From contig CAYVXU010000003.1 of the NCBI GenBank assembly GCA_964454705.1, positions 16,180 to 51,413 on the forward strand: a stretch of 35,234 nt of DNA, in the 5' to 3' direction. The notes under the pieces were generated by a model that searched no databases, was not told the origin of the DNA, and was given only the letters and a program-made list of their open reading frames with translations. Source of the DNA: an uncultured Candidatus Saccharibacteria bacterium (lineage in GTDB: Bacteria > Patescibacteriota > Minisyncoccia > CAYVXU01). Shown here one piece after another: positions 1 through 35,234 of the stretch; position 1 is the stretch's first letter; every line of letters begins with the position of its first letter. The position numbers and the translations under genes were made by a program.

Positions 1-40
1 GCTCATTTCGTCATTTGACATTGATTTGACATTTGGATTT

Positions 41-65
41 CCCGCATTTGTTTTACAAATGCGGG
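41..65 (-). terminator. Stem-loop immediately after the nrdJ stop codon (possible terminator, no U-run)
   Basis: cccgcatttgt / acaaatgcggg form an 11-bp perfect stem with a 3-nt loop, directly abutting the TAG stop at 66-68. No T-run follows it on the minus strand. Confidence 0.35.
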
Positions 66-3000
66 CTATTGGCATGCCTCGCAGTTTGGATCATCAATCC
101 GGCAGAGTTTCAGTTCTTTTTTTGGTGTTGCGGCAGAGGAAGGATGCGATAGCGGCGTCTCATTGGCATTGGTGAGCACATTCCCGATATGGGCAAACCC
201 CGGGATGGGTTGCTCGTGTTGAAGCGCGGCGGCTGCAGGAGGTATGTACATCTGCGAAGACGGCGCCGAAGCGCTTATATCCTGCAGCGGCTGCATCCCT
301 GCCGGCTGTGGAGCCATACCTTCAAGTACCACCGCTTCAGGAAGCTCGTGAGGTGCAGCTTGGGGAGTCACCTGCGCTGCGCTTGCCTGGCGGATATGGG
401 TAACCCCATACACCGCGGTACTCACCGTCGCCTTTTCAACCTGTGAAGCGGCGAGGGTACGGAGGTAATAGGTGGTTTTAAGCCCCATTTCCCATGCGTA
501 CTGGTAAATTTCATCAAGCTGTTTTCCCGATGAACCAATAAAGAAAATATTAAGCGATTGGCTCTGATCAATCCATTTCCCCCGATATGCTGCGGCTTTA
601 ATGAGCCACTTTGGATTAATCTCAAAGACTTCTTTGTATTTCTCGCGCAGATGGGCGGGAATTTCGGATATCGCGTGCACGCTTCCGTCGTGGTATTTCA
701 GCTTTCCGAGCATCTCAAAATCCCATAGGTTGAGCGTTCGCAGATCTTCCACAAGGTACGGATTCACCACCGTAAAATCCCCGCTCACGTTTGCCTTCAC
801 GTAGATATTTTTATAGACCGGTTCGATAGTGGGAAGGCACCCAGCGATGTTCGAGATGGTCGCGGTAGGAGCAATCGCCATGCAGTTGGAGTTGCGCATC
901 CCGTACTGGCGGATGGATTCGCGTACTATGTTCCAGTCCATGCGGCTCGTGCGTGGTACGTCAATTTTCATGCCGCGTTCCTCTTCAAGCAGCCCAAGGG
1001 TATCGAGGGGCAAAATTCCCCGATCCCACTTTGAACCGCGGTAGGTCTCATACGTACCGCGCTCTTTTGCAAGCTGTGAGGAAGCGAGAATTGCATAGTA
1101 CGAGATCGCCTCCATGCTGGTATCAGCAAACACGATACACTCCTCCGAATCAAACTGAATATCCAGTAGATACAGCGCATCCTGAAATCCCATGATGCCA
1201 AGCCCCACAGGACGGTGCCGGAGATTTGAGTTTCTCGCTTCGGCGGTAGGGTAGTAATTAATATCAATAACATTGTCGAGCATCCGCATCGCCGTGGTGA
1301 CGGTGTCTTTCACAAGGTCGAGATCGAGCGACTTCCCGCGAATATGACGACCAAGATTTACCGAGCCAAGATTGCACACCGCGGTCTCTTCTGCGGTGGT
1401 ATTGAGCGTTATCTCGGTACAGAGATTCGAGCTATGCACCACTCCCACGTGATCCTGCGGAGAGCGAATATTGCACGGATCTTTAAAGGTGATCCATGGG
1501 TGGCCGGTTTCAAAGAGCATGGTAAGCATCTTTCGCCACAGGTCCCGCGCGCTCACACGTTTCCATAGGTAAATTGCCCCCGCATCGGCTTCGCGCTCAT
1601 ATTCTTGATACCGCGCTTCAAACCGCTTGCCGTAGAGATGATGCAGGTCCGGCACCTCGTCGGGCGAAAAGAGCGTCCAATCGCCGTCTTCACGCACCCG
1701 CTTCATAAAGAGATCGGGAATCCAGTTTGCCGTATCCATATCATGCGTGCGGCGGCGCTCATCGCCGGTGTTCTTGCGCAACTCAATAAAATCCTCAATA
1801 TCGTAGTGCCACGTCTCGAGATACGCGCATGTCGCACCCCGGCGGCGGCCGCTGCGGTTAATGGACACCGTAGTGTCGTTCGCGATCTTCAGAAACGGAA
1901 TCACGCCTTGGCTCTCCACACCGGTCGTACGGATAAGGGAGCCGGTTGCACGGATATTCGTCCAGTCATTCCCCAGCCCCCCGGACCATTTTGAAAGCTG
2001 GGCGTTATCGGCAATCGATTTGAAAATATTATCAAGCGAATCAAGCACTGTAGTAATGTAGCAGGAGCTCAACTGTGGATGATGGGTACCGGAATGGAAG
2101 AGCGTGGGAGTGGAAGGAACAAAACGGAAGGTCGAAATCATCTCATAAAAACGCGCGGCAGCCTCGGTTTTGTTCTTCTCAAGGAGAGCAAGCCCCATCG
2201 CGACGCGCATCCACATCGCTTGCGGAGTTTCAAAGAGTTCTTTTGTCTGCGGATCGCGGGTGAGATAGCGGTCATGGAGCGTCTGCAGCCCGAGGTAGTA
2301 AAAGAGATCATCCCGGTCCGGATTGAGCTTGAGGCTTAAGCCATGGAGATCCATATCGAGAAGCCGCGAATCAAACCGTCCTGCTTCCACGCCCTTTTTG
2401 ATATTGCGCACGAATGCCTCCCGGTATGCGGCGTGAAGCGCATGCACATCCACCTCCGGCCCCACCACCTCTTTGTAGATCTGGGTAAGCAGGAGGCGTG
2501 AGGCAACACGCGAGTACGCAGGATCCTGCTCAATAAACGAACGCACCGTCATCATGAGGGCACGCGCGATGTCTTTGGTGGAAATATTGTCGTAGAGTTC
2601 GGCACGGCACTGTTCAGTAACTGCCTGCACATCCACAATATGCTCGAAGCCCCGTATCGCCCATGAAAGCGACTGCGCAAGTTTTTCCATTGAAAACTTC
2701 TCGCGCTCACCGGAACGCTTGGTAACAAAAAGATCATCGGTCTCGATTTTGCGCTGTACGGCCTCCTTCTCTTTTTCCCGGCGCTTGGCATGCTCATAAC
2801 GGTAAAGAATATACGCCTTCGCCACATCGAAAAATCCGTCCTGCATGATTGCGGTCTCTACGAGGTCCTGCGCATCTTCTACTCCCGGTGTGGTCTCCGG
2901 GAACAGCTGTTCGAGGTCACGAACCACTTTCTCGGTAAGTTCGGTGATCCGCTTGTCTTCGGCGCTTCCCCGCACGGCGAGAAACGCCTTCTGCATGGCA

Positions 3001-3074
3001 AGCGTAATCTTTTCAGGTTCAAAATCGACCACTACACCGTTTCGCTTCCTGATTTTTGAAATAATAGTCCGCAT
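66..3074 (-). CDS. nrdJ: Class II (adenosylcobalamin-dependent) ribonucleotide reductase with N-terminal ATP-cone
   Basis: 1002-aa ORF. N-terminal ATP-cone (MRTIISKIRKRNGVVVDFEPEKI...), a long RNR catalytic core, and a C-terminal redox tail ...CRIDDPNCEACQ. It starts 21 nt downstream of nrdR. Confidence 0.9.
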   Translation of the reverse strand: MRTIISKIRKRNGVVVDFEPEKITLAMQKAFLAVRGSAEDKRITELTEKVVRDLEQLFPETTPGVEDAQDLVETAIMQDGFFDVAKAYILYRYEHAKRREKEKEAVQRKIETDDLFVTKRSGEREKFSMEKLAQSLSWAIRGFEHIVDVQAVTEQCRAELYDNISTKDIARALMMTVRSFIEQDPAYSRVASRLLLTQIYKEVVGPEVDVHALHAAYREAFVRNIKKGVEAGRFDSRLLDMDLHGLSLKLNPDRDDLFYYLGLQTLHDRYLTRDPQTKELFETPQAMWMRVAMGLALLEKNKTEAAARFYEMISTFRFVPSTPTLFHSGTHHPQLSSCYITTVLDSLDNIFKSIADNAQLSKWSGGLGNDWTNIRATGSLIRTTGVESQGVIPFLKIANDTTVSINRSGRRRGATCAYLETWHYDIEDFIELRKNTGDERRRTHDMDTANWIPDLFMKRVREDGDWTLFSPDEVPDLHHLYGKRFEARYQEYEREADAGAIYLWKRVSARDLWRKMLTMLFETGHPWITFKDPCNIRSPQDHVGVVHSSNLCTEITLNTTAEETAVCNLGSVNLGRHIRGKSLDLDLVKDTVTTAMRMLDNVIDINYYPTAEARNSNLRHRPVGLGIMGFQDALYLLDIQFDSEECIVFADTSMEAISYYAILASSQLAKERGTYETYRGSKWDRGILPLDTLGLLEEERGMKIDVPRTSRMDWNIVRESIRQYGMRNSNCMAIAPTATISNIAGCLPTIEPVYKNIYVKANVSGDFTVVNPYLVEDLRTLNLWDFEMLGKLKYHDGSVHAISEIPAHLREKYKEVFEINPKWLIKAAAYRGKWIDQSQSLNIFFIGSSGKQLDEIYQYAWEMGLKTTYYLRTLAASQVEKATVSTAVYGVTHIRQASAAQVTPQAAPHELPEAVVLEGMAPQPAGMQPLQDISASAPSSQMYIPPAAAALQHEQPIPGFAHIGNVLTNANETPLSHPSSAATPKKELKLCRIDDPNCEACQ

Positions 3075-3095
3075 ACATATATGCTCGCCGCACGC

Positions 3096-3548
3096 TCAGC
3101 GTTTGGTGAGTTTTTTAATCTCACGGTCGAAACCTTTAATGCTTTTAAAATCGAGGTACACGGAGGCAAAACGGATATACGCAACGTCATCAAGCTCCCG
3201 AAGGTGCCTTAGCACTGCTTTGCCGATGAGTGACGAGGGTATAACCCGTTTCCCCTCTTTGGTAATCTCCTGCTCAATTGAGGTAATGAGGCGCTGGATG
3301 GCCGCCTCGGAGAAAGGCCGCTTCTCGTGCGCCTTGCGAATCCCCGCCTCTAGTTTCTCGCGGCGGTACGGCTCGCGTGCTCCTTTTTTCTTTTTTACAA
3401 AAAAATGGGTGAGTTCGCGCTGTTCGTAGGTACTGAACCGCGCATGGCATTTTTCACACTCCCGCCGCCGTCGCACCTGCGAGCCTCCGGAGATGATGCG
3501 CGAATCGGTTACTCTCGTCTCTGCATGGCCACAGTAAGGACATTTCAT
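3096..3548 (-). CDS. nrdR: Transcriptional repressor NrdR (zinc ribbon plus ATP-cone)
   Basis: 150 aa. MKCPYCGHAETRVTDSR...CEKCHARFSTYE matches the zinc-ribbon signature and is followed by an ATP-cone. The gene ends in TGA. Confidence 0.95.
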   Translation of the reverse strand: MKCPYCGHAETRVTDSRIISGGSQVRRRRECEKCHARFSTYEQRELTHFFVKKKKGAREPYRREKLEAGIRKAHEKRPFSEAAIQRLITSIEQEITKEGKRVIPSSLIGKAVLRHLRELDDVAYIRFASVYLDFKSIKGFDREIKKLTKR

Positions 3549-3643
3549 TCGTGCAGTAAACGCTTATCTAATAAACTTACTAGTGATATTATGGCTTTTA
3601 AAAGCCGCTATTCTGCTCTTCTGGCCCTTACTTTCAAAAAATA

Positions 3644-3659
3644 GTACTATATATAGTAT
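3644..3659. promoter_or_regulatory. NrdR box (operator) upstream of nrdR-nrdJ
   Basis: gTACTATATATAGTAt contains a 14-bp perfect palindrome (3645-3658) whose core CTATATATAG fits the published NrdR-box core CwAtATaTwG. It lies about 100 nt upstream of the nrdR ATG and overlaps a possible minus-strand promoter, TTGTAG-17-TACTAT. Confidence 0.6.
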
Positions 3660-3788
3660 GATAAATAATTTCTTCCTACAATCCTTCTCCATTGTATCCG
3701 TGCAGGGTGTTCTGTCAAGCAATGAAAAATACATGAAATCTACCTTGTTTAGTGATGATTTTGCACAAACTGTGGATAAGTTGAGTGG

Positions 3789-3899
3789 GGGCCTGCCTGC
3801 TTTTCTAGCGAATCATCATGGAGAAGTCCTTTTCGTGCCGGAACGGCAAATAAAGAAGTGAGGCTCCATGGCCGATTCGTCTGAAAAGCAGGCAGGTCT
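3789..3899 (+). ncRNA. Candidate structured RNA / conserved extended hairpin, copy A (family unknown)
   Basis: Nested pairings: P1 3792-3805/3883-3896 (14 bp), P2 3809-3814/3874-3879, P3 3817-3823/3864-3870, and an apical hairpin at 3837-3847. A second copy at 10970-11082 (-) shows compensatory changes. Confidence 0.5.
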
Positions 3900-3947
3900 A
3901 AGAGGGGGCTTGGCTATTTAAGAAGGTAGCATTTGAGGTAAAATTTG

Positions 3948-3976
3948 TTGACATGCTAAATCTTATATGATATAAG
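3948..3976 (+). promoter_or_regulatory. Sigma-70-type promoter for the 4051 gene
   Basis: TTGACA (3948-3953), a 17-nt spacer ending in TGa (extended -10), then TATAAG (3971-3976). It sits about 75 nt upstream of the GTG start at 4051. Confidence 0.45.
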
Positions 3977-4050
3977 TTTATATAGGTGGAATATAAGGTA
4001 TTTCTCCCCTATTTATTTAGCTATATTTATCCATCTAACAAACTACCAAC

Positions 4051-5109
4051 GTGGCAAACAACCACCCCCACAAAGTAGTCGAGGACGTCGTAAGACGACT
4101 TCCCCAAAGACCCCAGGACGTTATCATAAAACGCTTTGGGCTTGTTGATGGTGTCCGCAGGACGCTTGAATCCATCGGCCGCGAAGAGGGCATCACCCGC
4201 GAACGGGTACGGCAAATCGAGGCGGATGGCTTCCGGCATCTGCGCGCCAAGAAGGTTGAGGACCGGCTGCGCCCTTATCTTGACCGGCTCCACAAATATA
4301 TCGCCGAACGGGGCCATGTCGTGCGAGAATCACAGATATTCCGTGATCTCGGGCATGAGTTCGAACCCCGTTTTACAGGCAACGAAGAGTACCATCCGAC
4401 TATTTATTTTTTGCTTTCATACGGCGAGCCGTTTACCCGTGTCAGTGAATCCCCTAAGTTCCATGCGGCATGGGCAATTGACCGCGGGCGGCACGAGAAG
4501 GCCCAGCTTGCGCTTGAAAAGTTAGTAAAAGATCTTGAAGCAAAGAAATACCCGCACACGGAAGAAGAACTTACCGCCTCGCTTCGTACCGTATGCACGG
4601 AGGTGTTTGGCGAGTCGGTGCCTACCGAAGCATGCCGCGCCTACATCGGCATCTCCCGCGATATCCTTAAAAGTCCCTTTGGCCATTATGGACTTCGGCA
4701 GTGGGCGGAAATCAACCCGCGCGGAGTGCGCGATAAGGCCTATCTTGTGCTGCAGCGCGCAGCGAAACCCCTTCACTTCCGGGAGGTGACGGAGGAGATC
4801 AATAAAACAGGGTTTGCAAAGAGAACGGCGCATCCGCAAACGGTGCATAATGAACTCATTAAAGATCCGCGTTTTATTTTGGTAGGCCGCGGGAAATACG
4901 CATTGCGCGACTGGGGATATGAACCGGGTACGGTACGCGACGTACTCATCCGGATTTTAAAGGATGCTCCCCGTCCTCTTACCCGTGACGAGGTTATCGC
5001 GAAAGTGCTTGAGCAGCGGTTCGTGAAGCCTAACACCGTAGTGCTCAATTTGCAGAATAAGAACTACTTTAGGAGAGATGAGGGGGGTAGGTACACCGTG
5101 CGCGTCTAA
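4051..5109 (+). CDS. DNA-binding protein: N-terminal sigma-70 region-4 HTH plus C-terminal HARE-HTH / winged-helix repeats
   Basis: LPQRPQDVIIKRFGLVDGVRRTLESIGREEGITRERVRQIEADGFRHLR is a typical sigma70_r4 segment. KPLHFREVTEEI...HNELIKDPRFILVGRGKYALRDWGY is HARE-HTH-like. GTG start. Confidence 0.75.
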   Translation: MANNHPHKVVEDVVRRLPQRPQDVIIKRFGLVDGVRRTLESIGREEGITRERVRQIEADGFRHLRAKKVEDRLRPYLDRLHKYIAERGHVVRESQIFRDLGHEFEPRFTGNEEYHPTIYFLLSYGEPFTRVSESPKFHAAWAIDRGRHEKAQLALEKLVKDLEAKKYPHTEEELTASLRTVCTEVFGESVPTEACRAYIGISRDILKSPFGHYGLRQWAEINPRGVRDKAYLVLQRAAKPLHFREVTEEINKTGFAKRTAHPQTVHNELIKDPRFILVGRGKYALRDWGYEPGTVRDVLIRILKDAPRPLTRDEVIAKVLEQRFVKPNTVVLNLQNKNYFRRDEGGRYTVRV

Positions 5110-5199
5110 TCCACATAGCCGCTTCATTGAGATTCGTCTTTCGCTCCTGAAGCTTCTGCCAAGATCAGTACCAATCTAAGTCGGATCCCGACTACCGGA

Positions 5200-6468
5200 A
5201 TGTTATTTGAACCATTCGTTGTTATTGGAGGGCTGATTTTGAAGTACTGGTGGCTTCTTGCGCCGGTGCTCCTTTTTCCGCTGGCGTGGTATTTATGGGT
5301 TTTATACGTACAAAGTATCTATGCCGTCTCCCGGGTATGGGATACCTTTGAGATCCGCATTCCTAAGGAGGTAGAAAAGAGCCCCAAAGCCATGGAGCAG
5401 GTATTTGCCGCGCTCCACGGTATTCACAGCGGGAAAAATCTTATTGAGCAGTACTGGAAAGGAGAGTTTCAGGATCACGTAAGTTTTGAAATTGTAGGCA
5501 CCGAGGGGGAAACTCATTTTGCCGTCCATGCCCCCCGCAAATACCGTCGCATCATCGAGGCACAAATCTATGCCCAGTATCCGGATGCAGAGATTTCTGA
5601 TACGGAAGACTACACGAAGCGCCTTCCTTCTGAACTTCCCGATGAGGAATATGATATGTGGGGCACTGAACTTGAACTTACCAAACCTGATGCCTATCCT
5701 ATCCGGACCTACATGGCCTTTGAAGAAACCTTGTTGGAGCGACGTATTGATCCTATTGCTTCTTTACTCGAACTCTTCAGTAGCCTCCGGAGCCGGGAAC
5801 ATATATGGATCCAGTTTCTGCTTAAGCCTGTTACGGACGAGTGGAAAAAAGAAGGGGAAGAGATTATCGCCAAGATGGTCAAACAGCAGCGGCCCTCCCC
5901 GAGGAGCTTTTTTGCACCGGTTACCGACCTTATCCGCGATGTCGGGTCAATTCTTACGGGACTCGGCGGAGGCGAAGCCGAAGAAAGAGCTCCCGGAAAG
6001 GAGACTATCTTCAGCGATCTTACCGTAGGACAGCAGAAGATCGTGGAGGCGATTGAATTCAATATTGCAAAGCTCGGTTTTGAAACACGAATCCGGATTC
6101 TCTATATCGCGCCCCGGAGTATCATCGCCCGCGCCACCATCTCGGGCATCTTTGGGGCATTCAAGCAATTCGGTTCCACCAACTTAAATGGATTTAAACC
6201 CAATAAGAAAGTGAGTACGAAGATTGACTACTTTTTTGTAAAGACCCGGGAACTCTATCGAAAGCAAAAAATCTACAAAGCCTATCGCGGAAGAAGCTTT
6301 GTGACCGCAAATCCCGGCATATTCCGCCCCGATAAACTCTTTGTGCTCAATACCGAGGAACTCGCTACGGTCTATCACTTCCCGGGGCTTGTTGCGCGCG
6401 CCCCCCTCATACCCCGCATTGAAGCCAAGAAAGCCGAGCCCCCCTCACGACTCCCGCGGGTGGAGTAA
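5200..6468 (+). CDS. Membrane protein (two N-terminal TM helices) partnered with the downstream coupling-protein-like ATPase
   Basis: 422 aa. Hydrophobic N-terminus (VVIGGLILKYWWLLAPVLLFPLAWYLWVLYV), then FEIRIPKEVEKSPKAMEQVFAALHG. It is 64 nt upstream of the ATPase on the same strand. Confidence 0.7.
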   Translation: MLFEPFVVIGGLILKYWWLLAPVLLFPLAWYLWVLYVQSIYAVSRVWDTFEIRIPKEVEKSPKAMEQVFAALHGIHSGKNLIEQYWKGEFQDHVSFEIVGTEGETHFAVHAPRKYRRIIEAQIYAQYPDAEISDTEDYTKRLPSELPDEEYDMWGTELELTKPDAYPIRTYMAFEETLLERRIDPIASLLELFSSLRSREHIWIQFLLKPVTDEWKKEGEEIIAKMVKQQRPSPRSFFAPVTDLIRDVGSILTGLGGGEAEERAPGKETIFSDLTVGQQKIVEAIEFNIAKLGFETRIRILYIAPRSIIARATISGIFGAFKQFGSTNLNGFKPNKKVSTKIDYFFVKTRELYRKQKIYKAYRGRSFVTANPGIFRPDKLFVLNTEELATVYHFPGLVARAPLIPRIEAKKAEPPSRLPRVE

Positions 6469-6532
6469 GATGTCTTATCTATTGATACGCGTACTCGCTT
6501 TCTCTCTCGCAATGCGTTAGAATATTTTTGAT

Positions 6533-8233
6533 ATGAATCCAGAACCTACCGTGCAAGCTCCATTAGTACCCCAGCAGGAAGAAATCACGGTCTTTGCAGA
6601 GACCAATTTTCGCAACCGCCGGATTCCCTTCGGCATCAAACGGCGGGACCGGCGCCAACACATGTATGTGATCGGCAAAACCGGCATGGGGAAGACCACC
6701 TTTCTTGAAAACCTGGCAGCACAGGATCTGCAGCGCGGCAACGGAGTGGGCATTGTGGACCCGCACGGCGAATTTGCTGAAAAAATGCTCGATGTCATAC
6801 CAATGTCGCGTACGAATGACGTGATTTATTTCAACCCGGCGGACCTCAATTACCCTATTGCCTTTAATGTGATGGAAAAGGTTGATCCGGAGTATCGGCA
6901 TCTCGTAGCGTCGGGTCTGGTGGGCGTTTTTAAAAAGCTCTGGGCAGAAACATGGGGCCCGCGCCTTGAATACGTGCTCCGCAACGCAATTCTCGCGCTT
7001 CTCGAATACCCCGGCTCCACGCTCCTATCCATTATGCGGATGCTTACCGATAAGGATTTCAGGAAGAAAGTAATTGCCTATATTAAAGACCCGGTCGTAA
7101 AGGCATTTTGGACCGATGAATTTCAGAAGTATCCTGACCGGTTCATGGCCGAAGCAGTCGCTCCGATTCAGAATAAGGTGGGACAATTTATCACAAGCCC
7201 CCTTATCCGCAACATCATCGGCCAGACCAAGTCAGCCGTGGATATGCGGGAGGTGATGGATCAGGGCAAGATTCTTATCATGAACCTCTCCAAAGGCAGG
7301 ATTGGAGAAGATAACTCTGCGCTCCTCGGGGCCATGCTCATCACCAAAATACAGCTTGCCGCCATGAGCCGTGTGGATGTCCCTGAATCAGAACGGAGAG
7401 ACTTTTACCTTTACGTAGACGAGTTTCAAAATTTCGCAACAGAGTCGTTTGCAACTATTCTCTCGGAGGCGAGAAAATACCGCCTCAACCTCGTGCTCGC
7501 CCATCAGTATATTACGCAGATGAGCGAGACAGTCCGTGATGCGGTGTTTGGAAACGTCGGCACGATGATATGCTTCCGGATCGGTGCCGCTGACGCTGAA
7601 TTCCTTGAAAAAGAATTTCAGCCGGAGCTTACCGCCGATGATCTGGTGAATCTTGGATTTCCAAACGTCTACCTCAAGCTGCTCATCGACGGTGTGGCTT
7701 CACGCCCGTTTAGCGCGACTACCCTCCCGCCCATCGCAAAAAGCGAGGTGAGTAACAAAGAGGTGATTATACGGGTATCCCGCGAGCGGTACGCGAGCGA
7801 CCGTGAGGAGGTAGAAGATAAAATCGCGCGCTGGAGCGGCATGGTGGAGGAGTCCGCCGAGAGGGCAGATATGCGGGGAGGCGCTTCCCTCCCGCGACGC
7901 AGTGATACCTCTGCAGCGCACGAACCCCGCGATACCGCACCCTCTGCGCCCCCGAGAAGGGGGGGAGAAGATGAGCGGCGAAGCGGACGCAGGGAGCCCC
8001 GAGGCGGCCGGCGTGAACTGCGTGACAAAGCTCCTCAAATTCACTCTGAGCCAAAGATTCTTGACGACGGCTCAAAGAAGGTTTCGCTGGCTCAAGCCCT
8101 GAAACAGACACCGGCTCCTCTGCAACCTGCGCATGACTCCGGCGGTGAAAAAAAACGCAAAGAGGTAAACCTCGAAGAGCTCCGGCAGCTGCTCACCGAT
8201 GTCACTAAAGGTGGTGAAGAGCAGAGGAGTTAG
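6533..8233 (+). CDS. VirD4/TraG/TraD-family (type IV coupling protein-like) P-loop ATPase lacking its own TM segment
   Basis: Walker A VIGKTGMGKTT and Walker B FYLYVDEFQNF, followed by ARKYRLNLVLAHQY. The C-terminal ~130 aa form an Arg/Glu/Gly-rich low-complexity tail. Confidence 0.85.
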   Translation: MNPEPTVQAPLVPQQEEITVFAETNFRNRRIPFGIKRRDRRQHMYVIGKTGMGKTTFLENLAAQDLQRGNGVGIVDPHGEFAEKMLDVIPMSRTNDVIYFNPADLNYPIAFNVMEKVDPEYRHLVASGLVGVFKKLWAETWGPRLEYVLRNAILALLEYPGSTLLSIMRMLTDKDFRKKVIAYIKDPVVKAFWTDEFQKYPDRFMAEAVAPIQNKVGQFITSPLIRNIIGQTKSAVDMREVMDQGKILIMNLSKGRIGEDNSALLGAMLITKIQLAAMSRVDVPESERRDFYLYVDEFQNFATESFATILSEARKYRLNLVLAHQYITQMSETVRDAVFGNVGTMICFRIGAADAEFLEKEFQPELTADDLVNLGFPNVYLKLLIDGVASRPFSATTLPPIAKSEVSNKEVIIRVSRERYASDREEVEDKIARWSGMVEESAERADMRGGASLPRRSDTSAAHEPRDTAPSAPPRRGGEDERRSGRREPRGGRRELRDKAPQIHSEPKILDDGSKKVSLAQALKQTPAPLQPAHDSGGEKKRKEVNLEELRQLLTDVTKGGEEQRS

Positions 8234-8295
8234 TGGCGCTGCCAGTTCAAAGTTAAAAGTGTAAAGTTACAGCAGCTATTCCAACGCTCATTTCC

Positions 8296-8394
8296 AATTT
8301 TCAATTCTCAATTTTCAATAAATTTTTAATGCTTCAATGACCCAATTGAAAATTAATGCAGTGAAAATTGGATGAAAATTGTAAATTGAAAATT
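8296..8394. repeat. Array of six TGAAAATT / AATTTTCA 8-mers in inverted arrangement
   Basis: AATTTTCA at 8296 and 8310. TGAAAATT at 8347, 8362, 8373 and 8387. The arms can pair: 8293-8303 with 8362-8372, and 8310-8319 with 8345-8354. Confidence 0.6.
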
Positions 8395-8426
8395 TTTCTA
8401 CAGACCCAAGCTAAGTAGCTAGGTAG

Positions 8427-8483
8427 CCCCGACGCATCTTACGGTCGGGGTCCCGATCTTCAACTCAGTTGAAGCATCGGGAC
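8427..8483. terminator. Two abutting GC-rich stem-loops between convergent genes (putative bidirectional terminator)
   Basis: ccccgac/gtcgggg (8427-8433/8444-8450), then gtcccgatcttcaac/gttgaag-c-atcgggac (8450-8464/8468-8483). No clear U-run on either strand. Confidence 0.4.
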
Positions 8484-8503
8484 TAACGAAGCTAAAAGCT
8501 ATC

Positions 8504-9073
8504 TTACGTGGCTTTCTCCACCCGCTCCACATATTCGCCGGTGCGGGTATTTACTCGTACGATATCTCCCGTATCAATAAAGAGAGGTACCTGTATCGTA
8601 GCTCCCGATTCTAGTGCCACTGCCTTCGTGCCCCCCTGTGCGGTATCCCCTTTCACGCCGGGTGGCGCCTCCACCACCTTAAGATCAAGTTTGATGGGAA
8701 GCGCCACGGTAAGAATCGATCCCTCGTAAGTGACTGCCTCCAGCGCAAGGCCCGGCTTGAGGAACCGTACCGCATCACCGAGCTTTTTTTCATCGAGTTC
8801 GAAGCGCTCCTTGCTTCCCTGTGGTGAAAACACATACGTCCCACGATGATGGTAGATAAAGGTAATGGGTGAACGGACAATGTCCGCCTCTTCAAACTTT
8901 TCCGACTGAAGAAAATTTTTCTGGAAAACATTTCCGGTGCGCAGATTGCGGATTTTTGTCTGCAATACCGCCCGGCGCTGGGCTACTTTGGAGTGCGATA
9001 TCTCAAGCGCCTCATAGGGTTCGCTCTCGTACACAAAAAATGTTCCGGGCCGTAAATCGTTAATGGTAAGCAT
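8504..9073 (-). CDS. efp: Elongation factor P
   Basis: 189 aa from ATG 9073: MLTINDLRPGTFFVYESEPYEALEISHSKVAQRRAVLQTKIRNLRTGNVF...VEAPPGVKGDTAQGGTKAVALESGATIQVPLFI. This is full-length EF-P embedded in the 630-aa ORF. Confidence 0.93.
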   Translation of the reverse strand: MLTINDLRPGTFFVYESEPYEALEISHSKVAQRRAVLQTKIRNLRTGNVFQKNFLQSEKFEEADIVRSPITFIYHHRGTYVFSPQGSKERFELDEKKLGDAVRFLKPGLALEAVTYEGSILTVALPIKLDLKVVEAPPGVKGDTAQGGTKAVALESGATIQVPLFIDTGDIVRVNTRTGEYVERVEKAT

Positions 9074-10396
9074 GGACGTAACAGAAAATAATGAAAACGC
9101 ACCATTGTGCGCAACTATAGTATAGAAAAACTGCGTTCGATACGCAATATTCAAATATTCGATTATGTTTTGATCGCAGTGGTGAAATACCAACAACGCT
9201 TCCCGGTGAGGGAAGCGTTGTTGGTAGAGTTTGAGCTTGATATCAATTTTTCCGCGCAAGTCTCCCTTTATCCCTCCGGTGGGAGTGGATGTGAAGGCAG
9301 GAGACGGGGAAAGCCGGCTTTGAGGGGGAGTGGGTGAGGGAGAGACGGTGATAAGAGGTGACACCGAAGGAGCTGATCCCCTGTCGGAAGCCGCCGATGG
9401 CCTACTCAAGCGGAGTTTAGACTGGGTACGAATGAAAATCCTAATTTCTCCAGCACGGGCGTGAGCCTCCTGGAAGCGGGCAAACGCCTCTCCGTATGCT
9501 TCCTGTGCGAGATTCTTTTTCCCCTCTGCAAGTACGTCCGTCACACCGGAAAGTTCGGCTTGCGCATATAGAAGCGCCTCTGCAGTCAACGTGCCTCGCT
9601 TTGCCTCAAAGAAATTGCCCACTTCGCGTGCGGTACGTTCCGCGGCCCGAAGTTTTGCTTCGGCAATGTGTTTCCCTTGCGACTTCTCGCGCCTGGCAAC
9701 CTTGAGTGTGATGTTCGCATTCGTTTTCTGCGTTGTTTTGAGCTGGGTATGCACCTTCTCAAGGAGCGCCGTTACCGGTGTATCCCTTTCTTGTTCCTTC
9801 TCTTTAAGCTGGGCAAGCACCCGCGCATGCGCACGCAGCGACGACTCTACTTCGGCATTCTCCTCGGCGGCGCCCTCGGTACTCTCATCTTCGAGTGCTT
9901 CAATTGCCTCATTCGCGGCGGCAAGATGCGAGACAAGGTGGAATTCGATAATCACACGGGCATCGTGGTTCAGTTTCCCTTCGCTCGCAAGCGTCTCTGC
10001 TTCTTCCAACCGCCGCTGTGCTCGTTGCGTCTCCCACGAAGCTTTGCTTTTCGAAGAAATTTTTGCGACTCCCTGCACCTCTTCGTTTACCCGTACCTTT
10101 ATCGGGTAGAGCATGTCACCCGGCAGCGATCCCTCTGCGGCATACGATATGCTCGCGCCGGTAATAAGGAGTACAATAAGTGCTAATGGCATAGGTCGTA
10201 GAATGAATTGGTGGATCAACGAGAATATCCGTTGCGCAACCAAGTTTTCTCCCTCCCTGTGACGTGCAGCCATTTCACTCCTTACCGGATGGGTCTGCAT
10301 ATACGAAATAATCGCATCCCTCACTGTGGTGCGTTCGTGAAACGAGAGTCTTATAGTACGCGCCTTTTTGGCGAGATCATTTAATTCTTTTTCCAT
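9074..10396 (-). CDS. DUF5667-type single-pass membrane protein, putative anti-sigma partner of the ECF sigma; 3' end undefined (no in-frame stop before efp)
   Basis: Short cytoplasmic N-terminus, one TM (PMPLALIVLLITGASISYA), an LPGDMLYPIK motif, a coiled-coil region and a Pro/Ser-rich tail. The ATG at 10396 overlaps the sigma gene end by 20 nt. Confidence 0.6.
9119..9147 (-). promoter_or_regulatory. Putative efp promoter
   Basis: On the minus strand: TTGCGT (9147-9142), a 17-nt spacer, TATACT (9124-9119). It lies about 45 nt upstream of the efp ATG. Confidence 0.45.
9188..9226 (-). terminator. 17-bp perfect stem-loop (terminator-like) upstream of the efp promoter
   Basis: taccaacaacgcttccc / gggaagcgttgttggta with a 5-nt loop. 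On the minus strand it is followed by tttcacc. Confidence 0.5.
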
Positions 10397-10886
10397 ACGT
10401 TATCTGTGTGCGAAGGGCATGCACGCCCCGATGGATCCTTACCGAGATTACATTCGGACTTACTCCAAGAATACCGGCGATTTCACTCACGGAGTAACCT
10501 TCAATATACCGCATGAGCATTACCTCGCGGTACGCCGCCGGCAATTTCTGCACGTGATCAAGCACCTCCCGCTCCTCTGCGAATGCGTAAGAGTGATCGC
10601 CCCGATGATGCGTAGGCGGATCAAAACCCTGTTCCGCGAGTGCCTCGAGTGAGTACTCCTTCTTCTTGCGCGCGTGATCGATAATGAGGTTGTTCGCAAT
10701 CCGGTAAAGATACGCCCGCATGTTATTCACTTGCGCACCCTCGCACATGCTCTTCCACGCCTTAATAAACGTCTCCTGTAAAAGCTCTTTTGCCCGCTCG
10801 CGGTCGTACACGCGGAAGTAGCAGTGTCGGAAAAGAGGATCGGCGAGCTCTTCGTATGCGCGCAGAAATTCCTCCTCTTGCTGCAT
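10377..10886 (-). CDS. ECF-type sigma-70 family sigma factor
   Basis: Region 2 (FRHCYFRVYDRERAKELLQETFIKAW...YLYRIANNLIIDHARKK) and region 4 (LPAAYREVMLMRYIEGYSVSEIAGILGVSPNVISVRIHRG). I prefer the start at M21 (10886). The ORF track starts at 10946. Confidence 0.85.
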   Translation of the reverse strand: MQQEEEFLRAYEELADPLFRHCYFRVYDRERAKELLQETFIKAWKSMCEGAQVNNMRAYLYRIANNLIIDHARKKKEYSLEALAEQGFDPPTHHRGDHSYAFAEEREVLDHVQKLPAAYREVMLMRYIEGYSVSEIAGILGVSPNVISVRIHRGVHALRTQITYGKRIK

Positions 10887-10969
10887 AGTAATGAGACGTA
10901 AATACCCTAATAAAATTACTTCTCCGCAGGTCGAGTACTCTACCATTTCCTAGGTAGTCCAGCAAGTAT

Positions 10970-11082
10970 AAATCACCGCCTACCAAAGACGAATCGGTGT
11001 GTGGAGCCTCACTTTTATATTTGCCGTTCCGGCAAGGTAGCGGACTTCTCCACAATGATTCGCTATTGGCAGGCGGTGATTT
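10970..11082 (-). ncRNA. Candidate structured RNA / conserved extended hairpin, copy B
   Basis: P1 is 17 bp (11066-11082/10970-10986, with one G-U pair). The same internal blocks as copy A appear in the same order. It fills the gap between the receiver gene stop (11096) and the sigma gene. Confidence 0.5.
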
Positions 11083-11095
11083 TAGTATTCCTGTA

Positions 11096-11470
11096 CTAAA
11101 GGCGTGCCTTTATTTTGGTGACTATCTCCCCGATGGTGCGGCCGGTTTTCTCGAAGTAATACACCGGCGCATGCTCAATGATGCCTTTTACGATTTTTTT
11201 GTTCACCCCAAGATTCGTGAGGAGAATGATCGGAATATTCCTCCCCCATCGCTCTTTGCGCAGTTTCTCCATCATGGTGATACCGTCCATCTTCGGCATA
11301 AGAATATCAAGGAGAATGAGGTCGGGCTTCTCCTTCTTTGCAAGAGAAAGACCCTCCTTGCCGTCTCGCGCTTCAATTACCGCAAAGCCCTCATATAGTA
11401 GGTTGTCTTTGAGGATGGCGCGAAGGGGCGCTTCATCTTCAACGATGAGGATTTTTTTCACTTTCGGCAT
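11096..11470 (-). CDS. Stand-alone response regulator receiver (CheY-like)
   Basis: KILIVEDEAPLRAIL...PDLILLDILMPKMDGITMMEKLR... with no output domain. Confidence 0.9.
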   Translation of the reverse strand: MPKVKKILIVEDEAPLRAILKDNLLYEGFAVIEARDGKEGLSLAKKEKPDLILLDILMPKMDGITMMEKLRKERWGRNIPIILLTNLGVNKKIVKGIIEHAPVYYFEKTGRTIGEIVTKIKARL

Positions 11471-11494
11471 GCGACTGAATAATAGCTTACTTTC

Positions 11495-14400
11495 CTATAA
11501 CGTGTGGGGGCGTTGATTATTACCGAGAGGAAAGGCAACATAAAAGGTGGTGCCTCTGTTTTTTTCCGACTCAAACCATATCTTTCCTTTCATGAGCTCA
11601 ACTACCAGTTTTACGATATAGAGGCCAAGCCCTGTGCCGTCGTGCCCTTTTTTCTTTACGTTATCAGCACGGAAAAATTTTGTAAATATTCTCCCCTGCG
11701 TGGCTTTGGGTATTCCGTGGCCGGTATCGGTCACCGTGAGCACCGCACATTTTTCATCTATTTTCTCCCCTCCAAAACTGTCTCCTTCTTCGGCAAGGTA
11801 CATATCAAGGTCTACCTTCCCGTGCGCAGGGGTGTATTTGATTGCGTTGGAAAGAAGATTCTCAATAATTATCCGCACGAGATTCGGATCAAGATGCAGA
11901 GAAGGAATTCCTTTGTCGTATTTCTGGTTGAAGTGGATTTTCTTTTTCACCACGAAGGGCCTTATTTCGCTTGCAATCGCGCGGGCGGTTTCCACCATGC
12001 TCATATCCTCCGGTTCAACGCTGAACGTGCCGAGTTCAAGACGTGATACATTGAGAAGCGCATTTACCATTCGCGCCATCCGCTGGCTCGCTCCGTAAAT
12101 CTGCTCAAGATATTCACGCTGCCTCCTGTCGACGCTCACTACCCTCCCTTTGAGCAGGGTTTCTGCATACCAGTTAATAGTCGAAATGGGGGTGCGGAGC
12201 TGGTGGGAAGCAAGGGAGACAAACTCTTCTTTTGCCGTATCAACTGCTTTTTCCTGTGTCACATCGCGAAAGATAGAAATTGCTCCAATTACTTTGTCGC
12301 GAAGAATGATCGGAGATGCGGTAATAGCAACAGGAAACTTTCTGTTGTCGCGCCGCACACAGACATACTCGTCGGTAACCACTTTTTTGCCGGTTTTTAA
12401 GGCAATCATCAAAGGACGTTTTTCCAGCGCAATCCGGTTGCCCGCATCGTCCAAGAGCAAAATGCTGTGCGCGTAAAGTTTTCCCTTGAGTGCGTCTCCT
12501 TTTACCCGGAGTAATTTCTGGGCCTGCTCATTGAGGAAGATAATTTTCCCCCGCGCGTCTACCGCCACCACTCCTTCCCCAATACTCCCGAGCAGCGCCT
12601 CATCTTTTACCTTCGCATGCTCTTCGGCTTTCAGGCGTTCATTGAGCTCACGGGTACGCTCGATCACTTTTTTTTGCAGCGTTTTATTGTACTCGCGAAG
12701 CTTTTTTTCAAGGCGCTTGCGCTCGGTGATGTCAAAGAGTGTGGTGCGCGTCATGATAAACCTCCCGTCTTTATCCCGGATTGAGGTAGCGTTTACCGAT
12801 ACCGGCATTACCGTGCCATCCTTACGCACATATTCCATTTCAAGGTCACGAATCCATCCTTGTTTCATAAACCGAGGAAAGCATATGTGGAACTTTTTCA
12901 CGCTCTGGGGCGTCATAAGGTCGGTAATTTTTTTCTTCCCTACCAGCTCTTCGCGGGTATATCCGAGCCACGCAAGCTCTGTATCATTGATTTGCACAAT
13001 GGTATGATCCCGTGAGATTGAGTGATATCCGCACGGCGCATTATTGTAGAGATCGCTGATCTCCTCCATATTTTCGTAGAGTTTCCGCTCGGCAGCGCGC
13101 TTATCAGTCACATCGTGCACGATGGCGATAAACTGAGACTGACGCGGCCCGGTGAGCCGCTGAAGAGCTATCTCTACTTCCACAAGCGATCCGTCTTTGC
13201 GCTGCAATACCCGCTCCGTCCTGGTTGTTCCCTCGCTTTTGATCAGGCGGATAAGTCGGACGGATGAAGTGGCGCGTTCAGCCGGCGCAAGGAGCGGTTC
13301 GAAGTTAGGAAGCGAAAAAAGTTCTTCACGTGCATACTTCACGATCCGGCAAAAGGCATCGTTCACAAAGGTAAAACGCCTTGTGCGAATGTCGAAAACG
13401 CACACCCCGCTTCCGAGGTCGCTCTGCGCCTGAATGAGCGATTTCTGGAGATCCATTTCGCTCGTGAGCTGTTCCTCCGTCTCTTTGCGGTCGGTAATAT
13501 CCACTGAAAACATAACTACGTTTATCACTCTGCCGGTGCGTTTGATAGGGCCGATCCGCGTAAGAAACCAGCCGGTGCGTCCGTGCGCAGCGATTCCTTT
13601 CATCTCTGCCGTCATACCTTCACCGCTGCGAAAGACCTGCTCGATCATTCGTTTGAGTTTGCGTCGTTCTTCCGGAAGCGCCCAATGGTAAATATAGGTC
13701 CCCAGTACCTGCCCCACGGTAAGAGGAGGAAAGGTACGGTTAATGAAAAGTATCACTCCCTCCCGATTGAGTACGGAAATAATCTCGGGCGCGTTCATAA
13801 CAAGTGAACGCCACTCTTCTTCGGCCTGTTGGAGAGCGTGTTGCGCTTTTTTGCGTTCGGTAATATCCCGGATGACCATAATACAATTTCCCCCTTCATT
13901 TCCCCTCACTGCTTTCATCGATATTTCAACGGTAATCCGCTTCCCGTCCTTGCGGCGAATGACTGACTCAAACACCACCGCACTCTCCACGCCGGCCCGC
14001 AAAAGCCTCCGGTGTCGCTCAAAGTTCTTTTGCTCCTCACGAGGAAGCGTGCGTTTAAGATAGTCCGGCATTGAAAGAAGCGCCTCCCGGGTAATACCAT
14101 GGAGCATGCAAAACGCGTCGTTGACATGGAACAGCTTTCCACCCTTGAAGTTAAGCATCGCTACTCCCTCTCCCAGATCGCTTTGCGCCCGCAGCAGATT
14201 GTCATAGAGGTCACGCTGGAGACGAAGCGCGCTGGTACGGTATTTTACTTTTTTCTCAAGAACGCTGTTGAGCCGTTCAAGCTCTCTCAACTTTTCGCGG
14301 ATAACCTCAAGCGTAGTCTGCACCCCTACATAAACGTCAGTAAATTCATCCTCAAGCGGGGGGACTTTTACATCATGGGTAAAGTCCCCGATTGAGATCC

Positions 14401-14509
14401 ATGCGAGATAATTGACAATTTCACTTACTCTCTTCCTTACATACGTTCGGTAGTCCTGGACGCTCGCTACGGACGGGGACAATGTTTTTACCGCGGCCTC
14501 CTTTTTCAT
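11495..14509 (-). CDS. Cytoplasmic sensor histidine kinase with five PAS domains
   Basis: 1004 aa with no TM segment. Five PAS-like repeats each end in ...DITERK/DVTDKR-type motifs. HisKA (FVSLASHQLRTPISTI) and HATPase_c (DTGHGIP...GTGLGLYIVKLVVELMKG) follow. Confidence 0.9.
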   Translation of the reverse strand: MKKEAAVKTLSPSVASVQDYRTYVRKRVSEIVNYLAWISIGDFTHDVKVPPLEDEFTDVYVGVQTTLEVIREKLRELERLNSVLEKKVKYRTSALRLQRDLYDNLLRAQSDLGEGVAMLNFKGGKLFHVNDAFCMLHGITREALLSMPDYLKRTLPREEQKNFERHRRLLRAGVESAVVFESVIRRKDGKRITVEISMKAVRGNEGGNCIMVIRDITERKKAQHALQQAEEEWRSLVMNAPEIISVLNREGVILFINRTFPPLTVGQVLGTYIYHWALPEERRKLKRMIEQVFRSGEGMTAEMKGIAAHGRTGWFLTRIGPIKRTGRVINVVMFSVDITDRKETEEQLTSEMDLQKSLIQAQSDLGSGVCVFDIRTRRFTFVNDAFCRIVKYAREELFSLPNFEPLLAPAERATSSVRLIRLIKSEGTTRTERVLQRKDGSLVEVEIALQRLTGPRQSQFIAIVHDVTDKRAAERKLYENMEEISDLYNNAPCGYHSISRDHTIVQINDTELAWLGYTREELVGKKKITDLMTPQSVKKFHICFPRFMKQGWIRDLEMEYVRKDGTVMPVSVNATSIRDKDGRFIMTRTTLFDITERKRLEKKLREYNKTLQKKVIERTRELNERLKAEEHAKVKDEALLGSIGEGVVAVDARGKIIFLNEQAQKLLRVKGDALKGKLYAHSILLLDDAGNRIALEKRPLMIALKTGKKVVTDEYVCVRRDNRKFPVAITASPIILRDKVIGAISIFRDVTQEKAVDTAKEEFVSLASHQLRTPISTINWYAETLLKGRVVSVDRRQREYLEQIYGASQRMARMVNALLNVSRLELGTFSVEPEDMSMVETARAIASEIRPFVVKKKIHFNQKYDKGIPSLHLDPNLVRIIIENLLSNAIKYTPAHGKVDLDMYLAEEGDSFGGEKIDEKCAVLTVTDTGHGIPKATQGRIFTKFFRADNVKKKGHDGTGLGLYIVKLVVELMKGKIWFESEKNRGTTFYVAFPLGNNQRPHTL

Positions 14510-14536
14510 ATTTTATATATAGAAGATCATCGATAA

Positions 14537-14899
14537 TTATTCAAGAAGCCAGGCCTCTGCATCCCGCCGTGATGGAAAATAGCGCACTTTCTGCCCTACA
14601 CCAGAGGCGATGATAATGAGATGGATGAGATGGCGCAGAAAAAGGCCGCCGCCGGTGATCGCGACCTTTTCATATGGAAGATGGTGAAGTTTTTCTACGA
14701 CTGATTTTCGGACGTCAGAAGTTGTGGTAGTGACATGTGTCGCATCGAAAAGTACCAAGCGGGGTTTTCCCTCTTTATGAAGGATGTGAAGCAAGCGCTG
14801 AATGGTTTTGCCAGCTTCTTCGATGGAGTCGAACGTCTGCGGGCCGTTGTAGTTCACCTCCACATAGCCTTTTTTATTGAGAGTAAACTTATTTGGCAT
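14537..14899 (-). CDS. STAS / SpoIIAA-like domain protein
   Basis: 120 aa from ATG 14899 (MPNKFTLNKKGYVEVNYNGPQT...), ending ...KVRYFPSRRDAEAWLLE, which is typical of the SpoIIAA-like family. It is the first gene of the kinase operon. Confidence 0.6.
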   Translation of the reverse strand: MPNKFTLNKKGYVEVNYNGPQTFDSIEEAGKTIQRLLHILHKEGKPRLVLFDATHVTTTTSDVRKSVVEKLHHLPYEKVAITGGGLFLRHLIHLIIIASGVGQKVRYFPSRRDAEAWLLE

Positions 14900-15132
14900 G
14901 TGACGGAATAGTAACGCTGCGCTCTTCTGTGTACAATCCTGCACAAATCCTCTCTCTTGCCTGCCCGACTCGCGTCATTCAGGTGGACCTGCCTGACTGA
15001 AGTTGTTCCCCGCCAGAAGGACTCTGTCGGGCTTGGGGCGGGCGGGGAGAAGCTAATGAAGCCTCCCTGAAAGCTAACACTGCATATGCACGAAAACAAA
15101 AATATGGTACCATAGAAGAAATCCGCTCATCC

Positions 15133-15405
15133 ATGGACACCCTGATTCACGCTGATATTTTTTTCTTTGTCACCACCATTGCAGTCATTCTTGTTGCCGT
15201 TCTTCTCACCGGTATTTTGACATACCTCTTTTTCATTGCGCGGGAAATACGGGAAATATTTCGAATTATTAAATCTGAGACCCGCCTTATCAAGAACGAT
15301 GTAGATGACTTAAGAAGCGAGCTACGAAAAGAAGGAATTGTGTGGCAAACGGTAAGCCGTTTTCTCACCGGTATCTTTAGAAAGGGAAGAAAAAGGTCGA
15401 AATAG
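15133..15405 (+). CDS. Small membrane protein (one TM, charged coiled C-terminus)
   Basis: 90 aa with TM segment IFFFVTTIAVILVAVLLTGILTYLFFI. Confidence 0.55.
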   Translation: MDTLIHADIFFFVTTIAVILVAVLLTGILTYLFFIAREIREIFRIIKSETRLIKNDVDDLRSELRKEGIVWQTVSRFLTGIFRKGRKRSK

Positions 15406-15429
15406 TGTGGAGGGATTACAACTATCGTT

Positions 15430-15801
15430 ATGGCAAAATCAGGTTCGCCTGCCCGTAAAATCGCTGGCATTGGTGCAGGAATTGCTGCCGCTGCGGTAGC
15501 GGCTGCTGCAGGTGCATATTTCTTGTACGGCAAGCACGGGGCACAGCACCGAAAGAAAATTAAAGGATGGATGCTGCAGGCAAAGGGAGAGGTGCTTGAG
15601 CAGTTAGAAAATCTCAACGAGATAAGCGAGAAGGCGTATAACGAAGTGATCGATAAGGTGGCGAAGAGTTACCGCGGATTTCAGAACGTAGATAAAACAG
15701 AACTCGCGCACATGGTACAGGATCTTAAGCGTCACTGGAAGACTATTTCGCGCGAGCTCGCATCGAAAAAACGTGTTTCCTCAAGAAGGAAGAGCAGATA
15801 A
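15430..15801 (+). CDS. YtxH-like small membrane protein
   Basis: 123 aa. Gly/Ala-rich TM (IAGIGAGIAAAAVAAAAGAYFLYG) followed by a helical charged region. Confidence 0.6.
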   Translation: MAKSGSPARKIAGIGAGIAAAAVAAAAGAYFLYGKHGAQHRKKIKGWMLQAKGEVLEQLENLNEISEKAYNEVIDKVAKSYRGFQNVDKTELAHMVQDLKRHWKTISRELASKKRVSSRRKSR

Positions 15802-15814
15802 AAACAGTAAAAAG

Positions 15815-15841
15815 AAAAACCCTCCCACCAAGAGGGTTTTT
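15815..15841. terminator. Rho-independent terminator (bidirectional shape)
   Basis: aaaaaccctc / gagggttttt form a 10-bp stem with loop ccaccaa, followed by tcttttat. Confidence 0.75.
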
Positions 15842-15948
15842 CTTTTATGTATACTGCTCTCTTGCACGCGCGCAAAGCAATTTTGCAAACCTCTTTAACG
15901 AGGCGATTTCGCCTCTTCTTCCAAGGACAATAATTCGCGACTTAGGTT

Positions 15949-18900
15949 TCAGTTTTTTGCGCTATCGCCTCCTCCTGCGGCGGACACTGCTTCCCGGGGA
16001 CGAGTACGGGTAAGCCACGAATAGAGCACGGGTGTGGTGAAGAGCGAGAGGATGCCCGATGCAAGAATGCCGGCAATAATCACTACCGCAAGCCCCCTCC
16101 AGAAAGACGAGAACACCGCAAGCGGCAAAAGTCCGGCGAGTGCGGTAATCTTGGTAAGAATAATGGGGCGCAGGCGAATGCCGCTTGCAAGCGCAATCGC
16201 CTCTTTTTTATCTACTCCCTCTGCGACCATGCGGTTTGCAAGATCAATAAGAAAGATCCCCACGTTCTCTACAATGCCAATTACCATAATAATCCCCAGC
16301 ACCTCGAGAAATCCTAATTGCCCATTCGTGAAAAGAGCGAGCGCCGGAAATACACCGATAAACATCAGGGGCACCGCGAAAAGAATGATAAAGGGCTGAA
16401 GGAGCGACCGGAAGAATACCACAAAAGCAACGTAGGTAATCACGAGAGAAAACCAGATTGCGGCAAAGAGTTCCTGAAATGACTGTTCGAATTCATTTCC
16501 CGCGCCCCGCTTTTCTACGTCCCGCTCGGAAAGGCCCAGTATTCCCACGTTATCTTTCACCCACTCATCGATTCTGCGCTGTACCTCAATTGCATCCCGC
16601 TCATCGTGCACGCGTGCCCGAACCTCTGCAAACCGTTCTCCGTTGAGATGCCGTATGGCTTCAGGAACCTGTTCCTCCCGCACCGCGGCAAGCTCATGGA
16701 GCAGGCGATTTCCCCGCGGTGTAACTACCGTGAGCTCCTTCAATGCGCGTGCCGATTGGGGTTTTCCGCCTGGTTCGCTTCGGAGAATCACCTCGTGTCC
16801 GTTTACTCTCAATAATGTGGATTCGCCGAGCGCGGAGCCAACTTGCCCAAGTATTGCTGCGGGTTGGATACCCGCATTCGCAAGGGCGCTCTCCTTGGGC
16901 ACTACCACCAATTCATTGGTTTTATCTTCCCCATCGTACCGCACTTCAGCAACCTCGGGATATCCCCGAAGTTCTTCAGCGATTCGTTTGGCTGCCTCGA
17001 GAAGCCTGTCTGGGTCACTGCGAAAGACTGGCACGCTTACGGGAAAACTCGCTTGAGGAGGACCATTGGTAAGCTCGGAAGCGCGTGCCCGCTCTCCGAA
17101 CTTTTCCTTTACCGCACGATCGAGCGATTCGGCAATTTCGCCGCTTGTGCGGTCGCGGTCGGCTTTATCTTTGAGCGCCACAAAAAGAGGCATCGCGCTG
17201 GATGCGCCTGCTCCTTCATCGAGCGAACGGTAGAAAAAATGTTTTATCTCTCCTTTGTGAGAGGCGAGAATTGCCTCAACCTCCCGGCTCGTTGCAAGGA
17301 GATGCGCGTTTGTGGGGTTCGGGCCCGTGGGAATGCTCATTTCAAGAAATTCGATGTCTTCCGGCTGGGAAAACTGCACCTGATGAATCGCGCCGGCCTG
17401 GAATAGCGCAAGACTTATTCCGATCGGGATCACCACTCCAAGGAGAACGACTGCGATTTGAAGCCAGCGGCGCGCAAGAATAAAGCGGTTGGCCCGGATA
17501 AACCGCCGTCCAAGACGCCAGAGATTTTTTGTCTCATATTCATGATGCACTTCGGCAGTGCCGGCCCTCAAAAACCTTCCTGCAAACCATGTAAGGAAGA
17601 ACATCGGCACAAAGTAGGAAGCAAGGAGGGCTGGGATCACGGTAAAGGGAATATACTGAATAATCTCACCGAATATCCCCGAAACAATCCCGAAGGGTAA
17701 AAATACAATAAGTGAGGTGAGTACTGCAATAAACACCCCTCTGCCGATCATCTGCACGGATCGCAGTACTGCCTCATTGCCACGATACCCCAGTTCAAGA
17801 TACCGGCGGATTGACTCAAGGACCACAATGGCAGGGTCGACAATCAACCCAAGCACCAGTACGAGTGAAAAAAGCACGATCACGTTGAGTTCGATCCCGG
17901 CAAGATCGAGATAGATAAAGGTAAAAAGGAATGAAAGAGGCACCGTGACCACTGAAATAAGCGCGCTCCGCCAATCAAGAAACAAGAGGATCCCGATCAT
18001 AAGAAGCCAGATGCCGCCAAAGAGATACCCCAACCGTGAGAGCGGCCCCTCGATGTTCCATTGACCGCCAATCGCCGCTTCAACAAGCTCGTCGATCTGG
18101 CGCCGTGACTGCTCTGCCTGGTTAAATACCACTTCGTATCGCACGCCCTCTTCCCGGCCATTGAGGTTTTCAAGCGCTTTTTTCACCTCGGTATCAGTCG
18201 CAAGGAGACTCGCACTGCGGGTGAGCCGTGCGGTATAGAGCACGGCTCCGCGCATACGCAGCTTACTGCCGCTCTCAAAACCTACCCGATGAACCTGACC
18301 GCCGTAGTCGAGCGCGGTATAGACGCGTGCCGCCTCTGCAAGCCGGAGCGTGCGGGAGGGCACGGTACCGCGGCCCGGAACGGTAATACGAATATTTTTA
18401 ACATCTTCTTCTGAAGCAAGTGAGAGTTTGCCCGCTACAGGCATGCGTGTGCTGTTCACGAGTATCTCACCAAGAGGAAAGCCTGTATTCGCTGCCCGGA
18501 TTTCTCTTGCCAGATCCGGTGACTGGAACTCCCGCTTTGGTTCAATATAAATTTGCTCTTGTATGTTGCTTAAACGGGTTACACTCTTTATTCCTTTTAC
18601 CCGTTTTAACTCGTCTTCAAGAGGTTTCCCGAACGGCAAGAGTTCCCTGATCGAGCGATTCCCCGTAACCGCGATAATGTAGGGTGCGCCGCCAATCTCC
18701 GGCACCACTATCTCCGGCTCCCGCACGCCCTCGGGCAGCGCTACCGAAGCAAGCTTGGTACGCGCTTCCTGTATCGAGCGGTCTGCACGAGAGCCCTCCT
18801 CAAACGAAAGCACCACAAGCGAGACATTGCTCTGTGATACCGAACGAATCTCCTTTAAATCCGGCACATCCCGCAAGGCATCCTCAATCGGCGTAGTAAC

Positions 18901-19134
18901 AGATGCCGCAACGGTTTCGGGGCCCGCCCCCGGCGCGACGGTATTGATAATTGCGACAGGAACCGGCACCTCCGGAAATCCCTCCGTGCGCAAACGGGTT
19001 AAACTAAAGCCACCTGCAAGAATAATCACCGCAAGAAGAAGCGCGGTAAGCTGGGTATTCTCAAGAAAATACCGGACCAGCCGGTAATTCCAGTCAGAGG
19101 TAGGTTGTGTCATACGCATTATTAAATCCCGCAT
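15949..19134 (-). CDS. RND-superfamily efflux permease (AcrB/AcrD/AcrF-like)
   Basis: 1061 aa. YFLENTQLTALLLAVIILAGGFSLTRLRTEGFPEVPVPVAIINTVAPGAGPETVAASVTTPIEDAL, and a 12-TM two-lobe layout. The start may instead be M6 or M8. Confidence 0.9.
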   Translation of the reverse strand: MRDLIMRMTQPTSDWNYRLVRYFLENTQLTALLLAVIILAGGFSLTRLRTEGFPEVPVPVAIINTVAPGAGPETVAASVTTPIEDALRDVPDLKEIRSVSQSNVSLVVLSFEEGSRADRSIQEARTKLASVALPEGVREPEIVVPEIGGAPYIIAVTGNRSIRELLPFGKPLEDELKRVKGIKSVTRLSNIQEQIYIEPKREFQSPDLAREIRAANTGFPLGEILVNSTRMPVAGKLSLASEEDVKNIRITVPGRGTVPSRTLRLAEAARVYTALDYGGQVHRVGFESGSKLRMRGAVLYTARLTRSASLLATDTEVKKALENLNGREEGVRYEVVFNQAEQSRRQIDELVEAAIGGQWNIEGPLSRLGYLFGGIWLLMIGILLFLDWRSALISVVTVPLSFLFTFIYLDLAGIELNVIVLFSLVLVLGLIVDPAIVVLESIRRYLELGYRGNEAVLRSVQMIGRGVFIAVLTSLIVFLPFGIVSGIFGEIIQYIPFTVIPALLASYFVPMFFLTWFAGRFLRAGTAEVHHEYETKNLWRLGRRFIRANRFILARRWLQIAVVLLGVVIPIGISLALFQAGAIHQVQFSQPEDIEFLEMSIPTGPNPTNAHLLATSREVEAILASHKGEIKHFFYRSLDEGAGASSAMPLFVALKDKADRDRTSGEIAESLDRAVKEKFGERARASELTNGPPQASFPVSVPVFRSDPDRLLEAAKRIAEELRGYPEVAEVRYDGEDKTNELVVVPKESALANAGIQPAAILGQVGSALGESTLLRVNGHEVILRSEPGGKPQSARALKELTVVTPRGNRLLHELAAVREEQVPEAIRHLNGERFAEVRARVHDERDAIEVQRRIDEWVKDNVGILGLSERDVEKRGAGNEFEQSFQELFAAIWFSLVITYVAFVVFFRSLLQPFIILFAVPLMFIGVFPALALFTNGQLGFLEVLGIIMVIGIVENVGIFLIDLANRMVAEGVDKKEAIALASGIRLRPIILTKITALAGLLPLAVFSSFWRGLAVVIIAGILASGILSLFTTPVLYSWLTRTRPREAVSAAGGGDSAKN

Positions 19135-19165
19135 AAAGCGGGCATGTATGACACAATATTAGCAT

Positions 19166-19204
19166 ATTTTTTCCTTTAGTCAAGCTTTTGACTAGAAAAC
19201 ACTA
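19166..19204 (-). promoter_or_regulatory. Promoter of the RND gene with an overlapping palindrome (possible operator)
   Basis: On the minus strand: TTGACT (19193-19188), a 16-nt spacer, TAATAT (19171-19166). The inverted repeat tagtca-N6-tgacta (19187-19204) covers the -35. Confidence 0.4.
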
Positions 19205-19294
19205 TTCAGATCGGTTGATTTGAAATAGAAATACTCAAAATCACAAGAGTATGCGATAGCAGTTTTTTGTGATTGATATTGTACTCATGAGTAA

Positions 19295-21019
19295 TCAGCG
19301 CACGTATATCTGGATATCCTTCCGGGCAATTATCACTCCTGTCGGATCGCGCGCTACGAATGCGAGCATATAGGGCCCGCTTCCTCTCCACTGCCAATTT
19401 GAGAGGTCAACCCATGCTTCCTTATGCGGGTATTCCTGCGCACTGTCAGCCATACTATTGAGCTGGTCCCCGTCTACCTGCCAGTACATTTGATACGAGG
19501 AGAGTGAAAGCCCCGGGACAATAGCTTTAAACGGCTGGGTGCCTGAAACCGATCCGCCGTTCACCGGCCACCATATCTCTATCCTCCTCGCGGTTGGAGT
19601 ATCCGGGGGTGGCGAAGGAGAGGAGGCACTGCCCACGTTCATCACAAGCGCATTATCTTCCCACCTATAAAGGGGTGTCCAACCATTTCCGAATACTCCT
19701 ATTTTCAGACGATACGTACCGGGCTCTTTGGGTGTCCACCCGAGGGAATAGTTTTTTGTCTCGCCCACACCCAACGCCTGGCTCTCAAAGAAGCGCTGGT
19801 GAACTTTCTGATTCGCTCCATTATAGACCTCAAGATCCGCGAGAACCTGTATCGAGGAAGAACCAGTATTTTTTATTGAGACGGTGACAGGCGAAGATTC
19901 GTTTACGGTGATTGTTCCATTCGCACGGGCAGTTGCGCTCACCGAGACGGGGCCGGAAGGCGGAGGCGCAGGAGAAGGAGTACCTCCGCTAAACCAGTTT
20001 GCCATAATGGTCTCGGCCTGCTTGCGCTGGGGAGTGAAGCTGGTAGTGCCCGGTCCTCCGGCATTTGGGTCTGTCTCCCAATCCCAGAGATGAACCCCCT
20101 GCATAAATGAATAGGCATTCCAGTAAGAAAATAGCGCTTCATAGGAGTTTGCCTGCTCCCGTTCATCCGGGCTTCCGCCCATAAGATAGTTCCACGGCTG
20201 CTCATGCGCGCCTTGTACGCTCCGGTATCCTACCTCCGTGAATACCACCGGTTTGTGAAAGCGCTGATAAAGAGGGGTAACCTGACGCTGGTTAATGTTG
20301 TGCCAGGCAGAACGAAGCGCACTTACAGAGTTATCTCCTCCCGTATGCAAATTGTAATAGGCGGAAATCCCGATACTATCGAGGGAAGGCCAAAATCCTA
20401 CCCGCATTCCTTCGTCATAGGAGGGCGTACCCCAGTTCGCGCTATAGGTAAGCTTCCCGGAGTACAGGCCGCGGATACGGCCAATGAGCGCAGTCCAGTA
20501 CCGCGTATTTTCCGCGTGCACCGAAGGATCGGTGAGTGAGACAAGTTCAGTGCCGATTGTAATCTGCGCAACACCATATTGCTGGGCGATGCGCGCATAG
20601 GAAGAAAGAATGCTCTCATAGTTACGAAACCAGCCTGCCCGATCACTGGGGTTAATGTACGCCCGCCATTGCCCGCCGTACTCTTCGTGATGGATCTTAT
20701 ACATCACTCTCATTCCCAAGGAACGAGCGAGGTTGGTAGCGGTTATCAATGCGTCATCACTCGGGGTGTTGGGACCTCTCCCGATATCTGAAGAATAGAT
20801 ATTCGACTGGTAGAGCGGAATAATGAACGTTGCGTAATTCACGCCCACACGGGCGGCATTACGTAGTGACTGCGCAAACCCATCGCTCGCTAAATCAGTA
20901 GGATGCCGCGGCACGATGCTCACCCCCTTTTCCCATTGAGAAACAGCCCCCCACGCGTCATGAGGAAGCATCGAGAGAAGAGTGAGAAGGGAAAGAAGAG
21001 TTGCTAAATACGTACGCAC
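19295..21019 (-). CDS. Secreted glycoside-hydrolase-like TIM-barrel protein with C-terminal Ig-like domains (family not assigned)
   Basis: Signal peptide (LLSLLTLLSMLPHDAWGA). Clan GH-A-like motifs (...ITIGTELVS..., ...VVFTEVGYRS...). Two beta-rich C-terminal domains. GTG start. Confidence 0.6.
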   Translation of the reverse strand: MRTYLATLLSLLTLLSMLPHDAWGAVSQWEKGVSIVPRHPTDLASDGFAQSLRNAARVGVNYATFIIPLYQSNIYSSDIGRGPNTPSDDALITATNLARSLGMRVMYKIHHEEYGGQWRAYINPSDRAGWFRNYESILSSYARIAQQYGVAQITIGTELVSLTDPSVHAENTRYWTALIGRIRGLYSGKLTYSANWGTPSYDEGMRVGFWPSLDSIGISAYYNLHTGGDNSVSALRSAWHNINQRQVTPLYQRFHKPVVFTEVGYRSVQGAHEQPWNYLMGGSPDEREQANSYEALFSYWNAYSFMQGVHLWDWETDPNAGGPGTTSFTPQRKQAETIMANWFSGGTPSPAPPPSGPVSVSATARANGTITVNESSPVTVSIKNTGSSSIQVLADLEVYNGANQKVHQRFFESQALGVGETKNYSLGWTPKEPGTYRLKIGVFGNGWTPLYRWEDNALVMNVGSASSPSPPPDTPTARRIEIWWPVNGGSVSGTQPFKAIVPGLSLSSYQMYWQVDGDQLNSMADSAQEYPHKEAWVDLSNWQWRGSGPYMLAFVARDPTGVIIARKDIQIYVR

Positions 21020-21143
21020 CGAGGGAGAGAGTGCGGAGCCCTTGCGCTTTCTGCAAGGTAGTTTGCAATAGCAAGCAGGGCTTTCTTTGCTATCCTAAAC
21101 GGACGGCGAGCAGGACTGTTACAGCCAAAAGGCCTCACCACCT

Positions 21144-21362
21144 CTAAAATGCGCTGTTTTTCGTGAGAAAAATAATGAGCGTGAGCACCATGCCCGCCGC
21201 AATGCCGATGAGGAGCCATGCCAGTCTGCTTTGTACGCGCCGCTTCCCAATTATGACATATTCCCTTTGCAGGCGCGTAAGGATCTCGCTCCCTATATCC
21301 CCGCCCGCGCTTTGGGCGTGTGTGGTATGAGTCGAAGACTTTTCCCGAAAACCTGTTTCCAT
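21144..21362 (-). CDS. Small C-terminally TM-anchored protein
   Basis: 72 aa with TM LAWLLIGIAAGMVLTLIIFL. Its ATG lies 2 nt after the CBS gene stop, which suggests translational coupling. Confidence 0.4.
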   Translation of the reverse strand: METGFREKSSTHTTHAQSAGGDIGSEILTRLQREYVIIGKRRVQSRLAWLLIGIAAGMVLTLIIFLTKNSAF

Positions 21363-21364
21363 GT

Positions 21365-21874
21365 CTATTCGCTGTCTCTCTTCCCCTGCGGTCTCCCCAT
21401 AAGAAGATAAAAGGGCTTGAGCACATCAAATCTACTCACCACTCCCACCACTCTCTCTTGCGAATCAACCACCGGCACGGGATTCACGCGGTGGTGCTCA
21501 CGAAATATCATCACCGCCTCTTCGTAGGTGGTATCTTCCCTAAAATAAAGGGGATCGTTATTCATAACGTCGGCCGCTTTCAGAGAAGAAAGTATCCCTA
21601 TCTCCTCTTTGAGATGCGGCCTATCTTTTTCAAAAATAAGAAGATTCTGGAGCACCTTCTGGAGAGTGGGGAGGTGGAGGGAAGAACTTTTGCTGATAAG
21701 ATCATATTCAGTAATAATTCCTACAAGTTTATTCGCGCCATCCACGACAGGCACCCCGTCAAAGTTGTGTTCAGCGAGAATCCGTGACACATCGAGAAGC
21801 GACGTTTCCGGTAAGACTGTGATGCCTCCTTTCGTCATAATATCCGTAACCAATACCTTTTCATTCTTCTCCAT
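21365..21874 (-). CDS. CBS domain pair protein
   Basis: Two CBS repeats: VTDIMTKGGITVLPETSLLDVSRILAEHNFDGVPVVD... and ...AADVMNNDPLYFREDTTYEEAVMIFREHHRVNPVPVVD. Confidence 0.85.
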   Translation of the reverse strand: MEKNEKVLVTDIMTKGGITVLPETSLLDVSRILAEHNFDGVPVVDGANKLVGIITEYDLISKSSSLHLPTLQKVLQNLLIFEKDRPHLKEEIGILSSLKAADVMNNDPLYFREDTTYEEAVMIFREHHRVNPVPVVDSQERVVGVVSRFDVLKPFYLLMGRPQGKRDSE

Positions 21875-21974
21875 ATATGGGGTTTTAGACTGTTGTACTC
21901 ATTATAGTGGATTTACTGCCATAAACAAATAAAGAGTGTGGATATTCCGTCTTTTTTCGGAGATATGAGGGGTA

Positions 21975-22796
21975 TTGAAATATATGATCCGCCTCGTTTT
22001 TCGTATTACGCTTTTCTCGCTTCTCTTCGCCGCCGGATTCGGCGCGCGCTTTGCATACCCCGTCCACAGCATGCAAGCAAGTGGTATATCGCCCGCGCAG
22101 TCGCTTATAGAAATTGTCGAACCTACCCGGGAGAACACATACACCACAAGTCAACCTGAAGTTACCATTTCCGCGCATGTAAACACCGCATCAGAAATTA
22201 CTGGGGTACTGTGGAAAAACAACAGAAACGGAAAAAATGGTGAAGCACAGGAACACCAGGAGAGTGCGACATTCAGCGTACCGCTCGAACCCGGGAAAAA
22301 CGTTATCACCTCCACTGCGATCAACCACAGAGGGAAGAGAGACCGCGATTATCTTACTGTGTACCGAAAGAATCCGCCCTCTCCTCTCCCGCCACCCACG
22401 CCCATCCGTAGCCCGTTACCCAAACCTCCCGATCCCTCTCCCTCCCCACTCCCCTCTTCCGCAGTAAAACCGTCTCCGTCCCCAAAGTCTTTTCCTGCAT
22501 CACCTTCACCGATCCCTCTACCTCGTATACCGGTAAGGTATAATGTATCCCTCCTCCCGCCGTCTCCCCCGGCATCTGCACCGCTCCCTACTACCCGGGG
22601 TCTCGCGGGGTTAAGCGCCTCTTCCACCGCGACCACATCCCGCGAGTCCATGCAACCCACAAATTACCCATTTCATCCAGCTTTCTTTGTAATGACTGCT
22701 CTCCTCACAATAGGCGCAAGTACCTACGGAATGTACCATTTCCTCCCTCAATCCTCTCTTCCGAATTGGTTTCGCGCAAAGAGATATCGCTCCTAA
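21975..22796 (+). CDS. Surface protein: signal peptide, Ig-like domain, Pro-rich linker, C-terminal TM anchor
   Basis: 273 aa. Its Ig-like module is paralogous to the C-terminal module of the next gene. Confidence 0.65.
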   Translation: MKYMIRLVFRITLFSLLFAAGFGARFAYPVHSMQASGISPAQSLIEIVEPTRENTYTTSQPEVTISAHVNTASEITGVLWKNNRNGKNGEAQEHQESATFSVPLEPGKNVITSTAINHRGKRDRDYLTVYRKNPPSPLPPPTPIRSPLPKPPDPSPSPLPSSAVKPSPSPKSFPASPSPIPLPRIPVRYNVSLLPPSPPASAPLPTTRGLAGLSASSTATTSRESMQPTNYPFHPAFFVMTALLTIGASTYGMYHFLPQSSLPNWFRAKRYRS

Positions 22797-22846
22797 AATT
22801 TTTAGTGCTCATGGCGGGCAGATAGGAAATCGGGTACACTAAGCTT

Positions 22847-24505
22847 ATGCGATACTTTTTGCTTGCGTTCCTCACATTCTTGCTTGTTGCTGCAACTCTC
22901 CATCCCCGCTTCTTCTCCTCTCCTCTCTACGCCGCATCGCTCTCCATCAATGCAACAGACGGCGGCATTACCATAGAGGGAGTGGGGCCATTGGAAACGG
23001 TGTACGACTATTCAGCGCAACGGTGCAATGAAACTGATGTGCCCGACCTGCCGGCACGCGCATTCCGGGACGCCGACGGCGCCATTAACCTCCACGCCGC
23101 CCATACGCTAAATTATCGCAGTGTAGGCAAGTCATTTGATTCGCTCCGGCGCAGCTGCACTTCGATCTATTCCTCAAAAAACAAAAAAGACTTTAATGCC
23201 CTCACCTACCACGAGTGGCTTTCTGCGCCGTATACCCCCGATGGAAAGAATGTGTATTCCCTCGTCCACAACGAATGGTATGCCAATCTTGTGGATCCGC
23301 GCTGCGTAAAATCTTCCGTGATCGGATGGATCAATTCGGTTACGCTCGTTGCCTCTCAAAATGGTGGAAAAACATTTTCACGCCCTGCGGATTATATAGT
23401 GCGCAGGCCGGCAAAGGAATGGAGCACTTCGTTTCCCTGCTCTGCCCCGGGGCCCACTACCAACACCGTATACGGGTCGTTTTCGCCTTCTAATATCATA
23501 AAAAAGGGAGAGTACTACTACTCAGTTGTACACGAAATAAAAGGCCCGTGGAATTCAGGAACGTGCCTTATGCGCACGGCCGATCTCTCGCGTGGAAGCG
23601 CATGGGAGATATTCACTGCAAACGACTGGCAAAAAGCCAATACAAAAACCGAGTGTGCCTTCCTCCAAAATGTAAATGTGATGCATGAATCACTCACGTA
23701 CAACACGTATCTGGGAAAGTATGTGCTCCTGGGAACCCTCTTCCACCCCACGCCTGATTTTGCAATTGCGCTTTCCGATGATCTTATCCATTGGTCAAAG
23801 CCAATACGCATTTTACGGCTTCCCGAACTGCATAGACCCTATCAGTACCCCTCGCTCATTGACCATACAAGCCCAAGCAGAAACTTCGAAACTACGGACC
23901 GCGAGGCGTACCTCTACTTTACCTTTCACCATGGCGCTCCCAATTACTCTGACCGCGACCTTATGCGCCAGAAGATCCGCTTTACTCAAACTGCCGATGC
24001 TACCCCGCCAACCGTAGAAATAGTGGTGCCCACGAAAGAACGTGCCTACGAAACCGATAAATCTTCCATTACCCTTTCCGCGCTTGTAACTGACACCTCC
24101 GACATCACCGCCGTAACATGGAAGAACAAGGCAAACAACAAGGAGGGTCCCGCGCAATTGAGTTACGGTTGGGTAGCGCTCAATGTGCCGCTCGCCGCGG
24201 GCGATAACGAAATTATCTATAGTGCACACGATCGCGCCGGAAACACCGGCGTAGATACCGTCACCATTCGCTACCGCTCTCCAGCTTTATCTTCTTCCCC
24301 GGTGCGTTCTTCCTTACCGCCCCTTCACACCGCTCCTCCCACTGATAGTCCTCTCCCCACCACCAGCCTTGTCGTGCCTGCACCTACGGATTCTCCCGAC
24401 TCACCCGCTCTGCGCAACCAACCGTTTCAACTCGCAATTTTTGTGGTAATTGCCCTTATTGTTATCGCCGCAACCATCTACGCGATCCGGTATCTTTTTC
24501 CATAA
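22847..24505 (+). CDS. Surface protein: signal peptide, large domain of unknown function, Ig-like domain, Pro/Ser-rich linker, C-terminal TM anchor
   Basis: 552 aa. C-terminus: ...TVEIVVPTKERAYETDKSSITLSALVTDTSDITAVTWKNKANNKEG...TVTIRY, then a Pro-rich stretch, then FQLAIFVVIALIVIAATIYAIRYLF. Confidence 0.7.
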   Translation: MRYFLLAFLTFLLVAATLHPRFFSSPLYAASLSINATDGGITIEGVGPLETVYDYSAQRCNETDVPDLPARAFRDADGAINLHAAHTLNYRSVGKSFDSLRRSCTSIYSSKNKKDFNALTYHEWLSAPYTPDGKNVYSLVHNEWYANLVDPRCVKSSVIGWINSVTLVASQNGGKTFSRPADYIVRRPAKEWSTSFPCSAPGPTTNTVYGSFSPSNIIKKGEYYYSVVHEIKGPWNSGTCLMRTADLSRGSAWEIFTANDWQKANTKTECAFLQNVNVMHESLTYNTYLGKYVLLGTLFHPTPDFAIALSDDLIHWSKPIRILRLPELHRPYQYPSLIDHTSPSRNFETTDREAYLYFTFHHGAPNYSDRDLMRQKIRFTQTADATPPTVEIVVPTKERAYETDKSSITLSALVTDTSDITAVTWKNKANNKEGPAQLSYGWVALNVPLAAGDNEIIYSAHDRAGNTGVDTVTIRYRSPALSSSPVRSSLPPLHTAPPTDSPLPTTSLVVPAPTDSPDSPALRNQPFQLAIFVVIALIVIAATIYAIRYLFP

Positions 24506-24544
24506 TACTCTCCTAAAAAGAGTTCAAAAACATTCTAAAGGAAA

Positions 24545-24575
24545 GCGGCTGGAACATATATCATGTTCCAGCCGC
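24545..24575. terminator. 13-bp perfect stem-loop between convergent genes
   Basis: gcggctggaacat / atgttccagccgc with loop atatc. On the minus strand it is followed by tttcctttag. Confidence 0.55.
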
Positions 24576-24610
24576 GTAAATAGGCATCATCCTCTACTCA
24601 CCCCAGAGCA

Positions 24611-24790
24611 TCAATCTCCTCCTTCTCTTGGCAGCGTGCGAGCGGCCTCGCGGATCAGCATGCGCGTAATACGCGGATTGTGCAGCGCTGTGTTCCCATA
24701 GGCAAAGCTGTGTCGTTACGCCTCCCGTTCTTCTGGCGTAACTATATGATACTTTGCCTTTTCTAAAAGCTTCTCGAGTTCCCGATCCAT
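24611..24790 (-). pseudogene. Small ORF (58 sense codons) interrupted by an in-frame TAA
   Basis: GGAGG-aaaa-ATG sits right after the purB stop. The frame reads MDRELEKLLEKAKYHIVTPEEREA-TAA-RHSFAYGNTALHNPRITRMLIREAARTLPREGGD-TGA, all in one frame. It is below the length cutoff of the ORF track. Confidence 0.35.
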
Positions 24791-24799
24791 TTTTCCTCC

Positions 24800-26235
24800 T
24801 TACCATTTCTTCAGTTCCCGCTCTGCCATGTCGGCAATTTCGAGCGCCTTTTCTCGTGCCATTCCGGTGTATGTGCTCGGATGAAAGAAAAGGCGTGTCA
24901 TATCATCCGGAATATTCTGCAGCGCTTCCTCCAGCGCCCGGTCATGCTGCGCAAGCTGCTCTACTGCGGCAAGTAAGGGCACCTTTTCTCGCGCGGAGAT
25001 GGGTACTGCGTGACGATTCAGCACCTCGTGTGCATCTCCTTCATACCCTGCCAGTTGCAACGCCGCGTAAAATGGTTCCGCAAGGGTAAGGTGTGCGTTT
25101 TGGGAAAAATTTCTTTCGCACGCCTCCTTGTCGATGGTGATACGCGAAAGGAATGGTTTTCCTTCCGTATCCCGCCGCAGAAGCGTCTCGAGCTGATAGG
25201 TGAGATTCACCACGATAATCGGGAAATCACGTGCTACAGAGCTCCCCACGAGATCCCGCTGGTGCTCGCTTATCAGCGTGTCGAGCACCTTTCCAAATTC
25301 GTTCTTGGTGCGGATATACTGGCCATCGAGATTTTCAAACGTCTTTGGGTTGCGCTTATGCGCCATTGTGGAAGATCCCGCCTGCCCGGCAGAAAACGGC
25401 TCGGCAATCTCTCCGATCTCGCTGCGCATAAGATGGCGGCAGTCGCGCGCCAACTGCGCAAGCGCCGCAGCATGGTGCAGGCAAAGAGGTAGTAGGCCAG
25501 GGGCTCGGGAGGCGCAATCTGGGTGCTGATGGGAGCGGGCTTAAGCCCAAGCCTTTTGAGCACCCGCTCTTCGAAGGTGGTATCGCCGCAGCGCGCGCTG
25601 ATGCCAAGCCCCACCTGTGCGTTGTAGGCGCCCACCGCGCCTGAAATCTTCCCTACGAGTTCGTGTGCAGCGGTATTGAGTTTCTCTGCGTTATACCACA
25701 CGCGGGAGAGAATCGTCGCAAGCCAAAACCCGACGGTGATGGCGATGGCGTGCTGACCATGGGTACGCCTAATCTGAAGTGTATCGGCAAATTCCCGCAC
25801 GCGCTCGACAAGAATACAGACAAGATGAGTGATCTTCCCTCGCACTACCTCGGTATACGCCTGTGTAAAGAGCATTGCACGGGCGGTATCAATTGCATCG
25901 TAGCTCGTGAGCGGTACGTGCAGATACCGCCTAAGCGGAGGGGGAAGAATTCCCTTTGCTTTGAACACCCATGCCCGGATATCATGCTTTGTCACCTCTC
26001 GTTCGATTCGATCGACTGCTGAAGTACGGATGCCGATGATCTCCCTCCGCTCGCGATAGGTAAGCAGTCTCATTTCGCTCTCGGGGATGATCCCAATATC
26101 GGCAAGGGTATCGAGCACCGCAAGCTCTACCATGCCAACCGGGATCATGAGGTTGTCATACCCGAAAATGGACTTGAGCGAAGCGGGTTGGTAGCGTGGA
26201 TTCCCTGGTAACGTAAGATTCTTTTGCACTTCCAT
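24800..26235 (-). pseudogene. purB: Adenylosuccinate lyase, split by a frameshift near 25478-25482
   Basis: ORF 25273-26235 carries the N-terminal half up to ...PEPLAYYLFA. ORF 24800-25453 carries the rest, including the fumarate-lyase signature GSSTMAHKRNP. The frames differ by one nucleotide. Confidence 0.8.
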
Positions 26236-26321
26236 ACGGCTTTCCTCCTTGGTGAATTGTCAGAGAACAGAACGTACTTTTTGTAGCACGGTTTTAGTGT
26301 CCTGAAAAGCCCCAAAAGAAA

Positions 26322-26352
26322 GCAGCCGGAGTGTGGTATCCACTCCGGCTGC
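26322..26352 (-). terminator. Rho-independent terminator after the 26381-26809 gene
   Basis: gcagccggagtg / cactccggctgc form a 12-bp stem. On the minus strand it is followed by tttcttttgggg. Confidence 0.7.
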
Positions 26353-26380
26353 GTGCATGTGTTTCTTCCGTAAGGTATCG

Positions 26381-26809
26381 TTATGTCCGGCTGTCTCCCA
26401 CTTCGCACTGGGTGAGCAATTCGTAGGCCCGCGTGAGTACTTCTGGGATAAGACGTCCTTTGGCCAAAGGATATGGCAGGGGTTGTGCAAGAAAAGAGAT
26501 GGTCACCCGTTGGGGCGCCTTCCTTTCATGGCAAATATCCCACACATCTTGAAGAGTTACTTTTGTTGAGATCTCAACGAGCGGACGAAGTTTAAGTGAG
26601 TTGCCTTTTTCAGGCTCGCGCTGCCACACTACAAACCACTCTCCCTCCTCCGAGTATCCTATCGCTCCGATGTACCTCTCTCCTGCGTCTTGAATGTTGA
26701 GAGCTCGAACTCGGTATGGAATAGGCCAAAAATACGTAGATTCTCTTCCTCGTCCGTAATGCTCGGAACACTTGTTGTAAAGGATCCCAGGAATCTCTTG
26801 TACTCGCAT
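26381..26809 (-). CDS. Hypothetical protein
   Basis: 142 aa from ATG 26809, preceded by GGAGAatacaATG. I recognise no domain. Confidence 0.55.
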   Translation of the reverse strand: MRVQEIPGILYNKCSEHYGRGRESTYFWPIPYRVRALNIQDAGERYIGAIGYSEEGEWFVVWQREPEKGNSLKLRPLVEISTKVTLQDVWDICHERKAPQRVTISFLAQPLPYPLAKGRLIPEVLTRAYELLTQCEVGDSRT

Positions 26810-26897
26810 TGTATTCTCCTTCTCGTTTTCAAGGAACAGAATGTGATACTTATAGCATAGGCATGGCGAACTGAAAAGCTCTGAACTCAAGCAGTAT

Positions 26898-28515
26898 TTA
26901 ATTTAAGTTCTGCGGTGTCGAAGAATTCTGGCTGAGCCCCGGTACTCTGTATCCATTTGTCCACTCTGCGGTTTGGATAGCACTCGAGGAGTTATTACCG
27001 TAGAAGAGATCAGACCACACAAAATCACCATCGCGGTTATCCAAAGGAGATGCAATGCCCGCCGTTGATCCGCCCGGAACACGATCAGCCGTAAGTGGAT
27101 ATCTGCTTGAAGGGAATGCGTTATCTCCCAAAAGCTCGACCTGCACGCTCGATGCGGGGCGATCGGCAGGATCGAGTTCGTGCCCATTTTTAAACACGCC
27201 GCGTAATTCGAATACCTTGATTGAGCCTGCAGGGATGATCCTGTACTCTCCCCCATTTTTTGTTCCATCCAGACCTGTGTCGAAAAGTGTCTCTGTGTGC
27301 GCCAATTTATATACTTCTCCATATCCCCTATAGGATGTTTGCACGAGTATAAGTCTGGCCCGGACTCGATCGTTCCAGAGAGCGGTTTCCGAACCTCCAG
27401 GATTTTCAAATAAGGTAAAATCGGTAATGGTTGCGGAGGTAGTGCTGATTCCAAAGTTAAACCGATAAATTCCTATGTCTCCGCGTGGTGATGCCGCAAC
27501 CGAAAAGCGGAACAATGCCTTTGTGCCGCTCGCCGGCACACTACTGCTTACCGGATTTGGGTACGAAATTGTCGGGAACGATTTATAAAGTGTAAATTCC
27601 GCTACCGGGTTATCACCCGCGGTTCCGGAGACACTGCCTGCAGCGAGGTTACCGAAGCTTACACCTCTTGCCGAGTAACTGTCTTGAGCTACACGGAAGT
27701 CAAGACCTGTTCCGGATTTCCCTGCTTCACCGATGCCAATATCATTAAAATCAGCCTTTATCGTAAGCCGCTTGCCAGTTACGCCTACAGGAATTCTCAC
27801 TCCCGTCATGGTGAACGTCAGCTGCGAAGAGGTTGGGGTCCTTGAGTCAACAAGGGTTGTTCCGTCATAGAGGTAGAGCTTTGATACCTGCTTCCTGAAG
27901 TTACCGCGTGCACCGGGGTTAATTACCGTGGTCGTTACCGAGAGCGCAGTGAGATCAATATCTTCTCCGCTAGCCGTAAAGAGTATTTCTCCCACTGTTA
28001 CGCCCGTTTGTGCTCCGAAGACAAGACGGCTTATGGGTTGTAATCCACTGGTAGCAACACTAAGAACGGGCTGTACTATTCCGGAGACTTCGATACTCGC
28101 ATTTTGGGTGGGGTAGTCGAAATATCCTTTGCCCTCCTGTATCATTTGCCATTGGAAGTTGTAGGTACCCTGAATCCCCGGTGCACGTACATTGAACGAA
28201 AATACTTTGATTTGCCCCGGATTGATTTGCTCTCCGTCAGCGAGATCCACCCGGCTGGTCCCCCATTATGCTTCCGAGACGATATGCCCCCGCCCGCGTC
28301 CAGCTGGTGGTCCCGATATTTTTTACATTAATCGTAACAGTAAACACTTCTCCGGCGCGCACCTGTGTGGGAACGGATTGCGACACAAATTCTGCTCGAT
28401 TTGCGGACTTTGCGGCCGCAATGAAAAACGAGGAGAAGGTGCGGCTTCCATATCCAGCTGCAAAAATTGCTGCAGCAACTGCGGCGAAAATGAATGTAGT
28501 GCGGGGAAGTTGCAT
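26898..28515 (-). pseudogene. Secreted beta-rich surface protein with N-terminal NBR1-like Ig domain, split by a frameshift in a 5-nt homopolymer
   Basis: ORF 28237-28596 has its real start at ATG 28515 (MQLPRTTFIFAAVAAAIFAAG...) and ends ...AYRLGSIMGDQPGGSR. ORF 26898-28250 continues with ...VDLADGEQINPGQIKVFSFNVRAPGIQGTYNFQWQMIQEG, the second half of the same domain. Confidence 0.7.
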
Positions 28516-28525
28516 ATGAAAAAGA

Positions 28526-28918
28526 TTAGAGAGATAACGATGAGCAACGTTTGAAAAGAAACGCAATATACAATGAGGTAAGAACGAGTGAGACAATACC
28601 TAGCGTGAGTGGAAGCGAATAGAGAGAAAGGGTAGCATCACCTACTGTGATTCCGAAGAAAGATATTTGTCGCGAAAGAAAGGAACTCTGTGATACTGTT
28701 GATTCGCTCATACCTCGAAATTGCCATTCCCAGGTGGTAAGGGGGCACTCTCCTACCCAACGAAAAAATAAAAAGGCGCCTCCTACGAATGCATTGAGCA
28801 CACATCGCACGCGAAGAGACGCAAAAGGGATAAGCCAACCAACAAGAAAAAAGAAAATAAGCACCGAATGAATCCCGGCGATGATATTACTCACTATCAG
28901 TGCCTGGCTTGTGCTCAC
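28526..28918 (-). CDS. DUF2784-family membrane protein
   Basis: ...GECPLTTWEWQFRG motif in a polytopic membrane context. The start is set at GTG 28918, because the longer ORF overlaps the DedA gene. The start is uncertain. Confidence 0.55.
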   Translation of the reverse strand: MSTSQALIVSNIIAGIHSVLIFFFLVGWLIPFASLRVRCVLNAFVGGAFLFFRWVGECPLTTWEWQFRGMSESTVSQSSFLSRQISFFGITVGDATLSLYSLPLTLGIVSLVLTSLYIAFLFKRCSSLSL

Positions 28919-29027
28919 ACTTATAGTATACCACGTTTCAATGTTATGGGTGTGGGAAAATAAAATAAAAACAGCCGGAGAGTTATACCGGCCGTTGGAG
29001 AGGTCGATTATGGAACCGCCCACAGGA

Positions 29028-29600
29028 CTATGTTGCAAATAAAAAATCCCAGCCGTACGCACCGGCGAGGGCAAGACCGGTGTTGAATGCAATGTTTCCT
29101 AAACCGAGAGGAATAATCATCCGCTGGTACGGAAAATGCGCAAGCCCGAGCGAGATGACGATAAAGTCGTTGGAGAAAGGGACAAATGCGCCGTAGAGAA
29201 AAAGCGTCATTGAGGTAAGCCAGGATGGATGAGCAAGGAGCCAGTCGGAGAATTTGTGCAGTATTTTCTCCATCCGCCCCGGAGCGATATGCCGCCCGTG
29301 ATATCCAATTAAGTAGGAGGTGGAGTCGCCGAGCGAGACGCCGAGCGCCCCCACAAGCCCGATGACATAGGGGTTAAGCCCTCCTGCACCGAGCGCAAAA
29401 TTCACAAGCTGATAGGGAATGGTAATGAAGGTAGAGATCCCGCCTAAAAAAGAAACGACGAATGAGGTGATGTAGCCGTTTTCAAGCCCCAGAAGCGCAA
29501 CAAGCTCCTGGGGAGGTATGCGGTAGAGAAAGAAGCTCCATCCAATCACCACTGCTACAAAGAGGCCTCCGGACAGGTAATGAAGAATTCGTTGCTGCAT
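29028..29600 (-). CDS. DedA / VTT-domain membrane protein
   Basis: 190 aa with ...GVSLGDSTSYLIGYHGR... and the typical DedA topology. Confidence 0.8.
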   Translation of the reverse strand: MQQRILHYLSGGLFVAVVIGWSFFLYRIPPQELVALLGLENGYITSFVVSFLGGISTFITIPYQLVNFALGAGGLNPYVIGLVGALGVSLGDSTSYLIGYHGRHIAPGRMEKILHKFSDWLLAHPSWLTSMTLFLYGAFVPFSNDFIVISLGLAHFPYQRMIIPLGLGNIAFNTGLALAGAYGWDFLFAT

Positions 29601-29642
29601 CCCTCTATTGTACCTTCAAACCCCTAAAAATCAAACGGTATG

Positions 29643-29861
29643 CTATCGCTTTCGCAGATAGATATACCCCCCTATTCCAATGGCAAGTACTGCAAGCACA
29701 CCTCCCGCAACCGCAAGATTGGCGGGAGCGCTCTCTTCCGCAGCCACAGGCTCTTCATCCCCGTCATCTACGCCCCCATGCGCGAGTACAACTGCCGGTA
29801 CCATGCTTAGTGCTACCATCCCGATGAGCAGCACTGTACCAATATGTTTCAAAATACCCAT
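29643..29861 (-). CDS. Small protein with signal peptide, acidic segment and C-terminal TM
   Basis: 72 aa from ATG 29861: MGILKHIGTVLLIGMVALSMVPAVVLAHGGVDDGDEE...VLAVLAIGIGGYIYLRKR. Confidence 0.5.
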   Translation of the reverse strand: MGILKHIGTVLLIGMVALSMVPAVVLAHGGVDDGDEEPVAAEESAPANLAVAGGVLAVLAIGIGGYIYLRKR

Positions 29862-29893
29862 CACGTGATAATTATTCCACTCACAGGCGACTT

Positions 29894-30286
29894 TTACATT
29901 GCCCTCACTTTTTCTAGTATCTCCCTGATCTCCGGGCGGAAATTCAGCGAACGGAGATTCTCGCGCGCGATCCATTCGAGCTGGTAAGAATTCGCAGGCG
30001 AATTCCTTTCCCGTTCCGGTCCACCAAGACTTACTTCACCTGTGAAGCTTTTGGCAACAAAAAATATCTCTTTCTCGCCGTCTGCTTCAAGCGCTCCAAC
30101 GTTATCTCCGAGTATAATATCAAGCCCGGTTTCTTCCTTTATTTCGCGGATTGCCGCCTCCTCAACCGTCTCCCTTTCCTCCACACCTCCTCCCGGAACT
30201 GCGTAGTACTCTTTTCCCTCACGCACCCGATGAATCAGGAGAATATCTCCATTGTTGAGTATAAATACTCCTACGCGCTGTCGCAC
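29894..30286 (-). CDS. NUDIX hydrolase
   Basis: Nudix box GGGVEERETVEEAAIREIKEETGL. GTG start. Confidence 0.9.
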   Translation of the reverse strand: MRQRVGVFILNNGDILLIHRVREGKEYYAVPGGGVEERETVEEAAIREIKEETGLDIILGDNVGALEADGEKEIFFVAKSFTGEVSLGGPERERNSPANSYQLEWIARENLRSLNFRPEIREILEKVRAM

Positions 30287-30332
30287 AATTGACAGTTAAA
30301 AATTTAAAGTGAAAAGTTAAAAGTTCATTTAT

Positions 30333-31007
30333 TCAGGGACCGCCTTGCTGCCACCGCAAAATCGCTTCCGAGGGATAGAGCAGCATAATAATATTGAGAA
30401 GAAGATTATCCCGTATGTAATACCCTACAAAAATCTCCATTGCGAGCGTGAGCGCAATAATCACCCACACGGGCAATCGGTATGCAAGCACAAAGCCAAC
30501 AATTGAAGCGATGACGTCAAAGGTGGAGTTGAGTACACTATCACCGTAGTAATCAAGTGAGATCGTCACCGCCCGGTAGCGGTTGATTACAAAATCAGTA
30601 TTCTCAAACACCTCCCATGTCGCCTCGAGCATAATAGCAAGCAGGAGCCGTAACCCCACAGACCAGTTCCATCGCCTCCCAAGCAGCCAGAAAAGGAGAT
30701 AGAATCCAAATCCGTGAATCACGTGCGAGAAGGCGTACCAATCAGTGATATGCTGTGAGTTTTCCGAGCTAAAGGTAATCCCGTGCCAGAGCTTTACATA
30801 GCCGCATTTGCAGATAGGAATCCGCCCCATCCCGTAGAGTACGAGTGCAAACACCCCGAGAAGACCAGCAGCGATAGCAGAATCTACCCACAGCGGCACT
30901 TTGCCACCGGATGCGGCAAATATCCGGCGGCCATACCACCACCGCGCCGCAAGCACCACGAGCGAGATTGCAATAAAAACCCACACGCCCGTAAACCCTG
31001 GTAGCAT
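30333..31007 (-). CDS. DUF2585 (UPF0314) family membrane protein
   Basis: ...LWHGITFSSENSQHITDWYAFSHVIHGFGFY...EATWEVFENTDFVINRYRAVTISLDYYGDSVLNS... Confidence 0.75.
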   Translation of the reverse strand: MLPGFTGVWVFIAISLVVLAARWWYGRRIFAASGGKVPLWVDSAIAAGLLGVFALVLYGMGRIPICKCGYVKLWHGITFSSENSQHITDWYAFSHVIHGFGFYLLFWLLGRRWNWSVGLRLLLAIMLEATWEVFENTDFVINRYRAVTISLDYYGDSVLNSTFDVIASIVGFVLAYRLPVWVIIALTLAMEIFVGYYIRDNLLLNIIMLLYPSEAILRWQQGGP

Positions 31008-31143
31008 GTATGTATCATATCAAATTTGTTCCTGCCCTCAAAGTAAAAAACGAGGTGACTGTGTTATACAACCGCCCCGTAGAAGATGCACATGCGTACA
31101 GAGATCGAATTCTACCCTGCATACATATATTTCCCTCCTCGAT

Positions 31144-31899
31144 TTACATCGCAAGCGCGGGGGTTATCTGCGCCATTGCAACAATTCCTGTAGAGATTCC
31201 TGCGGAGGTGAGACACCAGCTGCACCAGTGTTTCAGTACCAAAAATTGTATGAGGGTGAGATACAATGAAAACGCGAATGCGGCAAACGTGAGAATGAAA
31301 AGAAGTGAAAGCATGAATGGAGTAGCGTATTGAGAGTAAACGAGTAACAAGCCATAGAGTGTTGCTATGCTTGCATAGTAGAAAATGCCGTAGTTTTCGA
31401 GCGGCACACCCCACAAGTGTGAGTAGGTACTGTTCGTTACATCGGTACACGCCGAACCAATAGTGCATGTAAGAGTGGCGTTTCTTTTTTTCGCGCGCAA
31501 ATAGGTGGCAAAACAGAAGCCAGCTACGGCACTCGCAATAAGCGCAAGATACGTCCAATCGAGCGCGAAGGAGATACGCCAGTTGCTTCCGAGTGATCCA
31601 ACCATCGCGAACCCAACAGCTGCCGCCTGTATCCCGTAATCAAGTGCTTTTTGTTGCGAGGTGGTTATGCTACACCCGGTAAGCCGCAGCACTGCATATT
31701 CGAGAAAATCCAGATCCCAGGGCATGGCTCCGACATATTTTTTGACATGGGTAAATATACATCCATCGAATACAAAGAGATGGAAGCGATGCAGTACCAC
31801 CAGCGCTACCACAATCGGAAACGGAAGCAAGAGGCCGGAAAAAATGGCGGCAACAATAATTCCGATATGAAGCCAAAAAAGAATAGCACTACCTGTCAC
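31144..31899 (-). CDS. Vitamin K epoxide reductase (VKOR) family protein with N-terminal membrane extension
   Basis: C-terminal half has CTIGSACTDVTNSTYSHLWGVPLENYGIFYY...HWCSWC (the VKOR Cys pairs). The preferred start is GTG 31899, which forms a GTGA overlap with the DM13 stop. The ORF track starts at 31941. Confidence 0.7.
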   Translation of the reverse strand: MTGSAILFWLHIGIIVAAIFSGLLLPFPIVVALVVLHRFHLFVFDGCIFTHVKKYVGAMPWDLDFLEYAVLRLTGCSITTSQQKALDYGIQAAAVGFAMVGSLGSNWRISFALDWTYLALIASAVAGFCFATYLRAKKRNATLTCTIGSACTDVTNSTYSHLWGVPLENYGIFYYASIATLYGLLLVYSQYATPFMLSLLFILTFAAFAFSLYLTLIQFLVLKHWCSWCLTSAGISTGIVAMAQITPALAM

Positions 31900-32405
31900 G
31901 AAAGTGTAGCGTAGGTAAACAGCACGGAAAACTGTTTGCACCAGATGACGGCAGACTTAAATTTCTTCAATTCTGCAATTGATGACTTCACGAGATACGC
32001 CTGACCTCCTTTTGTGCCTTGAAGGAGACCCAGATCCTTATATTCACCAAGTTCATGGTCAATTGTCGGTTCTGTGGAGAGGTAGAGATAGAGATCAGGT
32101 CCGGGCGTAATTACCACATCCTCGTCAAAGAGTACGATACTCTCATGTGCCGCATCACCCAACGTATTGGGAAAGAGGTATACTCTCCCCTTGCCCTTGT
32201 GCACAAGATCCCGCTTAACGAATACCCCGGAGCGACCTCCTTGTGCGTGGAATGCCTCGGGATTGGCTTTGATCCAGAGAAGGAGCTTTCGCTCTTGTTC
32301 CCCAAGGCCAACGTATTTACCAAAGAGCGTCTCCTTCAAGCCGCGCTCCCAAAGCACCCATATTGATTCTTTCAGAAAATTGAATGAAAAAGAAATTTTA
32401 GCCAT
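31896..32405 (-). CDS. DM13 domain protein (no obvious signal peptide)
   Basis: ...ITPGPDLYLYLS...DLGLLQGTKGGQAYLV...FKSAVIWCKQFSVLFTYATL. Confidence 0.7.
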   Translation of the reverse strand: MAKISFSFNFLKESIWVLWERGLKETLFGKYVGLGEQERKLLLWIKANPEAFHAQGGRSGVFVKRDLVHKGKGRVYLFPNTLGDAAHESIVLFDEDVVITPGPDLYLYLSTEPTIDHELGEYKDLGLLQGTKGGQAYLVKSSIAELKKFKSAVIWCKQFSVLFTYATLS

Positions 32406-32408
32406 AGC

Positions 32409-32963
32409 TTATCGAAGTTCTGCATAACTAAACACTATCGAGAACGGCACGCACCATACGAGGACTTTATTATATCTTTGTGTATCAACCGAGGCCGGAA
32501 TTTCATAGTTTACATTGCCTTTGGTCGCGCGAATCTTTCCGAGGTCAACAAAATCATCGGCACTTAAATCAGAGGCGAGATATACGTGAAGATTCGGCCC
32601 ATTAATAGTCTCGAAGTTTTCGAAGCGCAGGATTTTTTGATCACCGCCTTCGATTAAAAGCGCCTCTCCCGCCACCTCATGGGCACGGGGCTTAAATGTA
32701 CCTCTTGCCGCTACCCGGGGCTCCGGGGGCATTGCATCAGTCTTCTCCATCGCCTCGCCGCGCATTGCATCTACCTCACGGTCAAATCGGGCCCTTTCGT
32801 CGGCGCTCATTGAGTCCAGCGCATCTTTGACTCCTGTATCAGGCGTGACAGCGAGCGGAGACGCCTCATCAAGTTCCATACTGTTCTGAAGCACCCATAC
32901 TACATAGCCACCTCCTCCCACAAGCGCGAGCACGAACAGGACTATTAAAAGTTTTGTTTTCAT
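32409..32963 (-). CDS. DM13 domain protein with N-terminal signal anchor
   Basis: MKTKLLIVLFVLALVGGGGYVVW..., then ...INGPNLHVYLAS...DLGKIRATKGNVNYEIP...YNKVLVWCVPFSIVFSYAEL. Confidence 0.8.
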   Translation of the reverse strand: MKTKLLIVLFVLALVGGGGYVVWVLQNSMELDEASPLAVTPDTGVKDALDSMSADERARFDREVDAMRGEAMEKTDAMPPEPRVAARGTFKPRAHEVAGEALLIEGGDQKILRFENFETINGPNLHVYLASDLSADDFVDLGKIRATKGNVNYEIPASVDTQRYNKVLVWCVPFSIVFSYAELR

Positions 32964-33029
32964 AGATGCAGTGTAGCATGTCTATAGAAAGAGGAGCAAT
33001 TGGCAACAATGTTTGTCTCCTCAAACAGA

Positions 33030-33066
33030 AAGGCGGTGCTGGATAACAATAATCCGGCACCGCCTT
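33030..33066 (-). terminator. Rho-independent terminator after the 33079-33450 gene
   Basis: aaggcggtgctgga / tccggcaccgcctt (one G-U pair) with a 9-nt loop. On the minus strand it is followed by tttctgtttg. Confidence 0.7.
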
Positions 33067-33078
33067 GAAAAGTAGTCA

Positions 33079-33450
33079 TCATGCCATGCCCCAAGACGAA
33101 GATCTTTGCCGCGTATGACGCTCTGCCGCCTCGATCGATAGGTACTCCGGGATTTCTGTGAGCATGTGAGAGAGCATCCATCCTGCGACTGTTGCACGGC
33201 GTTCGGGCGGAATATTGTGACTCCCGAGAAGCGCGCAGAAGAGACGGAACTGTCGCTCGCGGACTGCGGGATCCTCTGCGAGATAGCGCCAGTTCCGCAA
33301 ATCGCCGCCTCGCCTGATGACCTCACGCGCGTAAAGCGTCCATTCGCAGTTGCTCCTGAACGATTGCGAGCACAGCTCAGCAAGTACACGAGCATTGGAA
33401 AGTCCACCCTGCGGCAACGGCTCCCCTTCAAACAGAATGTTTCGTTCCAT
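33079..33450 (-). CDS. Hypothetical protein
   Basis: 123 aa from ATG 33450 (MERNILFEGEPLPQGG...) with an AGGAG upstream. I recognise no domain. Confidence 0.5.
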   Translation of the reverse strand: MERNILFEGEPLPQGGLSNARVLAELCSQSFRSNCEWTLYAREVIRRGGDLRNWRYLAEDPAVRERQFRLFCALLGSHNIPPERRATVAGWMLSHMLTEIPEYLSIEAAERHTRQRSSSWGMA

Positions 33451-33521
33451 ACACTCCTTTCTTCCTCCTTTCCGCCACTTCACAAAGAGAAGACGGCTAG
33501 GAAGACTGTGCTCCGAATGGT

Positions 33522-34037
33522 CTATGCATCACATCGGGTCCTCTGCGGCCGGTAATCGTCCGCAGAACCGCATACGCAATGAGGTGCAGTGGCCCGCGGC
33601 AGTGGCGGATCACCCTCTTTATCAAATGGTATCCACCCGGTCTTGGGAATACATACGGTATAGCCATATCGTTCCAGCATCTTTGCGCAAAAATAACGGT
33701 GCAGGAAAGGATGCGCGATAAGATGTACCACGCATACCCCATGCTCGCAAAAGTAGGTATGTGCCTGACGGATGACCTCGTCGGAATCAATGTAGATTCC
33801 GGGTATCCCGATTGAAAGTCCGATAGAGTCACACCCTCTCCAGCCCGTCTCCTGAAGATGTGATGCGATCTCCCACTGCAATGCCATATGCGCACGCGTT
33901 TCCTGGTACACTCTCTTCACCACCTCCGCAAGCGCTATATTGCTTGGTCCTACATCCTTCGAGCTGTCTGATCTTCCGAACGAAAGCGCAAGAATTCCAG
34001 CGTGCACATGGGACTTTTCCCGACCAGAAACTGGCAC
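33522..34037 (-). CDS. Hypothetical protein, weakly DUF218/YdcF-like
   Basis: 171 aa. ILALSFG...SNIALAEVVKRVYQE...VVHLIAHPFLHRYFCAKMLERYGY resembles the DUF218 layout. I assigned this from memory only. Confidence 0.4.
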   Translation of the reverse strand: MPVSGREKSHVHAGILALSFGRSDSSKDVGPSNIALAEVVKRVYQETRAHMALQWEIASHLQETGWRGCDSIGLSIGIPGIYIDSDEVIRQAHTYFCEHGVCVVHLIAHPFLHRYFCAKMLERYGYTVCIPKTGWIPFDKEGDPPLPRATAPHCVCGSADDYRPQRTRCDA

Positions 34038-34132
34038 AGGCTACCCTCCTTTTTCATTTTTCCGCTTGTATATGAAGGAACAAGTAAAACAGAGAATACC
34101 ATACCTACGGCGCTCTCGCAAGGCAGGAAAAG

Positions 34133-34165
34133 AAAAATACCCAGCCTTTAGGCGTAGGTATTTTT
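34133..34165 (-). terminator. Rho-independent terminator after the DUF1761 gene
   Basis: aaaaatacc / ggtattttt stem enclosing gcc-taaa-ggc. On the minus strand it is followed by a T-rich run, cttttcc. Confidence 0.65.
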
Positions 34166-34177
34166 CTCATCTCCCTT

Positions 34178-34612
34178 CTATTTCCACCCCCACAGCGCGA
34201 GGATCACACCCATGACTATCAGCGTCACAAGATAGTAGCCGTTATTCACAAACCACAGCTTCCAGCTTTTGCCCTCCCACAGAACACTTCTGAGTGTAAC
34301 CGGGGCAACGAAGCCAAGCCAATTCCAGATACCGGCCTGCACACCCGCATTTGCCCCACTCACTTTCAGGAATTCACTTGCAAAGAAGAGTGAATGAGCA
34401 AGCACATAGGCCATCACGAGCGATCCGATAAAGGCAGTGACATACGTCTTACCCATGCCCTGCGCTTGTCCGGCATCTATTTTTTCCCGGCTTATTCCGG
34501 AAAGCGCCATCCACTGCTTGCCAAACAATGGCCCATACCACAGAAAACCGATCACCATGCTCGCAACCGCCGCCGCGAGTACCGCGACATAATCAATAGG
34601 AACTTCAGGCAT
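34178..34612 (-). CDS. DUF1761 family membrane protein
   Basis: ...VAVLAAAVASMVIGFLWYGPLFGKQWMAL... with four predicted TM segments. Confidence 0.75.
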   Translation of the reverse strand: MPEVPIDYVAVLAAAVASMVIGFLWYGPLFGKQWMALSGISREKIDAGQAQGMGKTYVTAFIGSLVMAYVLAHSLFFASEFLKVSGANAGVQAGIWNWLGFVAPVTLRSVLWEGKSWKLWFVNNGYYLVTLIVMGVILALWGWK

Positions 34613-34694
34613 ATATGTAAACGTTATGTGAACCCGACCTTTCCCCTCTCCCTCTATTTAACTACGAAATGTCCCGTGGGTAAACCTGGTCACA

Positions 34695-35171
34695 TCACTC
34701 GCAGACCGGAGGCCGTTTGAAATACTGCGACTGCTCCTCAATTCGTTTGATCTCCTCACTAAGAGGTGCTCGTATATCTTCTGGCGCACGCTGGGCCGCC
34801 TCTTTAAATACCTCGATGTGCTTTTCGGCTACTTCTGCACCTGTCTTTTCAAGCTTTTCGATGTCTCTGCGATTCTCTTCTATCTTTTCTCTGAAATCCT
34901 TTGCCCGCTCGAGTACCCCATCAAAGTCATTTGTGCGGGCGAGCTTTTCCACCTCGGTAGTGTCCTTGCCCTGCTCGTGGAGCGTAATTTTCGTCTTCGT
35001 CTCCTGCCCAAACTGCTTCCAGAATACCGCTTCTTCGCCAATCCGCTTCACAGGGTTAATAATCGCACCGGTAAGCTGCTGACGCGTGGAATCAAAGAGA
35101 AAATACGCCGCGACGAGCGCGAGGCAGGCAAATATAACTATCGGGAGCCGTGATCTGCGCCGTTCGTCCAT
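34695..35171 (-). CDS. N-terminally anchored coiled-coil protein, function unknown
   Basis: 158 aa with TM LPIVIFACLALVAAYFLF followed by a Glu/Lys-rich helical region. Confidence 0.55.
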   Translation of the reverse strand: MDERRRSRLPIVIFACLALVAAYFLFDSTRQQLTGAIINPVKRIGEEAVFWKQFGQETKTKITLHEQGKDTTEVEKLARTNDFDGVLERAKDFREKIEENRRDIEKLEKTGAEVAEKHIEVFKEAAQRAPEDIRAPLSEEIKRIEEQSQYFKRPPVCE

Positions 35172-35234
35172 GTATATAGTTGTAAGATTTAACCGCGTTG
35201 TTCACACTTTACCACTTGTCGGGTAAGGTGGGAA

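Follow-up and report, generated by a model that had tools for sequence, protein, structure and literature searches.

Introduction

The 6S RNA of bacteria is about 150-200 nt long and has a central bubble flanked by a long closing stem and a long terminal stem. The attC sites of integrons have conserved R''/R' boxes (RYYYAAC / GTTRRRY) at the base of the hairpin and a variable apex, and Correia elements are substrates of RNase III. Template-switch repair can likewise preserve the symmetry of a palindrome that has no function as RNA. For candidate-phyla-type (Patescibacteria-like) bacteria, only a few structured non-coding RNAs have been described, and a literature search found no relevant paper.

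Here, we describe an extended hairpin that occurs as two copies, referred to as copy A and copy B, in a DNA stretch of 35,234 nt, which we call the window. The element is a real, non-random orphan intergenic structured hairpin outside known families. We tentatively favor, short of outright belief, the reading that A and B are old paralogues of a strand-specific RNA hairpin, restricted to one lineage, that sits at operon boundaries and contains a sequence-specific docking module. Evidence of this kind, two copies from a single lineage, cannot carry a strong claim, and the function is putative.

Genomic setting

The window comes from a bacterium of the candidate-phyla type and represents ordinary chromosomal DNA, with genes for a NUDIX protein, an RND transporter, NrdR, and a class II-type ribonucleotide reductase, among others. 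Where homologues of window genes are named, they belong to MAGs of Azambacteria, Sungbacteria, Parcubacteria, and Peribacteria. Operons in the window end in perfect stems of 12-17 bp with loops of 5-7 nt, mostly without a U tract (Table 1), a style of operon-end hairpin to be considered when operons are predicted in such genomes.

The region between the two copies holds several features in their own right. A trio of genes at 4051-8233 encodes a protein with HARE-HTH and sigma-70 region 4 domains, a DUF8128 membrane protein, and a TrwB/TraD-like coupling ATPase. The trio is kept in the relatives L002, L068, and L069, usually downstream of secDF, and seems to be a chromosomal system, not a mobile element. 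We also considered a foreign island or a composite transposon for the 7 kb enclosed by the inverted copies, and rejected this reading on three counts: no compositional anomaly, no recombinase, and a gene cluster that is conserved in relatives. At 8290-8394, 3' of the ATPase gene, AATTTTCAAT / ATTGAAAATT units make up an AT-rich inverted repeat about 105 nt long. Relative L002 (48% protein identity) has, inside the same HARE-HTH-DUF8128-ATPase gene cluster, a 119-nt hairpin (5332-5450) whose arms consist of the same TTTTCAAT repeats and which shares TCAATGACCC with the repeat of the window. The palindrome may be conserved in association with this cluster. Finally, positions 8504-10396 (-) form one ORF of 630 codons with a DUF5667 anti-sigma-like domain (aa 89-200) and a complete EF-P (aa 445-625). 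The perfect 17-bp hairpin at 9188-9226 falls between the two domains with no in-frame stop, and the ORF is either a real fusion, the product of a lost stop codon, or a frame with an internal EF-P start (MLTINDL...).

Structure of the element

The first-pass annotation of this DNA had proposed an extended hairpin of about 110 nt in two copies. Both folds and the helices that they share bear this out, and the five sequence blocks listed as common to the copies are exact. As RNA, copy A folds at -63.3 kcal/mol (z -7.8; shuffle mean -35.0, with 0/200 shuffles equaling it) and copy B at -59.9 kcal/mol (z -8.5). Four helices are common to both copies, a result on which gapless-stem alignment, RNAalifold, and explicit pair counting all concur. 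P1, P2, and P3 together provide 31 bp interrupted by small internal loops, and the apical hairpin stands beyond a large internal loop (Table 1). The window contains two copies only, also when it is searched with covariance model R1.

Table 1. Positions of the hairpin copies, their parts, and neighboring signals in the window
Feature	Position	Strand	Remarks
Copy A, whole extended hairpin	3789-3899	+	111 nt; RNA fold; covariance model R1, 130 bits
Copy B, whole extended hairpin	10970-11082	-	113 nt; RNA fold; covariance model R1, 137.5 bits
P1 closing stem, 17 bp, copy A	3789-3805 with 3883-3899	+	two G-U pairs at base
P1 closing stem, 17 bp, copy B	11082-11066 with 10986-10970	-	
P2, 7 bp including one G-U, copy A	GCGAAUC 3808-3814 with GAUUCGU 3874-3880	+	5' arm identical in B
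P2, copy B	11063-11057 with 10995-10989	-	
P3, 7 bp, copy A	5' arm CAUGGAG 3817-3823 with 3864-3870	+	outer 2 bp compensated in B (UG/CA)
P3, copy B	11054-11048 with 11006-11000	-	
Large internal loop, 5' strand, copy A	3824-3835	+	invariant AAGUCC, then variable linker
Apical hairpin UGCCG-GAA-CGGCA, copy A	3836-3848	+	5-bp stem, GAA loop; identical in B
Apical hairpin, copy B	11034-11022	-	
Large internal loop, 3' strand, copy A	3849-3863	+	purine-rich AAUAaaGAAGUGAGG; all but two positions invariant
nrdR promoter, TTGACA-16-TACAAT	3718-3691	-	sequence read
Promoter of HARE-HTH/sigma-region-4 gene, sigma-70-type, TTGACA-N14-TGATATAAG	3948-3976	+	sequence read
Candidate ECF-type promoter, AAGTAA-N17-CGTCT	10894-10921	-	post hoc pattern; inferred only
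Operon-end hairpins	9188-9226, 15810-15846, 24545-24575, 26321-26353		
Operon-end hairpins, continued	33030-33066, 34131-34167, 8447-8486		

It had been proposed at first pass that the facing loop strands form tandem non-canonical G/A pairs, which we keep as a conjecture. Readings of the internal loop as a K-turn, a sarcin-ricin motif, or SRP helix 8 gave no fit on direct reading. The element is not protein-coding, as had been argued from a broken frame and a stop codon in copy B; both were confirmed, and the copies have no shared reading frame. The small ORFs within the hairpin (MEKS..., MPERQI...) were rejected as coding since they are not conserved in frame.

Conservation between the two copies

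Each of the 36 pairs is of a standard type in A as well as in B, and in 15 of them (13 in P1 and the 2 outer pairs of P3) both bases differ between the copies, which upholds the compensatory stem changes reported earlier. Such pair conservation was approached by none of 500 shuffles and by no slid register. As a measure of covariation, it is an n=2 comparison of two sequences from one population.

Column by column, conservation is bimodal. The core of A and B is 83.5% identical over 79 nt (E 2e-17 within the window), and 63/63 of its core columns are identical, comprising P2, inner P3, AAGUCC, the apical hairpin, AAAUA, AAGUGAGG, and the UA/CU and AU/CC junctions, while the remaining columns are variable. 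The 16 variable columns that are embedded in the core, namely the 5' linker, the 3' linker, the outer two P3 pairs, and two positions of the A-rich strand, are at chance level (3/16 identical), and so are the columns of P1 (6/34). The length of P1 is nevertheless fixed at 17 bp, with content that is unrelated between A and B except for a shifted GCCTGCC. This shared GCCTGCC had been recognized before; the additional stretch of about 7 bp that was then assigned to copy A does not stand, as gapless alignment gives 17 bp in both copies with the GCCTGCC offset by 6 nt. The 5' linker, with 6-7 unpaired nt, had been taken at 7/8 nt for the only variable one, and it is joined by a second on the 3' side (GC vs CAC).

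Since the identity of linkers and P1 is at chance, neutral sites are saturated, and the identity of the core therefore reflects constraint rather than recent copying. Gene conversion is dismissed, because a conversion tract would have homogenized the mid-core linker. Between the copies, P2, inner P3, and the apical stem show zero covariation; the sequence of these helices is thus suggested to matter beyond pairing alone. This points to recognition of P2, inner P3, and the apical stem at the sequence level, which could equally act on DNA.

Homology between A and B ends at the base of P1. Such an exact stop at the hairpin base is also a feature of an intergenic palindromic repeat of the REP, ERIC, Correia, or MITE kind, possibly once mobile and passively co-transcribed without a dedicated role, whose hairpin would be kept by folding of single-stranded DNA or RNA or by template-switch repair. 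The length of about 110 nt, the imperfect palindrome, and the intergenic position fit this alternative, as do the absence of the element from syntenic or equivalent sites in relatives, in line with an insertion in one lineage, and the apparent commonness of long intergenic palindromes (8290-8394 and the 119-nt hairpin of L002). It is countered by the outer part of P1, which is the least conserved portion of the element (6/34), the opposite of terminal inverted repeats bound by a transposase. There is no consistent target-site duplication, only two copies occur in 35 kb, and the window holds no transposase or RAYT-type gene. Moreover, the differences between the copies are confined to linkers and compensated pairs rather than being random. 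We regard a palindromic repeat of this kind as somewhat unlikely.

Neighborhood of copy A

Copy A sits between two divergent promoters, and that of the HARE-HTH/sigma-region-4 gene begins 48 nt after it, reading TTGACA, a 17-nt spacer containing TGA, and TATAAG. The closest relative, L001, has a matching TTGACA-N14-TGATATAA upstream of its HARE-HTH/sigma-region-4 orthologue. Since the promoter of the gene at 4051 lies downstream of copy A and is kept in L001, copy A falls outside the normal 5' UTR of that gene.

On the other side, an NrdR-box-like palindrome, AGTACTATATATAGTAT, at 3634-3650 lies between the near-consensus promoter (TTGACA-16-TACAAT) and the start of nrdR. Its position suggests an nrdR-ribonucleotide reductase operon that is probably autoregulated.

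As the earlier annotation stated, both copies are upstream of and co-oriented with genes whose products have sigma-70 region 4, a domain that we confirmed in both (4051 + and 10886 -). These are the only two sigma-region-4 genes of the window, and each has a copy upstream. The positional link is intriguing, while promoter geometry and relatives give it no backing. The cis-regulatory connection that had been implied for these genes is not supported, given that the promoter of copy A's neighbor lies 3' of the hairpin and that 0/24 homologous loci have the element.

The same observations bear on a 5'-UTR cis-regulator (riboswitch- or attenuator-like) or a small RNA gene acting in trans, either of them devoted to the sigma-region-4 genes, which was the reading of the first-pass annotation. 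Co-orientation with and proximity to these two genes speak for it, and the conserved single-stranded loops offer possible binding sites for a ligand, a protein, or a target RNA. It meets with a conserved promoter downstream of A, with the lack of any sigma-70-type promoter found just upstream of either copy, with a perfect 17-bp P1 that is unlike a switching helix, and with homologous genes in 24 loci that have no element nearby. We consider a dedicated regulator of this type quite improbable. In its 5'-UTR leader or riboswitch form it is contradicted for A by the conserved promoter at 3948-3976; for B, the promoter downstream is a putative one.

The word GGTAG recurs 27-31 nt after the hairpin end in both copies, at 3927-3931 (+) and 10943-10939 (-). 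As RNA, GGUAG can close a small hairpin of 5 bp (CUAUU/GGUAG in A, CUACC/GGUAG in B). Flank similarity beyond the hairpins, including this small 3' hairpin, is not significant (p about 0.2).

Neighborhood of copy B

Copy B begins 14 nt past the stop codon of a receiver-only response regulator, the last gene of a histidine-kinase operon, and ends 84 nt before the ATG of an ECF sigma gene (10886). By this spacing, and with a P1 of the operon-end type, B lies where a terminator of the kinase operon would be expected. Where the operon-end hairpins have a loop of 5-7 nt, copy B carries a structured module of 79 nt. A canonical U tract is absent from both copies: the tail of B, UGAUUUAUAC, is weak, and A has neither a U tract nor a co-oriented gene ending upstream.

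Between copy B and the ECF sigma gene we noticed the motif AAGTAA-N17-CGTCT, located 48 nt past the copy and 8 nt ahead of the ATG. This candidate ECF-type promoter would give the ECF sigma factor a leaderless mRNA. The wider pattern AAGTRA-N15-18-CGTCT, which was chosen post hoc and has a chance expectation of 0.13, occurs three times in the window, at 3856-3882 (+), 10987-11014 (-), and 10894-10921 (-). No such motif was seen upstream of the ECF sigma genes of relatives.

Strand bias

The given strand of copy A folds 7.2 kcal/mol better than its complement (-63.3 vs -56.1 kcal/mol), and that of copy B 6.2 kcal/mol better (-59.9 vs -53.7 kcal/mol). In both copies, the better-folding strand is the one co-oriented with the downstream genes. 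On this strand all non-Watson-Crick stem pairs are G-U, and the unpaired 3' loop strand is rich in purines and in A. The fold bias, the G-U pairs, and the purine-rich loop favor a single-stranded reading of the co-oriented strand, from few independent events.

Strand bias weighs on another alternative, in which the element acts at the DNA level upstream of the two sigma-related operons, either as a palindrome or cruciform bound by protein, with the HARE-HTH/sigma-region-4 protein and the ECF sigma as candidate binders, or as an ECF-type promoter (AAGTGA-N15/16-CGTCT) in its 3' half. Helices that are invariant in sequence beyond pairing are consistent with it, and the apical TGCCG-N3-CGGCA has the typical shape of a dimer operator. 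From the end of each copy it is 48 nt to a -35-type hexamer of the gene that follows (for B, that of a candidate promoter), each sigma-region-4 gene of the window has its upstream copy, and the post hoc AAGTRA-N15-18-CGTCT pattern is confined to A, B, and the region before the ECF sigma start. However, binding to duplex DNA needs no nested, compensated inverted repeats over 36 bp, and G-U pairs on one strand, together with a strand bias of 6-7 kcal/mol, favor a single-stranded reading. The -35-like part of the motif lacks the usual AAC, and relatives do not keep the motif before their ECF sigma genes. On balance, we think a DNA-level element unlikely.

Search for known families and homologs

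No known RNA family accounts for the element, as had been anticipated for SRP RNA, tmRNA, 6S RNA, RNase P, and others. Scanning the whole window with Rfam 15 (4227 models) at the gathering threshold gave no matches, and at E<10 the window and both copies gave only snoRNA noise and generic miRNA-precursor hairpins far below threshold.

Several candidates were tried individually. A by-eye resemblance to 5S rRNA was dropped after alignment to Escherichia coli rrfH gave z of 0.08 and -0.11 against shuffles, with no RF00001 match. SRP (4.5S) RNA was rejected for want of any SRP model match at E<10, for the presence of two copies, and for a GAA/GGAAC loop and an arrangement unlike helix 8. The 6S RNA was rejected on the length of 113 nt, the apical stem of 5 bp, and the absence of an Rfam 6S match at E<10, and integron attC on a P1 base that is variable and without R''/R' boxes, under a conserved apex. 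The element is also not a typical MITE. Its termini are the least conserved part, with outer P1 ends that are unrelated where a MITE would have conserved terminal inverted repeats, and no common direct repeat indicates a target-site duplication around A (GAGTGG on one side, TAAGAG on the other) or B (ACTAA, ATAC).

Searches for further copies covered related loci, genomes, metagenomes, mobile elements, and proteins. Covariance model R1, run with filters off on the closest loci, had 0 matches in 24 related loci of about 260 kb (6 HARE-HTH, 18 ECF sigma). In 185,579 GTDB species genomes, the pattern GAGAAGTCC..AAGTGAGGCTC had 13 matches, all of them non-hairpin chance matches in unrelated phyla. 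In JGI metagenomes, a pattern of the 5' half and loop, verified to match A and B, gave 0 matches, and a loops-only pattern gave 1, within a glycoside hydrolase gene and scoring 13 bits with R1. Four pattern scans of IMG/VR returned 0 matches or unrelated phage-gene families, and blastn against plasmids and phages returned nothing. With spurious ORFs called over other copies in mind, a six-frame peptide chimera of the core was compared with 5.8 billion protein clusters, with none found at E<10. Since the pattern scans need exact matches at about 20 positions, they exclude close homologues and leave distant ones aside.

Identical copies of B are present in the Logan contigs L018 and L019 (assemblies SRR6261452 and SRR6943130), and the same organism is represented at NCBI by a fragmentary assembly, GCA_005239765.1. 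Sampling of the lineage is poor: the HARE-HTH protein has its best homologue at 59% identity and the next at 48%, and homologues of the ECF sigma reach at most 58%. As far as these searches reach, the element appears to be a lineage-restricted orphan of one poorly sampled lineage.

Proposed mode of action

Our preferred reading, the strand-specific RNA hairpin with a docking module, builds on the observed fold, compensated stems, bimodal conservation, strand bias, and positions. From these we infer transcription, termination or processing, and protein binding as its steps. The element would be read on the strand that is co-oriented with the operon downstream of each copy. With no evident promoter and no co-oriented gene end upstream of copy A, its transcription is conjectural. 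P1, free in sequence and fixed in length, could serve as a clamp that stops or pauses transcription or protects the 3' end, or as a processing site (RNase III). The invariant distal half, consisting of P2, inner P3, the purine-rich asymmetric loop, and the GGAAC-capped hairpin, would then be the docking site of a protein. Once docked, this protein could tune the upstream transcription that passes into the sigma-factor operon, which for copy B would come from the histidine-kinase/response-regulator operon.

A bolder version, which we consider very improbable, makes the element a new, lineage-specific class of small RNA that is excised via its 17-bp stalk from transcripts of operon boundaries. 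Its bubble and GGAAC hairpin would bind the ECF sigma or the HARE-HTH/sigma-region-4 protein, and it would act as a miniature 6S-like decoy or co-regulator tied to alternative sigma factors.

Significance and comparison with known systems

If the element is a functional RNA, it would represent a rare case in which an invariant core of 63 nt lies inside a closing stem that is sequence-free and fixed in length, and it would mark the point where two sigma-factor operons are entered. As a palindromic repeat only, it would still show that operon boundaries in these small genomes can bear long hairpins of complex structure. Long hairpins at such boundaries matter for the prediction of terminators and operons in these genomes.

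Among described RNAs, 6S RNA resembles the element in its rod-like hairpin, its large asymmetric central bubble, and a thematic link with sigma factors, and some genomes hold two 6S paralogues; the element, however, has about 60% of the usual length and a stem of only 5 bp beyond the bubble. The likeness to SRP RNA consists of a similar length and the short words GUCC and GGAA, and that to 5S rRNA of a similar length and the short words GCCUG, UAGCG, AGAAGUGA, and GCCGAU.

The ERIC, Correia, and REP elements are likewise intergenic, imperfect palindromes (about 100-130 nt) that fold as RNA. In contrast to them, the ends of the present element are unconserved, there is no target duplication, the copies number two, and the interior is far more conserved. 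The operon-end hairpins of the same genome are similar in their stems, with a perfect P1 of 17 bp against 12-17 bp in theirs (9188-9226, 15810-15846, 33030-33066, and 24545-24575), and copy B follows its stop codon by 14 nt, as they do. They differ in that the "loop" of the element is a conserved structured module of 77-79 nt and that copy A follows no gene. As an analogy only, RNase III stalks, such as those of rRNA precursors and phage T7 sites, offer the same arrangement of a duplex that is kept in length and free in sequence and encloses a conserved RNA.

Follow-up and report, generated by a model that had tools for sequence, protein, structure and literature searches.

A repeated hairpin with apparently constrained pairing upstream of two sigma-like genes in a Candidatus Saccharibacteria bacterium: a candidate structured RNA

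Two copies of a hairpin element of about 110 nt are present in the window analysed here, a stretch of 35,234 nucleotides from an uncultured Candidatus Saccharibacteria bacterium (GCA_964454705.1, contig CAYVXU010000003.1). The pairing of the outer stem and the remaining bases of the core, both paired and unpaired, look selectively maintained. The pattern of substitutions between the copies appears to be that of a functional structured nucleic acid and not that of a recently copied repeat. The element has no match to any Rfam family and can be regarded as a candidate orphan. Our preferred reading, which we hold tentatively and at somewhat below an even chance, is that it is a lineage-restricted structured RNA acting in cis.

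Copy B occupies positions 10970..11082 on the minus strand (113 nt) and consists of a stack of three helices (P1-P2-P3), an internal loop and an apical hairpin closed by a GAA triloop. Copy A (3790..3898, plus strand, 109 nt), whose boundary was set with a covariance model, has the same architecture. The two copies could be aligned end to end, and 66 of the 79 nucleotides of their core are identical (84%). They form the sole long repeat pair across the window, and their similarity is far beyond chance. Both copies are also present in GCA_005239765.1, a second, independent NCBI assembly of the same organism, and copy B was found identical in two Logan assemblies of other runs; orientation and sequence were the same in all four assemblies. 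This recovery of the same sequence from an independent NCBI assembly and from two Logan assemblies indicates that the element is not an assembly artefact. Reading the 35-kb stretch together with the overlapping contigs of the second assembly gave a copy count of two. Over the 13 kb compared, the window and GCA_005239765.1 differ by only three clustered substitutions (3320, 3328 and 3331), all in nrdR. The copies are inverted relative to each other, and the 7-kb segment between them (3899-10969) contains the sigma4-HARE-HTH/DUF8128/T4CP-like cluster and the efp, anti-sigma and sigma genes.

Both copies are predicted to fold into very stable structures, with an MFE of -59.9 kcal/mol (z -10.1) for copy B and of -61.8 kcal/mol (z -9.1) for copy A, and none of 200 dinucleotide shuffles folded as stably. 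In copy B (all positions on the minus strand), P1 is formed by the 5' arm AAAUCACCGCCUGCCAA (11066..11082) and the 3' arm UUGGUAGGCGGUGAUUU (10970..10986), which pair over 17 bp with one G-U. P2 pairs GCGAAUC (11057..11063) with GAUUCGU (10989-10995) over 7 bp, one G-U included, and P3 pairs UGUGGAG (11048..11054) with CUCCACA (11000-11006) over 7 bp. The corresponding helices of copy A, on the plus strand, are P1 at 3790-3805/3883-3898 (16 bp, one G-U), P2 at 3808-3814/3874-3880 and P3 at 3817-3823/3864-3870. A 2-nt UA junction separates P1 from P2 and a 2-nt AU junction separates P2 from P3. P2 is invariant between the copies; its 3' arm plus CU is the location of the CGUCU block singled out in an earlier note on this DNA. 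The internal loop, whose 5' and 3' strands measure 12-13 nt and 15 nt, separates P3 from the apical hairpin UGCCG-GAA-CGGCA, which contains GGAAC and is also invariant (11022..11034, minus strand, in copy B; 3836-3848, plus strand, in copy A). The 5' strand of the loop in copy B (11035-11047) comprises AAGUCC and a variable 7-nt patch, while its 3' strand AAUAUAAAAGUGAGG (11007-11021) is conserved at 13 of 15 positions. The predicted fold of this conserved loop is inconsistent between the MFE structures of the two copies. P3 pairs an SD-like GGAG with an anti-SD-like CUCC. A mini-ORF is present in both copies (3835-3861, plus strand, and 11035-11015, minus strand), in which GUG or UUG is followed by CCG-GAA-CGG-CAA-AUA; it starts 11-12 nt past the GGAG of P3 and would encode M-P-E-R-Q-I, with K-K added in copy A. 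This mini-ORF probably arises from the conservation of the sequence itself and does not encode a leader peptide.

We then compared the substitutions between the copies with the modelled pairs. Once aligned in the correct register, each copy can form every one of the 35 pairs. Both sides have changed in 15 of these 35 pairs, a number which, with n=2 copies, is too small for R-scape-type covariation statistics. Thirteen of the double changes are in P1 and two in P3, where, from copy A to copy B, a C-G pair becomes U-A and an A-U pair becomes G-C. Sliding the 3' partners by 1-3 columns reduced pairing to 30-40% and the double changes to 0-2. The P1 arms are identical at only 5 of 32 positions, at or below the random level, yet they are fully paired in each copy. 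Differences between unpaired core bases are concentrated at two places, the 7-nt patch that precedes the apical hairpin (2/7 identical) and the short junction on the 3' side of P3. Positions free of constraint look saturated, so that purifying selection, and not recent copying, appears to have kept the conserved bases, unpaired ones included. The earlier description of the element as a conserved, structurally constrained hairpin is upheld by the compensatory changes in P1 and P3.

Copies A and B both fold more stably, by 5.7-6.2 kcal/mol, as the strand sense to their flanking genes than as its complement, because the G-U pairs of the stems (one in each P1 and one shared in P2) are replaced by A-C mismatches in the complement. 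Each copy has the same sense as the gene that follows it, and the preference of the G-U pairs for this strand counts in support of the structured element that had been proposed. The GC content of the element (0.50-0.52) exceeds that of the rest of the spacers (0.33-0.39); a GC-rich island in AT-rich surroundings is typical of structured RNAs. Strand bias and GC island argue for a molecule that runs in gene direction and is either RNA or single-stranded DNA; selection on the latter would leave an identical signature.

Relatives of the element were searched for in RNA family, genome, metagenome, virus and protein collections. No match was obtained with Rfam 15 over the whole window at gathering thresholds. 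Relaxing the cut-off to E up to 10 for both copies yielded only weak matches of hairpin shape, for the most part to microRNA precursor models, the best reaching 23 bits against a gathering threshold of 110, and no SRP, 6S or Y RNA was among them. Collection scans, which required 20-22 specified bases to be exactly conserved, returned for the exact-core pattern a single match in 185,579 GTDB species genomes, located in a coding region of Burkholderiales and judged to be due to chance, and four in JGI metagenomes, which are coding-like, lack the flanking blocks of the element and were also judged to be chance; the core patterns gave one chance match in IMG/VR. Comparison of copy B and its tail with plasmid and phage records by blastn gave no match. 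A covariance model, R1, was built from copies A and B, and the score of 130.8 bits for copy B is therefore circular. Applied to the loci around homologous ECF sigma and sigma4-HARE-HTH genes and to the contigs of the same organism, R1 retrieved only the copies of the same organism and generic hairpins at 17 bits or less; the nearest relatives sampled are distant (54-59% protein identity). A 470-aa concatenate of the six-frame translations of both copies, aimed at spurious ORFs overlapping other copies, matched nothing among 5.8 billion proteins at E up to 10. A literature search found no papers. Further copies beyond the same organism were not found, so the survey could show no enrichment of the element beside sigma-like or signalling genes. 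As far as these searches reach, that is, among distant relatives and with 20-22 bases needed exactly, the element appears to be lineage-restricted.

Copy B is located inside a gene array of the minus strand. Upstream of it are a STAS/SpoIIAA-like gene (14537-14944), a PAS histidine kinase gene (11495-14509, 1004 aa, five PAS) and a single-domain response-regulator receiver gene (11096..11470), whose stop codon TAG (11098-11096) is held in a TTAGTA-N6-TACTAA hairpin (11082..11099, arms 11099-11094/11087-11082) that shares one base with P1 of copy B. The P1 stem begins 13 nt past this stop codon. Downstream are the ECF sigma factor gene (10377..10946), which carries the Pfam domains Sigma70_r2 and Sigma70_r4_2 and belongs to NCBIfam ECF families, and a DUF5667 anti-sigma-like ORF. 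The distance from the end of copy B is 24 nt to ATG 10946 and 83-84 nt to ATG 10886. ECF sigma homologs have lengths of 159-230 aa and cover about 85% of the 189-aa ORF, and ATG 10886 is thus favoured as the probable start of the sigma gene. The earlier note had placed the receiver stop, the hairpin and copy B correctly on the minus strand, and its 17-bp P1 starting at 11082, its distances of 24 nt to 10946 and 84 nt to 10886, and its preference for 10886 as the more plausible start agree with our measurements and with the lengths and coverage of the homologs. A promoter scan found no promoter-like site between the receiver stop and copy B. Given the 13-nt gap from the receiver stop, the co-transcription with the kinase and receiver genes that had been suggested is the simplest assumption.

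The organism was taken to be a CPR bacterium close to Peribacteria. The closest homologs of the ECF sigma are 54-58% identical, some of them named Peribacterales or Peribacteria, and in all relatives examined the sigma/DUF5667 pair is solitary, with no kinase, receiver or element beside it. The arrangement of the STAS-like, kinase and receiver genes (11096-14944, minus strand) directly upstream of an ECF sigma/anti-sigma pair was not seen in the sigma loci of the relatives examined. The DUF5667 anti-sigma-like ORF (8504-10396, minus strand) reads without a stop into a complete EF-P (residues 442-626, beginning MLTINDLRPG). This ORF is 630 aa long in both NCBI assemblies; most relatives examined have separate DUF5667-type proteins of 377-429 aa. 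The DUF5667 and EF-P parts are joined in frame by a stretch that includes a perfect 17-bp hairpin (9188-9226) and AT-rich sequence of non-coding appearance, pointing to loss of a stop codon and not to a purposeful fusion. Copy B is bordered on either side by ATACT (11088-11084 and 10969-10965, minus strand; one additional base intervenes at the 5' end), a 5-nt direct repeat that could represent a target-site duplication; no comparable flanking duplication was found at copy A.

Copy A is located in a divergent spacer, with nrdR on one side and the sigma4-HARE-HTH gene (4051..5109, plus strand, GTG 4051) on the other, and has no upstream gene on its own strand. The 352-aa product of the latter gene combines an N-terminal RpoD-type sigma region 4 with a C-terminal HARE-HTH (RNAP delta-like) domain. 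Its family comprises more than 6,800 proteins, all named members being from CPR lineages. Other CPR genomes contain a conserved cluster running from secD-secF through sigma4-HARE-HTH and DUF8128 to a T4CP-like ATPase, the counterpart of which in the window spans 4051-8233. Here the divergent nrdR replaces secDF upstream, and copy A lies exactly at that synteny break. The element was absent upstream of the sigma4-HARE-HTH gene in the relatives examined; in the closest ortholog (59% identity) the upstream spacer measures 48 nt. An AT-rich inverted repeat with (AATTTTC)n/(GAAAATT)n arms is present at 8296-8394, between the convergent T4CP-like and efp genes, and a 113-nt hairpin with the same (AATTTTC)n motif follows the DUF8128 gene of a distant CPR genome, GCA_964551555.1 (5335-5447 of the examined locus). 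This repeat may be a CPR-wide terminator-like or repeat element tied to the gene cluster.

The two copies lie 84-152 nt upstream of the only two Sigma70_r4-domain genes found in the window among 20 large ORFs scanned. The interpretation given earlier is supported here in that the downstream product of each copy has a sigma-70 region 4 domain. Random intergenic placement upstream of both genes has p ~0.002-0.005, a rough, post hoc value since the category was defined after looking.

An ECF promoter had been considered as a DNA-level explanation of the conserved blocks. In such promoters a GGAAC-like -35 and a CGTC-like -10 are about 16-17 nt apart. In the element, the apical hairpin contributes GGAAC, and the 3' strand of P2 together with the junction contributes CGTCT, at a gap of 33 nt in copy A and 34 nt in copy B. 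This measurement agrees with the spacing of about 33 nt that the earlier note had itself thought too long for one promoter, and rules out the element as an ECF promoter. The promoter-bearing reading fails likewise: there is no GGAAC-N14-19-CGTC at either copy, the one such site of the window lying away from both (12889-12914). A putative ECF-promoter-like sequence, GTAAT-N16-CGTCTC (10893..10920, minus strand), is found between copy B and ATG 10886. Its GTAAT-N16-CGTC core (10919-10895), which ends 8 nt before this ATG, is the single match of the window against 1.4 expected, that is, at chance level, and only its position is suggestive; no ECF promoter motif common to the upstream regions of the relatives' sigma genes was evident. 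The 8-mer GGAGAAGT of the P3 and loop of the element recurs at 10918-10925 (minus strand), between copy B and the sigma start, where it overlaps the -35-like part of this sequence, with no equivalent at copy A. Between copy A and GTG 4051, a sigma-70-like sequence, TTGACA (3948-3953)-N17-TATAAG (3971-3976) with a TG at 3968-3969, occupies 3948..3976 on the plus strand. The earlier note had called it a good sigma-70 promoter; the sequence is present, but "good" is somewhat generous, as the consensus scanner did not call it, the second hexamer ending in G. Upstream of copy A there is only a weak promoter-like site (3633-3662, 9/12 matches).

Each downstream gene may thus own a promoter 3' of the element, to judge from these consensus matches. 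The presence of promoter-like sites between copy and gene in both cases weakens a direct gating of sigma expression, which is unproven. If those promoters are used, the downstream genes are mostly transcribed without the element, and copy B would then lie near the 3' end of the kinase-receiver transcript or within a read-through product.

The terminator scan called nothing at copy A, which is not followed by a U tract, and at copy B it flagged only a partial stem with the tail UGAUUUAUAC. With no hairpin-plus-U-tract called at either copy, the element does not have the form of an intrinsic (rho-independent) terminator. Other gene ends of the window carry short GC hairpins, some at least with T runs (e.g. 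15810-15846 and 24545-24575). The element is a different kind of structure from these short GC hairpins, which are the typical terminators here. The similarity of the flanks between the copies is at chance level (p = 0.23 for the 3' tail, p = 0.41 for the 5' flank). A 5' promoter shared by both copies was dropped on the latter value, and a conserved 3' tail with a small hairpin (CUAYY...GGUAG) on the former, its folds not being significant. The absence of a conserved promoter or terminator from the repeat unit, together with the chance-level flanks, points to a cis element rather than to a self-contained sRNA gene.

We compared the element with known hairpin families. ERIC (IRU) and Correia (NEMIS) sequences are transcribed intergenic hairpin repeats of enterobacteria and Neisseria, of 100-150 nt, that form imperfect long hairpins. 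They are found in operon spacers, are co-transcribed with their neighbours and can be RNase III substrates or alter mRNA stability or expression. They have conserved terminal inverted repeats and tens to hundreds of copies, Correia elements also having TA target duplications. The element resembles them in length, long-hairpin shape and intergenic place. In contrast, its termini are unrelated between the copies, two copies are known, there is no consistent duplication, and no sequence similarity was seen. Compared with MITE-type repeats (Correia, ERIC, RUP) in general, conservation is reversed, with 5/32 identical positions in P1 against 66/79 in the core. REP/BIME palindromes are intercistronic mRNA stabilisers, as in malE-malF; REPs measure about 35-40 nt, are sequence-conserved and highly repeated, and are associated with RAYT transposases. 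Like them, copy B is a stable hairpin just past an upstream stop codon (13 nt), and it could shield the upstream mRNA from 3' exonucleases and uncouple expression within the operon. Unlike them, the element is three times longer (109-113 nt), has a conserved non-helical head and an outer stem unrelated between copies, and no transposase domain, RAYT-type included, was detected in the 20 large ORFs scanned.

Riboswitches and protein-binding leaders show the same pattern of conservation, namely a closing stem that varies in sequence while its pairing is kept, and junction and loop nucleotides that do not vary, and the element is likewise upstream of and sense to a gene. It differs from them in that no Rfam match, no expression platform and no cross-species conservation were found. 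With regard to a 5' UTR location, promoter-like sequences (consensus matches only) lie between element and gene in both copies. With regard to an aptamer conserved across species, R1 had no match in the homologous loci examined, from relatives 54-59% identical, and pattern matches were due to chance only. The 4.5S SRP, 6S and Y RNAs resemble the element in being single hairpins, some 110 nt long, that contain internal loops and are conserved at the apex; it differs from them by its two divergent copies instead of one and by its operon placement, and, by eye, it lacks the domain IV motifs of SRP RNA. In its mode of action the element may come closest to the transcribed hairpin repeats of intergenic regions (ERIC, Correia, and REP in mRNA stabilisation), while its conservation pattern seems most like that of riboswitch-type leaders. 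It departs from the families compared in features that define them, namely conserved termini, expression platform, cross-species conservation and covariance-model scores, and its copy number in the stretch read is two.

Other explanations have to be weighed against a cis-acting RNA. The element could be an intergenic palindromic repeat of the MITE, REP, ERIC or Correia kind that is selfish or was once mobile, or a small insertion into pre-existing hairpins, with incidental effects on its neighbours. We consider this fairly unlikely, although much in its distribution would fit: it is dispersed, intergenic, hairpin-shaped and of suitable size, is confined to one lineage and absent from the corresponding sites of relatives, ATACT surrounds copy B, and both copies occur where gene order differs from the relatives examined. 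A P1 derived from the target, by insertion into a hairpin loop, would moreover explain the unrelated P1 stems without selection at the RNA level. Yet the ends, which a transposase would have to recognise, are the least conserved part, copy A is without a flanking duplication, and the 35 kb contain two copies with no other repeat family or transposase. Two compensatory pairs are located in P3, inside the core, and saturated unconstrained positions in an otherwise invariant core are unlike recent transposition. The GCCTGCC heptamer common to both P1 stems is not an enriched motif of the genome (7 found, 5.3 expected), and a family of target palindromes based on it was dropped. An explanation at the level of double-stranded DNA, as an operator or cruciform, an ECF promoter, or inverted repeats delimiting an invertible or mobile 7-kb segment (3899-10969), appears very improbable. 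It would account for the operator-like palindrome TGCCG-GAA-CGGCA, for the likeness of GGAAC and CGTCT to ECF -35 and -10 cores, and for the inverted copies that bracket the sigma4-HARE-HTH/DUF8128/T4CP-like cluster and the efp, anti-sigma and sigma genes. However, the spacing of the two motifs is 33-34 nt instead of 16-17, and a double-stranded site needs neither compensatory stem changes nor strand-specific G-U pairs. A crossover in the core between inverted copies would yield mismatched P1 hybrids, whereas both P1 stems are perfectly paired, from which we infer that no inversion through the shared core has occurred since the copies diverged. No recombinase or transposase domain turned up among the ORFs scanned, and the four assemblies show a single orientation, unlike what an invertible segment would give. 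A foreign island was dropped, as the 7-kb segment has the composition of its surroundings and its sigma4-HARE-HTH/DUF8128/T4CP genes are a conserved chromosomal cluster of CPR genomes.

Two further explanations keep the element as an RNA. A specific cis-regulator of sigma-like genes, that is, a leader RNA sensing a ligand or a protein (e.g. sigma region 4, in an autoregulation) and controlling read-through or translation, seems quite unlikely to us. The location of both copies 84-152 nt upstream of, and sense to, the two Sigma70_r4 genes argues for it, with the post hoc p value given above, as do the conserved unpaired bases, which suggest specific recognition, and the GGAG paired with CUCC in P3. 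Against it, promoter-like sequences between element and gene may place the element outside the main downstream transcript, the copies share neither a terminator nor an expression platform sequestering a start codon (no U tract follows copy A, and the flanks are at chance level), homologs of both genes in other CPR genomes examined are without the element, and the sigma-like category was defined after looking. Within the same line of thought, a new class of regulatory RNA bound by sigma region 4, with the ECF sigma and the sigma4-HARE-HTH protein each binding the GGAAC head upstream of its own gene, is a long shot. If true, the two genes would control themselves at the RNA level, or region 4 would be titrated by an RNA decoy, in a phylum where transcriptional regulation has hardly been explored. 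We regard it as distinctly improbable that the element is an independent small RNA gene, present as two paralogues and acting in trans or by sequestering a protein. The orphan position of copy A, with no same-strand gene upstream and a promoter-like site downstream, the strongly conserved core, and a size and closed-hairpin shape reminiscent of 4.5S, Y and 6S-type RNAs are consistent with such a gene; they are opposed by dissimilar flanks with no promoter or terminator common to the copies, by the position of copy B inside an operon 13 nt past a stop codon, and by Rfam scores that remained below gathering thresholds, with no SRP, 6S or Y RNA at relaxed ones.

For the cis-acting structured RNA that we prefer, the starting points are the repeat, the fold, the selection for pairing, the strand bias and the gene context, which are directly observed; transcription, recognition by a protein or RNase and an effect on expression are what we infer. 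Copies A and B would be ancient paralogues of one structured RNA, some 110 nt long, and would share the direction of transcription of their neighbours. Transcripts of copy B would arise most simply by read-through from the STAS-kinase-receiver operon, the stop codon of which is 13 nt upstream. Transcription of copy A is an assumption, as no same-strand gene precedes it and the one promoter-like site there is weak. P1, P2 and P3, stacked into an almost unbroken helix of about 30 bp, would present the internal loop (AAGUCC... / AAUA..AAGUGAGG) and the UGCCG-GAA-CGGCA hairpin, and this conserved head, loop and GAA-triloop hairpin together, is probably a recognition module for a protein or RNase. 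The element would then act in cis on the transcript that carries it, as a point of processing, stabilisation or insulation that sets the upstream transcription unit apart from the downstream sigma-like gene, for which a separate promoter seems to exist. The existence of only two copies, with no homolog in any other genome searched, counts against this reading.

The element is a clean candidate structured RNA resting on two copies of one organism; comparison of these copies points to a fold under selection, and a regulatory role is unproven. To our knowledge, almost nothing is known of non-coding RNAs or post-transcriptional control in CPR bacteria, which have small genomes and few regulators. 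Should the element prove to be only a dispersed palindromic repeat, it would represent a repeat family without conserved termini, which is unusual for mobile elements. As an RNA, a conserved head on a covarying closing stem, found twice beside RNA-polymerase-associated genes, would be a concrete candidate for post-transcriptional control in CPR. In that role, it would show the coupling or insulation of a two-component module and an ECF sigma/anti-sigma pair within one gene array.
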